Part shown: positions 1 to 64,000 of the stretch, in pieces
Position numbering within the stretch: the first letter of the stretch is position 1
Layout of the letters: the number at the start of each line of letters is the position of its first letter
Origin: an uncultured delta proteobacterium
GTDB taxonomy: Bacteria; Desulfobacterota; Binatia; UBA9968
Assembly (NCBI GenBank): GCA_963840855.1
Contig: CAWJBB010000062.1
Location: 1 to 64,000, forward strand
Reading direction: 5' to 3'
DNA: 64,000 nt
Program-made: the position numbers and the translations under genes
Notes under the pieces: model-generated
Seen by the model: the letters and a program-made list of their open reading frames with translations, nothing else
Databases searched by the model: none
Told to the model about the DNA's origin: nothing

Positions 1-176
1 TCTTCCGAGACGGCTGCGTTCCTGAGATCGCTCTTAACTGCGGCCTCAAAGCCACGCTTACGATAGGCCGCGAACTGCGGGATGGCGATGGCCGCCAAGA
101 TACCGATGATCGCGACGACCACCAAAAGTTCGATAAGTGTAAAACCAGACTGACTGCGTAATCTCAATTTATCCAT
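1..176 (-). CDS. pilA: Type IVa major pilin, 5' part; runs off the window edge
   Basis: Not in the ORF track. Manual translation gives MDKLRLRSQSG^FTLIELLVVVAIIGILAAIAIPQFAAYRKRGFEAAVKSDLRNAAVSEE, with the class III signal G^FTLIE. GGAG SD upstream of the ATG at 176. Confidence 0.95.
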   Translation of the reverse strand, partial: MDKLRLRSQSGFTLIELLVVVAIIGILAAIAIPQFAAYRKRGFEAAVKSDLRNAAVSE

Positions 177-356
177 AACTAAAAAACTCCTTTTTCTGTT
201 ATTTATTTGACACAACTGTTAATTCTTTGACGATAATGCTTCAGAAACCGTTTTTGATTGCCTCTGTTTAACTGCCCACTGCGTTTTTCTTCTTTTTTTT
301 CTCTTCACCTCCTTACCGCAGCGCTTAGAACCAGTGGCAAACTGGTAAATCTGTTT

Positions 357-372
357 CGCAAACTGCGGGCCA
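357..372 (-). promoter_or_regulatory. sigma54 -24/-12 promoter of pilA
   Basis: Minus strand reads TGGCCCGCAGTTTGCG (GG-N10-GC), upstream of pilA and next to a sigma54 activator gene. Confidence 0.8.
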
Positions 373-420
373 CAAGTTTTTTTGCGGCTTGATGACGAGA
401 AGGAAGATGAAAAGAGCGGG

Positions 421-433
421 CAACCTTTTGATA
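421..433 (-). promoter_or_regulatory. IHF binding site
   Basis: Minus strand TATCAAAAGGTTG matches WATCAANNNNTTR exactly and lies upstream of the sigma54 promoter. Confidence 0.7.
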
Positions 434-542
434 TTCAATAATAACCGGCGGTGTCTTGAAAATTTGCGGTTTCTGCATCAATCAAGGAATGACAGAAAAC
501 GGAACCGCGGCTGGAGTTCATCGATTGTGCCCCCTTGGGCTT

Positions 543-559
543 GTGACAAAATTTGTTAC
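543..559. promoter_or_regulatory. Candidate upstream activator site (enhancer) for the pilA sigma54 promoter
   Basis: Near-palindrome GTGACAAA-A-TTTGTTAC about 170-190 bp upstream of the -24 element, beyond the IHF site. Confidence 0.45.
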
Positions 560-2607
560 TCGGCAACCTGACCATCGCCGGTTAAATTCTGGCCTTTTCC
601 CAGGAGCTCGTACTTGTCCAGCCTGTGGCGCAGCGACCTGTAGTTTATACCGAGCAGCTCCGCGGCCCTTTTCTGCACCCCTTTGGCTCTCTTTAGAGCA
701 TCGACCAGAATGGCCCTCTCATGGGTCTCCAGTTCGGCGTCAAGGGACACCCCTTTGCTGAAAAAGTGGCCGGAATTGTTGCCGCCGGCGCCGTTATCGC
801 CGAGACCGGCAGTTTCCACTGCCACCGGCGGCAGATTATTCAACTGGGAGGGCAAATCTTCCTCGGTAATAATATTCCGGCTGGTGACCGCGACGGCATG
901 CTCCAGCACATTTTCCAGCTCACGGACGTTGCCAGGAAAACTATGATTCATAAGTCGCATCAGCGCGCCGCTGGATATTTCTTCAACCTGTTTGCCGTGG
1001 GACACCGCAAATTTGCGCAAAAAGTAGTGCGCCAACGCAGGAATGTCATCTTTGCGATTTTTGAGCGGCGGCAAGACCATTTGCACCACATTGAGCCGGT
1101 AGAACAAATCTTCGCGAAACCGGCATTCTTCCATTTCTTTGCGCAGGTCTTTATTGGACGCGGATATTACCCGGACATCGACTTTCACCTGCTTGCTGCC
1201 ACCAACAGGTGTGAAGCTCTTTTCCTGGAGAACCCGGAGCAACTTGACTTGAAGATGGAGCGGCAGTTCTGCCACTTCGTCAAGAAAAATGGTCCCCTGG
1301 TCGGCCTGCTTGAACAGGCCCGCATGGTCGGATACCGCGCCGGTGAAGGCGCCCCGCACATGGCCGAAAAGTTCGCTTTCGATGAGTGTTTCCGGAATTG
1401 CGCCGCAATTGACCGCTACAAAGGGTTTGTCTTGGCGCGCGCCGTTAAAGTGAATCGCTCGCGCCACCAGTTCCTTGCCGGTGCCGCTCTCGCCAGTGAT
1501 CAGCACGTTGGTGCTGCCGGCGGCCACTTTTTGAATGAGCTGATAAATCTTGTCGATGCCGCCGCCCTTTCCCACCACGCCTTCGAAGCGGAAGCCGGAG
1601 GAGGCCAAGCCGTCGGGCTCGCTATGCAGCTCAAACTCCCGCGCCCGGCGTAATTCTTCTTCGAGGCGAACTTTCTCTTCGGCTTCCTTTTGCTTCGTGA
1701 CGTCCTCGAAGATAGCCACATGGCCAATTAAACTGTCGCCGACGTTGCACAACGGCGCGAGGGTCAAGCGCAGTTGCTTTTGCCGTCCTTGAGAGGAGGT
1801 GAACGGAAACTCGTCCGGCACTACTTTGCCATGTTCGGCGCCATCAAAGCGGTACTTCAAACTAGGAAAGATTTCGTCGAGTCGTTTTCCCGTAACTATC
1901 GATTCCTGGAGGGAAGTCAGTTGTTGTGCCTGAGCGTTAAAGTAGTTGATGTATCCCCGATCATCGGTGATCGCTACGCCACCGCCCACCCCTTCCAACA
2001 AGGCATTTTTGAGCGAGTCCAATCGTTGATAGTCAACATGTTTCTCTTCCAGGAGTTTTTCCGCCACACCGAGCTTCCGCGCCAAGTGGCCACTGAGCCA
2101 CGCGATGACAAAATAACTGGCAATATTGAGCGCCACGGGCATCAAAAGTGGCCACGTTAGGGAGTTGACCCTGGCATTCCCATGCGCGCTGCTCAGAATA
2201 AGCAGCGCCGCGTAGCACCCGCTGGAAAATCCGGCGGTGATAAACGCGCCGCGGTGAAACAATAGAATCGCGCCGTTCATCACCGCCATATTGTAAAGAA
2301 ACGAAAACGGGCTGGTGATATCGCCGGTGATCCAGATAATACCGCTGATCAACAGCACGTCGAAGCCGATTTGCCCATGGGCAAACCAGTTGAGCTTCTG
2401 AACGCGGCTGAGAAACGCCATTGAGCCTAGGGAAATCACATAAGCGGCGCCGAGCGGAATGAGCAGGGTGTAGAAGAGGCGCGGTTCACTTTCGGTTCCG
2501 AAGAAATGGAAGAGCGCCGTGGCGCCGAGAAAGAAAGATAAAGTGACCACCCGCAGAAAGAGCAGCCACTTTATTTTCTCGATCAGATTGCTACGTTCGT
2601 CGTTCAT
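556..2607 (-). CDS. Membrane-bound sigma54 activator: PilS-like 6-TM domain + PAS fused to PilR-like AAA+ and Fis-type HTH
   Basis: Six hydrophobic segments with a PilS-like Q..FD...TG...SPF..LY stretch; PAS/PAC ending FEDVT; then GESGTGKE, GAFTGA, FLDEV and a C-terminal HTH (RAAELLGINYRSLRHRL). No HisKA, HATPase or REC domain. ATG at 2607 preferred over TTG at 2625. Confidence 0.9.
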   Translation of the reverse strand: MNDERSNLIEKIKWLLFLRVVTLSFFLGATALFHFFGTESEPRLFYTLLIPLGAAYVISLGSMAFLSRVQKLNWFAHGQIGFDVLLISGIIWITGDITSPFSFLYNMAVMNGAILLFHRGAFITAGFSSGCYAALLILSSAHGNARVNSLTWPLLMPVALNIASYFVIAWLSGHLARKLGVAEKLLEEKHVDYQRLDSLKNALLEGVGGGVAITDDRGYINYFNAQAQQLTSLQESIVTGKRLDEIFPSLKYRFDGAEHGKVVPDEFPFTSSQGRQKQLRLTLAPLCNVGDSLIGHVAIFEDVTKQKEAEEKVRLEEELRRAREFELHSEPDGLASSGFRFEGVVGKGGGIDKIYQLIQKVAAGSTNVLITGESGTGKELVARAIHFNGARQDKPFVAVNCGAIPETLIESELFGHVRGAFTGAVSDHAGLFKQADQGTIFLDEVAELPLHLQVKLLRVLQEKSFTPVGGSKQVKVDVRVISASNKDLRKEMEECRFREDLFYRLNVVQMVLPPLKNRKDDIPALAHYFLRKFAVSHGKQVEEISSGALMRLMNHSFPGNVRELENVLEHAVAVTSRNIITEEDLPSQLNNLPPVAVETAGLGDNGAGGNNSGHFFSKGVSLDAELETHERAILVDALKRAKGVQKRAAELLGINYRSLRHRLDKYELLGKGQNLTGDGQVAE

Positions 2608-2643
2608 GGGAAAGAGTCCCGCCAAGCGACACGTTGGATGGGC

Positions 2644-3864
2644 TTAATTAATCAACGATCCCAACTGGAAGATTGGCAGATACATGGCGATAACCAAGCC
2701 GCCCAGGATAACGCCCAAAAACACCATGATCATCGGTTCCATCAACGCGGTTAAATTTGTCACAGCATCATCGACTTCTTCTTCGTAAAGCTCGGCGACT
2801 TTTTTCAGCATGACGTCCAAGCCGCCGGTGGTTTCGCCCACCGCGACCATCTGGCAGACCATGGGCGGAAACACCTTGCTTTCCCTCAGAGGGTCGGCGA
2901 CAGTTCTGCCCTGGCTAATGCTGACTCGGCTTTCCATGATGGCCTTCTCAATGACCTTGTTGCCGGCGGTCCGGGCGGTAATCGCCAGCCCGTCCAGGAT
3001 TGGCACGCCCGAGCTTAGTAATATCGACATGTTTTGCGAGAAACGCGCCACCGCTACCTTGCGCAATAGATCGCCTATAATCGGCATTCTGAGCATCATC
3101 CGATCGATATGCATGCGCCCGGCGGGAGTCTTGTAGTAAAGCGAAATTGCCACGGCCACGCCGATCATGCTGCCAAAAATGAGATACCAATAAGCGACAA
3201 ATACGTTACTGATATTGATCGCGATTTGCGTCGGCGCCGGGAGGCCTTTACCCATGCTGCCATAAAGCTCGGCGAACACCGGGATGACAAAAATCATTAA
3301 GATAGAGACGACGATGACGGCTACGCCCACGATGCTGCTGGGGTAGATCATCGCGCCCTTGACCTTCCCCTTGAGCTTGTTCGCCTTTTCGATAAACACG
3401 GCGATTCGGTTCAAGATCGTATGCAGCGCGCCGCCCATTTCACCGGCTTCGACCATGTTGACGTAGAGATCGTCGAAAATTTTCGGGTGCTTTTTCAGCC
3501 CTTCGGCGAGGGTGGTGCCGCCTTCGACGTCTTTGCGAATGGCCAGCAACGTCCGGCGAAAAGTTTTGTTTTGGGTCTGCTCGCCCAAGATGCTCAGACA
3601 CTGCACGATGGGGAGTCCGGCATCGATCATCGCGGCGAATTGGCGGGTGAAGACGGCTACTTCTTTCGGCTTGACCGATTCGCCGAAGCCGGGAATCCTT
3701 ATTTCTTTCTCCATCCCCGCGCCCTTTTCGCGGATGCGGGTGGGAATGGGGCGAATACGCCGCTCGCGCAGTATCGCAAAAACGGCTTCCCGGCTGGAAG
3801 CCTCAATCTCGTCCCTTATGATTTTCCCCTGGGCGGTTTTACCTTCCCATAAAAATGTCGGCAT
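2644..3864 (-). CDS. pilC: Type IV pilus platform protein PilC
   Basis: T2SS-F family motifs FTRQFAAMIDAGLP, AMIYP, GETTGGLD, EPMIM, AMYLPIF. Confidence 0.95.
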   Translation of the reverse strand: MPTFLWEGKTAQGKIIRDEIEASSREAVFAILRERRIRPIPTRIREKGAGMEKEIRIPGFGESVKPKEVAVFTRQFAAMIDAGLPIVQCLSILGEQTQNKTFRRTLLAIRKDVEGGTTLAEGLKKHPKIFDDLYVNMVEAGEMGGALHTILNRIAVFIEKANKLKGKVKGAMIYPSSIVGVAVIVVSILMIFVIPVFAELYGSMGKGLPAPTQIAINISNVFVAYWYLIFGSMIGVAVAISLYYKTPAGRMHIDRMMLRMPIIGDLLRKVAVARFSQNMSILLSSGVPILDGLAITARTAGNKVIEKAIMESRVSISQGRTVADPLRESKVFPPMVCQMVAVGETTGGLDVMLKKVAELYEEEVDDAVTNLTALMEPMIMVFLGVILGGLVIAMYLPIFQLGSLIN

Positions 3865-3956
3865 GCTTTTATCTCCCCGTTATTGATATTTGAAACCTGG
3901 AAAAGATTACTTATCGTTTCTCATTGCTTTTCGCTTCGCCGGCGCCCGGCACATCA

Positions 3957-5681
3957 TTACCCTACCGAGAAAACGGATCCGAAGCCCTTGTCGGCATCCG
4001 TCACTCGCAAAGTCTCGGCGATGGTCGTTAGGCCGGCTCGAACCTTGTTTAGAGCGCTCATTCGCAGCGTGCTCATCCCCAGTTTGACCGCTTCCCGCTT
4101 CAAATCGACGGTAGACGCGCCGCGTATAATCAGTTCCCTTATTGCCTCGTGCATAACCATGATTTCGTAAATCGCCAAACGTCCCTTATAGCCGGTCTCG
4201 TTGCAGTCGCCGCAGCCCCGGCCTTCAAACGTCGGGAAACCGGCGCTGACATCCGTAGGGTCAACTCCCAGATTGATCAACGCCTCCGGGTTGGTTTCCA
4301 CCGGTTCCTTGCACATCTCGCAAATCCTGCGCACCAACCTCTGTGCAGCGATAAGATTGATCGATGAGGTCAGCAGAAAGGTTTCAATCCCCATGTTGAT
4401 TAGCCGATCCACGGTGGACGGCGCGTCATTGGTGTGTAAAGTGCTGAGAACCAAATGGCCGGTGAGCGCTGCCTTGACCCCGATCTGTGCGGTTTCCAGG
4501 TCGCGCATTTCGCCGACCATGATGATATCGGGATCCTGGCGCAAGAAAGACCTCAGAGCCGCCGCGAAGGTTAAACCGATCTGTTCTCGCACCTGTACCT
4601 GATTAATACCCATGAGATTGTATTCCACCGGGTCCTCGGCCGTGGAAATATTGACGTCCGGTTTGTTGAGTTCCGAGAGCGCCGAATAAAGCGTTGTCGA
4701 CTTGCCGCTACCCGTCGGTCCTGTGATGAGGATCATGCCGTAGGGCTTATGGATCGCTTCCTGAAAGTCTGCCAGGGTTTGCGGGTCGAACCCGAGCTTG
4801 GCCATGTCGAGCTGGAGAGTAGACTTGTCCAAAAGCCGCATGACGACTTTTTCGCCGAACAACGTCGGCAGCACGGAAACACGAATATCGAGTTCACCGT
4901 TCATGCCCATTTTGAGCTTGATGCGTCCATCCTGAGTCAGCCGGCGCTCCGCAATATCCAGGCCGGCCATGACTTTCAGGCGCGAGACCAGCGGATTTTT
5001 GAGCCGCATCGGCGGGCTCATGATTTCATGAAGCACGCCATCGACGCGGAAGCGCACGCGAAACGCCTTTTCATAGGGCTCAATATGAATATCGCTGGCG
5101 CGACGTTTGGCGGCGTCGGCGAGGATGGCATTGACCAGCGTGACCACCGGCGCTTCCATGGTGGCCTGCTGCAGCTCTTGCAGATTGATGTCGTCCGGCT
5201 CATGGATGATTTCCACGTCGGAGTCACCAAACTTTTTGAGCACGTCGTCATAACTGACGCCGCCGAAGCGATGCTCCAGAACCTTCTTAATGGCCGATGC
5301 TGATGCAGCGACGACCCGAACGCCATAGCCGGTAATAAATTTGACTTCATTGATCGCCACCCGTTCGGTGGGATCCGCCATGGCCACGGTAAGGTTAGAA
5401 CCCAGGAGCTTTATCGGAATGATTTGGTGTTTCTGCACCAGATGGGCAGGGACTAAGTTGAAAACCGAATCCTCAATCTCGGCGGGATTTAGTTCGACTT
5501 TCTCGATGCCGAACTGCGCGGCGAGGAATTCCGTTAAGGCGTCCTCGGTGGTGAAGCCGAGCTTGACCAATTCCTTGGGGACGCTCGACCCGTTTTCCCG
5601 TTCCTTGTCTTGTGCTTGGGTAAGCTGCTCGCGACTGACGATGCCGCCGCGAACCAACAGCTCTGCGATGCGCGGTTCCAT
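3957..5681 (-). CDS. pilB: Type IV pilus assembly ATPase PilB
   Basis: ASDIHIEP, Walker A GPTGSGKST, LRQDPDIIMVGE, tetracysteine CEMC/CGDC, degenerate N-terminal MshEN-like segment. Confidence 0.95.
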   Translation of the reverse strand: MEPRIAELLVRGGIVSREQLTQAQDKERENGSSVPKELVKLGFTTEDALTEFLAAQFGIEKVELNPAEIEDSVFNLVPAHLVQKHQIIPIKLLGSNLTVAMADPTERVAINEVKFITGYGVRVVAASASAIKKVLEHRFGGVSYDDVLKKFGDSDVEIIHEPDDINLQELQQATMEAPVVTLVNAILADAAKRRASDIHIEPYEKAFRVRFRVDGVLHEIMSPPMRLKNPLVSRLKVMAGLDIAERRLTQDGRIKLKMGMNGELDIRVSVLPTLFGEKVVMRLLDKSTLQLDMAKLGFDPQTLADFQEAIHKPYGMILITGPTGSGKSTTLYSALSELNKPDVNISTAEDPVEYNLMGINQVQVREQIGLTFAAALRSFLRQDPDIIMVGEMRDLETAQIGVKAALTGHLVLSTLHTNDAPSTVDRLINMGIETFLLTSSINLIAAQRLVRRICEMCKEPVETNPEALINLGVDPTDVSAGFPTFEGRGCGDCNETGYKGRLAIYEIMVMHEAIRELIIRGASTVDLKREAVKLGMSTLRMSALNKVRAGLTTIAETLRVTDADKGFGSVFSVG

Positions 5682-5798
5682 GCAAAGCTAGCAATCGGAA
5701 GGAACCAAATTTTCTTAAGAAATAACAAGGCTATCGTCGGAATCAGTTTTACGGATTCATGACCTTCAACCACGGGCAAGGCGCAAGTGGCTAAACAA

Positions 5799-8520
5799 TC
5801 AACGTTTTTTTCCTAACACCGCCTGGGCGGCCGCCAATTTGGCGATGGGCACGCGAAACGGCGAGCAACTTACGTAATCCAGGCCGATTTTGTGACAAAA
5901 ACGCACAGATTCCGGGTCACCCCCATGCTCACCGCAAATCCCAATTTCGAGACGTTTGTGGGTTTTTCGGCCTTTGCCAACGGCAATCCGCATCAACGCG
6001 CCGACGCCCTCTTGATCGATGCTAACAAATGGATCCTGGGGCAAAAGACCGTCCATAACATAGCTGGGCAGAAACTTACCCGCATCGTCGCGCGACAGCC
6101 CCAAGCAGGTCTGGGTCAAGTCATTAGTGCCAAAAGAGAAAAACTCAGCTTCCTGGGCAATTTCGTCGGCCACGAGACAGGCCCGCGGCAGCTCGATCAT
6201 CGTCCCGACGAGATAACGGACTTTAACTCCGTAGAACCTCATGGTTGCTTGCGCCGTCTGTTCCACGATGTTTCTTTGCGCGCGTAGCTCTTCCCGCGAT
6301 CCAACCAGCGGAATCATTACTTCGGGAAAGGGATTTTTCCCCTCACGGCGCAGCTCACAAGCAGCTTCAAAGATCGCCCTCACCTGCATTTCGGTAATCT
6401 CGGGATAAGAAATTCCCAGCCGGCAACCACGGTGTCCGAGCATCGGGTTGAATTCCTGGAGCACTTTGACTTTGTCCCGAAGCGTTTGCACAGGCACGCG
6501 CATCACATGTGCCAGCTTTAGGATCTCCTCCTCGCGGCTCGGAAGAAACTCGTGAAGCGGCGGATCGAGGGTCCGGATCGTTACCGGCAAACCACCCATA
6601 ATCTCAAGAATTTCCTTGAAGTCTTGTTTTTGCATAGGCAAGAGCTTGGCCAACGCACGCCTGCGCCCGGCTTCGTCGTCCGCCAAAATCATTTCGCGCA
6701 CCGCCTGGATGCGATCGCCCTGAAAAAACATATGCTCGGTGCGGCACAGCCCGATGCCTTCGGCGCCGAACGCCCTGGCGACTACCGCTTGGTCGGGCTG
6801 ATCGGTATTCGTGCGCACCCCCAGCTTGCGGATTTCATCGGCCCATTTCATAAGCTTAGAAAATTGTTGGAAGACTCGGGATTTTCCGACTTCACGGGTT
6901 TTGCCGAGTAGCACCTGCACCACTTCCGAGGGCAATGTGCGAATTTCCCCCGCCATGACTTCACCGGTACTACCGTCCAGCGACAACCAATCGCCTTCCT
7001 TTGAAATGGTCTCGCCCACATGCATCGTGCGCGCTGCGTAATCGATGTTGAGCGTTTCGCATCCGGCGACGCAAACCTTTCCCATTTGGCGTGCCACCAG
7101 CGCTGCGTGTGAGGTCATGCCCCCGCGGGCGGTGAGAATTCCCTCCGCGGCTTCCATGCCGCGAATATCGTCGGGGCTTGTCTCCACACGACAGAGCAAG
7201 ACACGCTCCCCATTTTTCTTCCAAGCCACCGCGTCTTCGGCGTGAAACACGATGCGCCCACTGGCGGCGCCGGGACCCGCCGGCAAGCCCCGCGCCAGAA
7301 TGCGCCCCTGCTTGGCCGCCTGTTCCTTATCGTGACTGTCGAAAATGGGCCGCAGCAGTTGATTCAGATGATCCGCTTCGATGCGTAGGAGAGCTTCTTT
7401 CCTGCTTATGATTCTCTCCTCTACCATATCGATGGCGATACGCACCGCGGCAAATCCGGTGCGTTTAGCGGCCCTGGTCTGGAGCATCCAGAGTTTATTG
7501 CCCTCGATGGTAAACTCGATATCCTGCATCTCTTTGTAATGGTTCTCGAGAATCCTACAGACTCTTTTGAGTTCCATGTACGCCCTCGGCATCAGCAATT
7601 CGAGCTCGGCGATAGGCTTCGGCGTGCGGATTCCGGCGACTACGTCTTCTCCCTGCGCTTCGATAAGAAACTCGCCGTAGAATTGCTTTCTCGCCGGTGG
7701 CCGGATTGCGTGTGAAGGCCACCCCGGTGGCGCACTTTTCTCCGAGATTGCCAAACACCATTGCCTGCACGTTTACCGCCGTTCCCCAGGAATGTGGAAT
7801 CTGGTAGAGCTGCCGATACGCGATGGCTCGGTCGTTGTTCCAGGAACCCAACACCGCCCCAATGGCACCCCAGAGCTGATCAAACGGATCCTCGGGAAAA
7901 TCTTTTCCTGACCGGTTTTTTACCTCGGCTTTGAAATCCGCGACCAACTCTTTAAGATCTTCCGCATTGAGGTCCGTATCGAAACGCACCCCGCGGCTTT
8001 TCTTCTTCCGTTCAAGGATGGTTTCGAACGGATCGCTCTCGGTCTTATCCCGTGGCTTGACTCCCAAGACAACATCGGCGTACATGTGCACGAAGCGCCG
8101 GTAGGAATCATAGGCAAAGCGCGCGTTCTGGGAGCGGTGAATGAGCCCCTGGACCGTGCGGTCATTAAGACCCAGATTAAGCACCGTATCCATCATTCCG
8201 GGCATCGACTCCCGCGCTCCTGAGCGAACTGAAACTAACAAGGGATCGTCGTAGTCGCCGAAGCGGCGCCGGAGAATCTTCTCGATTCTGGCGAGTGAAG
8301 CCAGCAGATTTTTTTCCAGTGCTTTGGGATAGCGGCGATCATGAGCATAATAAAAAGTGCAAACTTCCGTAGTCAGCGTAAACCCCGGCGGCACGGGCGC
8401 ACCAATGCGGGTCATTTCATGCAGACCCGCGCCTTTGCCTCCAAGGAGCTCGCGCATTTCCGCTTTGCCCTCGGCTTTGCCGCCGCCAAAAAAATAAATG
8501 TACCTTTTCTTATTGCGCAT
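5799..8520 (-). pseudogene. ppdK: Pyruvate, phosphate dikinase split by a single-base frameshift at about 7687-7689 (real lesion or sequencing error)
   Basis: N-part has LGGKGA and [16 protein letters not shown]; C-part has [34 protein letters not shown]. Deleting one A in GAG AAA G CAA TTC restores [11 protein letters not shown]. Confidence 0.9.
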
Positions 8521-8594
8521 GATCGCCAATCCTTCGGTAAACGTGATTTCGCGGGACGCGAGCGCTGGCGCGACCGGATTGCCTTATTGCTTGT

Positions 8595-9377
8595 CTATAC
8601 CGCGACGAACTTGGCGATAAAAGCAGCCGATCTGATTTCGCGTTCCATGTGGAATTGTAGGAACCGTTGAATGAGGAACCGAATCTCCTTAAGTACCGCC
8701 ACCGGTAGGGACCCGCCGCCCAATCCATTGATTCTCTCTTCTCGCTTCTCTTCTTGGAGCTTTATCAACGCCGCCAGGGCTGCCGCGCCAAGGGGTAAAA
8801 TTTCTTTTCTCGATTGCGCGCAAACCTCGCAAAGAATCCCCCCTTCCGCCTGACTGAAATACCAACGCACGGCGCCATGCTCACGACGCGTAACGGAGCA
8901 ACGCTTGCAGCGATCCAGCGCGGGTTGGTAGCCCGCCAAACGCAGCAGCTTGAGCTCGAATGAAGTAAGAAACTCCAGTGGCTCGGTTCCATCGCGATCC
9001 AAGAAAAGCAGCCCATTTTTCAAATGCTGAAAAACCAGAGCACTTTCATCCCGTTCGGCGGTGAGGCCATCGGTGATCTCGACCAAATAGGACGCCAAAG
9101 CGATTTTTTCCAGGCTAGTGTCGAGCCGTTTAAAGGCATAGGTCAAATCAGCGGATAAGATAAAAACCAAACCGCCATGGGGGCGGTCTTGGAAGCGCAG
9201 ATTGACGAGGGAAAAAAGCTCGAGGGAATTAGCGAAGCGTTTACGAGAGCGCTTGGCTCCCTTCGCAATGCCGCGGACTTTGCCGTAGCTTTCCGTGAGC
9301 AGACACACGATCTTGTCTGACTCTCCGTACGGCCAGCTGCGCAGGACAACCGCTGGTGTAGCAAACGTGAGACGCAT
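8595..9377 (-). CDS. recO: DNA repair protein RecO
   Basis: VVLRSWPYGESDKIV...GKVRGIAKGA, FELKLL, CxxC pairs. Start moved to the ATG at 9377. Confidence 0.92.
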   Translation of the reverse strand: MRLTFATPAVVLRSWPYGESDKIVCLLTESYGKVRGIAKGAKRSRKRFANSLELFSLVNLRFQDRPHGGLVFILSADLTYAFKRLDTSLEKIALASYLVEITDGLTAERDESALVFQHLKNGLLFLDRDGTEPLEFLTSFELKLLRLAGYQPALDRCKRCSVTRREHGAVRWYFSQAEGGILCEVCAQSRKEILPLGAAALAALIKLQEEKREERINGLGGGSLPVAVLKEIRFLIQRFLQFHMEREIRSAAFIAKFVAV

Positions 9378-9461
9378 CGGAAGCTTAACAACCGCGACCG
9401 TAACATTTTTTAGCAACGCCGACAAGTATTTAAAATCCCAGCGGTTTTTCTGAGATGCAAC

Positions 9462-9490
9462 TTGACAAGCAGTAATGTCGTGATTAATTT
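9462..9490 (+). promoter_or_regulatory. sigma70-type promoter for grpE-dnaK
   Basis: TTGACA-17 bp-TAATTT. Confidence 0.6.
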
Positions 9491-9523
9491 GCTCCAACTC
9501 GTATGGCGGAGAAAGTGTGAGAA

Positions 9524-10153
9524 ATGAGCGACGAAACGAAGAATAGTCCTGAATCAACCGACACCGCGGCCACGAATGAAACGGACTTTGTTAAAGCGAG
9601 CGCCCAATGCGCGGAGCCGCAATCCGAAACAGAGCTCCTCCGCGAACAGCTCAAGGCTAAGGAAGAAGAAGCGAAGAATAACTATGACCGCTTCCTACGC
9701 CAAACCGCAGATCTCGACAATTTCAAGAAAAGAGCGAGCCGGGACAGGGAAGATGCGATCCGCTTCGCTAATGAAGCTCTAGTCAAAGAATTGCTGCCCG
9801 TCGTTGATAATCTCGAGCGTGCCATCTCCCATGCCAAGGACGGCGGTGATGGAGAATCTCTTGTCGAAGGTGTGGAAATGATTTTGAAAGGGCTTTTCGA
9901 CGCTCTCGGTAAGCATGGCGTGGTGCAGATATCCGCCAACGGACAGCCGTTTAACCCGCAGCTGCACGAAGCCATGGCTCAAGTTGAGAGTGCCGGCCAC
10001 GAGCCCAATACGGTCTTGGAAGAACATCAAAAGGGCTATTTGCTCAAGGACAGGCTTCTTAGGCCCTCTCTGGTAACGGTAGTTAAGACCCTAAAATCAA
10101 ACGAGAAAAAAAACCAGAACAGCCCGGTTGAAAACAGTCCAAGCGATGATTAA
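9524..10153 (+). CDS. grpE: Nucleotide exchange factor GrpE
   Basis: ADLDNFKKR, LLPVVDNLERA, FNPQLHEA, KGYLLKDRLLRP. Confidence 0.95.
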   Translation: MSDETKNSPESTDTAATNETDFVKASAQCAEPQSETELLREQLKAKEEEAKNNYDRFLRQTADLDNFKKRASRDREDAIRFANEALVKELLPVVDNLERAISHAKDGGDGESLVEGVEMILKGLFDALGKHGVVQISANGQPFNPQLHEAMAQVESAGHEPNTVLEEHQKGYLLKDRLLRPSLVTVVKTLKSNEKKNQNSPVENSPSDD

Positions 10154-10208
10154 ATAACGCCTTGCGGCACGGGCAAACCTACGCACGCTGTTTTGAGGAG
10201 TCAAAAAT

Positions 10209-12128
10209 ATGGCAAAGGTGATCGGCATTGATTTAGGGACAACCAATTCATGTGTCGCCATAATGGAGGCGGGAGACCCCAACGTTTTGGCAAACTCCGA
10301 GGGGAGCCGCACGACTCCCTCGGTGGTCGCATTTACGGATAACGGCGAGCGGCTCGCCGGACAAATCGCACGGCGTCAGGCCATCACCAATCCAGAAAAT
10401 ACAATTTTTGCGGTGAAGCGGCTTATTGGCCGGCGGCATGACGACCCCATGGTGCAAAAGGCTGTCAAAGTCTTGCCTTATAAAATCGCCCGCAACGAAA
10501 GCGGCGATGCTTGGGTGGATATTCGTGGCAAGCAGTATAGTCCCGCTGAAATCTCGGCCTTCATCCTGCAAAAAATGAAGCAGACGGCGGAAGATTATCT
10601 TGGTGAAAAAGTCACCGACGCGGTAATCACGGTGCCGGCGTACTTTAACGACAGCCAGCGACAAGCAACTAAGGATGCCGGCCGCATCGCCGGCTTGAAC
10701 GTCCTACGCATCATCAACGAACCCACTGCCGCATCGCTGGCCTATGGCCTCGATAAGAAGAAAGATGAAAAGATCGCAGTCTTCGACCTTGGCGGTGGAA
10801 CCTTCGATATCTCGATCCTGGAATTGGGTGATGGCGTTTTCGAAGTTAAAGCGACTAACGGCGACACGTTCTTGGGCGGAGAAGACTTCGATCAGAGAAT
10901 CATCGACTACCTGGCCGACGAGTTCAAAAAAGACCAGGGCATCGACCTGCGTAAGGATCGCATGGCGCTGCAGCGTCTCAAGGAAGGCGCGGAGAAAGCC
11001 AAGTGCGAGCTCTCATCTTCGATGGAAACCGATATCAATCTCCCCTTCATCACGGCGGACCAGCAGGGACCGAAACATCTGAACATAAAACTGACTCGGT
11101 CGAAGCTCGAGGCGCTCTGCGGCGACTTGATCGACCGCACCGAGGGACCATGCCGCCAGGCTTTGAAAGACGCCGGGCTCTCGGCCGGCGATATCCATGA
11201 AGTAATTCTCGTCGGCGGTATGACGCGGATGCCGGCAGTACAGGAACGGGTCAAGAAGATTTTTGGCAAAGAGCCGCACCGAGGTGTTAATCCCGACGAA
11301 GTCGTCGCTGTCGGCGCCGCGATACAAGGAGCCGTGCTGACCGGCGAAGTGAAAGACGTTTTGCTCCTTGACGTCACCCCGTTGTCTCTCGGTATCGAAA
11401 CCCTAGGCAATATTTTTACCAAGCTCATCGAGCGCAACACCACGATCCCGACAAAGAAAAGCCAGGTATTTTCCACAGCTGCAGACAATCAAACGGCCGT
11501 TTCTATCCGGGTTTTCCAAGGGGAGCGGGAGATGGCCTCGAATAACAAGCTGCTGGGGCAATTCGATTTGGTGGGAATTCCCATTGCACCCCGGGGTATG
11601 CCTCAGATCGAGGTGACCTTCGATATCGACGCCAACGGTATCGTTCACGTCGGCGCCAAAGACCTCGGCACTGGTAAAGAACAGTCCATTCGTATCACGG
11701 CATCGAGCGGCCTCAGCGAAGACGAAATCAAACAGATGGTCAGGGATGCCGAGGCGCACGCTGCAGAGGACAAAAAGCACAAGGAAACCGTGGAGGCCCG
11801 TAATCATTTGGACTCGCTGGTTTATTCCACCGAAAAATCGCTCAAGGAATACGGTAGCGATCTGGACGGCGGAGTTAAGGAAAACATCGAAGCGGCGCTG
11901 AAAAAATCCAAGGAAGCGTTGGAAGGCCAAGACGCCGAAGCGATGCGCACGGCGGCGGAACAGCTGAGCCAGGCATCGCACAAGCTGGCGGAAGCGATGT
12001 ATGCCAAGGCGTCACAGCAGCAGGCCGCTCCGCAACAAGAAACACCGGCGCAGGATGGCCAGGCGGCAGGCGGCGGCAAAAAGAAAGACGATGTTGTAGA
12101 CGCCGACTTTACGGAGGTAAAGGACTGA
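10209..12128 (+). CDS. dnaK: Chaperone DnaK
   Basis: [27 protein letters not shown]-terminal VVDADFTEV. Confidence 0.99.
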
Positions 12129-12160
12129 TCATTCGGGAAGCGGTCCAGGATTATCGCCGA

Positions 12161-12209
12161 AGAAGGCCCCTGCTTCAGATTTTGATTGTGAAGCGGGGCT
12201 TTCTTGTTT
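12161..12209 (+). terminator. Hairpin / intrinsic terminator between dnaK and dnaJ
   Basis: GAAGGCCCCTGCTTCA...TGAAGCGGGGCTTTC followed by TTGTTT. Confidence 0.6.
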
Positions 12210-12244
12210 ACACTTCCTGATAGAAAACCAGAGGCTAGTCATCA

Positions 12245-13351
12245 TTGAGCGCCAAGAAAGACTACTACGAGCTGCTCGGCGTTTCCCGCAACGCAAGCGA
12301 AGAAGAGATAAAGAAAGCTTACCGAAAACTCGCCCTGCAATATCATCCCGACCGCAATCCGGAGGATAAACAGTCCGAGGAAAAGTTCAAGGAAGTTTCG
12401 GAAGCTTATCAAATTCTCTCGGACGCAGAAAAGCGCGCAAAGTACGATCAGTATGGCCACGCTGCCTTCGGTGATGGCAGCCCTTTCCCTGGCGGTTTCG
12501 ATTTCACCGCCGGATTCGAAGATGTATTCGGCGATATTTTCGGTGAGTTCTTCGGCGGTGGCGCCCGGCGCGCGCGTGGCCGGGGCGACGATCTTCGCTA
12601 CAATCTAACGCTGAAATTCGAGGAAGCGGTCTTCGGCACGGAGAAAAAAATTAAAATTCCCCGCCATGGTCCCTGTGAAACCTGCCACGGAAGCGGCGCC
12701 AAAGCGGGCATGGCGCCACAGACTTGCCCGACATGCCGCGGCCGCGGGCAGGTGAGTTTTCAGCAAGGGTTTTTCAGCGTGTCGCGCACCTGTAGTCAAT
12801 GCCACGGCCAGGGAACGATCGTCAAAGACCCTTGCGGGAATTGCCGCGGCTCCGGCCGGTTGCGCAACCTGCACACCCTCAATGTCAAAATACCCGGCGG
12901 TGTTGATACCGGTTCGCGGTTGAAACTTAGAAACGAAGGCGAAAGCGCGCCCGCGGGCGGCGCTCCGGGAGATCTCTACGTGGTGATTCAAGTCGAGCCC
13001 CATCCGATCTTCATTCGCGAAAATCTCGACATCCTTTGCGATGTGCCGATCAGTATCGCGCAGGCCACCCTCGGCGCGGAAATCGACGTGCCGACGCTCA
13101 ATGGTAAAGTAAAAATGAAAATCCCGGCCGGAACTCAGTCCGGTAAAGTCTTTCGCATGAAAGGCAAAGGGATAAACGATGTTCAAGGTTACCGTCAAGG
13201 TGATCAGCATGTCCGCGTAAGCGTTGAAACTCCGACGCATCTAACAGCCCGCCAGAAGGAACTCTTGAAGGAATTTGCCACGGCCGGCGGTGAGGATGTC
13301 AACCCCATGGCCAAAGGCTTTCTCGACAAAATGAAGGATCTGTTCGGTTAA
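12245..13351 (+). CDS. dnaJ: Chaperone DnaJ (TTG start)
   Basis: J-domain HPD, G/F-rich region, four CxxCxGxG repeats. Confidence 0.97.
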
Positions 13352-13531
13352 GCCGCCACGGGCCATTGAGCGGCGGCTTCGCCGCGAGCCGGTCCTCGAT
13401 GGCGAGTTACACGCCTCCATTCGATCATCACGCGAATATCATTCCTTTGTTAGGCGCCTACAGCGCGGCGAGCCGTAGGCTCGCCATGATTCTCGAATAC
13501 CGGAAAAATTGGCGATTCAGCGTTGTTTTTG

Positions 13532-13560
13532 TTGACCTGCCGTGCCAGTGTGGTTAACTA
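13532..13560 (+). promoter_or_regulatory. Candidate promoter for lon, probably leaderless
   Basis: TTGACC-17-TAACTA, ATG 6 nt later, no SD. Confidence 0.45.
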
Positions 13561-13566
13561 CTGCCC

Positions 13567-16068
13567 ATGAGCGAAGTTGAATGGAAAATTGACGAGGCGG
13601 AAAACAAGGGCTCCCATGTCGAAATCCCTGACGTTCTTCCGCTCTTACCGATTCGCGATATCGTCATTTACCCCTACATGATGTTGCCGCTCTTCGTCGG
13701 CCGCGACGTGTCGATTCGCGCGGTGGAAGAAGCGCTGTCCCGGGACCGCTTAATCTTTCTCGTCTCGCAGAAAAACTCCGCCGAGGAAAACCCGTCGCCC
13801 GAGGGCATTCACGGCGTCGGCACCATCGCCTCAATCATGCGCATGATCAAGCTCGCCGACGGGCGGGTAAAAATTCTCGTCCAAGGCCTTGCCAAGGGAG
13901 AAGTCGGAGGGTTCGTGCGCGAACGGCCTTTTTTCGAGGTAAACATCCGCAAGGTCGTCGAGCCGCCGCTGACCGAAATGTCCATCGAGGTCGAGGCCCT
14001 GATGCGCACCGCCAAGGAGAAAATCGAACAGATTCTAAATCTCAAAAACCTCCCGCCGGAGATCGTAATGGTCACCGACAACATCAGTGACCCAGGCGTG
14101 TTGGCCGATCTCGTGGCGTCGAACCTGCGTTTGAAAATCGAGGAAAGCCAGGCGATTCTGGAAATCTTCGACCCCATTCACCGACTTAAAAAAGTCAATG
14201 AACTCTTGAGCCGGGAGCTTGAACTGTCAACCATGCAGGCGCGCATTCAGAGCCAAGCCAAGGACGAGATGACCAAGACCCAGCGCGACTATTTTCTGCG
14301 CGAGCAGATGAAGCAAATACAGCAGGAACTGGGTGAAGGTGACGAACGCGCGGAGGAAATCGGCGAGCTCAAAAAACAAATTGAAAAAGCCAAAATGCCC
14401 GTAGAAGTCAAAGGAGAGGCGGAGAAACAACTGCGCCGCCTCGAGCAGATGCATCCGGAATCTTCTGAGGCGTCGCTGGTGCGGACCTATTTGGACTGGC
14501 TCGTCGAATTGCCCTGGAGCAAGAGCACCAAGGATAATCTCAACATCAAGAAAGCCAAGCAGGTTCTCGACGAAGATCATTACAATCTGGAAAAAATCAA
14601 GGAACGCATACTCGAATACCTCGCGGTCAATAAACTGCGCAGGAAGATCAAGGGACCGATTCTCTGCTTTCTCGGGCCTCCAGGAGTCGGCAAAACTTCT
14701 TTGGGCCGCTCCATCGCGCGCTCGCTCAACCGCAGCTTCGTCCGCGTCTCATTGGGCGGGGTGCGCGACGAAGCCGAGATTCGCGGCCACCGGCGCACCT
14801 ACGTCGGCGCGCTGCCAGGGCGCATCATCCAGGGCATCAAGCAGGCTGGGTCCAACAATCCGGTATTCATGCTGGATGAGCTCGATAAAGTCGGTGCCGA
14901 TTTCCGCGGCGATCCATCGGCGGCGCTGCTGGAGGTGCTCGACCCCGAGCAAAATCACGCTTTCAGCGATCATTATCTGAATCTGCCGTTCGACCTGTCG
15001 AATGTGCTTTTCATTTGCACGGCGAACTTGTTGGACTCGGTCCCCGCGGCCTTGGCGGATCGCATGGAGGTTCTCCAGCTCTCCGGTTACACCAACGAGG
15101 AAAAACTCGAAATCGCCCGCAAGTATCTCATCCCGAGGCAGTTGGAAGATACCGGAATCTCCACCAAGTATCTGGAGATTTCCGACGAGGCAGCGCTGCG
15201 CATCATCGGGGAGTACACAAAAGAAGCCGGTTTGCGCAATCTCGAGCGGGAGATCGCTTCGATCTGCCGCAAGGTGGCGCGTAAGGTCGCGGAGGGGAAA
15301 GACGATCTGACGCGTATTACGCGGGCGAATATTCAATCGTACCTTGGCGCCCCAAAATTCCTCCCCGAGACCGAACAGGAACAGCATGAAATCGGTGTCG
15401 GCACCGGTTTGGCTTGGACGAGCACCGGAGGCGAGATTCTCTACGTCGAGGCGTCGCTGTCCAAAGGACGGGGTAATCTGACACTCACCGGGCAACTAGG
15501 CGAGGTGATGAAAGAATCCGGTCAGGCGGCCGTCAGTTATGCCCGCGCCCACGCAAAGACGTTGGGGATCGAGGCGGACTTCTACCAGAAACTCGACATC
15601 CATATCCATGTTCCTGCGGGGGCGATTCCAAAAGATGGACCGTCGGCGGGAATTACCATGGCCACCGCCCTGATCTCCGCCTTGACCAAGCGGCGGGTGA
15701 GTCGCGACGTCGCGATGACCGGAGAGATTACTCTACGCGGTCGGGTTTTACCCATTGGCGGCTTGAAAGAAAAATCCCTGGCGGCCGTGCGGGCCGGCAT
15801 CAAGACCATCATCATTCCCGACCGCAACGAAAAAGACCTGGATGAAATTCCGAAGCCGCTACGCCGAAAACTCCGTTGGGTCGTGGCTAAAAATATGTCG
15901 GATGTTCTCAAGGTCGCTCTGTTGGACAGTGGGGCGAAGACCGTCAAAACTCGCCGCCGGGCGAATGCGCGAAGACGTTTCAATGCCCGCGGGCGCAAAG
16001 CGCCGTTGCGTACCAAGCGGCCGCTGCGCAAGCACCACCGTGAAAGGGCTATCCCACTCAGGCCATAG
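13567..16068 (+). CDS. lon: ATP-dependent Lon protease with a basic C-terminal tail
   Basis: LON N-domain, GPPGVGKTS, catalytic KDGPSAG, IGGLKEK. Confidence 0.97.
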   Translation: MSEVEWKIDEAENKGSHVEIPDVLPLLPIRDIVIYPYMMLPLFVGRDVSIRAVEEALSRDRLIFLVSQKNSAEENPSPEGIHGVGTIASIMRMIKLADGRVKILVQGLAKGEVGGFVRERPFFEVNIRKVVEPPLTEMSIEVEALMRTAKEKIEQILNLKNLPPEIVMVTDNISDPGVLADLVASNLRLKIEESQAILEIFDPIHRLKKVNELLSRELELSTMQARIQSQAKDEMTKTQRDYFLREQMKQIQQELGEGDERAEEIGELKKQIEKAKMPVEVKGEAEKQLRRLEQMHPESSEASLVRTYLDWLVELPWSKSTKDNLNIKKAKQVLDEDHYNLEKIKERILEYLAVNKLRRKIKGPILCFLGPPGVGKTSLGRSIARSLNRSFVRVSLGGVRDEAEIRGHRRTYVGALPGRIIQGIKQAGSNNPVFMLDELDKVGADFRGDPSAALLEVLDPEQNHAFSDHYLNLPFDLSNVLFICTANLLDSVPAALADRMEVLQLSGYTNEEKLEIARKYLIPRQLEDTGISTKYLEISDEAALRIIGEYTKEAGLRNLEREIASICRKVARKVAEGKDDLTRITRANIQSYLGAPKFLPETEQEQHEIGVGTGLAWTSTGGEILYVEASLSKGRGNLTLTGQLGEVMKESGQAAVSYARAHAKTLGIEADFYQKLDIHIHVPAGAIPKDGPSAGITMATALISALTKRRVSRDVAMTGEITLRGRVLPIGGLKEKSLAAVRAGIKTIIIPDRNEKDLDEIPKPLRRKLRWVVAKNMSDVLKVALLDSGAKTVKTRRRANARRRFNARGRKAPLRTKRPLRKHHRERAIPLRP

Positions 16069-16136
16069 CCATTCCGTCGTTACCTGGATTATTCACCGAC
16101 CCCGTTGGAGCCGCTCCCGATTGGCACCTCGAACTT

Positions 16137-17147
16137 ATGAAGCTCAGCCAGCTCGGTGAATTCGGACTTATCGACAAAATCCGCCGTGCGACGCCGAAAG
16201 GGCGAGGCGTGTGGCTCGGCATCGGCGACGATGCCGCATGGGTAGGCAGTCCTTCTGCATCTTGCCTGGTGACGGCGGACTTGCTCCTCGAAGGCGTCCA
16301 TTTCGATCTCAAGTGGAGTTCTCTCTTCGATCTTGGCTACAAATCCCTTGCCGTTAATCTGAGCGATATCGCCGCCATGGGCGGTGTGCCGGCTTATGTC
16401 ATTGTCTCGCTTGGTATCCCCCGTCATTTTCGCACCGAGCAGATTGACGAATTTTATCGCGGCATGAATAACCTCGCCCGCAAATGCGGTGTGTCCCTCG
16501 TCGGCGGCGACACCAGCGTTGCCGGATCGCTGCTCATATCGGTCGGTCTCATCGGTCATGCCCCCCATCGTCCGATAGCCCGCCACGGCGCGAAGGTTGG
16601 CGATGACATCTACGTCACCGGGACTCTGGGCGACGCGGCGTTGGCGTTGACACTTTTAAAAAGCAAATCGCCCGCGCTCGGTAATCCGGCGGCTGCCTCT
16701 CTTCTCAAGCGGCATCATAAACCGTTACCGCGTTGCCGAGCCGGTTTTCTGCTGGCGCGCGAAAAATTGGCCGCGGCGATGATCGATGTCAGCGATGGTT
16801 TGCTTCAGGACCTCAGCCATATATGCAATGCGAGCGGTATCGGCGCGGTCATATGGGAAGAGAACTTGCCGCTGTCCCGATCGTACCATATGCTCGCTGG
16901 CAAAGGAGGTAGTCGTTGGGCAATGTCCGGCGGCGAGGATTACGAGCTGCTGTTTTGTGCCCGGCGCCCAAGACGCGCGGCCATACAAGCCCTAGCCGTA
17001 CGCGCGGGTGTGCGCATCACCCGGATCGGCGCCTGCGTGACTAAAAGGGAAGGAATCACCGTTCTCGACCCTTTCGGCCGAAAGGTAAGGCTGGCGGCGC
17101 GGGGTCATGACCATTTTGGCCAACGGAATCTCGGCCGATTGAAATAG
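16137..17147 (+). CDS. thiL: Thiamine-monophosphate kinase
   Basis: GEFGLI, GIGDDAA, NLSDIAAMGG, IDVSDGL, GGEDYEL. Confidence 0.95.
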   Translation: MKLSQLGEFGLIDKIRRATPKGRGVWLGIGDDAAWVGSPSASCLVTADLLLEGVHFDLKWSSLFDLGYKSLAVNLSDIAAMGGVPAYVIVSLGIPRHFRTEQIDEFYRGMNNLARKCGVSLVGGDTSVAGSLLISVGLIGHAPHRPIARHGAKVGDDIYVTGTLGDAALALTLLKSKSPALGNPAAASLLKRHHKPLPRCRAGFLLAREKLAAAMIDVSDGLLQDLSHICNASGIGAVIWEENLPLSRSYHMLAGKGGSRWAMSGGEDYELLFCARRPRRAAIQALAVRAGVRITRIGACVTKREGITVLDPFGRKVRLAARGHDHFGQRNLGRLK

Positions 17148-17172
17148 TCGTAGCACCACTGGACGAGACGAG

Positions 17173-17922
17173 ATGGATGCCTTGCGCTTGACCGAACTGC
17201 TCGAAAAAGTCCGTAACGGAAAGCTTTCGGTAACCGAAGCGGTGGCACGCCTGCGCCATTTGCCATTTGAAGACCTAGGTTTCGCCAAGGTAGATCACCA
17301 TCGGGCCGTGCGCCAGGGCTTTCCCGAGGTGATCCTGGGCCAAGGCAAAGAGCCCAAACAAATTGTTGCCATCGCCCGCGCCATGCAGCGCAACCGCTCC
17401 GATATACTCGTGACACGTATCGACGCCGAAAAAATGGCGCGCATAAAAAATTCCCTGCGCGGTCTCAAATATCATGCCGACGCCCGCGCCGCCACCTGGA
17501 CGGCGCGGCCGGTTCGCATTGTCGGCAAGGGCACGGTGCTGGTAGTTTGCGCCGGGACATCGGATATTCCTATTGCGGAAGAGTCGGCGGTGACGGCTAT
17601 GATGATGGGTAACCGAGTGGAGAGACTCTTCGACGTCGGGGTCGCCGGGATTCACCGGCTGTTAGAAAACCGGCCAAAGCTGGACGCTGCCGCGGTTTTG
17701 ATCGTCGTCGCGGGCATGGAAGGGGCATTGCCGAGCGTCATCGCGGGTTTGATCGATAAGCCCGTGATCGCCGTGCCCACCAGCATCGGCTATGGCGCCA
17801 GTTTCAACGGCATCGCGGCGCTCTTGGGAATGCTCAACTCCTGCGCGGCCGGCGTCACTGTTGTAAACATCGATAATGGTTTTGGCGCGGGGTTTGCGGC
17901 GAGCCTTATAAACCGGCTATAA
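17173..17922 (+). CDS. larB: LarB-like (PurE-related) nickel-pincer cofactor carboxylase
   Basis: DHHRAVRQGFPEV, AGTSD, DVGVAGIHR, AGMEGALPS, VNIDNGFGA. Confidence 0.9.
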   Translation: MDALRLTELLEKVRNGKLSVTEAVARLRHLPFEDLGFAKVDHHRAVRQGFPEVILGQGKEPKQIVAIARAMQRNRSDILVTRIDAEKMARIKNSLRGLKYHADARAATWTARPVRIVGKGTVLVVCAGTSDIPIAEESAVTAMMMGNRVERLFDVGVAGIHRLLENRPKLDAAAVLIVVAGMEGALPSVIAGLIDKPVIAVPTSIGYGASFNGIAALLGMLNSCAAGVTVVNIDNGFGAGFAASLINRL

Positions 17923-17931
17923 CGTGGCGAC

Positions 17932-18243
17932 ATGCAGTGTCATCACTGCGGCAGAGAGGTCCGGCAAACGATTCACTGGCAAAAAGCTTACAAGGTGGAT
18001 TATTATCTGCTGCACACGGGCCCCACGGAATGGGCATACTTTGTAAATCCCAAACTCGATGCTCCCCCCGTTCGGTACCGCAAATTGACTCAGCCCACGG
18101 ATATCATCACCTGCGTCGACTGTTATGCTCTCCCGGAAATCAAGCACCGACTGGATGAAGATTTCAGCGGCCGGCGCCCGCTTTTCGAGATGAACGAAGA
18201 GAATTCAGGGTATTTTACTCCGAGGCCAGAAGCTGATGGATAG
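17932..18243 (+). CDS. Hypothetical small protein with two CxxC motifs (putative Zn-binding)
   Basis: CHHC at the N-terminus and CVDC later; 9 bp after larB and overlapping the next gene. Confidence 0.75.
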   Translation: MQCHHCGREVRQTIHWQKAYKVDYYLLHTGPTEWAYFVNPKLDAPPVRYRKLTQPTDIITCVDCYALPEIKHRLDEDFSGRRPLFEMNEENSGYFTPRPEADG

Positions 18244-18661
18244 GGAAAAGAACTACCGCATCACCGCCCGCCAGTCGGAACTGGCGGTGCGGATCGTGGG
18301 CAAATCTCAAGCGAACCTTTTCGTCAACGCCGCTATTGCGCTGTTTGACGTCATGACCGAAAGTGACAAAATTGAAGCGAAAGAGCGTATGCAATTGGAG
18401 GTGGAGGGCAGTGACCGCGATGACCTGCTGGTTAACTGGCTGCGCGAGCTGCTCTACCTCTACCAGGGGAGCGCCTATTTGCTGAAGGACTTCAATATCC
18501 GCGAGGTTAAGGACACAGTGGTCAAAGCTGAAGTGGGCGGCGAAAAGCTCGACCCGGACCGCCACGAGGTCAAACAGGAGATCACCGCGGTGGCTTATCA
18601 CCAGAGCCATATGCAAAAAACCGGCGACCAGTGGATCGCGCAGGTGATCTTTGAGGTGTAA
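18236..18661 (+). CDS. Archease-family protein, divergent
   Basis: LFVNAAIALFDVM, DLLVNWLRELLY, EITAVAYH, VIFEV give the archease pattern; 141 aa. Confidence 0.85.
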   Translation: MDREKNYRITARQSELAVRIVGKSQANLFVNAAIALFDVMTESDKIEAKERMQLEVEGSDRDDLLVNWLRELLYLYQGSAYLLKDFNIREVKDTVVKAEVGGEKLDPDRHEVKQEITAVAYHQSHMQKTGDQWIAQVIFEV

Positions 18662-18670
18662 GACTATTCC

Positions 18671-20074
18671 ATGGCACAGGTAAGCGAAGGTGAATTCGGC
18701 GGCACGGCGCTCATCGCCGACCCCATCCATCGCTATATTCAGTTTACCGTTCCGGAAACCAAGGGCGAAATAACGGAAAAAGCGCTTATCGACTCGCCCT
18801 GGGTGCAGCGGCTCCGCTATATTTACCAGCTGCAGAGCGCGCGCTGGGTCTTCCCCTCCGCGGAACATAGCCGCTTTCAGCATTCTCTGGGCGCCATGCA
18901 CCTGGCCGGAGAGTTCGCTAAACACCTCTATCCGTCGCTCAGCCGAGTGCTCGGCTCGGAGTGTCCTTCAGCGCCGTTTATCGAGGAGTATATGCGCGTG
19001 ACGGGGCTGCTCCATGATATCGGTCATGGCCCCTTCGGCCATTTCTTCGACGATAACTTTCTTCACAATTACGATCTCACCCACGAAGACCTGGGTCAAA
19101 CAATCATTCAAAAACACCTGGACGATATTATTCGCCAGCTGCGCCGCAGTCCGAGCGGTTCCTTCGCCGCGGGAGAAGAACTGAGCCCGGAGGACGTGGC
19201 TTTTCCCATCAAGAAAAACGGCAAAGAAGATCAGCAAAAACCCAGGTGGGTCAGATTCCTTCAGCCCCTTACCGGCGGCATCTTTACCTTTGACAATCTC
19301 GACTACGTGTCGCGCGACTCGTATATGTGCGGCGTGGCGGTGGGGCCCGTCGACCGCGAGCGGCTGATTCATTACACGTTTTTTACCCCCAAGGGATTGA
19401 CGCTGCACAAGGCGGGCAACGGCGCCCTGACCATGTTTCTCAACGCGCGGCTCTATCTTTACACGAATGTCTACTATCACCGCACTACCCGCGCTATCGA
19501 TCTCCATCTGCGCGATATTTTTCCCGAAACAATGAAAGCGCTTTTCCCCGGCAATCCCCTGCAGCATATGGATGAATATTTGTACCTCACCGACTGGTCA
19601 CTGCTCCAGGAGGTGACGCGCTGGCGCCGCCACGGGGGCGAGTTTGAAGCGCTCGGCAAAGAATGGGAATCGGTGCTGCACCGCGAAGTGAAGTGGAAGA
19701 TGGCCTATGACCGGACCCTGGCGCTGAACGAGCTTCGCCACGGCGTGTCGCTCATCCAAGATACGGACTGGGAGAAGCGCATCCGCTCGGCCTTGCCGCC
19801 GGCGCTGCGCGACCTCGTGTTTCGCATCGACATGGCGACCCAGGATCCGCGGCCAGAAAATCCCTTTGCCATGGGTAAAAAGCAGATTTACATCTTCGAT
19901 CCCTCCAGCGGCGATATCGCCAAGGAATCTTTGGCCGAGCTGTTTGAATTCATACCGTCGAAGGTGGTCCAGTTCAGGGTCTTCGCCCTTGACCACGAGC
20001 AAGACCCGCTCCTTGCTGAGGTGGCCGAGAACACCTTGAAAGGACGGTCGCCAGCCGTCAAAACCAGTGTCTAG
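18671..20074 (+). CDS. HD-domain phosphohydrolase, SAMHD1/EF1143-like (putative dNTP triphosphohydrolase)
   Basis: DPIH, QRLRYIYQL, HSRFQHSLG, LLHDIGHGPFGH, DNLDYVSRDS, VYYH. Confidence 0.9.
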   Translation: MAQVSEGEFGGTALIADPIHRYIQFTVPETKGEITEKALIDSPWVQRLRYIYQLQSARWVFPSAEHSRFQHSLGAMHLAGEFAKHLYPSLSRVLGSECPSAPFIEEYMRVTGLLHDIGHGPFGHFFDDNFLHNYDLTHEDLGQTIIQKHLDDIIRQLRRSPSGSFAAGEELSPEDVAFPIKKNGKEDQQKPRWVRFLQPLTGGIFTFDNLDYVSRDSYMCGVAVGPVDRERLIHYTFFTPKGLTLHKAGNGALTMFLNARLYLYTNVYYHRTTRAIDLHLRDIFPETMKALFPGNPLQHMDEYLYLTDWSLLQEVTRWRRHGGEFEALGKEWESVLHREVKWKMAYDRTLALNELRHGVSLIQDTDWEKRIRSALPPALRDLVFRIDMATQDPRPENPFAMGKKQIYIFDPSSGDIAKESLAELFEFIPSKVVQFRVFALDHEQDPLLAEVAENTLKGRSPAVKTSV

Positions 20075-21263
20075 CACATATAAGATTCCCATCGTCGACC
20101 TGCGCGCCCAGTACGCCGGAATTCGCGCCGAGGTGCTCGCCGCCGTCGACGAAGTGCTCGACAGCCAGCAATTTATCTTGGGACCGGCGGTGAGCCGGTT
20201 CGAAGAGCAAATGGCTCGATACCTCAGCTGCGCCCACGCCGCCGGTGTCGCCTCGGGCAGCGATGCGTTGCTGCTCGCGCTGATGGCCCTGGATATCGGT
20301 CCTGGCGACGGCGTCGTCGTCACGCCGTTCACTTTTTTTTCCACCGTGTCGTCTATCACGCGCCTCGGCGCGACGCCGCTGTTTGTCGATATCGAACCTG
20401 GCGATTATCTTCTCTCGGCCCCGGCGCTAGAAGAATGGCTCGCTCAGCGGGCGCGCTGCGAAAACGGCCGGACAGTGGATGCTAAGACGGGCCTGCGCAT
20501 CAAAGCACTACTTCCCGTGCATCTTTTCGGCCAGTGTAGCGCGATGGAGGAATTTCTATCCCTGGCGCGAAGATTCGGCCTGCGCGTCGTTGAGGATGTC
20601 GCACAGGCTTGCGGCGGCCGAACAAGAATCGCGGGCAGGGAAACATTCGCAGGCGCCATCGGTGATCTCGGCTGTTTCTCGTTCTTTCCGAGCAAAACTC
20701 TCGGTGGCTACGGCGACGGCGGACTCGTGACCACCCAGGACGCCGTGCTGGCGGACAAAATCAAGACGCTGCGCATGCATGGGGAGAACAGAAAGTATCA
20801 CCATCAGCTAAGCGGCATCAACTCACGTCTCGATTCTCTTCAAGCGGCGGTGCTCGGTGTGAAGCAACGCTATTTGGACGAATGGTGCGCGCAAAGGATC
20901 GCACGGGCGCAAACTTATCACCGGCTCTTTACCCAAAGCGGTCTCATTGGAGACGATGGAATTATCTCGATACCGCCGCCGGCGGCGGACAAAACTCATA
21001 TTTTCAACAATTACGTCGTTCGCGCCCAGCAGCGCGACGAGCTAAAAAATTTCCTCGCCGAGCGCGGCATTCAGAGCGAGGTCTATTATCCTTTGCCGCT
21101 TCACCTGCAGGAATGTTTCGCCAGACTAGAGTATAAGAAAGGGGATTTTCCAGCGGCTGAGCTTGCCGCAACCCAGGTTTTGGCGCTTCCGCTCTATCCC
21201 GAACTGGCCGCGGACGAACAAGATTACATTGTGAGCGCGATCCGGGAATTTTTCCGCGCCTAG
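20067..21263 (+). CDS. DegT/DnrJ/EryC1/StrS PLP-dependent aminotransferase
   Basis: SGSDAL, PVHLFGQ, EDVAQA, SFFPSKTLGGYGDGG, NSRLDSLQAA. Confidence 0.93.
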   Translation: MSSTYKIPIVDLRAQYAGIRAEVLAAVDEVLDSQQFILGPAVSRFEEQMARYLSCAHAAGVASGSDALLLALMALDIGPGDGVVVTPFTFFSTVSSITRLGATPLFVDIEPGDYLLSAPALEEWLAQRARCENGRTVDAKTGLRIKALLPVHLFGQCSAMEEFLSLARRFGLRVVEDVAQACGGRTRIAGRETFAGAIGDLGCFSFFPSKTLGGYGDGGLVTTQDAVLADKIKTLRMHGENRKYHHQLSGINSRLDSLQAAVLGVKQRYLDEWCAQRIARAQTYHRLFTQSGLIGDDGIISIPPPAADKTHIFNNYVVRAQQRDELKNFLAERGIQSEVYYPLPLHLQECFARLEYKKGDFPAAELAATQVLALPLYPELAADEQDYIVSAIREFFRA

Positions 21264-21331
21264 TTTTTCCCACCTGGACCTTGTGATAAAAAGAGTTCCT
21301 AATCGGGCTGATCTCGGAGAGCGTTGACACT

Positions 21332-21907
21332 ATGAAGCAAGCAATTGAATTGGCGTTTGAGGAAAGCATCCGCGTCAAGCAAGCCTTCCTGCGCGATAAT
21401 CTCGACATGCTCGTGCGGGTCATTGATGCCGTCGCTGCCGCGCTTCAACGCGGCAACAAGCTCTTGATTTTCGGCAACGGCGGCAGCGCCGCGGACGCTC
21501 AACATATCGCCGCGGAATTTACCAATCGTTTTCTCATTGAACGCCCACCGCTGGCTGCTCTGGCGTTGACCACAGACACGTCGGCGTTGACGGCCATCGC
21601 CAACGACTATGATTATTCCCAAGTATTCGCCAAGCAAATAAAAGCGTTGGGAAGAGCGGGAGACATGGCGTTGGCCATCTCGACTAGCGGCAACTCCGCC
21701 AACATTCTTCTAGCCCTCGACGCGTGCCGGGAACTCGAAATCGCGACCATAGGTTTGACCGGCGGCAAAGGCGGTAAAATGGCAGCCAAAGTCGATTTCT
21801 TATTGCAAGCATCCGAGGGTAAAACCAGCCCGCGCATTCAGGAGACCCATATACTTGTCGGCCATGTCATTTGTGAAATGGTGGATCAAAGACTGTTTAC
21901 GAGCTAG
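21332..21907 (+). CDS. gmhA: Phosphoheptose isomerase
   Basis: GNGGSAADAQH, TAIAND, ISTSGNS, RIQETH. Confidence 0.95.
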   Translation: MKQAIELAFEESIRVKQAFLRDNLDMLVRVIDAVAAALQRGNKLLIFGNGGSAADAQHIAAEFTNRFLIERPPLAALALTTDTSALTAIANDYDYSQVFAKQIKALGRAGDMALAISTSGNSANILLALDACRELEIATIGLTGGKGGKMAAKVDFLLQASEGKTSPRIQETHILVGHVICEMVDQRLFTS

Positions 21908-22061
21908 CCCACGATGATGCGACACGACCGGCCCGGCGGGCGGCCAAGTTCACTGCTTCGACCGTGGCCCGAAAACAGTATTGGCACGGGTCATCAAACA
22001 ACATAGGGTTTATCGTCGTGGGCTTTTCCGTTAGATTTCTTGAACACTTGCGGCACGGCCC

Positions 22062-22841
22062 ATGATCATCGCGCTCACGACGGACTTCGGTTATAAGGAT
22101 CCCTTCGTCGGCATCATGAAGGGCGTCATCGCCGGCATCAATCCCCAGACACGCGTCATCGATCTGAGCCACGGTGTCGCGCCCCAAGACATCATGGGCG
22201 CGGCGTTGATTTTGCGCCACTCCGTAAATCATTTCCCCCGCGGTAGTATCCATGTAGCGGTGGTTGACCCCGGAGTCGGTGGCGCGCGCCGTCCTATATT
22301 GATCGAAGCCGCAGGGAATTACTTTATTGGTCCCGACAATGGGGTTTTGAGCCTGGCGCTGGGCAATAAAGAACCGGCTCGGATCATTTATCTTTCGAAC
22401 GCGAACTACCACCGGCACCCGGTCAGCGCCACCTTTCACGGCCGCGACATCTTCGCCCCGGTGGCCGCCCATCTTTCACTTGGCATCGATGTCACAACGT
22501 TTGGTGAACCGGTTCAAGATTTTACCCGAATTACCTGGCCGGGCATTACTAAGTCGTCGGCCGGCCTCCATGGTGAGATCGTCTACATTGATGGCTTTGG
22601 CAACCTGTTTACCAACGTTACCGAGCGCGAACTGGAGGATCTGCCCGTTGATAAGCTTGCGATTAGCGTTGGTGGCGTCGTAATCCAAGGGTTAACCGCC
22701 TATTACAGCGCCGGCGGGAAAGGCAGTTGCGTCGCGCTGATTAACAGCTGGGGACTTCTGGAAGTCGCCGTTTACCAGGGCAACGCGCAGCAGTATTGCG
22801 GCGCGCGAATCGGTGACAAAATCCATATCCGCGCGCTTTAG
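22062..22841 (+). CDS. SAM hydroxide adenosyltransferase / chlorinase-fluorinase family (DUF62)
   Basis: LTTDFG, VVDPGVG, GPDNG, TFHGRDIFAP, IDGFGN. Confidence 0.93.
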   Translation: MIIALTTDFGYKDPFVGIMKGVIAGINPQTRVIDLSHGVAPQDIMGAALILRHSVNHFPRGSIHVAVVDPGVGGARRPILIEAAGNYFIGPDNGVLSLALGNKEPARIIYLSNANYHRHPVSATFHGRDIFAPVAAHLSLGIDVTTFGEPVQDFTRITWPGITKSSAGLHGEIVYIDGFGNLFTNVTERELEDLPVDKLAISVGGVVIQGLTAYYSAGGKGSCVALINSWGLLEVAVYQGNAQQYCGARIGDKIHIRAL

Positions 22842-22865
22842 CATAGGCATTCCGGGAGGGTGAAG

Positions 22866-23327
22866 ATGAGCGAAAGACTGAGCTGGGATCAATATTTCAT
22901 GACCATCACCCAACAGGTGGCGGAACGTTCCACCTGTACCCGGGCCAAGGTCGGCGCGGTGATCGTCCGCGACAAGAACATCCTCGCCACCGGTTACAAT
23001 GGCGCCCCGGCGGGCATGCCCCACTGCACCGATGTCGGCTGCCTCCTCTATGAATCGAAGACCCCGAATGGCGATACGGAGCAAAACTGCTTTCGAACCA
23101 TCCACGCGGAAATGAACGCCATAGCCCAGGCAGCCAAGAACGGCTCCAACATTAAGGATGGAGCGATCTATATCACTCACACGCCCTGCATTCACTGCCT
23201 TAAGGTGTTGGTCAACACCGGTATCAAGGATATCTACTACGAGAAACCTTACAAACTGCACACCCTAGAAGAGCTGCTGCGCTATACGCAGGTGCACCTT
23301 TACAAAGTGGAGCTGCCGGAAAAATAA
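22866..23327 (+). CDS. dCMP deaminase (ComEB-like)
   Basis: WDQYFM, RSTC, TGYNG, HAEMNA, PCIHC; GGAGG SD before the ATG at 22866. Confidence 0.92.
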
Positions 23328-23356
23328 AAAGGCGGGAACTCTATCCCGCCTTTTTA
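23325..23356. terminator. Bidirectional intrinsic terminator
   Basis: TAAAAAGGCGGGA-ACTCTA-TCCCGCCTTTTTA between convergent genes. Confidence 0.9.
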
Positions 23357-23375
23357 CTTTTTGACGATTTAACAG

Positions 23376-23705
23376 CTAGATTTTACCTTGCAGTAATATC
23401 GCAATGACGAAGCCGTAGAGCGCCAAAGCTTCGAGCAGCGCCAGAGTCAATACCAACGGTAAGAACAACTTTTCGGCGGCATTTGGATTGCGCCCGATGC
23501 TTTCCATGGCAGCGGCGCCCACGCGCCCTTGGCCCAAGGCGGCACCGAAGGCGGCGATTGCTACCGCTACACCCGCGGCAATGGCAACGGCAGCTTTGAC
23601 CTGCGCGTCACCACCCGCTGTCGTACCCTCGGCAGCAGCTAAGGCTGCACCGGAGCTGACCAGGGTTACGAAAAGCCCGCCCAAGACTGCAAACAGCTTT
23701 CTCAT
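23376..23705 (-). CDS. atpE: ATP synthase F0 subunit c with N-terminal extension
   Basis: GQG, RNP loop, conserved carboxylate in LLEALALY. Confidence 0.95.
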   Translation of the reverse strand: MRKLFAVLGGLFVTLVSSGAALAAAEGTTAGGDAQVKAAVAIAAGVAVAIAAFGAALGQGRVGAAAMESIGRNPNAAEKLFLPLVLTLALLEALALYGFVIAILLQGKI

Positions 23706-23776
23706 CTCTCTCCTCCTTTCCAGCGAATCCGGCCTACCACACCTCTTTCCTCATCCTCGCCAAAGCGGCCCATCGC

Positions 23777-24559
23777 TTAATGGTGTGATTCTTGCCCGTG
23801 CCCCTCATCAGATCCATGACTGATCGCTAGGGCGACGTAAATCATGCTGAGCAATGTGAAAACAAAAGCCTGGATTACCGACACGAGTGTACCCATGGCG
23901 TAAAACGCCACCGGCACGACGAGCTTAGTGAGGCCGATGAATGCTTCGATGACCTGGTGGTCTCCCATCATGTTCCCGAAAAGACGCAACGAGAGCGAAA
24001 CAGGCCTGAAAACATGTGAAAAGCCCTCCAATATGAAGAAAAACAACACCGAGATGACCAGCACCGGCAGCAGCGCGATCTTCCCGATCAGGCTTCTCGC
24101 CGGCAAACTCGTCATGGGCCCGAAGAAGTGTTTGAGGTAGGCTACGCCCTGCTGACGCGCCCCGATAATATTGTAACCGGCGAAGGAGCACAGCGCTAAG
24201 CCAATTGTCGTGTTGAGATTAGCCGTAGGCGATCCGAAACCCGGCAAAAGCCCCATCAAATTGCTGAACAATATGAAAATGAAAAAGCTACCGAAATACG
24301 GGACATACTTCCGCCCTTCCTTGCCGATGATGCTATCGCTCTGGCTCACTACTAACTGGACCAGGAGTTCGGCGATGTTGCGGGCGCCGAGTTCCGCTAC
24401 TGGAATCACGGGATCCTTGGCCATCGTAAGGGCCGCGCGCGCCTTAACGGCGAAAAGCAGTACTAGCAAGGCAGCGACGAGGGCGAAGAAGGTATGTTCG
24501 CCGATTAGATGCTGTAATTCCTCGGGCAACAGGACATACCAAGTAAACGGATGATGCAT
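23777..24559 (-). CDS. atpB: ATP synthase F0 subunit a
   Basis: RPVSLSLRLFGNM, IQAFVFTLL. Confidence 0.95.
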   Translation of the reverse strand: MHHPFTWYVLLPEELQHLIGEHTFFALVAALLVLLFAVKARAALTMAKDPVIPVAELGARNIAELLVQLVVSQSDSIIGKEGRKYVPYFGSFFIFILFSNLMGLLPGFGSPTANLNTTIGLALCSFAGYNIIGARQQGVAYLKHFFGPMTSLPARSLIGKIALLPVLVISVLFFFILEGFSHVFRPVSLSLRLFGNMMGDHQVIEAFIGLTKLVVPVAFYAMGTLVSVIQAFVFTLLSMIYVALAISHGSDEGHGQESHH

Positions 24560-24562
24560 GCT

Positions 24563-24940
24563 TTAAGTCCCCAAGCTACTTCCTGATCTCATCGCCTCGA
24601 TAACAATGGCTAAGAGCAGCGTCGAAAACCCGAAAGCAAACGAGATCGCGTCCAGACCCAACTCGAAAAACACTATAGATATCAGTCCCAAGAAAAGGAC
24701 GACTTTAAGCACCAAAAGCGCGACTCCCGCCTTAACCCTGCCTTTACTGGCGAGGGGCGTTAGTATCCACGCCACGCCGTAACATAGAAGGAGAAAATTA
24801 ATTCCCATGAACACCCCGCCCAGGAGCATCGCTTTGGGCTCCACTAGGCGCGCTGGTGCTAAGGTCCCGAGTAATACCATGAGCAAACCGGCGTGCCAGA
24901 GTTCAATTCGCAGTATAGTCCTATTTGCTGCCGTCGCCAT
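24563..24940 (-). CDS. atpI: ATP synthase protein I-like (4 TM)
   Basis: Hydrophobic 125 aa protein directly upstream of atpB. Confidence 0.75.
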   Translation of the reverse strand: MATAANRTILRIELWHAGLLMVLLGTLAPARLVEPKAMLLGGVFMGINFLLLCYGVAWILTPLASKGRVKAGVALLVLKVVLFLGLISIVFFELGLDAISFAFGFSTLLLAIVIEAMRSGSSLGT

Positions 24941-25190
24941 CGCGTTCCCGCGAAAAAAACCGGGCCCAACGAATTAGCCTTACAAAGGCCCCGGCAAAAG
25001 CAATTGCCGTAAAGCTGATCAATAGCCACGGGGAAGTTTGAAAATAGTTATCCAAGAGGTACCCAATTGCCAGACCACCAATAATGGTTCCGGGTAATTC
25101 AAACGCAACTCCTAAATATAAGCCCGCTTTACGCAGAAAGGGAGTCTGACGGTCTTGCTGGCGATCGGGGCGGCTACCAACTGTCCCCAC
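24921..25190 (-). CDS. AtpZ/AtpI-family (ATPase gene 1) small membrane protein
   Basis: GxxIGYLLDxYFxTxPW motif. Start uncertain: GTG at 25190 or 25208. Confidence 0.8.
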   Translation of the reverse strand: MGTVGSRPDRQQDRQTPFLRKAGLYLGVAFELPGTIIGGLAIGYLLDNYFQTSPWLLISFTAIAFAGAFVRLIRWARFFSRERDGDGSK

Positions 25191-25198
25191 TGGGCTTG

Positions 25199-25227
25199 CT
25201 TCTAGCACGAAGATCGAGAGTGATCAA
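25199..25227 (-). promoter_or_regulatory. Candidate promoter of the F0 operon
   Basis: TTGATC-17-TAGAAG with a TGn extension. Confidence 0.45.
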
Positions 25228-25379
25228 CCGGCGTTCTCCTGCTTCGTCCAATCAATAAGGGCGCTATTAGCACGGCACAGGTCGGCGCAGCTGTGCGCGA
25301 GCGAGATGGATATTGCGGTCGAATGGAGCCGCTAGCCGATAGGCACCGCCCGCGCATGCCTGGAAAAAATTGCACGAAG

Positions 25380-25388
25380 TGTGAATAA
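25380..25388. promoter_or_regulatory. DnaA box (TTWTNCACA type) upstream of dnaA
   Basis: TGTGAATAA is the reverse complement of TTATTCACA. Confidence 0.5.
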
Positions 25389-25619
25389 AATTTCCGCTAT
25401 TAGGATCATAGATATGCGGGCCTATTGCGAGCGTAATAAAAAATGGTTTTGCTCCGGCCGCTTATCACGCGCGTACCGGGCTGCTAACGCCGCGCAGAAT
25501 TTTCCCCGTGCCTGCTCGTAAAGCAGCAATTTTTTATGCCTGAATTGAGGCGATATCACGCTTGGTACCTATGAATGTATGTGTGACAAAAGAAATTTTT
25601 TTTTCTTGGCTTTTTTTTC

Positions 25620-25648
25620 TTGCAATCAAAACTGAAAAGGATTATTAC
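25620..25648 (+). promoter_or_regulatory. Candidate dnaA promoter
   Basis: TTGCAA-17-TATTAC preceded by a T-rich UP-like tract. Confidence 0.45.
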
Positions 25649-25830
25649 AGTCGCTTCCGAACATCGGACGAACAAATTTCACCAATACCTTCTCCGCTGT
25701 TTCGTGCGATGTGTTCTTTTTTTTACGTAGCATGGACTGAACATACTACACTAGCGATGTCGCGTTGCGCTCGCTGTTGGTAAGTGTCGCCATGAGGATT
25801 CTATTTAATTGTTTTCGTTGGATTATTCGA

Positions 25831-25852
25831 CTTATCCACAATTGTGGATAAG
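25831..25852. promoter_or_regulatory. Pair of perfect inverted DnaA boxes
   Basis: C-TTATCCACA-AT-TGTGGATAA-G, a perfect 22-bp palindrome about 60 bp before dnaA. Confidence 0.92.
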
Positions 25853-25909
25853 CTTGTTTGTAACTTATTTGCCCCATGATAATTGGGTGGTAGCGGTCTG
25901 GTGCGAATC

Positions 25910-27244
25910 ATGAAAGACGTATGGCCTGAAGTTGCTGCTATTTTGCGTGAGCGCTTAGGAAAACAAAACTTTGAATCTTGGATCAAACCCCTTCGCGTTG
26001 CCTCGCCTGCAAAAAATGAAGTTGTTCTTCAAGCGCCCAATAAACTTCATTGCGAGTGGCTCAAAGAACATTTTATCGCGACCATCGAAGACACGGCGGC
26101 AGCCATCGCCGGCCACGAGGTTACAGTCACACTGAGTGTCGACCAGAACCCGCCCAGGGGCGAACAGCCACGCCCCGCAAGCGCGCAAATAGAACGCGGG
26201 CCAGAAAAGGTCCATCGGCAAAATAATCTTCTTCCACAATACACGTTTGAAGACTTTGTCATCGGCGCAAGCAACCAATTTGCCCACGCTGCTTCTTTAG
26301 CCGTGGCCAATCAACCGGGAGAAACTTACAATCCATTGTTTATATACGGCGGTGTCGGGCTGGGAAAAACTCACCTTGTTAATGCTATAGGCCATAGAGC
26401 CGCCGCGAGACGCCCAGCCGCAAAAATCCTCTACCTCAGTTCCGAATCCTTCATGAACGAGCTCATTGCCTCTATTAGAAGGGACCGGATGGACGAATTC
26501 AAAAAGAAATTTCGCAATATCGATCTTTTAATCGTAGACGATGTGCAGTTTATCGGCGGAAAGGAGCGCACTCAAGAAGAGTTCTTTCATACGTTTAATT
26601 CGCTTTACGAATCGCATAAGCAGATCGTCATAACAGCAGACAAATTTCCCAAGGAAATTCCGGGCCTGGAGGACAGGTTGCGAAATCGGTTCGAGTGGGG
26701 CCTGATCGCTGATATTCAACCGCCCGATATGGAAACCCGCGTGGCGATTTTGCAGAAAAAGGCCGAGCACGTAAACGTACTATTACCGCACGACGTCGCG
26801 GTTTTCTTGGCCACCCATATCGATTCAAACGTGCGCGAGTTGGAAGGATCGCTCACTCGCTTGGGCGCTTTCGCCTCCATGACCAAATCACCGATCACCT
26901 TGGAACTTACCAAAGAAGTCCTGCGCCATATGCTCAAGGGCGCCGAGCGCGATCTAACCGTCGAGAGCATTCAAAAGACAATTTGTGATTATTATCATAT
27001 AAAATTAGGCGATCTGAAGGCCAAACGAAGAACCAAAAATATCGCTCTGCCGCGCCAGGTGGCCATGTATCTATGCCGCAAACATACCGAAACTTCTTTC
27101 CCTGCCATCGGCGATAAATTCGGCGGCCGCGACCACTCAACGGTCATACACGCTTCGAAAACCATCGAAAAGAAAATTAAAGACGATCCTCACATGCAAT
27201 CAGCAATCGCAAGCATTGAGCGGAACTTGAATATTCGAAAATAG
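25910..27244 (+). CDS. dnaA: Chromosomal replication initiator DnaA
   Basis: [47 protein letters not shown]; ATG at 25910. Confidence 0.99.
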
Positions 27245-27487
27245 CTGTGAATATTCTGTTGGTATCGAGAGGTCTAATTGTTAACGAAGGTTGACGAAAG
27301 ACCATTACGGGGTCTAGGGTTGCAATAAGCGGATTGACTCTTCAAAATAGCCCACAGAACAACAGTTCGTTTTCAAAAGGAATTTGCGAGTTTTCCGAGT
27401 TATCCACAGCCTCTATTATTACTCCTAGAAGATATTAATTAAGAAAAGATTTAGGAATGCCTGTTTACGATCGGAGAGCGAGGACGT
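27245..27487. other. Probable oriC unwinding region (dnaA-dnaN intergenic)
   Basis: Perfect box TTATCCACA at 27400-27408, then a GCC spacer, trio-like CTATTATTACT and AT-rich GATATTAATTAAGAAAA; degenerate boxes near 27246 and 27348. Confidence 0.85.
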
Positions 27488-28594
27488 ATGGAAATCAAAG
27501 CTAAGCGAGGAGATCTTCTCGCCACGCTTTATTGGGCGCAAAACATCGTCGAGCGGCGCAACACGATGCCGATTCTGGCGAATGCCTTGATTGATGCGCA
27601 AAAGAACAAGGTCCTGCTCGCCGCTACGGATCTGGAAGTAGGCGTCAGGGGAGAGGTCGAAGGGGAAATTGTAAAACCGGGGGCGTTGACGGTCAACGCG
27701 AAGAAACTCTATGAAATCGTGCGCGAGATACCTGCGGATCAGGTTCACATGAAAAGACTGGAGAATGACTGGGTTGAGATTAGAAGTGGTAAATCGGTGT
27801 TCAAGATCGTCGGTATGGATGCACGGGAATTTCCGCAATTTCCCAAAATTGATGCCAAGGGACAGTCAACCGTGCATGCAAGCCTTATGCGTGGCATGAT
27901 CGAAAGGACGATATTTGCGGTCTCGACGGATGAGACGCGCTATAGCCTGAATGGGGTTTTTCTAGAGGAAGCTGACGGCGGCAAGGTGAGGATGGTATCA
28001 ACGGATGGGCATCGATTGGCGTTCGAGGAGCAGTTGCTGGGTGTATTGGGACTTGGCAAAGGCGTCATTTTGCCGCGAAAAGGTCTGGGTGAGTTGAGAA
28101 AGCTCATGGAGAACGATGATGAGGGTGAGATTTCCATCGGCTTCAAGGAAAATATGGCTCTTGTGAGTAAGGACAAAGTCGAGTTGTTCATGCGTCTTAT
28201 TGACGGTGACTTCCCCGATTACACCAAGGTTATTCCTCAAGGCAATCCGAATCTTGCCAAAATAGACCACGGCGAGCTATTGCAGGCACTGAGGCGCGTA
28301 TCAATTCTGTCCAGTGAGCGCTATAAGGGGGTTAAGCTGGAATTTTCTCACAATAATGTCTCAATATCCGCGAACAATCCTGACCTTGGCGAAGCGGTGG
28401 AAGAAGTCGATGCCGAATATAACGGCGCGCCAATATCGATCGGTTTTAACGCCCGTTATATACTTGATGTCCTGGGGGTGTTGGGAAGCGACGGAGAGAT
28501 CGATATAGAGATGAAAGATGAGCTGAGCCCAAGCATTATCCGAAAGTCGGCTAACGCAGGATATCTCTACGTGCTTATGCCCATGAGGCTGTAG
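27488..28594 (+). CDS. dnaN: DNA polymerase III beta clamp
   Basis: ATDLEV, STDETRYSLNG, STDGHRL, FPDY, GFNARY, VLMPMRL. Confidence 0.98.
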   Translation: MEIKAKRGDLLATLYWAQNIVERRNTMPILANALIDAQKNKVLLAATDLEVGVRGEVEGEIVKPGALTVNAKKLYEIVREIPADQVHMKRLENDWVEIRSGKSVFKIVGMDAREFPQFPKIDAKGQSTVHASLMRGMIERTIFAVSTDETRYSLNGVFLEEADGGKVRMVSTDGHRLAFEEQLLGVLGLGKGVILPRKGLGELRKLMENDDEGEISIGFKENMALVSKDKVELFMRLIDGDFPDYTKVIPQGNPNLAKIDHGELLQALRRVSILSSERYKGVKLEFSHNNVSISANNPDLGEAVEEVDAEYNGAPISIGFNARYILDVLGVLGSDGEIDIEMKDELSPSIIRKSANAGYLYVLMPMRL

Positions 28595-28628
28595 TATGTC
28601 TTTGCTCCAGCAATCTGCCTGCCAGGGT

Positions 28629-29492
28629 TTAACTTTTATAGCGCGCGTCCGCCGCATATTTATCATTAAGGCCGACGATTTCATTGAAGTCGTCAAAAGG
28701 CATTAGCTTATCCAAAATCTTAATCGTCGAGCCTTCGCGACGCAGCGTGCCATAGGTGTCCGCCAGGGTTTTAGCTACAGAATATAACGGCGCTAGCGGC
28801 CAGACTATCAATTGAAATCCTAGCTCTTTCAGCTCTGCTGGTCCCATAAGCGGCGTTACGCCGCGTTCAAGCATATTCGCAACGAGGGGTCCCGGTACGC
28901 GGCTGGCGATCCCTTTCATTTCTTCCTTGCTTTGGGGTGCCTCGATAAAAACCGCATCTGCGCCCGCTTCTTTGAAAGCGACACCGCGAGTTATTGCTTC
29001 GTCCAGCCCCATGGCCTGGCGCGAGTCGGTACGAGCGACGATGAAGAAGTTGCGGTCTTTTCTAGCATCGATAGCGGCGCGCAGTTTGTTCAGTTGCTCC
29101 TCGAGGGTAATGACTTGTTTACCCTTCATATGGCCGCAGCGTTTCGGCCATACCTGGTCTTCAAGAAACATGCCCGCCGCGCCGGCGCGGATAAGGTCTT
29201 CTACGGTCCGGATGACATTTATGGCGTTTCCATACCCCGTATCTGCGTCGACAATCACGGGCGTGTCGCTCACCGCACAAATGCGAGTCGCCGCGTTGAC
29301 AACTTCAGTCTGGGTGAGAAGGCCAAAATCCGGCTCTCCAAGAAGGGTCGCCGATAAGCTATAGCCAGTGATGAAAACAACTTCAAAGCCGGAGCGGGCA
29401 GCGATCTTGGCGCTCAGAGCGTCATAGACACCAGGCATGACAAGCTGCCCATGCTGGTCTAAGAGTTGGCGAACCGAATTTGCGTTTGGCAT
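28629..29492 (-). CDS. Isocitrate lyase/PEP mutase family enzyme (2-methylisocitrate or 2,3-dimethylmalate lyase-like)
   Basis: YDALSA, DADTGYG, EDQ..PKRCGH, ARTD. Confidence 0.9.
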   Translation of the reverse strand: MPNANSVRQLLDQHGQLVMPGVYDALSAKIAARSGFEVVFITGYSLSATLLGEPDFGLLTQTEVVNAATRICAVSDTPVIVDADTGYGNAINVIRTVEDLIRAGAAGMFLEDQVWPKRCGHMKGKQVITLEEQLNKLRAAIDARKDRNFFIVARTDSRQAMGLDEAITRGVAFKEAGADAVFIEAPQSKEEMKGIASRVPGPLVANMLERGVTPLMGPAELKELGFQLIVWPLAPLYSVAKTLADTYGTLRREGSTIKILDKLMPFDDFNEIVGLNDKYAADARYKS

Positions 29493-29587
29493 AGGGTCTC
29501 CGGAAGGGTTAGAGCGGCAATTTACATCACTAGAACGACACTGGCGAAAACGCTCCGGCCGAAAACTAAAGCTCCGCCGGGAAGGAG

Positions 29588-29950
29588 TTATCGCCTGGCG
29601 CCTCGCCCGAAACCGCCGCGGTGAACCATCGGCTCTAGCTTCGGCGAAACACGCAAGAGTCGTGCGACCTTGAGGCCAAGAATGTCTTCGGCATAACGGG
29701 ATTTGTCCAGATGGTCACAACAGGCCTTGATCTTTTGCCGAATTTGGTGCCGCTTCACCATGTCGCTCTTGGCCTGCTTGAGTTCCTCAAGGTCTAGAAT
29801 CAAATCGCCCTCATGGCCGCGTAGGGTAAGACGAACAGTAAACCGCGATCCCTGCCCTTCGTGGGCTGTGTGGTCGATCTTCTTGTTGATGCTCCGAAGA
29901 ATATTTCCCAACAACGCTTCTTCTTCCTGATTGACACCTTTTCCAAACAT
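29588..29950 (-). CDS. Hypothetical basic protein with a C-terminal RGG-like tail
   Basis: AGGAG SD; upstream TTGATT-17-TAGATT; ends HRGGFGRGARR. Confidence 0.7.
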   Translation of the reverse strand: MFGKGVNQEEEALLGNILRSINKKIDHTAHEGQGSRFTVRLTLRGHEGDLILDLEELKQAKSDMVKRHQIRQKIKACCDHLDKSRYAEDILGLKVARLLRVSPKLEPMVHRGGFGRGARR

Positions 29951-30062
29951 GACTTCTCCTTACAAATATCTTTGAGCGCAGAAAAATCTATGCCCATCGC
30001 GGCTTAAAATCAATTTCGCTGACCGCTACAGACCGCTGCCGGAATGACGCTGCTTTCCATGA

Positions 30063-31028
30063 TCACGAGTGAGCCTCGGTGTGGATGAAGAGCTCGTCAA
30101 GGCCCAGTTTTCTGCCAAGCAAGCCTTGCTCCTGAGAATACTGCATCAGAGTTTCAAGCGCTTTGCGATTGACCGGGCCAAGACCATATACCCACGGGTC
30201 TAAACCGAGGATTTCTTCCTGTTCTTCGAGAAAGGGACGAAACCAGGCGAGGGGAACGATGCGGGGATTTTCCATGCGCTTATACGCGACTTGTTTCGCG
30301 GCCTCAAACGCCTGCATCAAGTTAATCGGCACCCAGGGGTATTTGTCGACGACCTCTTGCTTGATAGCTGTGGTGTGCATGATCGGAAAAAATCCGGTGC
30401 GCTTGTAATAGTCTATCTCTAAAGCGCGATAATTTGGGAATAAGCGTTTGACTCTCTTGTCGTTTTCCAGGATTGGTTTGATGACTTCGGGATGAATTAG
30501 CGCGTCTAGCTCGCCTTCAACGAGCATCGCCTCGACATTTTTTCCCGATGCCACACGCTGGATTTTCAACTCCGCAGGCGGCGTCCAATCAACTTCCTCC
30601 TCGTCCTGTTTCAACCAATTAATGCTACGGTGCGGCACGCCATGCTCGTGCTCCAAGATGCCGCGAATCCAGAGATTAGCCGTGGCCTGGAAATTACGTA
30701 GGCCGACCTTCTTACCGATCAGGTCGGAGGGTTTGCCAATTCCTTTGCTCGTATTCAAAAAAACAAATCCATGGCGGAAACGGCGGTGCAAGAAAACCGG
30801 AATGGCAACGAACGGCAATCCTGTGTACTTCGCCATCAGGTAATTCGACATAGATAACTCCGCCACGTCAAATTCATGGTTGCGCAGCATGCGCCAATGA
30901 CGGATGTCGGAGGTCATGTCAGTCAATACGGTTAATTCAATACCGTCCGGTTTGACGGTCCCTTCCTTCAGTGCTCGGATAATCTCATAGTCTCCCACCG
31001 CTAGGGTCAGATGAATCCTTTTACTCAT
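30063..31028 (-). CDS. 4,5-dihydroxyphthalate decarboxylase-like / PhnD-SsuA substrate-binding-fold protein
   Basis: FDVAELSMSNY, PVFLHRRFRH, FPIMH, DPWVYG. Confidence 0.8.
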   Translation of the reverse strand: MSKRIHLTLAVGDYEIIRALKEGTVKPDGIELTVLTDMTSDIRHWRMLRNHEFDVAELSMSNYLMAKYTGLPFVAIPVFLHRRFRHGFVFLNTSKGIGKPSDLIGKKVGLRNFQATANLWIRGILEHEHGVPHRSINWLKQDEEEVDWTPPAELKIQRVASGKNVEAMLVEGELDALIHPEVIKPILENDKRVKRLFPNYRALEIDYYKRTGFFPIMHTTAIKQEVVDKYPWVPINLMQAFEAAKQVAYKRMENPRIVPLAWFRPFLEEQEEILGLDPWVYGLGPVNRKALETLMQYSQEQGLLGRKLGLDELFIHTEAHS

Positions 31029-31034
31029 GGCGCC

Positions 31035-31063
31035 TATCTAGCATGCTTGGTAGAATTTGCCAA
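31035..31063 (-). promoter_or_regulatory. Candidate leaderless promoter
   Basis: TTGGCA-17-TAGATA with TGn, ATG 6 nt later, no SD. Confidence 0.45.
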
Positions 31064-31171
31064 CGATGGATTGACGATGGATTGGGATTGAGTTGATTGC
31101 GGTTTTCGTCTCTGCTAAAAGGCGTTGGGCTTAAAAATTTCGCTGAGAAACAGCTGATGAAAGCAGCTTTC

Positions 31172-31882
31172 CTAACTCGACTTGCGAAATCTCTTTGCCC
31201 GTCGCACGAAATATTCCCACATCGATTCCATCCGGTGGGGCGTGTAAATCTGTTCGTATTTAACCGCCGCTTCTGCGTCGCTGGTCCAGGATGGCTCTCC
31301 GGAAGCCGTAGCCATCAATTGGATGCGCGCGGCCTTCTCAAGGAAAACAGAGTACAGGGTTGCCGTTTCGATGCTTTCGCCAACCACGGTGGAACCGTGG
31401 TTTTTCATGAGCAGGCCCCGGCATTTGCCCAGGCTCTTGGCCACTTCGACGCCTAACTCGGGGGTGCGAATCAGCGCCGTGGTGTAATCGAAAGTCGGAA
31501 GCCCTTCGTAAAAGATATTACCCTCGTGGCTGATTGGGCGGAGTTTTTGACCCAGAGCGCCGAAAGCCGTCGCATACGGCGGGTGCGAGTGCACGACACA
31601 ATTCACATCGGGCCGCGCCTTCATGATTTCCGTGTGGATAAAGACCTCGGAATGGCGTTCGTGAGAGCCCTGGACTTTTTTGCCGCTTTCAATGTCCACG
31701 ACGATGATATGCTGCGGGCGAATTTCTTCGAAGCCGAAACTGTGGGGCTTCATGAGAATTCTATTCTGACCGGGGATGCGCACAGAGACATGGCCAAGGA
31801 TGTTATCCCAGTGGCCCTCGTGGGCGAGAATATTACACGAAAAAGCGAGTTTTTCTTTGAGTTCTTTAATATTGGCGGCCAT
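31172..31882 (-). CDS. Class II aldolase/adducin family protein
   Basis: GHVSVR, E..IH, VHSHP, LMKNHG. Confidence 0.9.
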   Translation of the reverse strand: MAANIKELKEKLAFSCNILAHEGHWDNILGHVSVRIPGQNRILMKPHSFGFEEIRPQHIIVVDIESGKKVQGSHERHSEVFIHTEIMKARPDVNCVVHSHPPYATAFGALGQKLRPISHEGNIFYEGLPTFDYTTALIRTPELGVEVAKSLGKCRGLLMKNHGSTVVGESIETATLYSVFLEKAARIQLMATASGEPSWTSDAEAAVKYEQIYTPHRMESMWEYFVRRAKRFRKSS

Positions 31883-31958
31883 GATTGCTCCTTGGTAGAT
31901 TATCGAGGATCGACAATAGAGGATGGAAGATCGTTGTTTGATCCTCTTTTCTCAATCC

Positions 31959-33503
31959 TTAGCTTTTGTCGGCTCGCAAACGGAACCTTTGAATTTTACC
32001 GGTCACGGTCTTCGGCAGGTCGTCGACGAATTCGACCCAGCGCGGGTACTTGTAGGGGGCGAGTTTGCTTTTCACAAGGTTCTGCAGGCCTACGCGCAGT
32101 TCGTCGCTGGGCTTGTATTCGCTCTTCAGTACCACGTAGGCTTTCGGCTTCAGCAGACCGTCGGAATCTGCGGCGCCGATCACTCCGGACTCAAGCACCG
32201 CAGGGTGCTCCATGAGCGTATTTTCGATCTCGATCGGCGACACCCATAGTCCTCCAACTTTCATCATGTCGTCGGAGCGGCCGCAATACCAATAATAACC
32301 GTCGGCGTCGCAATAATACATGTCCCCGGTCTTCAACCACTCGCCCAGCATCATGCGTTTGGTCTGCTCATGCTTGTTCCAGTAGTACGGCGCGGTGGCG
32401 TCGCCTCTCACCAGCAGGTTGCCGACTTCGCCAACGGGGACTTCGCGTCCCTCGTCATCGACGACCTTCGCTTCAAACGCTGGAGTGACCTGGCCGCTGC
32501 TGCCGGCCTTCGCTCTTCCCGGCCGATTGGCAAGAAAATCATGCGTCGCTTCAGTCGAACCGACGACGTCCAGAAGTTCCAATCCTGTTCGTTCCTTCCA
32601 TTGATGGAAAATCGCCGGCGGTAAGGGCTCGCCGGATGAAAGACAGATGCGCAAAGAACTCAGGTCGTATTTCTTTTCGACGCGCAAAAACCGCGCGAAA
32701 AGAGTTGGCACGGAGAAAAAGAAAGTCGGTTTGTACCTTTCGATGACCTGAAGAATTTTTTCCGGATCGGGCTTTTCCGGCCACAGCACGGTGGAAGCGC
32801 CAAAGCGGAAGGGAAAATAGAGAGAATTGCCCAAGCCGTAGGAGAAAAACATCTTCGACGCCGAGAAGCACAGGTCCTTTTCATTCATTCCCAGCACGGG
32901 TTTCACGAAGAGATCGCTGATCGTAATCATGTCGTGCTGCAAGTGGACAGCACCCTTTGGGTTGCCCGTGCTTCCCGATGTATAGCCCCAGAAGCAAACG
33001 TCGTCGCGCGTGGTCTTCTCAGCTTCCAGCTTCTCAGAGGCCCTGGCGATCATGCCCTCGTAGGCAAGCGCCTTGCCTCTAGGCGTGCCGACGACGATGA
33101 TATGCTTCAGAAAGGGCGTCGCGTCCCTGATCTTTTCGATTTCTGGAAACGTCGATTCGTGAACGATAATCGCCTGCGCCCGGCTGTCGTTGATCAGATA
33201 CTCATAATCCTTGGCGAACATCCAAGGGTTGGTGGGAACCGCCACGGCGCCGATCTTGATGGCGCCGAAAAAACTATAGGCGAATTCGGGCGAATCCGGC
33301 AAAATCACCAGGACACGGTTCTCAAACCCTATGCCAAGTTCTTTTAGCGCGTTGCCGGTGCGGTTAACTTTCTCGAAGACTTCCTGGTAGGTAATCTTCT
33401 GATCTTCGTAGTAGATGGCGACCGTGGCGCCGCGACCTTCGGCGATGTTGTTGTCGATGAAGGTCGTGGCGGCATTATAAATTTCAGGCAGGTCGACTCT
33501 CAT
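31959..33503 (-). CDS. Benzoate-CoA ligase family protein
   Basis: YNAA..FID, YTSGSTGNPKG, FSASKMFFSYGLGNS, GSTE, TVTGKIQRF; ATG at 33503 with GAGG SD. Confidence 0.9.
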   Translation of the reverse strand: MRVDLPEIYNAATTFIDNNIAEGRGATVAIYYEDQKITYQEVFEKVNRTGNALKELGIGFENRVLVILPDSPEFAYSFFGAIKIGAVAVPTNPWMFAKDYEYLINDSRAQAIIVHESTFPEIEKIRDATPFLKHIIVVGTPRGKALAYEGMIARASEKLEAEKTTRDDVCFWGYTSGSTGNPKGAVHLQHDMITISDLFVKPVLGMNEKDLCFSASKMFFSYGLGNSLYFPFRFGASTVLWPEKPDPEKILQVIERYKPTFFFSVPTLFARFLRVEKKYDLSSLRICLSSGEPLPPAIFHQWKERTGLELLDVVGSTEATHDFLANRPGRAKAGSSGQVTPAFEAKVVDDEGREVPVGEVGNLLVRGDATAPYYWNKHEQTKRMMLGEWLKTGDMYYCDADGYYWYCGRSDDMMKVGGLWVSPIEIENTLMEHPAVLESGVIGAADSDGLLKPKAYVVLKSEYKPSDELRVGLQNLVKSKLAPYKYPRWVEFVDDLPKTVTGKIQRFRLRADKS

Positions 33504-33586
33504 GCGTCCTCGCTGCGCGAGGAATCGCAAATTTCTGATCTCATATTTAAACCGTGAGATCTGTCATTTGAGATCCGTGGAGCGGC

Positions 33587-35059
33587 TCATTCGCCGCCGA
33601 TGATCTCTGAGTTGGTCTCAGTGGCGATAACGACCGATTTCGAGTCCGTGTAGTGCTCGATGGCTTCGTCACCGTGCTCTTTGCCGAGGCCGCTTTGCTT
33701 GACGCCGCCGAAGGGCAGTTCGTCGTAGATGATTTGCGCTGAGTTGACCCAAGTGTAACCGGCTTCGATGTTTTCAGCTCCGTACATGGCACGGTTGATA
33801 TCGCGGGTCCAGATCGACGAGCCCAGGCCGAAAATCGAGCCATTCGCTTGCTCGATGGCCTGGTCGAGATTCTTCACGCGCACGATCGGCAGCGCCGGTC
33901 CAAAGACCTCCTCCTGGATCATTCGCGCCCCGGGATCGACATCGGCGACTAGGGTCGGCTGGAGATAGAAACCTTTGTCATACTCATCGCCTTTGGGCCG
34001 TTGGCCGCCGAAGATAACTTTAGCGCCGCGCTTCACTGCGTCTTCCACTTGCTCTTCCACTTCTTGGCGCTGTTCTTTAGTATGCAGCGGACCCATCAAG
34101 GTACCCTTGGCCAAGCCGTTGCCAACACCGATTTTCTGCGCTTTCTCAACCAGTTTCGCCATGAAATCGTCGGCAATATTATCGAACAAATACAAGCGTT
34201 TAACGGCCAAACAAGCCTGACCACAGTTGAAGAAACGGCCGACCGAAGCGGCGCTGACGGCGCGATCAATATCAGCGTCGTCGCAAACGATCATCGGATC
34301 GCTGCCGCCCAACTCCAGCGTCACATGCTTGAAATCTTTAGCGGCGGACTGCATGACGCGCCGTCCGGTGTCCGTCGCGCCGGTGAAGCCGATCTTGCGC
34401 ACGGTGGGATTCACGAGCAGTTCTTCGCCGATGACGCTGCCCGGACCCGTGACGACGCTGAGCACGCCTTTGGGCCCACCGGCGTCTTGGATCGCCTTGT
34501 CGATGATTTCGCAACAGCGGAGATCGGTCAGCGGCGTTGTGCCGGCTGGCTTGACGACCACGGTATTGCCTGCAAGCAGTGCCGGCCCGAGCTTGTTGCC
34601 CATTAGCGATACCGGAAAATTCCATGGCACGATGGAGCCGCAGACGCCGAGGGGCTTACGCAGCACTATGCCATGGCGGCCGGTGTCGAGCATGACTGCG
34701 CTGGTGCGCATGGTCTTCGCCATTCCCCCGTAATGATCCAAAGTATGCACGAAACGGCGGATTTCCAGAATCGATTCGCGCATCGGCTTGCCTTGTTCCT
34801 TGGTCAGCAAGGTCGCGAGTTCCTTTTCCTCTTGGAGAATCGTATGACCTGCGGCCAGTAAAACTGCGCCGCGCTTGGATGGGGCCATCGCGGACCATTT
34901 CTTGAGAGCGCTTTTCGCGCCGTCGATGGCGCGCCGGATATCGTTGACAGTTCCTTTGGGAACGCTGTCGACGACTTCTCCGGTCGCCGGGTTTTTAATC
35001 GCCGTTGTTTCCCGGCTTTCCGAGTCGACTAACTCGCTGGCGATCAGCATTCTTGCCAT
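33587..35059 (-). CDS. NAD(P)-dependent aldehyde dehydrogenase
   Basis: PWNFP, FTGAT, LELGG, NCGQAC, EEVFGP, PFGGVKQSG; ATG at 35059. Confidence 0.95.
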   Translation of the reverse strand: MARMLIASELVDSESRETTAIKNPATGEVVDSVPKGTVNDIRRAIDGAKSALKKWSAMAPSKRGAVLLAAGHTILQEEKELATLLTKEQGKPMRESILEIRRFVHTLDHYGGMAKTMRTSAVMLDTGRHGIVLRKPLGVCGSIVPWNFPVSLMGNKLGPALLAGNTVVVKPAGTTPLTDLRCCEIIDKAIQDAGGPKGVLSVVTGPGSVIGEELLVNPTVRKIGFTGATDTGRRVMQSAAKDFKHVTLELGGSDPMIVCDDADIDRAVSAASVGRFFNCGQACLAVKRLYLFDNIADDFMAKLVEKAQKIGVGNGLAKGTLMGPLHTKEQRQEVEEQVEDAVKRGAKVIFGGQRPKGDEYDKGFYLQPTLVADVDPGARMIQEEVFGPALPIVRVKNLDQAIEQANGSIFGLGSSIWTRDINRAMYGAENIEAGYTWVNSAQIIYDELPFGGVKQSGLGKEHGDEAIEHYTDSKSVVIATETNSEIIGGE

Positions 35060-35369
35060 ACGGGATCCTCCCTCTTGTGTCAGAACCTCAAAAACAATCA
35101 TTTTCATAGGACGATGTCAAGAAATCGGCCGGCACAAATAGGGCCAATTGGCGAGAAACGGCAGCGCAAATTGCCTTTAACAATCGCGCGCATTTAGCTT
35201 ACTATGCAGTAAGACACAAAGGGTTCAATTTGTGGGTCGGGGGATTGATCACTGCGGTCCGGGAGATCCATAACGGCTCGGTCCGCGTCCCCCATAGCGA
35301 TCAAGTTAGACATTGACTGGCGGCCGAAATACGACTAATGCTTTCGACGCCGCTACAGGAGCCATCATC

Positions 35370-36236
35370 ATGATCGATAAATTCATCGTTAAGGCGAGAC
35401 CGGGAGTCCTCGGCGGCAAACACGAAGAGAAGCGCCCGCTGCGCCAACTCAGCGTGCTGCCGGTAAAGCGGCATGTGTTTATCAATCGCGACTCCCATCC
35501 GGATGCCGACATCTACGTCGCGATTCATGAAGCGAAAGACCTGCCGTCGCCGGTGCCTGATTATCAGGTTCCTCATTGTCACAACACCGATGAGTTCTAT
35601 TACTTCATCGGCAATAACCCCGATCTCACGGGCCTCGAAGGGCAGATCATCTTCGAAGGCAAAGTTCACAAAATCATCTCGCCGGCCTGTGTCTATATCC
35701 CTACCGGCGCGGTGCATGAATACAAAGTCACCAAGGGCGCGGGAACCGTGACAGTGCTATTCCGCAATCGCGGCTACACGCATGAAGACAAGCCCTTCGA
35801 TGTCGCTAGAGGTGAGCGCGATTTTACCAAGTATGCCGGCTACATTTTCCAGCCCGAAGTGCGTCCGGCGACCGAAATCAAATATCACACCGACGCCGCG
35901 CCTGGCGTGCGTTACGTGTTCGTCGATGGTAAGCTCAAGCCCGAGGCGGATTTTTACACCGTGGTGCGCAGCGTCGTTGACGTTAAGCCAACACAGCGAA
36001 ATTATGTGGATAAACATACCCATAATTGCGACACGCAGCATATCGCCATCGGCACTGGACCGGAACTGACCGGGCTCAGGATCGAGTTTCAGATTCATGA
36101 CGAAAAAATCGTCGCCGAGAGTCCCGTGGGCGTGAATATCCCGGCGGGAACGCCGCACTCACAGCGCATCGTTGAAGGATCAGGGCACTTCTTCAACTTC
36201 GTGCCAAAGGCGAATTACAACGACGGCTTGATGTGA
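35370..36236 (+). CDS. Tandem cupin-like metalloprotein
   Basis: Two repeats HxH...GxxPxLTGL...SP..V.IPxG..H (PHCHNTDE and KHTHNCDT); AGGAG SD before the ATG at 35370. Confidence 0.8.
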   Translation: MIDKFIVKARPGVLGGKHEEKRPLRQLSVLPVKRHVFINRDSHPDADIYVAIHEAKDLPSPVPDYQVPHCHNTDEFYYFIGNNPDLTGLEGQIIFEGKVHKIISPACVYIPTGAVHEYKVTKGAGTVTVLFRNRGYTHEDKPFDVARGERDFTKYAGYIFQPEVRPATEIKYHTDAAPGVRYVFVDGKLKPEADFYTVVRSVVDVKPTQRNYVDKHTHNCDTQHIAIGTGPELTGLRIEFQIHDEKIVAESPVGVNIPAGTPHSQRIVEGSGHFFNFVPKANYNDGLM

Positions 36237-36270
36237 ACTCCATTAATTTCTCGCTTAAGGAGCGCGTCCA

Positions 36271-36825
36271 ATGAACAACGATAAAAATGCCGGCGCGGTT
36301 TTCGGCGGCGGTTGTTTCTGGTGTGTTGAAGCAGTCTTCGATGAGCTGCGCGGCGTGCATTCCGTGGTCTCCGGCTACGCCGGCGGCACGACGAAGAATC
36401 CGACCTATGAGCAGATCTGCGGCGGGCGCACCGGACATGCCGAAGTGATAAAGATCGAGTTCGACCCCGGCCAGATATCGTTTCGGGACCTGATGACGGT
36501 CTTCTTCGCGACGCATGATCCGACAACCCTCAACCGTCAAGGCAACGACGTGGGTACGCAATACCGCTCGGCGATTTTTTATGCCGACGAAGACCAGAAA
36601 CAGGAAGCCGCAGCATTCATCAAAGAACTCGATGAGGCCAAGACGTTCAAAAATTCGATAGTCACGACTCTAGAGCCATTGACGGAATTCTATGCCGCCG
36701 AGGATTACCATCAGAAATATTTCGCCAATAACCCGTACCAGCCCTATTGCCAGTCCATGATCCCGCCCAAGTTGAACAAGCTGCACAAGCAATTTTCCGA
36801 GCTGCTGAAATCACATGGCAAGTAG
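36271..36825 (+). CDS. msrA: Peptide methionine sulfoxide reductase A
   Basis: GGCFWC, TGHAE, HDPT..NRQGND.GTQYRS, AEDYHQ. Confidence 0.97.
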
Positions 36826-36900
36826 GAGCGAGCGGCATATCAAAGACTATTCGTTGCTTTTTCTTTCCCTTTCTAAAGAGGGCGGCGTGGTTTATTTGTG

Positions 36901-39153
36901 ATGGCACTTTCCGCTCATGACAACCTGGGACCGGACCTGCGCAGGCGAAGGTTGGTGATCGTATCCAACCGCTTGCCTTTCAATGTCAGCGTAGACGATG
37001 GCCGCCTAGTGTTCCATTCAAGCGCCGGCGGGCTGGTCACCGGCCTGGCATCCTTTCGGGAGTCGCTCCAACAGGGTGTGGCCCTGCCGCCGGAACACCT
37101 TTGGGTCGGTTGGCCGGGTAACAGTGTCGATGCTCTGCTGCGCGAAAGCGTCGTCGAGGAAGCTCGGAGCCGTTTCCAGTCTTATCCCGTGTTTCTCTCC
37201 GAAGAGCAGATGGAACAATTCTACCAAGGGTTCTGCAACTCAACGATCTGGCCACTGTTTCATTATTTCCCTTCATATACAATTTACCAACCGCCGCTTT
37301 GGCAGACGTACAAACAGATTAATGGGCTTTTTGCCGACGCTCTTGACGCCATTCTTAAGCCGGATGACGTCGTTTGGGTTCACGACTATCACTTGATGTT
37401 GTTGCCTCGACTCTTGAAAGCGCGCCGACCTCAATTGTCGATAGGCTTTTTCTTGCATATTCCATTTCCTTCCTTCGAGGTGTTTCGACTTCTGCCGGGA
37501 GAGTGGCGCCGTGAAATATTGGACGGACTGTTAGGAGCAGACGTCATCGGTTTCCACACCTATGAATATACCCACCATTTTCTCCAATCCGTGCTGCGCA
37601 TTTTCGGCTACGAACATCACATGGGCCAAGTGCTGGTCGCGGACCACGCCGTCAGAGTCGACACGTTTCCCATGGGCATCGATTTCGAAAAGTTTACACG
37701 AGCTACCGCTGAAAGTGATACCGAGAGCGAGCGGCGTAATCTCAAAGATGCATTGTCCGGAGTGAAACTTGTCCTCTCCGTGGATCGGCTGGATTATTCC
37801 AAGGGTATTCCGAACCGCTTGGAGGGCTACGAGCTGTTTTTGGAAACCTATCCGGAATTTCAAGGTAAAGTCGCGCTCCTCATGGTGGTGGTCCCGTCGC
37901 GTATCGGCGTGATGCAGTATGATTTGATGAAGCGGCAGATTGAAGAACTGGTCGGCAAGATCAACGGTCGTTTCGGGCGCGTGGGTTGGACTCCGGTGAT
38001 CTATCAGTACCGGCACGTGCCGTTCACCTCGTTGGCGGCGCTTTACGCCGTTAGCGACGTCTGCCTGGTTACGCCGCTCAGGGACGGCATGAACCTCATT
38101 GCAAAAGAATATTTAGCCACAAGAGGCGATGAATCGGGGATGCTGATACTGAGCGAGATGGCCGGCGCCGCGAAGGAACTGCCGGAAGCGATCATCATCA
38201 ATCCCAATAACCGAGCGGAAATCGCCATGGCTTTGAAAGAGGCGCTGGAAACGCCGGTCGAGGAGCAACAGAAACGCAATCGGATTATGCGACGTCGGTT
38301 GCAACGCTATGACGTAACCCGTTGGGCCGGCGACTTTTTGACTGTTCTTTTGGGCATGAGGGAAATTCAGAACCGCATCGAATCCAAGCTCTTGTCGTCG
38401 TCGGCATCAACGGCTATCCGCGAGCGTTACCAAAACAGCCTCCGCCGGCTGCTGTTCCTCGATTACGACGGCACCCTGACACCGTTGGTTCGAACCCCCG
38501 CGCTGGCCGCACCCGATGAGAAAATCATCAAACTCTTGAATACACTGTGCGCCGATTCAAGAAACAGCGTTGTCATCACCAGCGGACGAGACCGTCGAAC
38601 GCTGGAAGGATGGTTCCGTGATATACGGCTAGGATTGGTCGCGGAACACGGCGCCTGGCTTCAGCCCGCTGGCGAATCGTGGCAACGGGCGAAAACGGCG
38701 GCGAGCGAGTGGAAGTACGACTTACTTCCCACGCTCGAGACTTACGCGGATCGATTGCCCGGGAGCTTTGTCGAAGAGAAGGAAGAATCGGTGGCCTGGC
38801 ATTACCGCTTGGCCGATCCGGAACAAGCGGAACTACGAGCGGCTGAACTGGTCGATCACCTCCTCAATCTGACCGGGAAAACCGATCTGCAGGTGGTCCA
38901 AGGAAATAAGGTGGTGGAGATCCGGCGGGCGGGTCTCGACAAAGGAAATGCCGCTGCGCTCTGGATGAGCAAGAGCAACTATGATTTCATCCTAGCGATC
39001 GGCGATGACGCGACGGACGAGGACTTGTTCAGATCCATGCCGGTGGCGGCAGTATCGATCCGAGTCGGAGTTTCGGGAACACATGCGCAGTATAACATTC
39101 GGAATTGCGCTGAGGTGATCGATCTGCTTTTCTTGCTGGCTGCTCAGAACTGA
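36901..39153 (+). CDS. Bifunctional trehalose-6-phosphate synthase/phosphatase (OtsA-OtsB fusion)
   Basis: VSNRLP, WVHDYH, DRLDYSKG, DGMNL followed by HAD motifs DYDGTL and GDDATDED. Confidence 0.95.
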   Translation: MALSAHDNLGPDLRRRRLVIVSNRLPFNVSVDDGRLVFHSSAGGLVTGLASFRESLQQGVALPPEHLWVGWPGNSVDALLRESVVEEARSRFQSYPVFLSEEQMEQFYQGFCNSTIWPLFHYFPSYTIYQPPLWQTYKQINGLFADALDAILKPDDVVWVHDYHLMLLPRLLKARRPQLSIGFFLHIPFPSFEVFRLLPGEWRREILDGLLGADVIGFHTYEYTHHFLQSVLRIFGYEHHMGQVLVADHAVRVDTFPMGIDFEKFTRATAESDTESERRNLKDALSGVKLVLSVDRLDYSKGIPNRLEGYELFLETYPEFQGKVALLMVVVPSRIGVMQYDLMKRQIEELVGKINGRFGRVGWTPVIYQYRHVPFTSLAALYAVSDVCLVTPLRDGMNLIAKEYLATRGDESGMLILSEMAGAAKELPEAIIINPNNRAEIAMALKEALETPVEEQQKRNRIMRRRLQRYDVTRWAGDFLTVLLGMREIQNRIESKLLSSSASTAIRERYQNSLRRLLFLDYDGTLTPLVRTPALAAPDEKIIKLLNTLCADSRNSVVITSGRDRRTLEGWFRDIRLGLVAEHGAWLQPAGESWQRAKTAASEWKYDLLPTLETYADRLPGSFVEEKEESVAWHYRLADPEQAELRAAELVDHLLNLTGKTDLQVVQGNKVVEIRRAGLDKGNAAALWMSKSNYDFILAIGDDATDEDLFRSMPVAAVSIRVGVSGTHAQYNIRNCAEVIDLLFLLAAQN

Positions 39154-39409
39154 CGCCGACTTCAGTTGAAGGAGCTGCACACGCAGTTCTCAGCGTTGTT
39201 GAAGTCCCATGATGGGACCGGTAACTTTTTGATCTGACGCGCCAAGTCATAGCTCAGCCGGTAGGGTCGCTAGAGCTTGCATAAATCTGCCTGAAGGTTA
39301 AATCTTCATATAGCGGGAGATTTTCCTTCAGTCCATGAACGGCACCTAGATTCTCGGTCCATTCCCTAGAAAAACGCATGGGAATTTGTCAATGTTCTAA
39401 ATCAGGGGT

Positions 39410-39425
39410 TGGCACTACATTTGCT
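39410..39425 (+). promoter_or_regulatory. sigma54 -24/-12 promoter
   Basis: TGGCAC-TACAT-TTGCT, an exact consensus match. Confidence 0.85.
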
Positions 39426-39557
39426 CGAAATAAGATAGTGATCCCGGTTTCTCGGGATATTGTCGTGATGGTCGAATCCGACCATTCCCAAAGGAAGTAA
39501 CGTCGGAACCGACATCCCAACGCTGGTTACTTCCTATTGCGGCCACGCGAGGGTTTT

Positions 39558-40808
39558 ATGTATACAGAGCATTTCGGATTTTGCGCGTTGGCTTTCACCG
39601 ATGCGCCGGAGCCGCACTCCTTCTACTGGAATCCGGTTTATCAGACCGCTTTCGTCAACTTGCGCCACGGCGTCCTGGCCAAGAAAGGGGTTATTGTCCT
39701 GACCGGCGCAACTGGAACGGGGAAGACGGTACTGCTGCGAAAATTATTCGACGATCTCGGTCCCTCAGTGAAACCAATTTGGGTTGTAGGCAGCGGAGAT
39801 TCAGTCGCCGGCGTGTTGAGGACGGCCCTGTCCGAATTGAACATAAAGCCCGAGAGTGCCGAACCAACGGCAATGATCGACGCGCTCCATCGCTTTCTGA
39901 TCCAGAGTGCCAATAGCAAAAACATCATTTGCATAATCATTGAAGGGGCGCAAAATTTGGATAGCGAAACCCTCGAGGGTTTGAGACAGGTGTCCAATTT
40001 CGAAGCGGAAGGGCAGAAGCTATTGCAACTCATCCTTGTGGGCCAGCCCGAATTCATAAAAACGCTAGATGATCCGGAACGTCGGTCGTTGAAGCAGCGT
40101 GTAGCCTTGTTCTGCCGGTTGTTCCCGCTGAGCCAAAGCGAGGTGGGCCGCTATATTGAGTTCCAGCTTGATGCGGCGGGTTATCAAGGCCAGAGGCTAT
40201 TCGATCCCAGCGCCGTAGCGCGCATCGCGCATTACTCTGGGGGAATCCCGCGTTTGGTGAATACCATTTGCGACAATGCTCTACGCACCGCGTGTCGCAG
40301 TTTACGAAAAGAAGTTTCCCAAAAACTCATCGACGAGGTCGCTATGGACATGCAGCTCGTAGATCACCAACGAGCGAGCCCAGCGGCGGTATTCGATAGG
40401 GAAAGCTGGATTAACCGCAAAGAGCCGCCTCCGGACTCACAAATCGAGACCGTGTGGTCGAATTTCCAGTTCGATCGCGCGCCGCCACAGTCCACCATGA
40501 TCGCGAGGCCGCCGAGGCGGAGAGTCACTGGCATGATCGGCGCCGCGCTGCTTGCGCTCATTACAATTGGAGCTGCCGGCTGGGCCGTCCATGTCCAGGA
40601 AGCCATGCCGTTTCTGGAGTACTTAAAAGCCCAGGTGGAGGTGGTTCAATCGGGGTATGGGCACTTGGACGGAAGCGCCAAAAGCGAAACAGCAAATCAA
40701 TCATCGCTGCAGCAAACAGCCGTGGCCGATCGCAGCTCGGCGGCATTGGACGGCGCCGAGCCCAACGTAGGAGCGATAGCCGAGAGCGGAAAATTTGCGC
40801 GAACCTGA
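39558..40808 (+). CDS. ExeA/GspA-like AAA ATPase with a TM segment, probably continuous with the BON ORF
   Basis: MYTEHFG...F, GATGTGKT, LQLILVGQPE, SGGIPRLVNTICDNAL; hydrophobic segment after PPRRRV. Confidence 0.88.
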   Translation: MYTEHFGFCALAFTDAPEPHSFYWNPVYQTAFVNLRHGVLAKKGVIVLTGATGTGKTVLLRKLFDDLGPSVKPIWVVGSGDSVAGVLRTALSELNIKPESAEPTAMIDALHRFLIQSANSKNIICIIIEGAQNLDSETLEGLRQVSNFEAEGQKLLQLILVGQPEFIKTLDDPERRSLKQRVALFCRLFPLSQSEVGRYIEFQLDAAGYQGQRLFDPSAVARIAHYSGGIPRLVNTICDNALRTACRSLRKEVSQKLIDEVAMDMQLVDHQRASPAAVFDRESWINRKEPPPDSQIETVWSNFQFDRAPPQSTMIARPPRRRVTGMIGAALLALITIGAAGWAVHVQEAMPFLEYLKAQVEVVQSGYGHLDGSAKSETANQSSLQQTAVADRSSAALDGAEPNVGAIAESGKFART

Positions 40809-41118
40809 AGAATCGGTGCCGGCGCAGCAAAAGTCTCAGGAAGAACGGAAAGATAATCAAATTCACAGCCCGGCAAGGTCAGCGAGAAAAGACCGGCCGG
40901 GCCAAGATCCCGCTGTGAGAAGAAGATTTCTCGAAATCGAAATTCACAGGGCGATTCAAAATCGCGCCATCGAAGGTGTATCGGTGAAGCTTATCAACGG
41001 TACAGCTTATCTCGATGGACAAGTGGCCTCGGAAACGCAAAGGTCCATGGCGGAACGCGCAGCACTCGGCGTGGAGGAAGTGGCGAGCGTGGAAAATCAT
41101 ATCCAGATCCGCCCGTAG
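40795..41118 (+). CDS. BON-domain segment, likely the frameshifted C-terminus of the upstream ATPase
   Basis: V...GTAYLDGQV...AERAA..VEEVASVENHI; TTG start overlapping the upstream ORF. Confidence 0.7.
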   Translation: MREPEESVPAQQKSQEERKDNQIHSPARSARKDRPGQDPAVRRRFLEIEIHRAIQNRAIEGVSVKLINGTAYLDGQVASETQRSMAERAALGVEEVASVENHIQIRP

Positions 41119-41187
41119 CGGCGTGTTTCAGCGCAAGCTACGGGCTTACATCACACCCCAGCGTGTCGTATACGTTTGGCTAATTTT

Positions 41188-42243
41188 TCAGACCACGCCT
41201 AGCAAGAGCAGTCCCGCCGTCAGGACCATAAGAATCAGGCCAAGGGGGACGCCGAGACGGGCCCATTCGGTGCTCGTGATGTGGAGCGCGTGGGCGGCGA
41301 TGATATTGGGAATATTACCGGGGATCAGCATGCCGCCCGCAATGAGCAGACCCAACAGCGCGCTTTTGATCTGCGTTTGATCGAGGGATGGACCGATTTC
41401 CGCCGCCGCAAGCGTGGCATTGTCGAGAACCGCAGAGATTATGTTGACCCAAAAGAGGGCTTGTGAAGGAATTTTTGTCAGATAGGCGTCGATCAGCGGT
41501 TTAAAACCGGCGCCAAGAAAGATAAGCGCCATCACAAAGATATAGACTTTGAGCGAACGTATGAACACGTCACCGAGCTTTTCTTCATGCGCCTCGGCCC
41601 CGAGCGTAGCGGCGGGATCCGCCGCTCGGTCGCGAACCATGTAGGCAGCCAAGAATCCCATCACGACGACTGCTGGTACAATGTAGAGTCCCAAGAGGTC
41701 CGCCAAGAATAGAAACTTGGCGTGATACGGCTCACCGCTAAGCTTGGAGATCGCGATCGTCGACAACGGTTCTCCCAAAGGCGTTAAAGCGGCTCCCAAG
41801 CCGATGGCGAAGCAGGCAATGATGGTTAGGGCGACTTCCGCGCGGCGGTGCAACCGTAGTACAGTTACCAGTTCAACCAAGAGCAGCGCCGCGATGATGG
41901 CGGAGATCACGCTTGAAAACAGTCCCAGCACAACGGTGCCCAGAAAGATGACAATGGGAAGCGGAACTGCATTGAGGAGTAATTTCATCCACGAGTCGAT
42001 GCGACGGCGCAGGTAGTGAAAAAGTATGCCTGCGCAGAGCACCGCTAGGGTGATATCGATGGGTGCGGTCAACGCTTCATAGACGACCTCGGAGCTCCAG
42101 GCGCTGGAGAGAGTGGCACCGAGCGCGCCCATGAGGAAAAGAAACGCTTCGAGGTTCGACTCGATTTTCTTGTTAAGAAAAGGCCCCAGAAGCACAACAA
42201 GAAAAATCAGCGATAGACCCGCGGTAATTGCGCCGTTGCTCAT
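41188..42243 (-). CDS. DUF1646-family membrane protein (ion-transporter superfamily)
   Basis: NLEAFLF, GAALTPLGEPLSTI, SAVLDNATLAAAE, GGMLIPGNIPNII. Confidence 0.85.
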   Translation of the reverse strand: MSNGAITAGLSLIFLVVLLGPFLNKKIESNLEAFLFLMGALGATLSSAWSSEVVYEALTAPIDITLAVLCAGILFHYLRRRIDSWMKLLLNAVPLPIVIFLGTVVLGLFSSVISAIIAALLLVELVTVLRLHRRAEVALTIIACFAIGLGAALTPLGEPLSTIAISKLSGEPYHAKFLFLADLLGLYIVPAVVVMGFLAAYMVRDRAADPAATLGAEAHEEKLGDVFIRSLKVYIFVMALIFLGAGFKPLIDAYLTKIPSQALFWVNIISAVLDNATLAAAEIGPSLDQTQIKSALLGLLIAGGMLIPGNIPNIIAAHALHITSTEWARLGVPLGLILMVLTAGLLLLGVV

Positions 42244-42378
42244 AGTCGAGATTTCATGCCATACGCCGCGCAGAGACGCAATGCGGCGCAGCGATTGCTA
42301 AACAAGGGAGCGCGTCAAGCGCCTTGACAGCGCGAATATTTCAACGATAGATGTGCGTCATTGAGAGCGGAGGACGCC

Positions 42379-43452
42379 ATGGAAATCTCATTAGAAGAAA
42401 TGACCCGTATCGATCACAAAAAACTCACGCGCTTCGTGAACCGGAGCTTCGAGAAGCTCGGTGTGCCGAGGAGTGACGCCGAAATCGCCGCAAAGGTGTT
42501 GGTAGCCGCCGATCTGCGCGGCGTGGACACGCACGGGGTGATCCGCTTCAATCCCCATAGCTGGTACGTGAAATGGTTGACCGAAGGGTCCATGACCCCC
42601 GGCCCCAGCATTCGTATAGTTTCTGAGAGCGCGACCACGGCGCTCCTCGACGGCGATTGCGGCATGGGCATGGTGATCGGCCACCGGGCCATGGAAATGG
42701 CGATTCAGAAGGCCAAGAGCGCGGGTGTTGCGATGGTCGGCGTGCGCAATAGCCGCCATTACGGTATGTCGGCTCACTACTCCATGCTTGCCTTGCCGCA
42801 CGACATGATCGGCATCGCCATGACCAACGCCAGTAGACAAGTCGTGCCCACCTTTGGACGGGAATCAAAGTACGGCACCAACCCGATGTGCTTCGCCGTG
42901 CCGACGAACAAAGAATTGCCCTTCGTTCTCGACATGGCAACGACCACGGCCGCGGCGGGGAAACTGGAGCTTGCGGCCAGGCTTGGAAAGTCCGTTCCCG
43001 GCGGCTGGGCGCTGAATGAGAGCGCTGAACCGACCCACGACCCGCGCACGGCGCAGAAAGCCCGCAAGTTGTTACCACTAGGCGGCAGCCGCGACGGCGG
43101 AAGTCACAAAGGTTACGGGCTTGCGATACTCGTGGAAATTCTTTGCGGTGTGCTGACTGGTACGATCACAGCATTGAATGATAACCAAGACCCGCGTGGC
43201 CATTTCTTCGGCGCGATTCGCATCGACGCTTTCCGCCCGGCGCCGGATTTCAAAAGCGACATGGACCGGCTGATGCGTGAGTTAAAGTCAACGCCGCCGG
43301 CGCAAGGACAGGAGCGTGTCTATGTCGCGGGGGAGATTGAATTCGAAACCGCCCAGGAGCGCGCCGAGCATGGCATTCCACTGCACGGTTCGGTGCTCAA
43401 AGGGTTGCGCGAAGTGGGGGAGCAGGTCGGAGTACCGTATGATCTTGAGTAG
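42379..43452 (+). CDS. Ldh_2 family (type 2 malate/L-lactate-like) dehydrogenase
   Basis: ADLRGVDTHG, NSRHYG, GTNP, LDMAT, SHKGYGL. Confidence 0.92.
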   Translation: MEISLEEMTRIDHKKLTRFVNRSFEKLGVPRSDAEIAAKVLVAADLRGVDTHGVIRFNPHSWYVKWLTEGSMTPGPSIRIVSESATTALLDGDCGMGMVIGHRAMEMAIQKAKSAGVAMVGVRNSRHYGMSAHYSMLALPHDMIGIAMTNASRQVVPTFGRESKYGTNPMCFAVPTNKELPFVLDMATTTAAAGKLELAARLGKSVPGGWALNESAEPTHDPRTAQKARKLLPLGGSRDGGSHKGYGLAILVEILCGVLTGTITALNDNQDPRGHFFGAIRIDAFRPAPDFKSDMDRLMRELKSTPPAQGQERVYVAGEIEFETAQERAEHGIPLHGSVLKGLREVGEQVGVPYDLE

Positions 43453-43544
43453 GAGGTAGAGCGGCAACCAGTTCTTTTACAAAGCGATCGTCGACAAACT
43501 GGTCCCACTTGGCGCCTTTGGCTTCAGGATTCTCCGAAGGAACG

Positions 43545-44141
43545 TCAGTATCTCCCCCGCGTGATCACGACTTCTTCCAACACGATGTCTTTTACCGGCC
43601 GGTCGCGGGAATCCCGTGGCGCGTTGCCGATGGCGTCGACGACATTCTGGCCCTTGACGACTTCGCCGAACACACTGTGGCGCCCGTCGAGCCATGGGGT
43701 TGCTTTGTAAGTGATAAAGAACTGGCTGCCGTTAGTGTTGGGACCGGCATTGGCCATGGAGAGAATACCGATTTTGGAGTGCTTCAAGTCGGCATGGAAC
43801 TCGTCTTCGAATCGATATCCCGGCCCCCCCGTGCCATTGCCGAGGGGATCGCCGCCCTGAATCATGAAGCCGGGAATGACGCGATGAAAGATGGTTCCGT
43901 TGTAAAGGGGCCGTTTCACTTTTTCTTTCGTCTTTGGGTCGGTCCACTCCTTTACGCCGGTCGCCAGTTCGATGAAATTAGCAACGGTTTTTGGCGCTTT
44001 ATCCTCGAACAATTGAATGACGATATCGCCCATGCTGGTTTTAAGCGTCGCGTAAACCGGCCCTTTTTTTTCTTGCGCCAGCGAACCACCCGCGTACCAC
44101 AAAGCGGCGATCAAGCCCGTCACTGCCAGAAGTCGGCTCAT
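43545..44141 (-). CDS. Exported cyclophilin-type peptidyl-prolyl isomerase
   Basis: [29 protein letters not shown]; signal peptide; GGAGG SD before the ATG at 44141. Confidence 0.95.
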
Positions 44142-44374
44142 CTTTAACCTCCCTAAATAGCGTCTCAGTCTGAGGCTCATCCGTCCTTTGACGATTCGCG
44201 CGAGTGAATTTTTTCGATTTCCCCAAAATAAGCAATTCACATCGGTGGGTCAATAGAATGCCGAGGAGCAGGCCAGATTTTTTCCGGCAGTAAGCAAACT
44301 GATATCCTGGATGAATTATTGCGGTCGTAGCTCAAATCGGCCGGAATGTTCAATCACTGAGACGGCCCCATGTT

Positions 44375-44403
44375 TTGACTTCGGCAGTGCTGGATGCTAT
44401 AGA
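44375..44403 (+). promoter_or_regulatory. Candidate promoter for the bactofilin gene
   Basis: TTGACT-17-TATAGA with TGn. Confidence 0.45.
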
Positions 44404-44439
44404 CCAAAGTTGCCAAAAGTAGAGGGGAATTTCTTTCCG

Positions 44440-45015
44440 ATGGCATGGTTTGATCGGGGTTCAGGCGAAAAGAGGGGCGGGGAAAATGAACCGGAGAATT
44501 CTGCGCCGGGGCTCAAGGTGAACCCCGAGCCCACGAAGGCCGCGGTCCCGGTGACGCCGATAGCGAAACCCACGGCGGCGCCGGTGGCAGCCCCAGCGGA
44601 AACGGGGTTGGTCGGTCATCTTTACAAAGGCAGCCGCGTTTCCGGTCAATTGATGTTCCAGGGGTCGGCCAGGATCGATGGCAACGTAGAAGGAGAGATC
44701 CAGTGTTACGGAACCCTCACAATCGGCGAGGGCGCGGAGATTCGCGCCAAGATTTCCAGCCAGGTCGTGGTCATTCGCGGCAAGGTGGAAGGTAATGTGA
44801 CGGCCAAGGAAAAAGTGGAGCTGTTATCACCGGCTCGAGTCGTTGGCAATATCACCACACCGAGGCTCGCCATCACTGAGGGTGTGGTATATGACGGTGA
44901 CTGCTCCATGGGAATGGCAAAGCAAAAAAGTGGAGTCGCGAGTTCACTAGCTGTAAGCGCCGACAAAGCGACGCCGGCGTCAACGCCGGCGCTGCAATCC
45001 GATTCCCTAAAGTAA
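44440..45015 (+). CDS. Bactofilin (polymer-forming cytoskeletal protein)
   Basis: Beta-helix pattern RIDGNVEGEI...LTIGEGAEI...GKVEGNV...GNI.TPRLAI.EG..YDG; N-terminal MAWF membrane-targeting-like peptide. Confidence 0.9.
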   Translation: MAWFDRGSGEKRGGENEPENSAPGLKVNPEPTKAAVPVTPIAKPTAAPVAAPAETGLVGHLYKGSRVSGQLMFQGSARIDGNVEGEIQCYGTLTIGEGAEIRAKISSQVVVIRGKVEGNVTAKEKVELLSPARVVGNITTPRLAITEGVVYDGDCSMGMAKQKSGVASSLAVSADKATPASTPALQSDSLK

Positions 45016-45042
45016 ATTTCGTTTCGCCGTTCATCCCAACTT

Positions 45043-45084
45043 AAAATCCCGCGTTCACGATTTTGTCGTGAAGGCGGGTTTTTT
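45043..45084 (+). terminator. Intrinsic terminator
   Basis: AAAATCCCGCGTTCACGA-TTTTG-TCGTGAAGGCGGGTTTTTT. Confidence 0.75.
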
Positions 45085-45165
45085 CTTACTTTGGGCGTCT
45101 GGTTAGACAGCGCCTGCGAGCTTTGCAAGGGGCCCATGAAGATTCTTCGTATCGGCAACTAGATA

Positions 45166-45594
45166 ATGATTTCGCTCGATATTTCAATTCTTTATCAGAT
45201 CGCTATCTTTTTGGTGCTATGGCTGGGGCTGAGCAAAGTGCTATTCCGGCCGTACTTGGACTTGCTCGAAGAGCGAGAGCGTAAAACCAGCGGCACCCGG
45301 CATGATACCAGCCAGCTGGAGCACGAAGGCGCGCGGCTCAAGGCGGAGTACGAGGAGAAAATCACCCAGGCCCGGAGAGCCGGCATCGCGGCCAAGGACG
45401 CAATCATCCGAGAAGGGCGGGAGGAGCGCGAGCGGCTGCTCCAGCAGGCCCGTGAAGAAGCGGCGCGTACGCTTGAAAGCATGCGCCGCGACGTGCAGAG
45501 CCAACTGGAACGGGAACGCGAGCTGGCGGTGGCGGAAGTGGCGGGCGTCGCCCAAGACATGGTGAGTAAGGTTCTGGGGAGGAGAGTCGGGTGA
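45166..45594 (+). CDS. atpF: ATP synthase F0 subunit b'
   Basis: N-terminal TM, LFRP..LLEER, coiled coil. Confidence 0.9.
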   Translation: MISLDISILYQIAIFLVLWLGLSKVLFRPYLDLLEERERKTSGTRHDTSQLEHEGARLKAEYEEKITQARRAGIAAKDAIIREGREERERLLQQAREEAARTLESMRRDVQSQLERERELAVAEVAGVAQDMVSKVLGRRVG

Positions 45595-46139
45595 GCCTCT
45601 TTGAATTTCTATTTAGCGCCCAGGCTTGGGCCTCTTCAGCCGCCGCCGAACACCACGGGCCCTCGATTCACGAAATCTGGTTTCCCCTCGGTAACTTTCT
45701 GATTTTTGCGTTCATCATTGTCCGCTTCGCTCTTCCCCCGGTGCGCGCCTTTTTGCAATCCCGGCGCGAAGAAGTTTTGGCAACGGTAGAAGAGTTATCC
45801 GCTAAGAAACAGCGGGCCGAAGCGTTGGCGCAAGATTACCGGGGGCGTTTGGCGGTTTTGGACAAGGAAGTCGCGGCGCTGCAGGAGTCCTTGCGCGACG
45901 ACGGCGAAAGAGAAAAAAACAAGCTCTTGAACGAAGCGCAAACGCTGGCCGTGAAAATCAAAGAAGATGCCCGTTTTCTCGCGGACCAGGAAGTCAAATT
46001 AGCGCGTCAAAAAGTGCGCGAAGAGATGGCCGCCCGGGCCGAAGCCGCGGCGCGCGAATTAGTGCGGCGCAATCTTTCGGCGGCGGATCAGGGGCGATTA
46101 GTGGAAGACTTTATTCAGAGCATCGGGCCGACGCGATGA
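45591..46139 (+). CDS. atpF: ATP synthase F0 subunit b
   Basis: NFLIF TM, coiled coil, DQGRLVEDF. Confidence 0.9.
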   Translation: MSLFEFLFSAQAWASSAAAEHHGPSIHEIWFPLGNFLIFAFIIVRFALPPVRAFLQSRREEVLATVEELSAKKQRAEALAQDYRGRLAVLDKEVAALQESLRDDGEREKNKLLNEAQTLAVKIKEDARFLADQEVKLARQKVREEMAARAEAAARELVRRNLSAADQGRLVEDFIQSIGPTR

Positions 46140-46678
46140 TCGAAGGCAGCTTGGCCCGCCGGTATACGAGAGCGCTTTTCCAACTCGCTCGCGAAGCCGG
46201 CCAGGAAGAACAAGTGGGGCAGGAGGTCGAGCAGTTTTACGCTGCTTATAGCGCATCGGAGCTGCAGGGCGTTCTGACCAATCCCGCCTTCGGCGTCGAC
46301 GCCCGGAAGCGGATTCTCATTCAGGTCGCCAACGCTCAGGGACTTTCGGTGCTATCGATTCATTTTTTCTCTTTGCTTCTGGAGCGCGACAGATTAGCCC
46401 ACTTGCCAGGAATTGCGAGCTGCTACCGACGTCTGTTGAACCAGGCCAAAGGGCGAGTTGAAGCCAAGGTCATCGGCGCAAGCCCGCTCGAGCCAGCGCA
46501 TGTGGAGCGGCTGCGCGGAACGCTCAGGGGAATTTCCGGCAAAGAAGTGGTGCTGCACGAAGATACCGATCCGGCGCTTATCGGCGGGTTGCTGGTGGAG
46601 CTGGAAGGCAAGGTCTACGATGGCAGCGTGCGGACTCAGCTAGAAAAGATGAAACAGCGCATCGCGCGCGGCTACTAA
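46136..46678 (+). CDS. atpH: ATP synthase delta subunit
   Basis: ARRYTRAL, DPALIGG, YDGSVRTQL. Confidence 0.95.
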   Translation: MIEGSLARRYTRALFQLAREAGQEEQVGQEVEQFYAAYSASELQGVLTNPAFGVDARKRILIQVANAQGLSVLSIHFFSLLLERDRLAHLPGIASCYRRLLNQAKGRVEAKVIGASPLEPAHVERLRGTLRGISGKEVVLHEDTDPALIGGLLVELEGKVYDGSVRTQLEKMKQRIARGY

Positions 46679-46685
46679 GGAGTGA

Positions 46686-48197
<1,512 letters not shown>

Positions 48198-48256
48198 GTC
48201 TAGGTTCTCGCGTCTGGAGTCTCGCGTTAACCTGAAACCCGAAACATGAAACTTTA
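48198..48256. repeat. Inverted heptamer arrays (STRR-like)
   Basis: gtctagg ttctcgc gtctgga gtctcgc ... ctgaaac ccgaaac atgaaac. Confidence 0.6.
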
Positions 48257-48262
48257 AGAAGC

Positions 48263-49129
48263 ATGGCGACTCTAAAGGCCATACGTAAGCGGATCGGCTC
48301 GGTCCGCAACACACAGCAGATCACCAAGGCCATGAAAATGGTCTCGGCGGCGAAGCTGCGGCGCGCTCAAGAAGCGGCGGTGCAGGCGCGCCCCTACGCG
48401 GAAAAGATGACCGAGCTTTTGAAGAATGTTTCCAGCCGAGTTTCCAGTGAGGCGCATGCATTATTACGAGTGCGCGAGCAGAAGAAGATCCAGCTGGTGC
48501 TTTTCACGTCCGATCGCGGCCTTTGCGGCGGCTACAACACCAACTTGATCCGCGCGGCCGAAGCGTTCATGCGCCAGCACGCCGGCGACAAGGAAATAGA
48601 GCTGACTTTGGTCGGGCGCAAGGGTGCTGACCATTTTCGCCGGCGCCGGGCGAACATCGCCGAGCGCTACACCGATATTCTCTACAAAGTGCCGGAAGAA
48701 TTGGCCGGCGAAATCGCGCAAAAATTGATCGGCCGGTTTGTCAACAGCGAAACCGACACGGTCTATATTCTCTACAGCCGGTTCCGTTCGGCATTATCGC
48801 AGGTGCCGACCCTGGAAAGACTTTTACCCGTCGCACTGGCGGAAGCCGTGGAATCCGATGCGCAGCAACAGACGGAATATTTATACGAGCCGGGAGTGCA
48901 GCAACTCCTGGCGAGCCTTTTGCCGCGAATTACCGACGTTGCAGTGCAGAGGGCGCTGTTGGAGGCGACCGCCAGCGAGCATGGCGCACGCATGACCGCC
49001 ATGGATTCGGCCACCGGCAACGCCGCTAAGATGATCGGTTCATTGACATTGCAAATGAACCGGGCGCGCCAGGCTTCGATCACGCGCGAGCTGATGGAAA
49101 TCGTCGGTACGGCGGAAGCTTTGAAGTAA
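48263..49129 (+). CDS. atpG: ATP synthase gamma subunit
   Basis: ITKAMKMVSAAK, SDRGLCG, SEHGARM, RQASITREL. Confidence 0.98.
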   Translation: MATLKAIRKRIGSVRNTQQITKAMKMVSAAKLRRAQEAAVQARPYAEKMTELLKNVSSRVSSEAHALLRVREQKKIQLVLFTSDRGLCGGYNTNLIRAAEAFMRQHAGDKEIELTLVGRKGADHFRRRRANIAERYTDILYKVPEELAGEIAQKLIGRFVNSETDTVYILYSRFRSALSQVPTLERLLPVALAEAVESDAQQQTEYLYEPGVQQLLASLLPRITDVAVQRALLEATASEHGARMTAMDSATGNAAKMIGSLTLQMNRARQASITRELMEIVGTAEALK

Positions 49130-49158
49130 GAAAATACCGCGCTCGTGCTTGCAAATGA

Positions 49159-50625
<1,467 letters not shown>

Positions 50626-50697
50626 GTTAGGCGAGAGGCACGAGGCAACAGGTGTGAGGCGGGGACTAACGCCTTTCGCCGCACGGCTCACGCCTGG
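50626..50697. repeat. Inverted heptamer arrays (NNNAGGC / NNNGCCT)
   Basis: gttaggc gagaggc acgaggc aacaggt gtgaggc ... aacgcct ttcgccg cacggct cacgcct. Confidence 0.7.
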
Positions 50698-50705
50698 AAT
50701 TTGAG

Positions 50706-51122
50706 ATGGCAGACAAAATCCGACTTAGAGTCGTAACGCCGAGCCGGATGCTCCTCGATGAGGATGTCGACGAAGTGACCGCCCCGGGTGAGTTGGGCGA
50801 GTTCGGCGTGCTGCCGAATCATATTGCTTTTCTAACCACGCTCGTGCCCGGCGAGCTGAGTTATAAGCAAGGATCGAGCAAAAAGACCTTGGCGGTGAGC
50901 GGCGGCTACGCCGAAGTCCTGGACAATGTCATGACTGTTTTGGCGCCGGCCGCGGAGTTCGCCGATGAGATCGATAGCGCCAGGGCGCAGCGGGCTAAAG
51001 AGCGGGCAGAAAAATTGATGGCTGAGCTGAATCGAGGGGAGAAAGATTGGGAGATGGCCGAGGCAGCGTTGAAAAGAGCCCTTGTCAGGCTCCAGGTTGC
51101 CAGCAGAGAAGCAAGAAGGTAA
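50706..51122 (+). CDS. atpC: ATP synthase epsilon subunit
   Basis: VVTP, GEFGVLPNH, VSGGYAEV. Confidence 0.97.
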   Translation: MADKIRLRVVTPSRMLLDEDVDEVTAPGELGEFGVLPNHIAFLTTLVPGELSYKQGSSKKTLAVSGGYAEVLDNVMTVLAPAAEFADEIDSARAQRAKERAEKLMAELNRGEKDWEMAEAALKRALVRLQVASREARR

Positions 51123-51155
51123 AAGGAAAGAAGCCTGAAGTAAGGAGGACGATTT

Positions 51156-52292
51156 ATGGCCGAAGCAGCCAAACAAGAACCCGTAATCACCATGTGGAGC
51201 AAAGAGTTCACCTACGACCGGTGGATGAAATCCAAGGGCATTCCGATCCACAGGGGCTACTATATCGAAGATCTCCGCACCGTCGACTTGGAATGGTGGG
51301 AAGAGAGAGGCTGTAAAGCGGCGTTCATTCAGCTGCTGGGCCAGGAAGGCGTCAGCGCGTCGCGCGTCACCGAAGTCCCTCCCGGTAAGTCGTTGCCGCC
51401 CGTGAAGTTTGCCTTGGATGAAATCGTTTATGTCTGTGCCGGCCGCGGCCTGACCACGGTCTGGACCGGTGCAGGCAAAGCGAAGAAAAACTTCGAGTGG
51501 CAAGAGCACTCCATGTTCCTGGTGCCGCGCAATCATTGGCATGTATTCAGCAACATGCAGGGCGACAAGCCGGTCCGGCTGTTCCATTACAGCTATATGC
51601 CGATGGCGATGTCGGCGCTGCCTGAACCGGACATGTACTTTAACAATCCGTACGAGCCAAAAGTCAGCGCGGCCGAGAGCGGCGATTTCTATTCGGAAGC
51701 CAAGATGGTTCAAGCGAAAGACGCCGACGAAGGCTTGGGCATGCGCGCCTTTTGGTACGGCAATTTCTTCCCCGACATGCGCGCATGGAATAAGCTTGAC
51801 GCCAACGAACGGCGCGGCGCCGGCGGCAAGAGCGTTTTTATGCAGTTCCCCAATTCTGAATTGACCGCTCATATGTCAGTCTTTGCGCCAAAGACCTACA
51901 AGAAGGCGCACCGCCATGGACCCGGCCGGGCGATTATTATTCCGGCGGGCGAAGGCTACTCGATCATGTGGGAAGAGGGCAAAGAGAAGATCGTCTGTCC
52001 ATGGCATGAGTGCTCGATGGTAACGCCGCCCAACAAGTGGTTCCACCAACACTTTAACGCCGGCGGCGACATGGCGCGTTATCTGGCGCTCCATCCGCCG
52101 ATGCAGTTTCATGGTCACGCTGAGAAAGTTGAGGACCGCGCTAAAGACCAGATCGAGTATCCCAATGAAGATCCGTTTATCCGCCAGAAATTCGAGGCGG
52201 AACTGGGCAAGCGCGGCATAAAGAGCATTATGCCTGAAGAGTGTTACAGCGATCCGGATTACGAATGGTCCAAGTCGATGGGGAAACAGTAA
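51156..52292 (+). CDS. Bicupin protein, uncharacterised
   Basis: Cupin-1 DEIVYV..GRG.T...PRNHWH; cupin-2 KKAHRHGPG...WFHQHFN; strong AAGGAGG SD. Confidence 0.85.
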   Translation: MAEAAKQEPVITMWSKEFTYDRWMKSKGIPIHRGYYIEDLRTVDLEWWEERGCKAAFIQLLGQEGVSASRVTEVPPGKSLPPVKFALDEIVYVCAGRGLTTVWTGAGKAKKNFEWQEHSMFLVPRNHWHVFSNMQGDKPVRLFHYSYMPMAMSALPEPDMYFNNPYEPKVSAAESGDFYSEAKMVQAKDADEGLGMRAFWYGNFFPDMRAWNKLDANERRGAGGKSVFMQFPNSELTAHMSVFAPKTYKKAHRHGPGRAIIIPAGEGYSIMWEEGKEKIVCPWHECSMVTPPNKWFHQHFNAGGDMARYLALHPPMQFHGHAEKVEDRAKDQIEYPNEDPFIRQKFEAELGKRGIKSIMPEECYSDPDYEWSKSMGKQ

Positions 52293-52323
52293 GCCGGTTC
52301 CAGGATTTAAAACGGGTTCCGCG

Positions 52324-52359
52324 AAGAATCCCTGCACGCGAGTGCGGGGATTCTTGTTT
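52324..52359 (+). terminator. Hairpin / terminator-like element between the cupin and eutA-like genes
   Basis: AAGAATCCCTGCAC-GCGA-GTGCGGGGATTCTT followed by GTTT. Confidence 0.65.
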
Positions 52360-52391
52360 ATGAAGGCAAGCAAAAGATAAGGATGTGAGGT

Positions 52392-53915
52392 ATGGCAATG
52401 CACGACGATATCTATGATCACGACCATCCGGATAATTTCATCATCGGGGAAGATGACATCGTCACCGAGATCGAGGGCCTGGAGATGTTTTCGCTCAAGA
52501 GCGTGGGCATCGACATCGGGTCTTCGACCTCGCATTTGATTTTTTCACTGATCACGCTCAGGCGCGAAGGCGCGTCGCTTTCGGGAAAATTCAAAGTCAC
52601 CAACCGCGAGGTACTGTATCGTTCGCCGATCATGCTGACTCCCTATTTGTCGGCGACCAAGATCGACACGGACCAGGTCAATGCGTTCATTCAGCGGGCC
52701 TACAAAGAAGCGGGTTTGACGGCGGAAGACGTCGACACCGGCGCGGTGATTATCACCGGCGAGGCGCTCAAAAAAGAAAACGCCCAGCCCATCGTCGAAA
52801 ACTTCGCCAAGTACTCAGGCAAATTTATCTGCGCGGCGGCCGGCCACAACCATGAGGCGTTGCTCGCGGCCTATGGCTGCGGCGCCGTGGACCTGTCTAA
52901 AGCGGAACACAAGACGGTGCTCAACGTCGATATGGGCGGCGGCACGACGAAGTTCTCGCTGGTCGAAGACGGCATCGTGACGCAAACGGCGGCGATCAAC
53001 ATCGGCGCGCGTCTGATCGCTTTCGACGAGAAGGACAAGATCACCCGCATCGAAGATGCCGGCCGGACGATGATGAAAGAGCTCGGCCACAAAGTGGAGC
53101 TCGGTCAGACGATTAGTGATAAAATGAAGGAAGACTTCGGCGCCTACATGGCGAAAATCCTCTTCGAGACTATCGAAGACGGGCCGAATTCGCCCATGGC
53201 TAGTTCGCTAATGGTTACACCGTCGTTCACCAACTACCGCGGTTTCACGCAAATACAGCATATTGTTTTCTCCGGCGGCGTTTCCGAGCATGTCTATGAC
53301 CGCGATCCCAAGGCCTACGGTGACATCGGACCCGTGCTGGGTAAGAACGTGCGCGAGTATTTGAAGAAGCTGCCGAAGGATATCCTGCGCGAGCCCATCG
53401 AAGGAATTCGCGCCACAGTCATCGGTGCCGGCGAATACACAATCCAGGCCAGTGGTAACACCAGTTACGTTTCCAATGAGAAGGCACTGCCAGTGCATGG
53501 CCTCAAAGTGATTCAAGCGTCGATCCGTGACGGAGAGCCGGTGAGCGAGGCGCTCAGGCAGTCGCTCAGAAAATTTGACATGACTCGTTTCACTTCTGGA
53601 CTGGCTCTTTCGCTGACCGTGAGCGGCGTACCGGATTACCAGTCGGTCAGGCGCATCGCCGAGGGCGTCGTGGAGATACTCAAAGATGCCGACGATCCGA
53701 AGTGTCCTTTGTACCTGACCCTCGACCTGGACATCGCCAAATCACTTGGCGGCATGCTTAGAGATGAATTCAGGGTCGCCCGGGACATCATCGCCATCGA
53801 CGGCATCGAGGTAGGCGATCTGGACTACATCGACATCGGAGAGTGCTTGGGTATCACGGAAGTCATTCCGGTCACCGTCAAGTCGCTGATGTTTCCGACG
53901 AAGCTAAGCGATTAA
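52392..53915 (+). CDS. EutA-like actin-fold ATPase (ethanolamine ammonia-lyase reactivase family)
   Basis: SVGIDIGSSTS, TGAVIITGE, NVDMGGGTT, FSGGVS, IRATVIGAG, DYIDIG, VPVTVKSL-like IPVTVKSL end. Confidence 0.88.
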   Translation: MAMHDDIYDHDHPDNFIIGEDDIVTEIEGLEMFSLKSVGIDIGSSTSHLIFSLITLRREGASLSGKFKVTNREVLYRSPIMLTPYLSATKIDTDQVNAFIQRAYKEAGLTAEDVDTGAVIITGEALKKENAQPIVENFAKYSGKFICAAAGHNHEALLAAYGCGAVDLSKAEHKTVLNVDMGGGTTKFSLVEDGIVTQTAAINIGARLIAFDEKDKITRIEDAGRTMMKELGHKVELGQTISDKMKEDFGAYMAKILFETIEDGPNSPMASSLMVTPSFTNYRGFTQIQHIVFSGGVSEHVYDRDPKAYGDIGPVLGKNVREYLKKLPKDILREPIEGIRATVIGAGEYTIQASGNTSYVSNEKALPVHGLKVIQASIRDGEPVSEALRQSLRKFDMTRFTSGLALSLTVSGVPDYQSVRRIAEGVVEILKDADDPKCPLYLTLDLDIAKSLGGMLRDEFRVARDIIAIDGIEVGDLDYIDIGECLGITEVIPVTVKSLMFPTKLSD

Positions 53916-54005
53916 CCCGCATTTCGCATGTGGTTCTAAGCAAATCGAGGCCTCGCTTCCATGCGGGGCCTCGGTGTTTTAGGGGCTGCGTTTTTAACTC
54001 ATTCC

Positions 54006-54866
54006 ATGGCCGAATACTATGCCTTGCAGGCCGCCCTCTGTTTCTCCATTGCCCATATCTTTGTCCGGCGCGGCTTGGTTCATTCCAACGCTTTCACCGG
54101 CTCGGTGATTTCACTCGGTACCAGCGCGACCATACTTTGGCTCCTGGCGCTGATCATGGTTCCATTGTCCGTTTTGCGATCTCCCGCTGTCGGTTACTTT
54201 ATCGCTGCCGGTTTTTTTGCGCCGGCGATCGGACAAACCCTCGGGTACATCGGTATGGAGCGCATTGGAGTTGCGCGGTCAGCACCGATCGTCAACACAT
54301 CCCCGATGTTTTCTTCCATCTTCGCGGTTCTATTCTTGGGCGAGATATGGTTAGCGCGGAATATCATCGGGACCTGTCTGGTCATACTCGGGGTCGTCAT
54401 TCTGTCGTTGAGTAAAACGACAGGGGGCCATTGGAATAAGAAAGATATCGTTTATCCGGTGCTTGCCGCGCTGGCGTTTGGTATCTCAACAACGCTCAGG
54501 AAAACCGGCTTGATGACGGTGCACGTTCCGTTGTTGGCCGCCGCGATTACGGTCGGAACAGCGTTTTTTGTTTTATTGGGAATCATTTACCTCCAGGGAG
54601 GGCGCCGGGCGCTCCAGTTCAACCGGCAAAGCAGCGGCTGGCTATTCGGCGCCGCGCTGGTCAATACCGGCGCGATCCTATCTTTCTTTTCCGCGCTCAA
54701 TGTCGGCCAGATCGTGCGCGTCGAGCCCTTGGTGGCTTGCAATCCCCTGCTGACGATCATTTTGGCCGCTTTTTTCCTCAAGCAAATTGAGCAATTAACC
54801 TCTCGTGTCCTGGTCGGCGCAGTAGTTACGGTAATTGGCACAGTGCTGGTGGTGACGGCAAAATAA
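54006..54866 (+). CDS. DMT/EamA-family transporter
   Basis: About 10 TM, IGVARSAPI, FLGE. Start placed at ATG 54006 by alignment with the next paralog. Confidence 0.88.
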   Translation: MAEYYALQAALCFSIAHIFVRRGLVHSNAFTGSVISLGTSATILWLLALIMVPLSVLRSPAVGYFIAAGFFAPAIGQTLGYIGMERIGVARSAPIVNTSPMFSSIFAVLFLGEIWLARNIIGTCLVILGVVILSLSKTTGGHWNKKDIVYPVLAALAFGISTTLRKTGLMTVHVPLLAAAITVGTAFFVLLGIIYLQGGRRALQFNRQSSGWLFGAALVNTGAILSFFSALNVGQIVRVEPLVACNPLLTIILAAFFLKQIEQLTSRVLVGAVVTVIGTVLVVTAK

Positions 54867-54875
54867 GGACGCTTC

Positions 54876-55736
54876 GTGGAGATATACTTCTCGTTTCAAG
54901 CAGCGCTGTGCTTTTCCATCGCTCATATTTTGATCCGGCGAGGGCTGGTCGAATCTAACGCATTAACGGGCTCGTTCATTTCTCTATCCATCAGCGCCGT
55001 AGTGTCATGGGCGCTGGTGGCGTTTTTTGTGTCGCCGTCTGAGGTACGGATCCCAGCGGTATTAATTTTTATGACGGCGGGTATTTTCGCGCCGGGCATT
55101 GGCCGAACTCTAAGCTACGTGGGCATCGAAAAGATCGGCGTTGCCCGGTCGGTTCCGATTGCCAACTCCTCGCCGATCGTCGCCTCTATTTTTGCGGTCA
55201 TCTTTCTGGGAGAGTCATGGGTGCCGCGTAATATTGCCGGTACGTTGTCGGTCATCGCGGGCGTCGTAGTTCTGTCCATGGCCAAGCCCGCCCGGGGGCC
55301 CTGGCGCAAGTTTGATGTGATCTATCCGCTTATTGGCGCGGCTGCCTTCGGGGCGTCGACGACGCTGCGAAAAGCAGGTTTGGGTTATAGCAATATGCCC
55401 ATATTGGCGGCAGCCGTGACCGCGGCAGCGGCGGCGATATTCTCGTTTATTTTAATGCAGGTCCGAGGCGGTAAAGTAGCGCTCAAGCTGACGCGCAAAA
55501 GCGCCGCCTGGTTATTCGCCGCCGGTTTTTGCAACACCGCGGCGATGCTGTCGGTGTTCTACGCCTTGAGCCATGGCAAAGTGGTGATCGTCGAACCACT
55601 TGTGAGTTCCAATCCCGTCCTTACTTTGTTGCTGACGTCGATATTTTTGCGCGACGTGGAAGCTTTGAGCACGCGCGTGATTATCGGCGCGCTGCTGACG
55701 GTGGCGGGGACTATTCTAGTTATCACCGCGAAATAA
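54876..55736 (+). CDS. DMT/EamA-family transporter, tandem paralog
   Basis: Shares QAALCFSIAHI, FAP.IG.TL.Y.G.E.IGVARS and a VTAK/ITAK end with the preceding gene. Confidence 0.88.
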   Translation: MEIYFSFQAALCFSIAHILIRRGLVESNALTGSFISLSISAVVSWALVAFFVSPSEVRIPAVLIFMTAGIFAPGIGRTLSYVGIEKIGVARSVPIANSSPIVASIFAVIFLGESWVPRNIAGTLSVIAGVVVLSMAKPARGPWRKFDVIYPLIGAAAFGASTTLRKAGLGYSNMPILAAAVTAAAAAIFSFILMQVRGGKVALKLTRKSAAWLFAAGFCNTAAMLSVFYALSHGKVVIVEPLVSSNPVLTLLLTSIFLRDVEALSTRVIIGALLTVAGTILVITAK

Positions 55737-55998
55737 CGATGACGGACGGATTGGCGTCATGGGGACATTCAAAAGTCAAAGCGATACATCGCGAAATCGG
55801 ATTTTGGATCTGAGCGCTGATTACGGATTCAATTCATCAAAATCTATCGACTTCAGGCACGGCAACAGATGACGTCGTAGACAAGTGAAAAACGCTGCGG
55901 TAGAAAAAAAGGCATCAGGTATAATAGTCATATCACAGAAGCCACATGGCATATTTAGGTTGCAGCCTCAGTGTGAGGTCATTGTTGAGCGACTTCCC

Positions 55999-57294
55999 AT
56001 GCGCGACACGTCACACCCGCTTCCGGTGTCGTTACGCCCACTGAGCTTCGACGGCCCACTCGGACAGCAAATCGTCGAATTACACATGTGGGTGGTACGC
56101 GAAGGACTTCGCGGCGCTGCCGCCGCTGCGCTTTTCGATGGTCTCTGTCAGCGCCTCGTGATCGCTGGGGTGCCTCTGTGGCGCGCTTTCATAGGAATGC
56201 CGACGTTGCATCCGCAGTGGGGCGGCTACAGCTACACCTGGCGGCGGGACCTCAATGCCATCGAGCCCGCGCAATTTGGCCGCGGCGACGAGTACCAGCA
56301 GATCTTGCTGAATAGCCCCTTCGGCTATCTGATCCGGCAAGTAGAAAACTCCGCCCAAGAGGCAGATCCCTGGCAGTACTTGCGTCGCCGTCTCGCCGGA
56401 CCCGAGGCACAGCTCGATTTTCCCATTCTCAAGGAGTTAGCCGCCACTGGCGCATCCGATTATTTCGCCGAGGTCGTCCGCTTCGGCGCGGGCGGGGACC
56501 CTTCCCATGGCACCGGCATCGGCTATTCGTTTGCGAGCGACTTGCCGGGGGGCTTCCGCGACGATGACCTGGTATTGCTGCGGGCCGTGCTGCCGGCCGT
56601 ATCTCTCGCGATGATGACACATGCCGGCCACACGATTGCCTCCGGTCTCCTGGGAGCCTACCTGGGCGGCGATGCCGGCGGGCGTGTTCATGCGGGCGCG
56701 GTGGAGCGCGGCTCGGTCGAAAGTGTTCGCGCTGTGCTATGGTACGCCGATATCCGCGGCTTCACGGCGATCGCCGACACGACGCCGGGGCTCATTCTCA
56801 TCGAGTTGCTCAACGCAATCTTTGAGACGCTTACGGCTTCACTGCGCCCGTGCGGTGGCCAAGTGCTGAAATTCCTCGGCGACGGCATGCTCGCGACCTT
56901 TCCCTTCGTGGATGCGACGCGGGATGAAACCTGCGGCCGGGCCCTCGATGCTGCAGCGGAAGCGATGTATGGTCTCGATCGGCTCAATGCCGAGCGGCGC
57001 GAGGCCGGCAAGCCAATTGCCGAGGTTGACCTCGCGCTCCATATCGGCGAGGTGCTCTATGGCAATGTCGGCGCCGTCGACCGCCTCGACTTCACCGTAA
57101 TCGGGCCGGCGGTCAACGAAGTCGCGCGCATCGAGACCTTGTGCGAGCCCCTGGGGCGCAAGGTGCTTATCTCCGCCGAGCTTGCCTCGGTGGTCGGCGA
57201 CAGGCGCCGTCTTGAGCCGCTCGGCTACCACACGCTGCGCGGCGTGCGAGACCCACGAGAGATCTACGGGCTCGATCTTGGCTTTAAATCATGA
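55999..57294 (+). CDS. Class III adenylate/guanylate cyclase
   Basis: YADIRGFT, KFLGDG, GNVG...RLDFTVIGPAVNEVARIE; N-terminal TLHPQ domain. Start uncertain. Confidence 0.92.
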   Translation: MRDTSHPLPVSLRPLSFDGPLGQQIVELHMWVVREGLRGAAAAALFDGLCQRLVIAGVPLWRAFIGMPTLHPQWGGYSYTWRRDLNAIEPAQFGRGDEYQQILLNSPFGYLIRQVENSAQEADPWQYLRRRLAGPEAQLDFPILKELAATGASDYFAEVVRFGAGGDPSHGTGIGYSFASDLPGGFRDDDLVLLRAVLPAVSLAMMTHAGHTIASGLLGAYLGGDAGGRVHAGAVERGSVESVRAVLWYADIRGFTAIADTTPGLILIELLNAIFETLTASLRPCGGQVLKFLGDGMLATFPFVDATRDETCGRALDAAAEAMYGLDRLNAERREAGKPIAEVDLALHIGEVLYGNVGAVDRLDFTVIGPAVNEVARIETLCEPLGRKVLISAELASVVGDRRRLEPLGYHTLRGVRDPREIYGLDLGFKS

Positions 57295-57494
57295 AGTGTT
57301 GCGGAAATGCGTGTTCGCTCGAGCCTGACGAACACACTGGCACCACAGCCATCCCGGGGCGCGGCTGAATGAGCAACAAGGTTTGCCGTGCCTGACCGAT
57401 GACCTCATTTTCCTGCGCCCGAGGATCTGCTAGCGTCTATTTATTCCCATCACATTGACGCGTGCATCGCGTCCAAGAAGAGGAGAGTGCCAGA

Positions 57495-58151
57495 ATGAGA
57501 TCAATCATTTTTCTACTCATCGCAGCTCTATTTCCCGCGTGCGCCACCACCTCGAGCCGTGAATCCATGGAGGCAGATATTGACCAGGCTGCAGCGATCA
57601 TCGAACGGTTTGAGGCGATCCCGGAGAGCGCGATCCCGCCCGCAGTCATGCGCTCTGCGAGGGGCCTGGCAATTCTTACCGTAACGAAAGCCGCCTTCAT
57701 CGGTGGTGTCAGGGGCGGCACGGGAATTTTCGTTGCGCGGACCGAAAAGGGTTGGAGCGGTCCGTCAGCAATCGGCACAGGAGGATTGGGGGTCGGCTTT
57801 CAGGCTGGCGTTGAGGTTGCCGAGCTCGTTATAGTTCTTAATACTCAGGAGGCTGTGAACGCCTTCGCCAAAGGCGGTAACGTGACCCTTGGAGGCGCTC
57901 TGAGTGTAGCGGCGGGTCCGGTGGGACGTACCGCCGAGGCCGGCGTGGCCGTGGGGGCGGCTGTGTATACTTACAGCCGCAGTCAGGGGCTTTTTGCCGG
58001 TGTGTCGCTCGAGGGAACTGTGATAGCCGCCAGAGACCGGGTCAACGCAGCGTATTACGGTGATCCGGTCGAACCGAGGGAGATTCTCGCAGGCAAGATA
58101 CAGCCGCCCGCCAGTGCTCAGAAGTTGTTGGCCGTTCTATCGAAATACTGA
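57495..58151 (+). CDS. SYLF/Ysc84-domain putative lipoprotein
   Basis: WSGPS, GFQAG, AAGPVGR, YSRSQGLFAGVSLEG; lipobox-like FPAC. Confidence 0.9.
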   Translation: MRSIIFLLIAALFPACATTSSRESMEADIDQAAAIIERFEAIPESAIPPAVMRSARGLAILTVTKAAFIGGVRGGTGIFVARTEKGWSGPSAIGTGGLGVGFQAGVEVAELVIVLNTQEAVNAFAKGGNVTLGGALSVAAGPVGRTAEAGVAVGAAVYTYSRSQGLFAGVSLEGTVIAARDRVNAAYYGDPVEPREILAGKIQPPASAQKLLAVLSKY

Positions 58152-58210
58152 TCCCAAATTTATCGAGCGAACATCGCAGCTATTTCCCGGGCACATCCTG
58201 GACCGGCAAC

Positions 58211-58429
58211 TCAATGATTCTTCAGGCTCATGAACCGCCGCGCTGTAGCTTTTAGTTTAGGCAGGTCTCTAGAGACGCTAGCGGCGATGCGTTTCAGCAG
58301 ATTAGGCGCTGGAATCGATTTGTAGCGCGCTCGTCTCAGTGTTTCTCGTTCCGCTTCTGCCCGCTGGGCTTCATTCCAGGTGATATGAACCATTTTTTTT
58401 GCCTGCTCTTGCTTAGGTTGCTTTTCCAT
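58211..58429 (-). CDS. Small hypothetical basic protein (72 aa)
   Basis: GGAGG SD before the ATG at 58429; no recognisable motif. Confidence 0.55.
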   Translation of the reverse strand: MEKQPKQEQAKKMVHITWNEAQRAEAERETLRRARYKSIPAPNLLKRIAASVSRDLPKLKATARRFMSLKNH

Positions 58430-58645
58430 TCGAACCTCCGACAACCTGAGTATATGGTCGACCGGCAATGATCAAGGGTTAAAATTAGATATCGCTGAAA
58501 AAATCCTCCCCCAGACGCCCCCCGACACTTTGCCGCACGCCTTTTGAATATCGACCGGCGAAAAAAGAAGATTCGCAAGAAAAGAAAGCGTGGCCCCGAT
58601 TATCCTTCGAAATGACAAGCCGGGTGCATTGTCATCCCGAACGAC

Positions 58646-58775
58646 AGACTGTGTGAAAACTCTTAGGAGCCCTTCGACGACGCTTAGGGCGAACGGGTAA
58701 ATATTTGAATTGTAATGTCTGGCATCCGTTCGTGGTGAGCCCCGTCGAACCATGAACGCAGTTTTCGCACGGTCT
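58646..58775. mobile_element. MITE (130 bp) with IS5/IS1182-like ends and internal REP-like palindromes
   Basis: Terminal inverted repeats AGACTGTGTGAAAACT / AGTTTTCGCACGGTCT (14/16), GAC directly repeated on both flanks; internal CCCTTCGAC..AGGGCGAACGG and CCGTTCGTGGTGAGC..GTCGAACC. Confidence 0.8.
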
Positions 58776-58981
58776 GACGAAGAGGGATGTTGACCAAACT
58801 GACCACTAACTTGAATATGAGTACGATGACACGGAGAATCTTGTCTGATTCCGGCGGGCGCTAAAAGTTTTCCTTGCGCAAGTCGTTTCGTTTAACTAGG
58901 ATCGCCACGTCGCAGTCACATCTCTGGTGTTCCAGCTTTTTGTTCTGTCTAAAGCTAATTTTTCACGAGAGGAGACACGCC

Positions 58982-60094
58982 ATGATCACTTTCGGTCGGA
59001 AGAGACCCATCGTTAGAGCTCTTGTCGCTCTCACCTTGATGCTTGCCTCAACCCCCTTCGTCGAAGCGTTACAAGCGGCCGAAGCAAAGCAGCAAGCAGG
59101 GCCGAAGCGCCACAAGCTTGCCGCCACGCTGGAAACAACCCAGTGGGGTTGGCTTGATCCTAATGAAGCTCCCAAGCTTACGGTCAATTCGGGGGATATC
59201 GTCTCCATTGAGACCATGATGCACTCCCACAATAAGATCCAGCCGGGCACCACGATGGAGGAGATCGTCGCGCTAAGAAAGGCTAATCCGGGCGGAGGGC
59301 CGCACTCTGTGACCGGTCCCATCTACGTCAATGGCGCCGAGCCCGGAGATGTCATGGAGATTCGCATCTTGACAATCACACCGAAGCCCTTTGGGGTTAA
59401 CTTCAACCTTCCGGGCAAGGACTTCCCCACGATCGGCGCGCTGGCTCCCGAATTTCCCGAAGGATTCGTCAAGTACTTCAATTTGGATTGGAAAAACCGC
59501 CAGGCCGAGTTTAAACCGGGTATCACGATCGATATAAAACCGTTTCCGGGAACCCTGGCAGTCGGGATCGACCCCAACGACCCTTCGCCACGCAAGGGCG
59601 GGGCTAAAGATCCGATGGCGCCGGTTTCAACGCTGCGGCCCTGGAAGAACGGCTCCAACATGGATCTTAACGAACTTCAGGAGGGAAGCACCATCTTCAT
59701 TCCGGTCTTTCTGAAGGGCGGGCTGATATGGACCGGAGACTCGCACTGCCGGCAGGGAAACGGCGAGGTCAATCTCACCGCGCTGGAGTGTGCCTTTCGG
59801 GACATCACGCTGCAATTGATCGTCCGCAAGGACATGAAGCTAGAGTGGCCGCGAGCGGAGAACAAAAGCCACTGGATCTTCATGGGCTTCGATGAAGACC
59901 TTAATAAGGCGATGGTTAGCGCTGTCCGCGAAACGGTTGATTTTCTAGCGAGTCAAAAAATGGTGGGTGTGGATCGTTACGAGGCTTACTCGATAACCTC
60001 GATGGTGGCTGACTGTCGCGTGACCCAGGTAGTTGATATCCGCAAAGGGGTCCACTGCATGGTCCCTAAAGCTATTTTTTCCAAAAAGAAGTAG
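58982..60094 (+). CDS. Acetamidase/formamidase family protein with a probable signal peptide
   Basis: HSVTGPIYVNGAEPGD, GSNMD, GDSHCRQGNGEV..TALE; GAGGAG SD; upstream TTGCGC-17-TAGGAT. Confidence 0.9.
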   Translation: MITFGRKRPIVRALVALTLMLASTPFVEALQAAEAKQQAGPKRHKLAATLETTQWGWLDPNEAPKLTVNSGDIVSIETMMHSHNKIQPGTTMEEIVALRKANPGGGPHSVTGPIYVNGAEPGDVMEIRILTITPKPFGVNFNLPGKDFPTIGALAPEFPEGFVKYFNLDWKNRQAEFKPGITIDIKPFPGTLAVGIDPNDPSPRKGGAKDPMAPVSTLRPWKNGSNMDLNELQEGSTIFIPVFLKGGLIWTGDSHCRQGNGEVNLTALECAFRDITLQLIVRKDMKLEWPRAENKSHWIFMGFDEDLNKAMVSAVRETVDFLASQKMVGVDRYEAYSITSMVADCRVTQVVDIRKGVHCMVPKAIFSKKK

Positions 60095-60097
60095 CGG

Positions 60098-61006
60098 GTG
60101 CTCTACGCGCTTCCATTCCTCCTGCTGTGGATCGCTGTTGCCTGGGGCGCCGCCCCGGTTTCTGTAGTTACGACCTCAACGGACTTGAAGGCCCTAGCGG
60201 AGGCTGTGGGAGGGGAGAGAGTCCAGGTGGAGAGCCTCGCTCCTCCGCTGCACGATCCGCACGCTTTGGAGGTCAAGCCAGGCCAACTGTCTAAGATCAA
60301 AGCTGCGTCTTTGCTCGTCAGGATCGGCCTCGATCACGAGCCCTGGCTTGGCCGCGCTCTGCGGACCCTGAGTGATCGCCGCTTTGTCCGCGACAGCCCG
60401 CACTATCTCGATACCTCTAAGGGAATCCAACTCCTTCAGGCGGAGACTCCGAGAGTCCGGGCGGATAAGGGAGCGCACGTCCACGGCTTCGGTAATACCC
60501 ACTACTGGCTTGATCCGGAAAACAGCAAGCCTATCACTGCAGCAATCCTGGAAGCCTTGGATCGCCTGGTCCCTGGGGAGCGCCGCTATTTTGAGGCGAA
60601 CCGAAAGCGATTCCTCGACCAACTCGATAAACGGCTAAATATTTGGTTGCGCGCTATGGCTTCCTACAAGGGCACGCGAGCAATTGCGGTTCACGAGACA
60701 TGGCCCTATTTTGCCCAACGCTTCGGCCTTGTGGTCGTCGCGGTTGTGGAGCCAATCCCAGGAGTCCCGCCTTCTCCATCATACCTTGCTAGCCTTATTC
60801 AGAAGATGCGAGACTCCGGGGTTAGGCTACTGATAGCCGAGCCTTACTCGAATGCCTCAGTGGTAAGACAGATCGCGGCGCAAAGCGGTGCCACCGCCAT
60901 TACGCTGATTCCCTCGGTGGGCGGAGATCCGGAGGCTGCTGATTATCTCAGCCTCTTCGACCTCAACATCAAGCGGCTCTCAGAGGCTGCAGCCGCGGCG
61001 CGCTAG
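60098..61006 (+). CDS. Metal ABC transporter substrate-binding protein (ZnuA/TroA family)
   Basis: DPH, HVHGFGNTHYWLDP, HETWPYF, EPIPGVPPSP. Confidence 0.92.
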   Translation: MLYALPFLLLWIAVAWGAAPVSVVTTSTDLKALAEAVGGERVQVESLAPPLHDPHALEVKPGQLSKIKAASLLVRIGLDHEPWLGRALRTLSDRRFVRDSPHYLDTSKGIQLLQAETPRVRADKGAHVHGFGNTHYWLDPENSKPITAAILEALDRLVPGERRYFEANRKRFLDQLDKRLNIWLRAMASYKGTRAIAVHETWPYFAQRFGLVVVAVVEPIPGVPPSPSYLASLIQKMRDSGVRLLIAEPYSNASVVRQIAAQSGATAITLIPSVGGDPEAADYLSLFDLNIKRLSEAAAAAR

Positions 61007-61033
61007 GAAGTTTGACTATTCCATCATGAGAAG

Positions 61034-62320
61034 ATGATTTCGACTATCGAGTATCTCTGGGTGCCATTCTTGGCCTGCTTGGTTCTCACCGGTATCCACG
61101 TCTACCTGGGCCTCCACGTCCTGGCCCGGGGCATCATCTTCGTTGATTTGGCCCTTGCTCAGGTAGCGGCTCTGGGAATCACAGTCGCCCTTCTTGCCGG
61201 CCACCCGATCCAGAGCGAAGCAGCGTATTGGTATGCCCTGGCGTTCACAATGGCCGGGAGTCTCCTCTTTGCCATGAGCCGAACCCATCGAGCCCCGATT
61301 CCTCAGGAAGCCATCATTGGGATCGTGTATGCCGTGTCGGCAGCCATCGCCATCCTAGTGATTGATCGCGCGCCACAAGGTAGCGAGCATATTAAACAGC
61401 TCCTCGTGGGAAGCATACTTACAGTCACCTTGAAAGAAGTTGGTACTCTGGCGCTTTTGTATGCGATCGTCGGCTCAATCCACTGGACGATCCGCCGGCC
61501 GCTGCTGGAGATCTCGCTTGATCCTGAAGCGGCCGCAAGCAAAGGGCGGCGGGTGCATTGGTGGGATTTTGTCTTCTATTCCTCTTTCGGGCTTGTCGTT
61601 ACGAGTTCTGTGCAAATCGCCGGGGTCCTGCTGGTCTTCTCCTACCTGATTGTCCCCGCGGCTATCGCAGCCCTTCTCGCTCGCTCAGTAAGCGCAAGGT
61701 TAGCTCTCGGCTGGGGGCTTGGCTTTGTCGTTAGCATCCTCGGCCTCGTCGCCTCCGCCGCCTGGGATCTTCCCACCGGGGCCACGGTCGTGACAACGTT
61801 CGGCGTATCCGTGGCGGCCGTCGTCGTCTGGCTCGCTCTACTGGCCCTTATTCAAGCGACCAGAGCTAAAGGCCTAGGCGCGTTTGCCGGCGCGGGCATT
61901 GCTGCTTTTGCCATGGTGGGACTGGCTGGCTTCTTGCTCTGTACCTTTCCGCAGATAGACCACCATTGGCTCAACTGGCTGGAAAAGGCAGTGCCCACTG
62001 TCCAACTCGCTTTTCTCACTTCCGACGAGCGCGAAACCTATCGGGATAGCCAAGAAGCAGTTCAGCAAGGGCAGGGCGAAATCCGACGGCTGCGCGCCAT
62101 GCAGGAACAAGTGCAGTGGGGTGCTCGCGAGATGACCGAAGAGATGCAGGAGCGCCTTAGACAGTATCTTGCGAGCCGGAGCGAAATCATCGCCGGTGAC
62201 CAGATAGTGCTCAAGCATCTTCAAACGACGGCAAGACAACGCCAACGTTTTTGGTTGGGCATCCCATTCCTTTTGATCGGAGCTGGAGGCGCTCTCACTC
62301 TGGCTCGCGCGAGACGGTAA
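61034..62320 (+). CDS. Metal ABC-3 permease with a C-terminal extension
   Basis: HVYLGLHVLARGIIFVDLALAQ, EAIIG, GVLLVFSYLIVPA; extra TM/helical/TM tail. Confidence 0.9.
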   Translation: MISTIEYLWVPFLACLVLTGIHVYLGLHVLARGIIFVDLALAQVAALGITVALLAGHPIQSEAAYWYALAFTMAGSLLFAMSRTHRAPIPQEAIIGIVYAVSAAIAILVIDRAPQGSEHIKQLLVGSILTVTLKEVGTLALLYAIVGSIHWTIRRPLLEISLDPEAAASKGRRVHWWDFVFYSSFGLVVTSSVQIAGVLLVFSYLIVPAAIAALLARSVSARLALGWGLGFVVSILGLVASAAWDLPTGATVVTTFGVSVAAVVVWLALLALIQATRAKGLGAFAGAGIAAFAMVGLAGFLLCTFPQIDHHWLNWLEKAVPTVQLAFLTSDERETYRDSQEAVQQGQGEIRRLRAMQEQVQWGAREMTEEMQERLRQYLASRSEIIAGDQIVLKHLQTTARQRQRFWLGIPFLLIGAGGALTLARARR

Positions 62321-62802
62321 GATCAACACTAGCAAACATAGCTGGGGTGATGACAGCGACATCATAATAGGCGGCGACGGCGCCGGACGGTATTTCAACT
62401 GTTCGAATGAAAGAAAACACATGCTACCTGGGGGCCAGGATTTCAAATCTTGCGAATCTTGGCGGAGGATGGACGAGCGCAATCAAATCTTTGTCCTGAC
62501 ATTCGGTTTTTGCTGCAACCAGAATAGTTGGCGACGTTTCTCGGCATAAATGCCGATTGACATCTTCAACACGCCATATTTCTTCGTAGACGATTGGAAC
62601 GCTTGAAACGTGTGAAACGTTCGGAACCGTTTTGGTTCGACGAACGTGCCCAGACTACCTCCAACTTACCAAAAGCGCCTCTACTCTCGTGCAATTGACG
62701 GATAAAAGGCCTGCTTGAGTGGGTAGTCTGGATCGAGCCGGAAGGAGATCGTCGTTTGTAGGGCTTCTACGGGGGCCGGTTTTTACAGGACCGGACCTTG
62801 AT

Positions 62803-62863
62803 TTGGCAATAGGGAGTAGGCAAGAGGCTAGCCGGGAGGCGTGAGGCAACAGGTGGGAGGGGA
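62803..62863. repeat. Heptamer array similar to the atpD-atpC repeat
   Basis: ggcaata gggagta ggcaaga ggctag ... gaggcgtgaggcaacaggtgggagg, versus gaggcacgaggcaacaggtgtgagg at about 50635. Confidence 0.6.
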
Positions 62864-63081
62864 GAAAGATGAAAGCGAAACCGGAACTGGAAAAAACAGC
62901 GACGGGCCAGCCCGACTGATGAGCAATAAAAACTCGCTTTATGCATCAAAGAGCCTCTCTTTGTGAGCTATAAACAAAGTGTTGAAAAATCACGAGCTGG
63001 AACGGCTGAAAGCCTCAAAAATTAGGACAACCAACGTTGAGGCATATAGTCTGGCTTTTTTAATCAAATAATGGCAGTTTG

Positions 63082-63110
63082 TGAGTTATATGGGAGTTTT
63101 TTATAACTCA
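63082..63110. promoter_or_regulatory. Inverted repeat enclosing the SD of the Fic gene (operator or translational hairpin)
   Basis: TGAGTTATA-TGGGAGTTTTT-TATAACTCA; the final A is the A of the ATG. Confidence 0.7.
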
Positions 63111-64000
63111 TGGACTCTGAAAACAGATGGAACTGGCAACAGGACGACTGGCCTCGGTTCCGTCTCGACAAGTCAGCTCTCGAAGAAATGGAGGCGAAGT
63201 TTCTGCTTCACGGCGGCCTTCTGCTGGGCGCGCTCCTACATATCCGCGACGACGACAAAAGCGCCCTGACCGTCGACCTGATCAGCAACGAGGCTCTCAA
63301 AACTTCCGAGATTGAAGGCGAGTATCTCAACCGCGAGAGTGTGCAATCGTCCATCCGGCGCAATTTCGGGCTCGATACCGACGCGCGCAGAATTCCGCCC
63401 GCCGAGCAGGGCATTGCCGATATGATGATGGATCTCTATCGCAGCTTCGCCGAGCCTCTCACCGACAAGACCATGTTCCGATGGCACGGCATGCTTACAG
63501 CCGGGAGGCGGGATTTGAAAAACATTGGAGCCTACAGAACGGATAGTGAGCCGATGCAAATTATCTCCGGCCCGATTGGCGATCCGAAGATTCATTTCGA
63601 AGCGCCGCCATCGGCCGCCATGGAAAAAGAAATGGAGGGCTTCGTCAACTGGTTCAATGATACGGCGCCGCACGGCAACATGGTCCTTCCGGCTCTTACA
63701 CGGGCAGGCATCGCCCATCTGTATTTTCTCACCATCCATCCTTTTGAAGACGGCAACGGACGCATTGCGCGCGCGCTGGCCGAAAAGGCTCTGTCCCAGG
63801 TTCTCGGCCAGCCGACGCTGATTGCGCTCTCGCAGACCATTCAGAAGAACAAGAAATCTTATTACGAGGCGCTCCACCACAGCAGCAGGGAGAACGAAAT
63901 CACGGCGTGGCTTGGGTATTTCGCCGACATTGTTTTGCAGGCGCAGGAGACGACGCAGCGCATGATCGACTTCCTGATCCAGAAAACGAAGCTCTACGAC
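63110..64000 (+). CDS. Fic-family protein with DUF4172-like N-terminus; runs off the window edge
   Basis: Not in the ORF track. MDSENRWNWQQDDWPRF..., TSEIEGE, in-frame HPFEDGNGRIAR at 63737. Confidence 0.93.
   Translation, partial: MDSENRWNWQQDDWPRFRLDKSALEEMEAKFLLHGGLLLGALLHIRDDDKSALTVDLISNEALKTSEIEGEYLNRESVQSSIRRNFGLDTDARRIPPAEQGIADMMMDLYRSFAEPLTDKTMFRWHGMLTAGRRDLKNIGAYRTDSEPMQIISGPIGDPKIHFEAPPSAAMEKEMEGFVNWFNDTAPHGNMVLPALTRAGIAHLYFLTIHPFEDGNGRIARALAEKALSQVLGQPTLIALSQTIQKNKKSYYEALHHSSRENEITAWLGYFADIVLQAQETTQRMIDFLIQKTKLYD

Follow-up and report, generated by a model that had tools for sequence, protein, structure and literature searches.

Probable membrane-bound activation of a soil bacterium's pilin gene with no phosphorylation step

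The regulator gene between pilC and pilA in the window (the whole stretch of 64,000 nt that was analysed) encodes, judging from alignments of its product, a protein that arose by in-frame fusion of the sensor half of a PilS to the output half of a PilR. On the same grounds the PilS part comprises six membrane helices, a PAS domain and the signalling helix, and it stops shortly ahead of the phospho-accepting histidine. The PilR part starts a little before the AAA+ domain and continues through the helix-turn-helix (HTH). The fused regulator is a real, conserved variant of PilSR, and apparently one that is undescribed so far. We argue that a soil bacterium probably turns on its pilin gene from the membrane by this protein, with no phosphorylation step. 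The whole explanation is that the fusion is a membrane-integral one-component sigma-54 activator of pilA, subject to negative feedback by pilin, and we consider it fairly likely.

Two ancestries in one open reading frame

A preliminary description of this DNA held that a single open reading frame occupies the pilS-pilR slot between pilC and pilA. The list of open reading frames and the Pfam matches of the neighbouring genes bear this out (Table 1). The regulator lies on the same strand as pilC, which is 36 nt upstream. A TTG at 2625 is an alternative start (556..2625, reverse strand). Relatives of the regulator are 677-701 aa long, and their commonest length, 683 aa, is that of the product from the ATG at 2607. 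The gene order pilB-pilC-regulator-pilA is also found in loci L005 and L007. When aligned with pilins from four related loci, the pilA product shows the leader MDKLRLRSQSG and the mature N-terminus FTLIE. One gene neighbouring the regulator in the window shows a frameshift.

Table 1. Features of the regulator locus, with positions in the window and residues of the regulator (minus, reverse strand)
Feature	Position	Strand	Basis or remark
pilA, 5' part, 58 codons	3..176	-	N_methyl match; contig begins inside gene
Sigma-54-type promoter TGGCCC-N5-TTGCG (GG-N10-GC)	357..372	-	about 180 nt upstream of pilA ATG
Candidate activator site AAATTTTGTCAC	543..554	-	2 nt past regulator stop codon
Fused PilS-PilR regulator (P0001)	556..2607	-	683 aa, ATG start; ORF list, translation, Pfam layout
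Fis-type HTH, HTH_8 (residues 626-666)	610..732	-	PF02954, E 1e-11
AAA+ lid, AAA_lid_14 (residues 517-592)	832..1059	-	PF25601, E 9.1e-25
Sigma-54 AAA+ domain, Sigma54_activat (residues 346-510)	1078..1572	-	PF00158, E 1.8e-70
Fusion junction (residues 331-338)	1594..1617	-	aligns to neither PilS nor PilR
Charged helix after PAS (residues 304-323)	1639..1698	-	AlphaFold2 helix; PilS alignment runs through it
PAS domain (residues 201-307)	1687..2007	-	PAS_9, PAS, PAS_4 matches
6TM_PilS membrane domain (residues 4-185)	2053..2598	-	PF25323, E 1.6e-13, 51.2 bits
pilC (platform protein)	2644..3864	-	T2SSF, E 7.8e-66
pilB (assembly ATPase)	3957..5681	-	T2SSE, E 1e-143, and MshEN

The PAS domain, intact AAA+ domain and HTH that had been described are recovered by Pfam, and every string that had been quoted, that of the charged linker included, is found in the translation. 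The AAA+ motifs are GESGTGKE (Walker A), GAFTGA (residues 419-424) and the DE of Walker B. HisKA, HATPase_c and Response_reg gave no Pfam match in the 683-aa protein at E <= 0.01, in agreement with the earlier statement that it has no H-box, HATPase or receiver. Since the kinase core and the receiver are lost, phosphotransfer is impossible. A profile search of the genome for PF25323 (cut-off 27 bits) gave a match at the same coordinates as the membrane domain of the regulator. The count of six membrane helices rests on the Pfam family together with polar turns seen in the sequence; AlphaFold2 draws two of them as one unbroken helix (residues 100-142). The AlphaFold2 model (mean pLDDT 78.6) has helices over residues 2-206 and a PAS fold at residues 210-302 (pLDDT 77-88), and the charged helix gives way to a stretch of low confidence at 323-337; in all, about 25 residues of low confidence come after the helix. 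The sequence at residues 300-323 is FEDVTKQKEAEEKVRLEEELRRAR. No solved structure matched residues 1-322 in a PDB sequence search.

BLASTP narrows the join to within eight residues. Against a canonical PilS, residues 52-330 align at 29% identity, and the alignment ends at the start of the DHp helix, about 10 residues before the PilS H-box. By this alignment residues 304-323 are homologous to the signalling helix that lies upstream of the H-box in PilS. Against a PilR encoded between pilS and pilA, residues 339-666 align at 52% identity, beginning at PilR residue 152, past its receiver and linker. The preliminary description looked to reads across a junction near 1600-1700, and contigs from three independent DNA studies run through it, spanning 1594-1617 without a joint. 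One contig from an RNA library also bridges the junction, covering 1510-1659, although contigs cannot show transcription.

The homology of the membrane domain to PilS, on which the preliminary description depended, holds up. Besides the PF25323 match above the cut-off, an exhaustive search returned 78 proteins of at least 500 aa among its best 150 matches, made up of 69 canonical PilS-type kinases, 8 fused proteins and 1 that is neither. The nearest relatives of the membrane and PAS part are PilS-type 6TM-PAS kinases, several of them named PilS by their sources, and not kinases of the RegB type. The Arg in TM1 (LFLRVV) and the Asp in TM3 (GFDVLL) that had been pointed out are present in the translation as R19 and D83. 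R19 is kept in 68 of the 69 kinases and D83 in 65 (the other 4 have Glu), and both are kept in 9 of 9 fused forms. The conserved residues common to the regulator and the 69 kinases are R19, Q79, D83, T94-G95, S99, F101 and Y105. A TM1 Arg of P. aeruginosa PilS was reportedly implicated by Kilmury and Burrows in 2016 in the contact with E5 of pilin. A canonical PilS elsewhere in this genome is ruled out, as the only other PF25323 match is weak, falls below the cut-off and belongs to a HisKA_3 kinase.

The ancestry of the output half was examined with a quick, midpoint-rooted tree. The fused output halves group with PilR-type proteins (SH-aLRT 83), in a group that includes two PilRs encoded beside pilS and activators encoded beside pilin genes. 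The 30 other activators encoded in this genome all fall outside this group. An adjacent activator was present in only 3 of the 8 canonical pilS loci fetched, and the PilR set was extended with the best matches in five genomes, which were checked for neighbouring pilin genes. The regulator matches the PilR encoded between pilS and pilA at 6.9e-104, versus 2.4e-90 for its best paralogue in its own genome. In the quick tree the grouping with PilR is only moderately supported.

Conservation and spread of the fused form

All 120 relatives listed (60-97% identity) carry both PF25323 and PF00158. The lid and HTH are also found in 115 of them, and the other 5 are short (444-574 aa). HisKA, HATPase_c (PF02518) and REC are found in none of these 120. 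A profile of divergent members listed 120 matches, every one with the fused layout and some on contigs of 1-5.5 Mb. The layout for which a domain-architecture search had been proposed (PilS TM, PAS, Sigma54_activat and HTH_8, without HisKA or REC) is present in hundreds of database proteins. From elsewhere in the class, 20 loci of other genomes were fetched. The membrane part and the AAA+ part share a single frame in 18 of them, and a kinase match was found in none of the 20. It should be added that 35 of the 61 class genomes searched with this query gave no match, which means that the lineage does not carry the gene universally.

The catalytic parts are held constant. Walker A (G372-K378), GAFTGA (G419-A424) and Walker B (D443-E444) are invariant in 39 fused proteins. 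So are R498, R504 and R562, which we take to be the arginine fingers and sensor II.

One can imagine that the fusion is nothing but an assembly collapse, a private deletion or the decaying remnant of a former pilS-pilR pair. The genome is a draft with an estimated contamination of 8.27%, a neighbouring gene is frameshifted, and interrupted copies of the regulator occur in two relatives (L007 and L084). However, the same junction is found in hundreds of proteins of many sources, megabase contigs included, and the three DNA studies independently give contigs that bridge it. The open reading frame is intact and all of its catalytic motifs are invariant. Relatives with separate pilS and pilR genes had been named as what would speak against the fusion, and the close relatives carry the same fusion instead. 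We find an artefact or a decaying gene hardly credible. Assembly collapse is contradicted by the relatives that have the fusion, by the bridging contigs and by the class loci in one frame.

Uncultured bacteria of soils and sediments commonly carry the fused family, whose members are called PilR or 'sigma-54 interacting regulator' in databases. Source labels for the divergent fused clusters include Binatia, Deltaproteobacteria, Thermodesulfobacteriota, Acidoferrales, Methylomirabilota, Margulisiibacteriota and Verrucomicrobiae, but these are MAG labels and may include binning errors. A second small lineage (P0149/P0272) looks like an independent origin of the same fusion. If the fusion did recur, it would mean that a two-component pair can become a single component through one deletion reaching from the 3' part of pilS into the 5' part of pilR. 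The preliminary description knew of no account of this architecture, and the literature we searched likewise gave no publication of a 6TM_PilS-PAS-AAA+-HTH layout.

The pilA promoter and the signal at the membrane

The same -24/-12 element lies ahead of pilA, 190-206 nt past the stop codon of the regulator, in 7 of 7 loci, and rpoN is encoded in the same genome (contig C68). Besides the candidate activator site in Table 1 there is a weaker one, TGTCAT, at 489-494. TTGTCAC is common to 5 of the 6 non-redundant loci. The observed number of TGTCA[CA] sites is 8 versus a mean of 1.09 in shuffled sequence, and none of 2000 shuffles reached 8, for a pattern that was picked after seeing the data.

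We argue for the following scenario. The HTH would bind the TTGTCAC-type candidate sites just downstream of the regulator's own stop codon. The AAA+ domains would assemble into a ring at the membrane, and the sigma-54 promoter of pilA would then be opened. On the model of P. aeruginosa PilS, pilin left unassembled in the inner membrane would bind the membrane domain and lower the activity of the regulator, so that pilin supply would be under negative feedback. Inhibition might take one of two routes. Either the AAA+ domains would be kept as an inactive pair, or the membrane domains would be hindered from associating sideways.

Pilin sensing through the membrane domain is plausible. Passages available from the literature describe pilin feedback in the two-protein PilS-PilR system (PMC6058289, PMC7196804, PMC13170266) and document pilin binding by PilS of P. 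aeruginosa (PMC6058289, PMC7196804). In that species they have the pilin signal switching PilS to a phosphatase (PMC7196804, PMC13170266). Lacking DHp, kinase domain and receiver, the fused regulator can act neither as a kinase nor as a phosphatase.

It is also worth considering that the fused pilA activator reads some other membrane or envelope signal, such as redox state, a small molecule or membrane tension, or that the membrane domain only anchors the protein and PAS is the sensor. According to the part of PMC12918730 available, RegB and GrtK, an ammonia sensor, also carry PF25323. As sensors of other signals use this domain too, the ligand cannot be read from homology. PAS is retained in all fused forms examined, and in the passages at hand pilin binding by PilS is documented only for P. 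aeruginosa. However, the membrane and PAS part has PilS-type kinases as its nearest relatives and not those of the RegB type, the gene has stayed beside pilA, and no change is seen at the residues that PilS membrane domains conserve. For these reasons we regard another signal as unlikely, though a reading to be taken seriously.

How the signal would reach the AAA+ ring is a separate matter. In NtrC1 a helical linker controls AAA+ assembly by way of an inactive pair. In the subfamily of the fused regulator a conserved charged helix (304-323) separates the regulatory part from the AAA+ domain, and by analogy with control of the NtrC1/DctD type this helix could hold the AAA+ domains in such a pair. 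The difference is that the helix derives from PilS and not from a receiver linker, and it is not conserved in the divergent fused lineages. Among divergent fused proteins the linker from PAS to AAA+ varies in length and composition. In P0139 and P0148 it is of low complexity, and P0149 has only about 12 residues there. This variation is a poor fit to a rigid helical relay.

A flexible, variable linker would also suit an activator that assembles constitutively and is set by a separate partner protein, with the PilS-derived half as a docking platform only. Activators without receivers that are under partner control are well known; PspA controls PspF and NifL controls NifA. However, no conserved gene besides the regulator is found between pilC and pilA in the window, L005 and L007, the loci that were read, and conservation of the membrane and PAS part goes well beyond what an anchor needs, with R19, D83, G95, S99 and P100 invariant in the 39 fused proteins. 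We think such a partner quite improbable. Returning to a pilin-sensing fusion, its boldest form would have the PilS module directly control, within the membrane plane, how the sigma-54 AAA+ ring assembles, so that pilin occupancy is passed on to transcription with no phosphotransfer, and would have this evolve at least twice, each time from a distinct pilS-pilR pair. We offer that form only tentatively.

Comparison with known systems

The closest system is PilS-PilR itself, known in P. aeruginosa and also in Geobacter, Myxococcus, Kingella and Xanthomonas. It shares with the fused regulator the six membrane helices and PAS, conserved residues included, the AAA+/HTH kind of output, a sigma-54 pilA promoter as target and the place beside pilA. 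The fused regulator differs in lacking the DHp/H-box, the ATP-binding kinase domain and the receiver, and its output domain is tethered to the membrane. The fused family bears on the question of how PilS reads the pilin pool and signals across the membrane. Since the path from signal to output would lie inside one polypeptide, with no balance of kinase and phosphatase, a single protein and one promoter could report on signalling. If the boldest form of our scenario is true, this would be a single-chain system for how the PilS membrane domain transmits pilin binding. The regulator would also act beside its own gene, on the promoter immediately downstream. RegB and GrtK of Burkholderia glumae share PF25323 with the fused regulator, in the part of PMC12918730 available, but both are histidine kinases that work with a receiver partner and respond to other signals.

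ToxR, CadC and TcpP control transcription from the membrane, and in them, as would hold for the fused regulator, one polypeptide both spans the membrane and binds DNA. These proteins have a single membrane helix and an OmpR-type winged helix, act at sigma-70 promoters and have no AAA+ ring. They are unrelated in sequence to the fused regulator, which by Pfam has HTH_8 and six PilS-type helices. The fused regulator is a functional analogue of the ToxR/CadC type and not a member of it.

If true, the boldest form of our scenario would make this the first membrane-integral enhancer-binding protein. The range of sigma-54 activators would then reach into membrane-integral proteins. Such an activator raises the questions of how a six-fold ATPase ring is formed from tethered subunits and how the DNA is brought to it. 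In NifA, TyrR, PrdR, DmpR/XylR and NorR a sensor (PAS, GAF or V4R) is likewise joined to AAA+ and HTH with no phosphorylation. These proteins are soluble, whereas the fused regulator begins with six PilS-type membrane helices. The best PDB sequence match of the regulator is of the NifA type (9qq6), and 1ny5 is also among the matches. Its best NCBIfam matches are PrdR and NifA, with every score below the equivalog cut-off.

Architecture and sources of the fused regulator

The regulator is encoded by a single minus-strand ORF. Counted from the ATG at 2607 (ORF list and translation) it has 683 residues, the commonest length among its relatives. The preliminary description took it for a PilS-PilR system collapsed into one phosphorylation-free membrane activator, and every sequence string cited there is found in the protein. 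HisKA, HATPase_c and Response_reg have no Pfam match in it at E <= 0.01. The AlphaFold2 model has a mean pLDDT of 78.6 and a pTM of 0.42, and residues 1-322 have no sequence match among solved structures. Read by eye, the polar turns of the membrane domain alternate between basic (SRVQK, HRG, ARK) and acidic or neutral (GTESE, GDITS). This fits a six-helix topology with both termini inside, which would make the PAS, AAA+ and HTH parts cytoplasmic.

Features of the fused regulator and its surroundings (nucleotide positions in the window; residues in the regulator)
Feature	Position	Strand	Source or remark
Fused regulator ORF	556..2625	minus	
6TM_PilS	residues 4-185		Pfam, E 1.6e-13, 51.2 bits against a cut-off of 27
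PAS	residues 201-307		Pfam
Sigma54_activat	residues 346-510		Pfam, E 1.8e-70
AAA_lid_14	residues 517-592		Pfam
HTH_8	residues 626-666		Pfam
Membrane helices	residues 2-206		AlphaFold2
PAS fold	residues 210-302		AlphaFold2
Helix	residues 304-323		AlphaFold2
Low-confidence stretch	residues 323-337		AlphaFold2
Disordered stretch	residues 592-619		AlphaFold2; AAA+ fold before, HTH after
pilA (pilin gene)	start at 176	minus	truncated by contig start
TGGCCCGCAGTTTGCG	372-357	minus	GG-N10-GC element; the pilA ATG lies about 180 nt downstream
pilC	2644-3864	minus	upstream of the regulator
pilB	3957-5681	minus	upstream of the regulator
Pyruvate phosphate dikinase gene	5799-8529	minus	upstream of pilB; overlapping frames 5799-7754 and 7555-8529

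The sensor half comes from PilS. When 1.84 billion representatives were searched exhaustively with just the membrane domain, 711 matched at E <= 1e-3. The best 150 of these include 78 of at least 500 aa: 69 with a kinase core, 8 with an AAA+ half and 1 with neither. Pfam confirmation of 24 found all 8 proteins of 637 aa or longer to be fused and all 16 of 558-623 aa to be 6TM-PAS-HisKA-HATPase_c kinases. The two forms have the same conserved membrane residues: R19 (68/69 kinases, 9/9 fused forms), D83 (65/69, the other 4 having E; 9/9), Q79 (68/69; 7/9), T94 (66/69; 8/9), G95 (67/69; 9/9) and S99 (66/69; 9/9).

The junction was placed against L033, a canonical pilS-pilR-pilA locus in a genome of a different family within the phylum. 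Residues 52-330 align to its PilS 50-329 (29% identity, E 2e-29), stopping where the DHp helix begins, some ten residues short of the H-box. Residues 339-666 align to its PilR 152-467 (52% identity, E 2e-111), beginning just ahead of the AAA+ domain. Only residues 331-338 are assigned to neither. In L033, pilS lies beside pilR on the same strand. Removal of about 1.1 kb in frame and in one step, starting in the DHp codons and stopping where the receiver-linker codons end, would therefore suffice to yield the fused gene. The source genome has no canonical PilS; its sole other PF25323 match is a HisKA_3 kinase, below the cut-off.

The fusion in relatives and assemblies

The fusion is real. Of 8000 candidates scored in a word-indexed search with residues 1-340, 647 proteins reached E <= 1e-3. 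All 120 close relatives among the matches listed (60-97% identity) have both PF25323 and PF00158, none has a kinase or receiver family, and 115 also have the lid and HTH, the remaining 5 being short (444-574 aa). The layout recurs in 120/120 matches listed for a profile of seven divergent fused proteins, and some divergent relatives sit on contigs of 1.0 to 5.5 Mb. Within the class, 26 of the 61 genomes searched, source genome counted, have the membrane-plus-PAS part. Loci were fetched from 20 of the other 25 (all except four same-family genomes and G342). Membrane and AAA+ parts share one open frame in 18 of the 20, one locus is split by an in-frame stop and one is cut at a contig end; a kinase match occurs in none. 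The regulator is also fused in G291, one of the four same-family genomes. A read-level check of the junction had been asked for in the preliminary description: in three DNA runs, each from a different study, and in an RNA library (one contig), 1594-1617 is spanned by contigs that have 0 to 5 differences and show no joint. Reading the gene as an artefact or pseudogene is contradicted by the relatives, the class loci and the bridging contigs.

Some copies are irregular. At L007:6001-8049, on a 1.2 Mb contig, the regulator is out of frame at about residues 36-125, with three stops, and then regains its frame; either the long-read assembly has a pair of indel errors here or the copy is broken in TM1-TM4. 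In L084 (G309:C17:243-2743) an in-frame TAA leaves a membrane domain of 164 aa and a remainder of 523 aa. Longer open frames surround the membrane-plus-PAS match at G331:C114:49239-50156 (1493 aa) and G342:C175:4999-5937 (1081 aa), and could hold extra domains or merely a stop-free stretch upstream. Fused proteins also occur in MAGs labelled Acidiferrales/Acidoferrales, Margulisiibacteriota, Methylomirabilota or Verrucomicrobiae (locus L005 on DATMAM010000004.1, with the gene order of the window, and proteins P0425, P0460 and P0497). Either the gene spread horizontally or these bins are mislabelled.

Descent of the output half and a probable second fusion

Trees of both halves were built by quick searches, midpoint-rooted and supported by SH-aLRT alone. 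The AAA+-to-HTH tree has 51 rows: 9 fused forms, 30 other activators of the source genome, 3 pilS-adjacent PilR and 9 best matches from five other genomes. A single clade holds 8 of the 9 fused forms (SH-aLRT 99). It lies inside a 15-row group (support 83) with two pilS-adjacent PilR and a clade of activators; pilin genes follow two activators of that clade. None of the source genome's 30 other activators falls inside it in this quick, midpoint-rooted tree.

The ninth fused form, P0149 (637 aa), is placed with these PilR-like proteins instead (support 95). In the membrane-plus-PAS tree (83 rows), a branch with SH-aLRT 97 has 12 of the 13 fused rows on the same side, and P0149 is again among canonical kinases. 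It has one fused relative on a different contig (P0272, 87% identity). HisKA is present in 117 of the other 118 matches listed for it, and one is fused (P0370, 38% identity); Syntrophaceae and Deltaproteobacteria are among the names of their sources. In P0149 the AAA+ domain starts only about 12 residues after the PAS end, against about 35 in the regulator of the window. Since both halves, the junction and the neighbours agree, we argue that this lineage is probably a second, younger, independent fusion.

It must be noted that three sigma-54 activator genes of the source genome (C24:77199-77699, C90:32655-33155 and C23:8814-9314; loci L046, L047 and L048) are near-identical, with branch lengths of 0 to 0.0025 in the AAA+-to-HTH tree. 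A recent repeat, a mobile element or redundancy among contigs could account for this. The estimated contamination of this genome is 8.27%.

Promoter, proposed working and gene neighbourhood

The GG-N10-GC element of the window (TGGCCCGCAGTTTGCG) recurs 190-206 nt past the regulator stop codon in 7/7 loci, which include regulators just 55-63% identical whose flanking DNA is not alignable. Sigma-54 is encoded in the source genome. The analysis establishes that a predicted membrane-integral protein that keeps its sigma-54 activation module intact and lacks any phosphotransfer module is encoded beside a sigma-54 pilin promoter. Of 6 non-redundant loci, 5 have TTGTCAC and one TTGTCAA between stop codon and promoter. 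TGTCA[CA], a pattern picked after viewing the sequences, occurs 8 times there; shuffled sequences average 1.09, and none of 2000 shuffles has as many as 8. We take these sites to resemble the TGTC-containing PilR sites of P. aeruginosa. The regulator would bind these candidate sites just downstream of its own gene and activate pilA. A membrane-bound one-protein sigma-54 activator of pilA is the reading we consider likely.

What the membrane domain reads is a more tentative matter. Three papers describe how, in P. aeruginosa, inner-membrane pilin binds PilS, which shifts it to its phosphatase state and turns PilR off (PMC6058289, PMC7196804, PMC13170266). By analogy, pilin might act here directly on AAA+ assembly, a proposal we put slightly below an even chance. 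Counted from the cytoplasmic face, R19 sits about five residues deep in TM1 and pilin E5 four residues deep in the pilin helix (both read from sequence). Their similar depth makes a contact geometrically possible. The main rival keeps the fusion, and has the membrane domain read another signal or merely anchor the protein; RegB and the ammonia sensor GrtK also have the PF25323 domain. One can also imagine activity set by a separate partner protein, which is possible, but the gene neighbourhood offers it no support.

If pilin is the input, it could be transmitted through 304-323, a stretch conserved within the subfamily of this regulator, as a helical relay, or by control of the sideways association of membrane domains. 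We would favour sideways association, because the linkers of divergent members are variable and often low-complexity and the predicted model has a low-confidence stretch at 323-337.

PilS-PilR is the closest known system. Since it lacks the kinase and receiver features that define the two members, the fused regulator should be filed as neither PilS nor PilR; the database name of its relatives is PilR. NifA, TyrR and DmpR are one-component enhancer-binding proteins that work in the same way, but the polytopic membrane sensor belongs to the fused regulator. In full-text literature, with subscription journals largely outside its scope, neither a PilS-type membrane domain joined to a sigma-54 activator nor a membrane-integral enhancer-binding protein of any kind turned up.

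The pyruvate phosphate dikinase gene is a single ORF of 916-927 aa in L005 and L007. Its split in the window is a frameshift, from an assembly error or a broken gene. Downstream of pilA at L007:8902-12867 are genes for a YfhO-like membrane protein (813 aa), a SAM methyltransferase and a family-2 glycosyltransferase, which may serve pilin modification.
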